From the IMG/VR virus record IMGVR_UViG_2667527898_000017: a stretch of DNA of 4,344 bases, one strand, 5' to 3'. Positions 1 through 4,344 of the stretch are shown in pieces (positions within the stretch are counted from its first letter, which is position 1; every line of letters begins with the position of its first letter). Below the pieces are notes generated by a model, which was not told where the DNA came from, searched no databases, and saw only the letters and a program-made list of their open reading frames with translations. Source of the stretch: a virus. Lineage: Monodnaviria > Loebvirae > Hofneiviricota > Faserviricetes > Tubulavirales. The position numbers and the translations under genes are program-made.

Positions 1-84
1 TGCCATATCTGCTGCCTTCTCATGCTGATTGCAAAGTCTTAATTTTAACTTCCATTTTTCATAGCTGAATCCAAGGGGTCCGTT

Positions 85-104
85 TTGATATTTATTGGTA
101 TCAA
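85..104. promoter_or_regulatory. Palindromic site A, TTGATA-N8-TATCAA, upstream of rep (candidate operator or origin element)
   Basis: Read directly: ttgatatttattggtatcaa at 85..104 has perfect 6-bp inverted arms around an 8-bp AT-rich spacer. It shares the core TGATA-N8-TATCA with site B at 141..160. Function is inferred from position only. Confidence 0.4.
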
Positions 105-140
105 CATTATTGACGTTTGTTAAGTTTGATAATAGCATAA

Positions 141-160
141 CTGATACCGTCAAGTATCAG
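141..160. promoter_or_regulatory. Palindromic site B, CTGATAC-N6-GTATCAG, upstream of rep (candidate operator or origin element)
   Basis: Read directly: ctgataccgtcaagtatcag at 141..160 has perfect 7-bp inverted arms. Same TGATA-N8-TATCA core as site A, centres 56 bp apart, ending 49 bp before the rep ATG. Confidence 0.45.
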
Positions 161-193
161 TGCTGAGCCTTGCGGTTCATCTTGAATGATTGA

Positions 194-2209
<2,016 letters not shown>

Positions 2210-2239
2210 CTGAATTTTTAACATTGAGGAGTCTGATTT

Positions 2240-2665
2240 ATGAATCAAATTTACGACAGTTTTCCGTTTCCTTCCCCTGAGGGTTTTACCGCAGGTATGA
2301 CAATGGCGGGATATTTTATTCACGCCACTGTCATAAATGATGAGGAGTTAAAACCCACGGGTTCTCATTATAACCCTGAGGCCAAACCCAAATATGCCAT
2401 TGTTATTGCCTATCCGTATGAGGACCGAAAATTAAAAGTCCGCCGTGAGGAGCATGAGCGCTTTTCCTGTACTGAGGAGGATTTTAAATTTTTTAATTCA
2501 TGTCCTGATTTGCAGGGCAAATCTGTTTATCTCACGGTGGATGTTAACTCATGGTCGACAGGCTCAGAACGTCATGGTGTCTGGTATCGTTTTATTTCCG
2601 GCTCCATGAAACGTTTTGACGGTCAGCCGCTGGGTGCACTGCCCGCAGGTAAAGAAAAAGGCTGA
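2240..2665 (+). CDS. Hypothetical protein at the gene V position (candidate ssDNA-binding protein)
   Basis: 141-aa ORF with ATG at 2240 preceded by GAGGA at 2226..2230 (9-nt spacing). It starts 30 nt after the rep stop and ends at TGA 2663..2665, 4 nt before the next gene. The functional call is positional only; I see no diagnostic motif. Confidence 0.5.
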   Translation: MNQIYDSFPFPSPEGFTAGMTMAGYFIHATVINDEELKPTGSHYNPEAKPKYAIVIAYPYEDRKLKVRREEHERFSCTEEDFKFFNSCPDLQGKSVYLTVDVNSWSTGSERHGVWYRFISGSMKRFDGQPLGALPAGKEKG

Positions 2666-2669
2666 TGAT

Positions 2670-2810
2670 ATGTCTGACGCTGATTTTCTGAACTTTGTTT
2701 TATTTGCTGCGCCTGCAATGATTTTATTTTCTTCAGGTTTTGGCATCGGAATAAAACTGATTCGCGCCTGTGACTCACAAAGCATTACTGTTCAGCGTTA
2801 TTATGACTGA
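2670..2810 (+). CDS. Small hydrophobic virion/membrane protein (gene VII-like position), 46 aa
   Basis: ATG at 2670 in the frame of track ORF 2616..2810, 4 nt after the upstream stop, with AAGG at 2658..2661. Product MSDADFLNFVLFAAPAMILFSSGFGIGIKLIRACDSQSITVQRYYD has an acidic N-terminus, one hydrophobic helix and a basic C-flank. The alternative TTG start at 2616 would overlap the upstream gene by 50 nt. Confidence 0.5.
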   Translation: MSDADFLNFVLFAAPAMILFSSGFGIGIKLIRACDSQSITVQRYYD

Positions 2811-2973
2811 ATTTGATTTCAGCGGTGTTTTATCCGCACTGAATTCTGGCGTACAGGACGGGGAGCTTTACTGGTCCGTTCTTTATGTCTGGATTGTCTG
2901 CTGGCTTCTTGGCTTTGGTCTTGGTGTTATTTTCACTCTGGTCTGCCGGATGTTCAGTGATGCTGTTAATTAA
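2803..2973 (+). CDS. Small membrane protein (gene IX-like position), 56 aa
   Basis: ATG at 2803 overlaps the upstream stop TGA 2808..2810 (ATGACTGA), a typical translational-coupling junction. Product MTEFDFSGVLSALNSGVQDGELYWSVLYVWIVCWLLGFGLGVIFTLVCRMFSDAVN has one strong transmembrane segment. The track's alternative start at 2770 is GTG with no SD. Confidence 0.5.
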   Translation: MTEFDFSGVLSALNSGVQDGELYWSVLYVWIVCWLLGFGLGVIFTLVCRMFSDAVN

Positions 2974-2979
2974 TTTTAA

Positions 2980-3240
<261 letters not shown>

Positions 3241-3255
3241 TAGTTATTTAACGAC

Positions 3256-3278
3256 AGCGCCCTCCGGGGCGCTTTTTT
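3256..3278 (+). terminator. Rho-independent terminator between the coat gene and gene III
   Basis: Read directly: AGCGCCC (3256..3262), loop TCCG, GGGCGCT (3267..3273), a perfect 7-bp GC-rich stem followed by a T-run to 3278. It starts 16 nt after the pVIII stop. Confidence 0.7.
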
Positions 3279-3300
3279 AATCATACCAGGAGTGTTTTGT

Positions 3301-4344
3301 TTGATTCACTTTATTATTCCGCTTCTGTTTTTGTTCTTTTCCTCGTTTTCTTTCGCTGAAGAGAAAGAAAATCCGGATGCACTTGTTCAGTGTGCAGGCC
3401 ATTCATCCTGCAGGACAGATTATTCGGACGCGGGGACGTCGATTAAATTAGCCAGGGCGGCCGGTCATCTTTTCTGTGGTTCGGGCAGTTATGACGCATG
3501 TTCCGGAATAATTCATTATTGTGGTGTGCCACTTTCAACGCCTGTTAATGCACCTTCGACTGTCGGGTCTTTTGTCCGTGCCCGGTGGTCAGCATATAAA
3601 GTCTGGGATTCAGACAAGCAAAAGTGGACAGCCTGCACCCTTGCTTTTCAGGGTGGTGAGGGGGATTTGACACCTGAATATAATAAGCCGCCAACTGACG
3701 AGATTTGTCTTTCTCGTCCGGTTCTTGATGGTATGACTTTTTCTGATGTTTATAAAGGTGATGACGGGACCCGTTATGTTAATGTGCAGGGGTGTATTTA
3801 TGAGGCAACCGGTAATCCTCTTATTTGTAATCCCGATGATGATACAGTTTGTACTGCCGACTGGAAACCAGTTGCTGTAGATCCTGCATTCTCCGATGGT
3901 AAGGAGGATGGCGGTAGCTCAGGTGGTGGCAGTTCCGGTGGTGGTAACCCAGGCGGCGGCAGTTCCGGTGGTGGTTCAGGTTCTGGCTCCGGTGGTTCAT
4001 CCGGTAGCGGTGGCTCCGGCTCGGGTTCCGGCGGCTCATCCGGCAGTGGTGGTTCAGGTTCTGGCTCCGGTGGTTCATCCGGTAGCGGTGGCTCCGGCTC
4101 GGGTTCCGGCGGCTCATCCGGCAGTGGTGGTTCAGGTTCTGGCTCCGGTGGTTCATCCGGTAGCGGTGGCTCCGGCTCGGGCTCCGGCGGTTCATCCGGT
4201 AGCGGTAGTTCAGGTTCAGGATCCGGTGGCTCATCAGGCGATGACAATGGCTGGCGTGATGGTAGTTTGGGCTGGTTAACAACAATATGGGTGTCAGTGA
4301 ATGATTTAAATAATGCTTTTTCTGTTTCTCAGGCTGATATGAAT
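3301..4344 (+). CDS. gIII: Minor coat / adsorption protein pIII (5' partial; runs off the window end)
   Basis: The frame opens after TAG 3241..3243 and has no stop through 4344 (I translated it codon by codon). No in-frame ATG near the 5' end; TTG at 3301 follows AGGAG at 3288..3292 by 8 nt. Predicted signal peptide MIHFIIPLLFLFFSSFSFA. An N1-like module (about 3700..3880) has four Cys with Ff-like spacing, followed by a ~110-aa Gly/Ser linker (3907..4239) and the start of a further domain. Confidence 0.85.
   Translation, partial: MIHFIIPLLFLFFSSFSFAEEKENPDALVQCAGHSSCRTDYSDAGTSIKLARAAGHLFCGSGSYDACSGIIHYCGVPLSTPVNAPSTVGSFVRARWSAYKVWDSDKQKWTACTLAFQGGEGDLTPEYNKPPTDEICLSRPVLDGMTFSDVYKGDDGTRYVNVQGCIYEATGNPLICNPDDDTVCTADWKPVAVDPAFSDGKEDGGSSGGGSSGGGNPGGGSSGGGSGSGSGGSSGSGGSGSGSGGSSGSGGSGSGSGGSSGSGGSGSGSGGSSGSGGSGSGSGGSSGSGGSGSGSGGSSGSGSSGSGSGGSSGDDNGWRDGSLGWLTTIWVSVNDLNNAFSVSQADMN
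3973..4206 (+). repeat. 78-bp tandem repeat (three full copies plus partial flanks) encoding the pIII Gly/Ser linker
   Basis: Read directly: copies at 3973..4050 and 4051..4128 are identical; copy 3 (4129..4206) differs at 3 positions. Degenerate partial copies flank it (3961..3972 and 4207..4239). Each unit holds two 39-bp halves that both encode GSGSGSGGSSGSG with different codons. Confidence 0.85.

Follow-up and report, generated by a model that had tools for sequence, protein, structure and literature searches.

Two palindromes upstream of rep in an Escherichia coli filamentous prophage as probable operators of a divergent HTH repressor in an exchangeable immunity module

What reads the two matching palindromes (TGATA-N8-TATCA) that lie directly upstream of the replication gene rep in an Escherichia coli filamentous prophage? 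The window, i.e. the whole stretch of DNA that was analyzed (4,344 bp), is one entire contig of a draft assembly and covers the left half of a filamentous prophage (inovirus) of E. coli. The product of rep is a member of PHROG 91 ('nicking at origin of replication'), and rep opens the operon that we propose to be controlled by the two palindromes, hereafter sites 1 and 2 (Table 1). Backbone relatives that are 95-99% identical from position ~207 on were found in 43 complete E. coli genomes, where Zot-like and secretin genes come next in the array. Megablast against deposited phages gave no match to the whole window, and an exact 34-mer of the window was absent from viral contigs. A look-up of the identical Rep protein led to this contig alone. 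Within 3900-4240, there is a long near-perfect tandem repeat for the Gly/Ser-rich linkers (GGSSGSGGSGSGSG...) of the g3p-like protein; alignments to relatives fragment at this repeat, and the contig ends shortly beyond. Just 3' of the major-coat-like gene (3255-3285), inspection by eye showed a GC-rich hairpin with a run of T behind it (cagcgccctccggggcgctttttt), which resembles an intrinsic terminator or attenuator placed between the coat and g3p genes.

Table 1. Features of the window, with positions counted from its first nucleotide.
Feature	Position	Strand	Remarks
XRE-type HTH gene, first two codons (ATG GCA, Met-Ala)	1..6	-	remainder left of the contig end
Predicted -10 of the repressor gene, TAAAAT	42..47	-	weak -35 TTCAGC at 64-69; 16-nt spacer
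Flanking half-site-like element GGTCC	77-81		4 nt outside site 1; mirror of 164-168
Site 1	86-103		18-bp dyad TGATA-N8-TATCA, TGATATTTATTGGTATCA; between two divergent promoters
Predicted -35 of the rep operon, TTGACG	110-115	+	promoter scan; TTGAC invariant in 13 distinct sequences and in all register-table loci
Third TGATA, without partner	127-131		in the spacer of the rep promoter
Predicted -10 of the rep operon, TAGCAT	133-138	+	promoter scan; 17-nt spacer; predicted start ~145
Site 2	142-159		18-bp dyad TGATA-N8-TATCA, TGATACCGTCAAGTATCA
Flanking half-site-like element TGAGC	164-168		CTTGC (169-173) directly after
rep	209..2209	+	666-aa replication endonuclease, P2 gpA family; Pfam Phage_GPA, E = 4e-48
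Gene for 141-aa protein	2240-2665	+	sole match a PHROG of unknown function; slot of the ssDNA-binding protein in relatives
Two tiny ORFs	between the 141-aa and 80-aa genes	+	
Gene for 80-aa protein	2998-3240	+	major-coat position
Gene for g3p-like protein	after the 80-aa gene	+	Phage_Coat_A domain and Gly/Ser repeats

The initial annotation of this DNA had described palindromes at 85-104 and 141-160 that share half-sites and an 8-bp spacing, with centres 56 bp apart, and had judged their chance recurrence unlikely. Our analysis agreed on each point. The motif matches exactly at both sites, and one additional symmetric base pair extends each of them to the coordinates originally given (TTGATA..TATCAA and CTGATA..TATCAG, respectively); the midpoints fall at 94.5 and 150.5. 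In site 2, the symmetry extends further, giving a perfect inverted repeat with 8-bp arms at 140-147 and 154-161. A search for further copies, as the annotation had proposed, found no third TGATA-N8-TATCA in the 4,344 bp of the window with one mismatch allowed. In shuffled sequences, 0.10 matches are expected, and two or more were obtained in 1 of 200 shuffles. The possibility that the motif is merely common background did not hold either: across 207 kb of DNA, related and flanking, the 13 exact matches and the 26 relaxed matches (TGAYA-N8-TRTCA) are without exception inside the HTH-rep intergenic region, so the motif is not a general feature of this DNA. For comparison, base composition predicts ~4 copies per 4.6-Mb genome. 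In viral contigs, a scan picked up the paired motif at 28 loci, one in the HTH-cassette family described below; the others are AT-rich chance matches or coding tandem repeats. The unpartnered TGATA at 127-131 is kept (as TGATA or TGGTA) solely in the closest subgroup and is missing in loci L005, L011, L015 and others; therefore, it is probably not a core element.

A divergent gene for a small HTH repressor had been suspected to the left of the window, and its beginning was indeed found, at the left end of the window. The minus strand reads ATGGCA at 6..1, and the annotated HTH coding sequences of loci L002 and L003 begin at the equivalent of position 6. Window 1-660 recurs at 98% identity in L064, a 923-bp contig of a second E. 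coli assembly; the reverse complement of L064 runs 263 bp further left into the gene, giving residues 1-89 of the HTH protein (P0007, MAVDKECAERIR...). Relatives that are 90% identical over window 1-213 encode a 162-aa XRE/HTH_3 protein (WP_000257530), and in every full-length locus tabulated an HTH_3 protein is encoded divergently from an inovirus replication gene. No S24 peptidase or autocleavage domain was detected in the HTH protein with Pfam, and a PDB profile search with it returned nothing better than E = 0.4. In the AF2 model (pLDDT 59 overall), the C-terminal half of the repressor is poorly modelled; for this reason, dimerization is assumed from the dyad symmetry of the sites.

Sites 1 and 2 bracket a predicted, conserved sigma-70 promoter of the rep operon, called by a consensus scan that returned one promoter-like site in the region versus 0.8 expected by chance. 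Besides TTGAC in the -35 hexamer, positions T1, A2, A5 and T6 of the -10 hexamer are invariant in the 13 distinct sequences, and its equivalents across loci include TATCAT, TAGTAT and TATATT. A gap of 6 bp separates site 1 from the -35 hexamer downstream of it. Site 2 starts 3 nt past the -10 hexamer and spans ~ -4 to +15, covering the predicted transcription start. Site 2, as a proposed operator, thus overlaps the start of the operon that it would repress, the promoter itself being predicted from consensus and conservation. When loci were anchored on TTGAC, they shared a gap-free register: site 1 (18 bp), 6 nt, -35 TTGAC(G/A/T/C), 17-18 nt, -10 TAnnAT, 2-3 nt, site 2 (18 bp), 4-6 nt, a half-site-like element and an invariant CTTG. 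This register holds in every full-length locus tabulated.

On the repressor side, TAnnAT (TAAAAT, TAAGAT, TAGAAT, TACAAT or TATTAT) is present at the equivalent spot in 16 of 16 divergent loci. From this conserved element we infer a repressor promoter at 42-69; its -10 was not called in the consensus promoter scan. Relative to the predicted rep and repressor promoters, site 1 would be centred at ~ -50 and ~ -60, respectively. Outside site 1, the element at 77-81 reads GGTCA or TGTCA in relatives, (G/T)GTC(A/C) being kept across SVST-type loci, and may be a repressor contact. Its counterpart at 164-168 varies with operator type (TGAGC, AGACC or TGACA versus GGCAC). Together with sites 1 and 2, these elements form an array symmetric about 122.5, in which each flanking 5-4-5 arrangement of half-sites has one half-site in common with a 5-8-5 dyad. 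The CTTG within 169-173 is invariant in 16 of 16 aligned loci, including those with the other operator specificity, and was also seen by eye in a Vibrio relative. CTTGC would lie ~25 nt inside the predicted rep leader; consensus folding of the leader RNA gave no pairs, hence no conserved structure to account for it.

The intergenic region and the HTH gene behave as a module separate from rep. All rep-sharing relatives lose similarity to the window at ~207, at the rep start codon. Conversely, window 1-213 is found at 90% identity in five E. coli genomes, where it lies between a divergent HTH_3 gene and a gene for G2P (Ff gene II type). The cassette, consisting of the HTH gene, the sites and the promoter, was found in ~24 loci, with initiators of three unrelated families as partners: Phage_GPA (the window), G2P/Phage_CRI and Rep_trans. 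Relatives of the HTH protein reach down to 48% identity; the loci sampled came from Erwinia and Kluyvera genome records, viral contigs and raw-read assemblies, and from contigs with a product named Salmonella enterica or Providencia rettgeri by the sources. The sites co-travel with the HTH gene rather than with a Rep family. The same rep, in turn, is found with other upstream modules. In locus L001, a 99%-identical rep is preceded by a different module with a 62-aa divergent ORF and its own TTGCAC-type repeats, and in other rep-sharing relatives by an IS110-family transposase gene or by ~650 bp without annotated gene. These results indicate that repressor and operators are swapped as a unit. 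Because locus L064 reproduces the junction independently, and microhomology amounts to only ~6-8 bp, we reject chimeric assembly as the origin of the mosaic.

Where the cassette joins the GPA-type backbone, at the start codon of rep, there are ~6-8 bp of microhomology (TTTTAyGACyG; window 200-216, L001:6000-6020, L002:9195-9215). The ATG of G2P-type relatives is ATA in the window (202-204), the rep ATG following at 209, and the distance from the Shine-Dalgarno-like GAGAG to the rep ATG is ~13 nt, which is unusually long. The 62-aa ORF of the alternative module (L001:5890-5985) belongs to PHROG 2503 (unknown function) and is accompanied by three repeat copies related to TTGCAnnTTTGCACAATTGCAC, which look like a second, heteroimmune operator set. 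In many E. coli genomes (loci L033:227-1192 and L034:224-1189, for example), the IS110-family ('RNA-guided') transposase gene ends 2 bp before rep; prophages of this type adjoin hcxB, not hipBA, and occur at up to 17 matching places per genome, an arrangement that suggests an alternative strategy of integration and copy number for GPA-type inoviruses. The left prophage junction beside hipA (L002:8013-8045, L001:5312-5345) reads GGTGCGCATAATGT..., a longer odd centre and ..TTATGTTGAAA. Compared by eye with the dif consensus, it is a hybrid, dif-like site, which would fit integration at dif through XerCD; the E. coli dif itself, searched with up to 3 mismatches, was not found in L001 and L002. 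The prophages of these two loci are in tandem, with hipBA as their chromosomal neighbour.

Two distant or degenerate forms of the cassette were also observed. In Erwinia tracheiphila (L004:2830-2930), site 1 and the -35 hexamer are kept and the -10 hexamer and site 2 are deleted, fusing the promoter spacer to a GAGCCTTGCGG element; this locus is probably a decayed prophage. Vibrio phage 10N.239.311.B03_PE002 (PQ189300.1; L065:1315-1480), an inovirus of Vibrio cyclitrophicus, carries a distant relative with a divergent 210-aa HTH protein whose HTH domain is 42% identical. There, the dyads TGTCAC-N7-GTGACA and TGTCT-N9-AGACA flank a TATATT -10 hexamer, followed by TGACACTTG. The same layout in this Vibrio phage indicates that it is older than the Enterobacterales lineage.

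If the HTH protein reads these sites, its recognition helix and the half-sites would be expected to change together, and they do. Within the family, the HTH domain is near-invariant except for the first two residues of the predicted recognition helix, which the AF2 model places at the start of helix 3. Repressors with VS or TS at these residues are found with TGAYA..TRTCA dyads, and those with AR or SR with TG[G/T]CAC-N6-GTG[C/A]CA at the same positions; the flanking half-sites change likewise. Both helix types occur among proteins named Salmonella enterica by the sources, which makes a host factor an unlikely reader. This co-variation reflects few independent events, perhaps one to three clades, so that it is supportive rather than statistical proof.

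We then weighed what else could account for the palindromes. They might be hairpins of single-stranded DNA that serve as a minus-strand origin, an element of the plus-strand origin or a packaging signal, as in the intergenic region of Ff phages. Integrative Xanthomonas inoviruses can have short hairpins, 20-26 nt long, as their packaging signals (bioRxiv 10.1101/2023.12.30.573655), and folding of the single strand, suggested in the initial annotation as a check, showed that site 2 of the window does form a local perfect 8-bp hairpin (-5.6 kcal/mol, z = -6.6). However, this stability is not conserved: hairpin free energies are 0 to -2.0 kcal/mol at site 1 and -0.2 to -5.6 kcal/mol at site 2, the window being the extreme value. 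What is conserved is the sequence of the half-sites. Of the 12 columns that make up the TGA/TCA cores, 11 do not vary among the 13 distinct sequences (hypergeometric P = 1.8e-5), and mean identity is 0.99 in the cores, 0.80 in the spacers and 0.71 in the remaining region, so the symmetric sites stand out from their surroundings. The folded half-site consensus is (A/T)(T/C)TGAYAY. At half-site position 4, T and C replace each other without a matching change in the opposite arm: TGACA..TATCA, with a C/A mismatch, is common, C-G across the arms occurs in no case, and in site 2 the pair at this position is broken in 8 of the 13 sequences. As a measure of pairing and covariation, 498 of 500 shuffles scored at least as high as these 13 sequences. 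Shuffled versions of the 141-nt region fold as well as the region itself (z = -0.95, -1.72), which also has no match in Rfam. In addition, the same sites occur with three unrelated Rep families and bracket promoter hexamers; neither the maintained pairing nor the single cognate initiator family of an Ff-type hairpin is seen. At the level of sequence, the pattern is that of half-sites recognized separately on double-stranded DNA, with no conserved stem. The origin or packaging stem-loop that had been offered as an alternative is accordingly very unlikely, given the absence of compensatory changes, the unconserved stability and the independence of the sites from the Rep family.

A phage protein other than the HTH repressor, such as a Cro-like or antirepressor-type regulator, could bind the sites, or two regulators could share them. 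The first gene after the promoter in Rep_trans-type relatives is a 64-aa ORF, and the 5-4-5 arrangements overlapping the 5-8-5 dyads could mean two binding modes or two proteins. The window, however, has no ORF between the promoter and rep, and the HTH gene is the sole constant companion of the sites, whose half-sites track its recognition helix; we regard another phage protein as improbable. A global regulator of the host (FNR-, CRP-, LexA-, Fur- or IHF-like) is slightly less probable still. The FNR half-site resembles TTGAT..ATCAA and part of the IHF consensus resembles TATCAA, both of which can be found in the palindromes. The full consensus sequences are TTGAT-N4-ATCAA for FNR and TGTGA-N6-TCACA for CRP, whereas site 1 reads TTGAT-N10-ATCAA, a spacing that fits neither. 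By such comparison of spacing and mismatches with consensus sequences, sites for FNR, CRP, Fur, DnaA and IHF were rejected, and LexA was rejected by search: window 1-230 contains no LexA box (CTG-N10-CAG), site 2 being CTG-N14-CAG. LexA had been a candidate because it is reported to act at the equivalent region of CTXphi (work cited in PMC8402870). Moreover, the half-sites differ between phage types whose host the sources name as Salmonella enterica, and they follow the phage repressor helix. Finally, the position directly upstream of rep would suit iterons of Rep, but the sites accompany Phage_GPA, G2P and Rep_trans alike and are lacking in prophages with a 99%-identical rep; chance recurrence is excluded by the expectation given above and the positional conservation across loci. 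Iterons or chance together are the least credible of these explanations.

The sites are, in our judgement, most probably operators of the divergent XRE-type HTH repressor, within a portable immunity module analogous to RstR/ig-2 of CTXphi. The proposal of an operator pair for a dimeric HTH regulator, made in the initial annotation, thus gains support from position, conservation, co-occurrence and co-variation. We infer binding, repression, stoichiometry, the induction signal and the role of site 1 from the comparison of sequences. A repressor dimer would occupy each 18-bp dyad. At site 2, it would block RNA polymerase, because this site covers the transcription start, and rep and the following same-strand genes would be silent in the lysogen. 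Silencing of rep would keep lysogeny and confer superinfection immunity. Site 1 probably serves cooperative binding and/or autoregulation. The spacing of 56 bp corresponds to ~5.3 helical turns, which is out of phase for simple looping. With the half-site-like elements at 77-81 and 164-168, the array is symmetric, which hints at a higher-order complex enclosing the promoter. The cassette would have been recombined onto different inovirus backbones. More tentatively, and with considerable doubt, it may be a Rep-agnostic plug-in lysogeny switch traded among Enterobacterales and Vibrio inoviruses at the rep start codon, in which the helix residues (VS, TS, AR, SR) recode half-site positions 3-4 to yield heteroimmune lineages and six half-sites build a higher-order repressor complex beyond two independent dimers.

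CTXphi is the closest functional analogue. Its repressor gene rstR lies divergently upstream of the replication gene, as does the HTH gene here. Phages that are otherwise similar exchange rstR and ig-2 together, and the match between the two is specific to the allele (PMC11509585). Likewise, the module in this family is swapped at the rep start codon and its operators follow the repressor type. The Rep of the window is distantly similar to RstA of CTXphi (29.5% identity). Homology between RstR and the HTH protein was not detected by tblastn of the phage collection (E <= 1e-3); that search gave 27 records, 22 from Pseudomonas phages and 5 from Vibrio phages, all five listed Vibrio hosts being V. 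cyclitrophicus and none of the records in the host tally being Vibrio cholerae or CTXphi. Unlike CTXphi, the cassette has two clean 18-bp dyads with flanking half-sites, no LexA box and three Rep families as partners.

With the cI/Cro switches of lambdoid phages (lambda, 434, P22), the cassette has in common an XRE/Cro-C1 HTH (Pfam HTH_3) and dyad operators over divergent promoters. In lambdoid and other XRE repressors, the first residues of the recognition helix set specificity, and immunity regions are mosaic; the cassette would share both properties. It differs from the lambdoid switches in lacking an S24 peptidase, in having two dyads 56 bp apart astride the promoter instead of three adjacent sites, and in being carried by a single-stranded DNA filamentous phage. 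The operators of HipB (TATCC-N8-GGATA) are bound by an XRE-HTH dimer at two 5-bp half-sites 8 bp apart. This 5-8-5 geometry equals that of sites 1 and 2, whereas half-site sequence and protein differ; that hipBA adjoins the prophages of loci L001 and L002 is a coincidence. Pf4r and Pf5r of Pseudomonas Pf phages are repressors of temperate filamentous phages that control superinfection as promoter-bound dimers, and these proteins and the C protein of P2 bind non-palindromic direct repeats (PMC8402870). They belong to another protein family, and the sites described here are inverted repeats.

The kind of phage switch described here is ordinary and well known, which makes the advance incremental; this HTH/operator version of it was previously undescribed. 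E. coli and Salmonella commonly carry filamentous prophages, which are little studied, and the cassette offers a testable candidate for the switch that silences them: a repressor family that can be named, a pair of putative operators of defined consensus, and a promoter prediction. The natural specificity series (VS/TS versus AR/SR with matching half-sites) could serve the study or engineering of orthogonal repressor-operator pairs, and it could predict immunity groups of enterobacterial inoviruses, in which the regulatory cassette and the replication module travel separately.

What the first reader, a model, noticed from the sequence alone, without database searches (positions are those of the whole stretch)
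3301..3900. pIII architecture: an extra N-terminal Cys-containing module ahead of an Ff N1-like module
The segment EICLSRPVLDGMTFSDVYKGDDGTRYVNVQGCIYEATGNPLICNPDDDTVCTADWKPV aligns by eye with Ff g3p N1 (ESCLAKPHTENSFTNVWKDDKTLDRYANYEGCLWNATGVVVCTGDETQCYGTWVP, recalled from memory), with matching Cys spacing. In Ff, N1 is the TolA-binding domain and sits at the N-terminus. Here it is preceded by a ~115-aa module with six Cys and joined directly to the linker, so the N-terminal module is a candidate primary-receptor (pilus or other) binding domain of unknown specificity.
Basis: partly seen in the sequence, partly recalled or inferred. Interest (0 to 1): 0.6.

Follow-up and report, generated by a model that had tools for sequence, protein, structure and literature searches.

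The report
Phage pIII with orphan receptor domain
The tip (adsorption) protein of an uncharacterised filamentous prophage of E. coli has a TolA-binding-type domain preceded by a rare, fast-diverging domain that most likely chooses the primary receptor; phage IKe has the same layout, so the architecture is ordinary but the receptor domain is new and untested.

Summary
Window 3301-4344 is the 5' part of gene III (pIII) of an about 8.7-kb inovirus prophage that sits in tandem copies next to hipBA/dif in E. coli. After a 19-aa signal peptide comes a 98-aa six-Cys module, a conserved 17-aa connector, a four-Cys module, a 110-aa Gly/Ser linker and the C-domain. The four-Cys module is a true homolog of the g3p TolA-binding (N1) domain: IKe 4eo1 E=8e-13, Ff 2g3p E=4.5e-12, Pfam PF05357 above cut-off, Foldseek TM 0.85 to If1 N1. 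"Module first, N1 second, then linker" is not new. It is the arrangement of IKe, I2-2 and Erwinia PEar g3p. What is new is the N-module. It has no sequence relative in PDB, Pfam, PHROGs or NCBIfam, only five 50%-identity clusters among 1.84 billion proteins (unannotated inovirus pIII proteins, four labelled E. coli), and no convincing fold match. It is the most divergent segment of the prophage (80-84% against 97.5-100% identity), and it recombines independently of the second module. The best reading is an IKe-like, independently folding primary-receptor-binding domain of unknown specificity upstream of a TolA-binding domain. This is inferred, not shown.

The parts
2998..3240 (+). Gene VIII-like major coat protein (80 aa precursor, PGAP start; the ORF is open from TTG 2980). 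It lies immediately upstream of gene III.
   Evidence: ORF list. PGAP annotation in L001 at 10793-11035. Signal peptide plus TM-helix sequence. Second divergence hot spot: 88-94% identity, dN 0.04-0.11.
3256..3279 (+). Intrinsic terminator-like hairpin (7-bp stem, 6 G-C pairs, followed by TTTTTT) between gene VIII and gene III. This is the same position as the annotated stem-loop in IKe.
   Evidence: Terminator scan. IKe annotation 'stem loop structure, pot. transcription termination' between VIII and III.
3288..3303 (+). Shine-Dalgarno AGGAG (3288-3292) and TTG start codon (3301-3303) of gene III.
   Evidence: Sequence. PGAP uses the same start in L001 at 11096.
3301..4344 (+). Gene III (pIII adsorption protein), first 348 codons; it runs off the 3' end of the window. 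The full length is 451 aa in the 99%-identical prophage L001.
3301..3357 (+). Signal peptide (19 aa, ...FSSFSFA / EEKEN).
   Evidence: Read directly from the sequence; same length as the annotated IKe g3p signal peptide. The cleavage site is inferred, not predicted with a tool.
3358..3651 (+). N-module: an orphan, mostly-beta domain of 98 aa with six Cys (mature C12, C18, C40, C48, C55, C93). Candidate primary-receptor-binding domain.
3652..3702 (+). Conserved inter-module connector GGEGDLTPEYNKPPTDE. It has low model confidence and low variability, and the recombination joint lies just after it.
   Evidence: pLDDT below 50 at mature 98-105. Mean column entropy 0.24 bits against 0.61-0.74 in the N-module. 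DNA matches of nine genomes end at query 422, which is window 3722.
3703..3885 (+). N1-like module (61 aa, four Cys), a homolog of the g3p TolA-binding domain of Ff, If1 and IKe.
3910..4239 (+). Gly/Ser linker (110 aa: 60 Gly, 48 Ser, one Asn, one Pro), encoded by a 78-bp tandem repeat of 3.4 copies. Copy number differs between prophage copies.
   Evidence: TRF; composition; the window has more repeat units than L001. The ORFs on the opposite strand here are artefacts of the repeat.
4240..4344 (+). Start of the C-terminal (virion-anchor) domain, DDNGW...; truncated by the end of the window.
   Evidence: Alignment of full-length relatives shows a conserved C-domain ending in a hydrophobic helix.

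Best explanation
This is the adsorption protein (pIII) of a temperate filamentous phage of E. coli, built in the IKe fashion. It has a signal peptide, an independently folding N-terminal domain that binds the primary receptor on the cell surface (specificity unknown), and a short conserved connector. Then come an N1-type domain that binds the C-terminal domain of TolA in the periplasm, a long flexible Gly/Ser tether, and a C-domain that anchors the protein in the virion tip and mediates entry.

The homology, the domain order and the evolutionary behaviour are shown. Receptor binding by the N-module, TolA binding by the N1-like module, and independence of the two domains (no Ff-type locking) are inferred.
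For: (1) N1 homology by sequence, Cys pattern and fold. The matching PDB entries are described by their depositors as TolA-binding (4eo1) or solved in complex with TolA (2x9a, 1tol). If1, IKe and CTXphi pIII are reported to bind TolA (PMC10424213).

(2) Same order as IKe g3p: 4eo0 = residues 20-128 and 4eo1 = residues 130-199, followed by a Gly-rich linker. I2-2 and PEar1 are the same. PHROG 4150 and 8516 align their profile positions from about 132 onward to this protein's residues from 129 onward. From my own knowledge (Jakob et al. 2012, Mol Microbiol), IKe's first domain binds the N pilus, and the two IKe domains fold independently.

(3) The N-module is the divergence hot spot. It is 80-84% identical, with dN 0.15-0.20 and omega 0.42-0.60. 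Rep, g5-like, orf46 and orf56 are 97.5-100% identical (dN at most 0.016, omega 0.07-0.29), and the adjacent N1 module is 97% identical in the same prophages.

(4) Cassette behaviour:
- The same N-module (99% nt identity in L009) is joined to a different, divergent N1 homolog (hhalign probability 92%).
- A nearly identical N1 sits behind N-modules that are only 25-31% identical (P0011; L006, P0016 and P0017 carry a more diverged N1).
- The module also occurs on an unrelated inovirus backbone with an Ff/I2-2-type gene II.
Free recombination argues against a co-evolved inter-domain interface.

(5) A related prophage (Rep 88.7% identical) encodes a secreted TolA C-terminal-domain homolog. Such a gene makes sense if phages of this group enter via TolA.

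(6) The prophage has a complete inovirus gene set in L001: Rep, G5P-like, small membrane proteins, g8, g3, g6-like, Zot/pI and a secretin.
Against: No binding, infection or structural experiment exists for this protein or for any close relative; all relatives are annotated 'hypothetical protein'.

Pairwise omega stays below 1 and dS is also raised (0.26-0.37). The hot spot therefore reflects imported diverged alleles and relaxed constraint, not demonstrated positive selection.

Variation is only modestly higher outside predicted strands than inside them (0.74 against 0.61 bits).

The AF2 models rest on 10-11 sequences and have pLDDT of only 75, so the absence of a fold match to IKe's pilus-binding domain or to Ff N2 is weak negative evidence.

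Confidence: 0.62

Rival explanations
1. Ff-type 'locked' adsorption unit. The N-module binds the primary receptor but is also docked onto the N1-like module, masking the TolA site until receptor binding unlocks it, as in fd N1-N2.
For: The single best two-module AF2 model has pTM 0.70, which does not exclude a fixed relative orientation. The connector is short (17 aa) and strongly conserved, unlike a free Gly-rich tether.
Against: The other four models score only pLDDT 60-62, and the connector has the lowest confidence. Natural chimeras combine one N-module with two very different second modules, and one N1 with N-modules only 25-31% identical. That is hard to reconcile with a co-adapted interface. 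There is no homology to Ff N2.
Confidence: 0.13
2. The N-module is an ancient, extremely diverged duplicate of the N1-type beta-barrel. It binds a second periplasmic or envelope partner (another Tol-Pal component or a second site on TolA) and does not bind an external receptor.
Confidence: 0.1
3. The N-module mainly serves the lysogen and not phage entry. For example, it could act as an adhesin or fitness factor, or as a superinfection-immunity determinant when pIII is expressed from the prophage.
For: A review states that interruption of the CUS-1 pIII-equivalent gene puvA reduced in vivo fitness of E. coli K1 (PMC4266046). Most listed carriers are human isolates, many of them from stool.
Against: CUS-1 is not a demonstrable relative of this phage; no relationship was found. 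The position at the distal end of a pIII with a TolA-binding domain, a long tether and a virion anchor is the canonical place for the receptor-binding domain (PMC12477597).
Confidence: 0.07
4. The gene is a decaying remnant and the N-terminal module has no function.
For: PGAP fragments gene III in one relative.
Against: That ORF is in fact intact (528 aa). The ORFs are intact in all copies inspected. The four core Cys and 11 residues are invariant down to 25% identity. Omega is 0.4-0.6, not 1. The prophages are complete and present in tandem copies.
Confidence: 0.03

Closest known systems
g3p of the N-pilus-specific Lineavirus phages IKe and I2-2, and of Erwinia phages PEar1-6
   Same: Identical layout: a 19-aa signal peptide, an N-terminal domain of about 108-112 aa, a TolA-binding N1-type domain of about 65 aa (44% identity to IKe over residues 122-195; E=8e-13 to 4eo1), a Gly-rich linker and a C-domain. 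A terminator hairpin lies between genes VIII and III.
g3p of Ff phages (M13, fd, f1)
   Same: The N1 domain is homologous, with the same four Cys. Gly/Ser-rich linkers are present, and the overall logic is primary receptor, then TolA, then C-domain entry (PMC12477597).
   Different: In Ff, N1 is N-terminal and the pilus-binding N2 follows after a short linker. Here the order is reversed, there is no N2 homolog, and there is only one long linker.
g3p of phage If1 (I-pilus specific)
   Same: It gives the best structural match for the N1-like module (2x9a and 2x9b, TM 0.85-0.86). 2x9a is N1 in complex with TolA-C.
   Different: If1 has N1 first and a large, different second domain.
dif-integrating temperate inoviruses (CTXphi, CUS-1, YpfPhi)
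   Same: Tandem chromosomal copies next to a dif-like half-site beside hipA. The Rep is distantly related to CTXphi RstA and to fs2/VFJ Rep (29-30% identity). Zot-like pI and secretin genes are present. As with YpfPhi, the receptor is unidentified (PMC4266046).
   Different: No close relationship was detected. No deposited phage matches at DNA level, and no relative turned up in species-representative genomes, which include Y. pestis. My initial assumption that this was CUS-1 was dropped.

Membership tests
g3p N1 / TolA-binding domain (Pfam PF05357 Phage_Coat_A) | Sequence match to the family model above the curated threshold | tested here: met
   36.4 bits against a 20.8-bit cut-off, E=4.6e-9. 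phmmer E values of 1e-7 to 5e-13 to Ff, If1 and IKe N1 chains.
g3p N1 / TolA-binding domain (Pfam PF05357 Phage_Coat_A) | Four Cys at the conserved positions (two disulfides in Ff N1) | tested here: met
   Three Cys columns are invariant, and the fourth is shared with Ff, IKe and PEar1 (If1 lacks it). Disulfide formation itself was not tested.
g3p N1 / TolA-binding domain (Pfam PF05357 Phage_Coat_A) | N1 fold | tested here: met
   Foldseek: 2x9a and 2x9b TM 0.85-0.86, rmsd 1.5-1.7 A; 4eo1 TM 0.74; 1g3p rmsd 1.1 A. The model pLDDT in this part is 80-88.
g3p N1 / TolA-binding domain (Pfam PF05357 Phage_Coat_A) | Binds the C-terminal domain of TolA | not testable with these tools
   Inferred from homology only. 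A TolA-III-like secreted protein in a related prophage gives indirect support.
IKe-type (Lineavirus) g3p | Domain order: receptor domain, TolA-binding domain, Gly-rich linker, C-domain | tested here: met
IKe-type (Lineavirus) g3p | N-terminal domain homologous to the IKe pilus-binding domain (4eo0) | tested here: not met
IKe-type (Lineavirus) g3p | Uses N (IncN) conjugative pili as primary receptor | not testable with these tools
   No data. The unrelated N-domain makes the same specificity unlikely (inference).
Ff-type g3p (N1-N2-CT) | N1 at the mature N-terminus, followed by an N2 pilus-binding domain | tested here: not met
   N1 starts at mature residue 116. hhalign of the N-module against Ff N2 gives probability 0.3%. 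No second domain lies between N1 and the long linker.
Inovirus pIII (functional class: virion-tip adsorption protein) | Gene position after the major coat gene and before the g6-like, Zot/pI and secretin genes; signal peptide; Gly-rich tether; C-terminal hydrophobic anchor | tested here: met
   Gene order in L001. Zot Pfam hit. C-terminal hydrophobic helix in full-length relatives.
dif/Xer-integrating inoviruses (CTXphi, CUS-1, YpfPhi type) | Integration at the chromosomal dif site, in tandem arrays | tested here: inconclusive
   Tandem copies with an 8,739-bp period beside hipA, and a dif-like half-site GGTGCGCATAATGT at L001 position 7322. The attachment sites were not mapped. Other copies sit beside an IS110-family transposase at other loci.

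The most novel reading that the evidence does not exclude
The N-module is a previously undescribed receptor-binding fold whose alleles (five clusters at 50% identity) define host-range types of a family of temperate E. coli inoviruses. Its target would not be a conjugative pilus but a chromosomally encoded surface structure of the E. coli lineages that carry the prophage, most of them human isolates. Natural swapping of the first module, the second module and even the domain order within one phage group would then be a living example of how filamentous phages re-target. The secreted TolA-domain protein would be the matching counter-measure.
Probability: 0.3. Interest if true: 0.55.

Novelty: new variant of a known kind. 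Interest (0 to 1): 0.35.

Why it matters
Filamentous prophages are common in pathogenic enterobacteria, yet the receptors of most temperate ones are unknown; the YpfPhi review says so explicitly for that phage (PMC4266046). This locus offers a clean, compact test case. It has a recognisable TolA-binding domain, which gives a ready positive control. It also has an orphan 98-aa domain that exists in several natural alleles and natural chimeras. That makes receptor identification by domain swapping onto M13 straightforward, an approach already used with other inovirus receptor-binding domains (PMC12477597). It would also add a new specificity cassette for phage-display and targeting work. In terms of architecture it only extends the IKe precedent, so the conceptual gain is modest.

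Tried and rejected
(1) I first assumed from memory that the prophage was CUS-1/YpfPhi, because of tandem integration beside dif. I dropped this: no DNA match in deposited phages, no relatives in species-representative genomes by pIII or Rep patterns, and no classical K1 strains evident among the listed E. coli Rep hits.

(2) The profile search returned two giant repeat proteins, P0015 (E=2.7e-19) and P0018. Per-domain scores are 5.7 bits in each of 16 identical repeats and 1-10 bits respectively, so these are summed noise, not homologs.

(3) N-module against N1 profile: hhalign probability 0.2%. N-module against Ff N2: 0.3%. There is no sequence-level relation.

(4) N-module against IKe, I2-2 and PEar N-domains by BLASTP: nothing.

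(5) Foldseek of the N-module against BFVD viral structures: best E 0.28. Foldseek of the two-module model against PDB matched only the N1 part. AFDB50 was not available.

(6) The L015 pIII N-terminus looked related by eye, but it scores only 7.5 bits against the N-module profile. I left it as 'possible remote relative'.

(7) I tested whether variability concentrates in predicted loops. The contrast is weak: 0.74 against 0.61 bits.

(8) Literature searches for a CC-licensed statement of the IKe domain order and functions failed. The order is therefore documented from PDB sequence mapping, and the domain functions from PDB titles plus my own recollection of Jakob et al. 2012.

Full report
WHAT THE WINDOW IS.
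The 4,344-bp window is the left part of a filamentous (Inoviridae-type) prophage of Escherichia coli. It carries:
- a 666-aa replication endonuclease of the Phage_GPA family (209-2209; Pfam E=4e-48);
- a weak G5P-like ssDNA-binding candidate (2240-2665);
- two small membrane proteins;
- an 80-aa major-coat-like protein (2998-3240);
- a strong terminator hairpin (3256-3273 plus a T-run);
- an ORF that starts at TTG 3301 behind an AGGAG and runs off the window.

Megablast finds the window in 43 of 5,426 complete E. coli genomes, always on the chromosome, and in no deposited phage. In the best match (strain 100416, 99% identical) the element is 8,739 bp long. It is present in at least two tandem copies directly after hipBA and a dif-like half-site. 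It continues with a g6-like gene, a Zot/pI gene and a secretin. There, gene III encodes 451 aa and is annotated 'hypothetical protein'. The nearest deposited phages by Rep protein are Vibrio inoviruses VFJ and fs2 and the CTXphi RstA, at about 29% identity, so this is an uncharacterised lineage.

CHECKING THE OBSERVATION.
The similarity is real:
- phmmer against all PDB chains gives E=8.4e-13 to 4eo1 (IKe), 4.5e-12 to 2g3p (fd), 4.5e-13 to 1tol (the N1-TolA fusion) and 1e-7 to 2x9a (If1).
- Pfam Phage_Coat_A is above its gathering score.
- The four Cys align.
- An AlphaFold2 model of the mature N-terminal 184 residues (pLDDT 75 overall, 80-88 in this part) superposes on If1 N1 (TM 0.85-0.86), the IKe TolA-binding domain (TM 0.74) and Ff N1 (rmsd 1.1 A).

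Ahead of this module lie a 19-aa signal peptide, a 98-aa module with exactly six Cys and a 17-aa connector. After it, 8 residues lead into a 110-residue Gly/Ser linker encoded by a 78-bp repeat of 3.4 copies.

IS THE ARCHITECTURE UNUSUAL?
No. tblastn of the N-terminal 203 residues against deposited phages hits only the N1-like stretch, and in IKe, I2-2 and the Erwinia PEar phages that stretch starts around residue 127-136 of the precursor. Mapping IKe g3p onto PDB sequences shows two solved domains in the same order as here: 4eo0 at residues 20-128 and 4eo1 at residues 130-199, followed by the Gly-rich linker. PDB titles call 4eo1 'the TolA binding domain from the filamentous phage IKe'. That 4eo0 is the N-pilus-binding domain, and that the two IKe domains fold independently, I take from memory of Jakob et al. 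2012 (Mol Microbiol). PHROG families 4150 and 8516 also place about 130 positions before their N1-like part. So 'module first, N1 second, then linker' is the established Lineavirus arrangement. Relative to Ff the two N-terminal domains are permuted; nothing is added.

WHAT IS NEW: THE N-MODULE.
The 98-aa module has no detectable relative among PDB sequences and no Pfam, PHROG or NCBIfam family. It has no similarity to the N-domains of IKe, I2-2 or PEar1, nor to Ff N2 or to N1 by profile-profile comparison (probabilities 0.3% and 0.2%).

An exhaustive HMMER profile search of 1.84 billion representative proteins returned seven hits. Two are giant repeat proteins whose scores are sums of 1-10-bit repeats and are spurious. 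The other five are pIII proteins with the same layout. All are unannotated and all are from E. coli, except one 3.9-kb MAG contig labelled Aerococcus. That contig's backbone is an E. coli-type inovirus with an I2-2-like gene II, so the label is almost certainly a binning artefact. Across these relatives, down to 25% identity, four Cys (C40, C48, C55, C93) and seven other residues are invariant. The C12-C18 pair is present only in the closer alleles.

EVOLUTIONARY BEHAVIOUR.
I compared the window with four related prophages:
- Rep, g5-like, orf46 and orf56: 97.5-100% identical (dN at most 0.012, omega 0.07-0.29).
- N-module: 80-84% identical (dN 0.15-0.20, dS 0.26-0.37, omega 0.42-0.60).
- Adjacent N1-like module: 97% identical in those prophages that retain it.
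- Major coat gene: a second, milder hot spot (88-94% identical).

The modules recombine as cassettes:
- In nine complete genomes the DNA match to 3301-3900 stops at position 422, which is window 3722 in the 'CLSRPV' motif. Beyond that point they carry a different second module, which hhalign shows to be a divergent N1 homolog (probability 92%, E=5e-7, Cys aligned). In L009 the N-module is 99.4% identical to the window while the second module is replaced.
- Conversely, P0011 joins a nearly identical N1 to an N-module that is only about 30% identical.
- The connector GGEGDLTPEYNKPPTDE between the modules is the least variable stretch and looks like the recombination joint.
- Strain E100341 carries several copies with different second modules.
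- In more distant members of the same Rep lineage other solutions appear. L013 (Rep 88.7% identical) has N1 first, followed by a linker and a Cys-containing second domain, which is the Ff/If1 order. L014 has a large unrelated N-terminal region. L015 has a possible remote N-module relative at 7.5 bits.

MECHANISM, WITH SHOWN AND INFERRED STEPS.
Shown:
- a gene III in canonical genomic position, with a signal peptide, a long flexible tether and (in full-length relatives) a C-terminal hydrophobic anchor;
- a bona fide N1-type domain;
- an N-terminal domain that is rare, hypervariable relative to its genome and exchanged as a unit.

Inferred:
- The N1-like domain binds TolA domain III, as its Ff, If1 and IKe homologs do.
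- The N-module binds the primary receptor, by position (the distal end of pIII, as in IKe) and by its divergence.
- The two domains are functionally independent, as in IKe, because natural chimeras would disrupt a co-adapted Ff-type lock.

The receptor is unknown. The unrelated N-domain makes IncN-pilus specificity unlikely. I put about 0.6 on this model. The main rivals are an Ff-like locked unit (0.13), a diverged N1 duplicate with a periplasmic partner (0.10), a lysogen-benefit function (0.07) and a decaying gene (0.03).

INDIRECT SUPPORT FOR THE TolA STEP.
The L013-type prophage encodes, in its accessory region, a 121-aa protein with a signal peptide and a TolA C-terminal domain. The evidence is Pfam PF06519 E=2.3e-13, NCBIfam TolA models, and phmmer E of about 4e-7 to E. 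coli TolA-III, including the chain co-crystallised with If1 N1. It occurs in 4 of 5,426 genomes, always in two or more copies, and in no deposited phage. A secreted TolA-III look-alike is what one would expect of a decoy that blocks superinfection by TolA-dependent phages. That is speculation, but it fits a phage group whose entry depends on TolA.

COMPARISON AND NOVELTY.
The protein works like IKe g3p and shares its layout and its TolA-binding domain family. It fails the membership test for the Lineavirus g3p family on the N-terminal domain, and the genome is unrelated. It fails the Ff-type test on domain order and on N2. It is best filed as a new variant of a known kind: an IKe-style pIII carrying an orphan receptor-binding module. 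A specialist would not be surprised by the architecture. The interest lies in the untested specificity domain, the unusually clear natural module shuffling (including both domain orders within one phage lineage), and the TolA-domain accessory gene nearby.

VERDICT.
Observation confirmed. Interpretation supported as a hypothesis, with the correction that the arrangement has a textbook precedent in IKe. Interest 0.35.

Noticed in passing
L013:2430-2795 (minus strand); E. coli UTME-13 NZ_CP157093.1 2488347-2488712: A related prophage (Rep 88.7% identical) encodes a 121-aa secreted protein consisting of a signal peptide plus a TolA C-terminal domain. Evidence: Pfam PF06519 E=2.3e-13, and matches to E. 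coli TolA-III chains including 2x9a_B. It is found in 4 of 5,426 E. coli genomes, always in two or more copies, and in no deposited phage. It is a candidate periplasmic TolA decoy (superinfection exclusion). I found no description of such a gene in the papers searched.
   Followed up: partly
L013:6294-7562, L014:6277-8229, L015:6021-7628: Within one Rep lineage, pIII shows at least four N-terminal architectures: N-module then N1 (the window); N-module then a divergent N1 (P0021 type); N1 first, then a linker and a Cys domain (L013, Ff/If1 order); and a large unrelated N-terminal region with a (GET)n linker (L014).
   Followed up: partly
L007:3390-..., L008:3389-..., L009:3396-...; proteins P0006, P0008, P0009, P0021: The alternative second module (ENCLSRPVIKDFSYSLGDVVWVDTGNGQESQSLEINGCRYLIDFNECDDDGNC...) has no Pfam hit but is a divergent N1 homolog (hhalign probability 92%, E=5e-7). 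It is followed by an extra CDDDNC motif. Whether it still binds TolA is unknown.
   Followed up: partly
window 2998-3240 (gene VIII-like): The major coat gene is a second divergence hot spot: 88-94% nt identity, dN 0.04-0.11, omega 0.35-0.60, against 97.5-100% identity for the replication and small-protein genes.
   Followed up: partly
L007:1-292, L008:1-292, L012:1-404, L014:1910-2863, L015:1870-2823: Many copies of this prophage family have an IS110-family (RNA-guided) transposase gene immediately upstream of Rep and sit at loci other than hipA/dif (for example near ybaV/fadM and near yraR). This suggests a second integration route besides dif.
   Followed up: no
L016 (GCA_030528155.1 contig JAUMZL010000036.1, 3,945 bp): The N-module also occurs on a different inovirus backbone with an Ff/I2-2-type gene II (Phage_CRI + G2P_X_C). 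That backbone is 88.8% identical to prophages in 167 E. coli genomes, but the match ends before the coat genes. The MAG label 'Aerococcus sp.' is probably a binning error.
   Followed up: partly
L006:10097-11683: PGAP splits an intact 528-aa gene III into a pseudogene fragment, a spurious reverse-strand ORF inside the Gly/Ser repeat, and a C-terminal 'hypothetical protein'. The window likewise has long spurious ORFs on the opposite strand at 3798-4285.
   Followed up: yes
window 3968-4235: The linker is encoded by a 78-bp tandem repeat (3.4 copies, 95% match). Copy number differs between the window and the 99%-identical L001 copy, and linker length ranges widely among relatives (full-length proteins of 408-528 aa).
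   Followed up: partly
E. coli E100341 NZ_CM128606.1 (hits H2 and H36): A single strain carries several copies of this prophage family (11 matching places) with different pIII second modules, so it is polylysogenic for variants differing in the adsorption protein.
   Followed up: no
L001:7322: A dif-like half-site, GGTGCGCATAATGTGACACGCGTTATGTTG, lies between hipA and the first prophage copy. This is consistent with Xer-mediated integration at dif, but the attachment sites were not mapped.
   Followed up: partly
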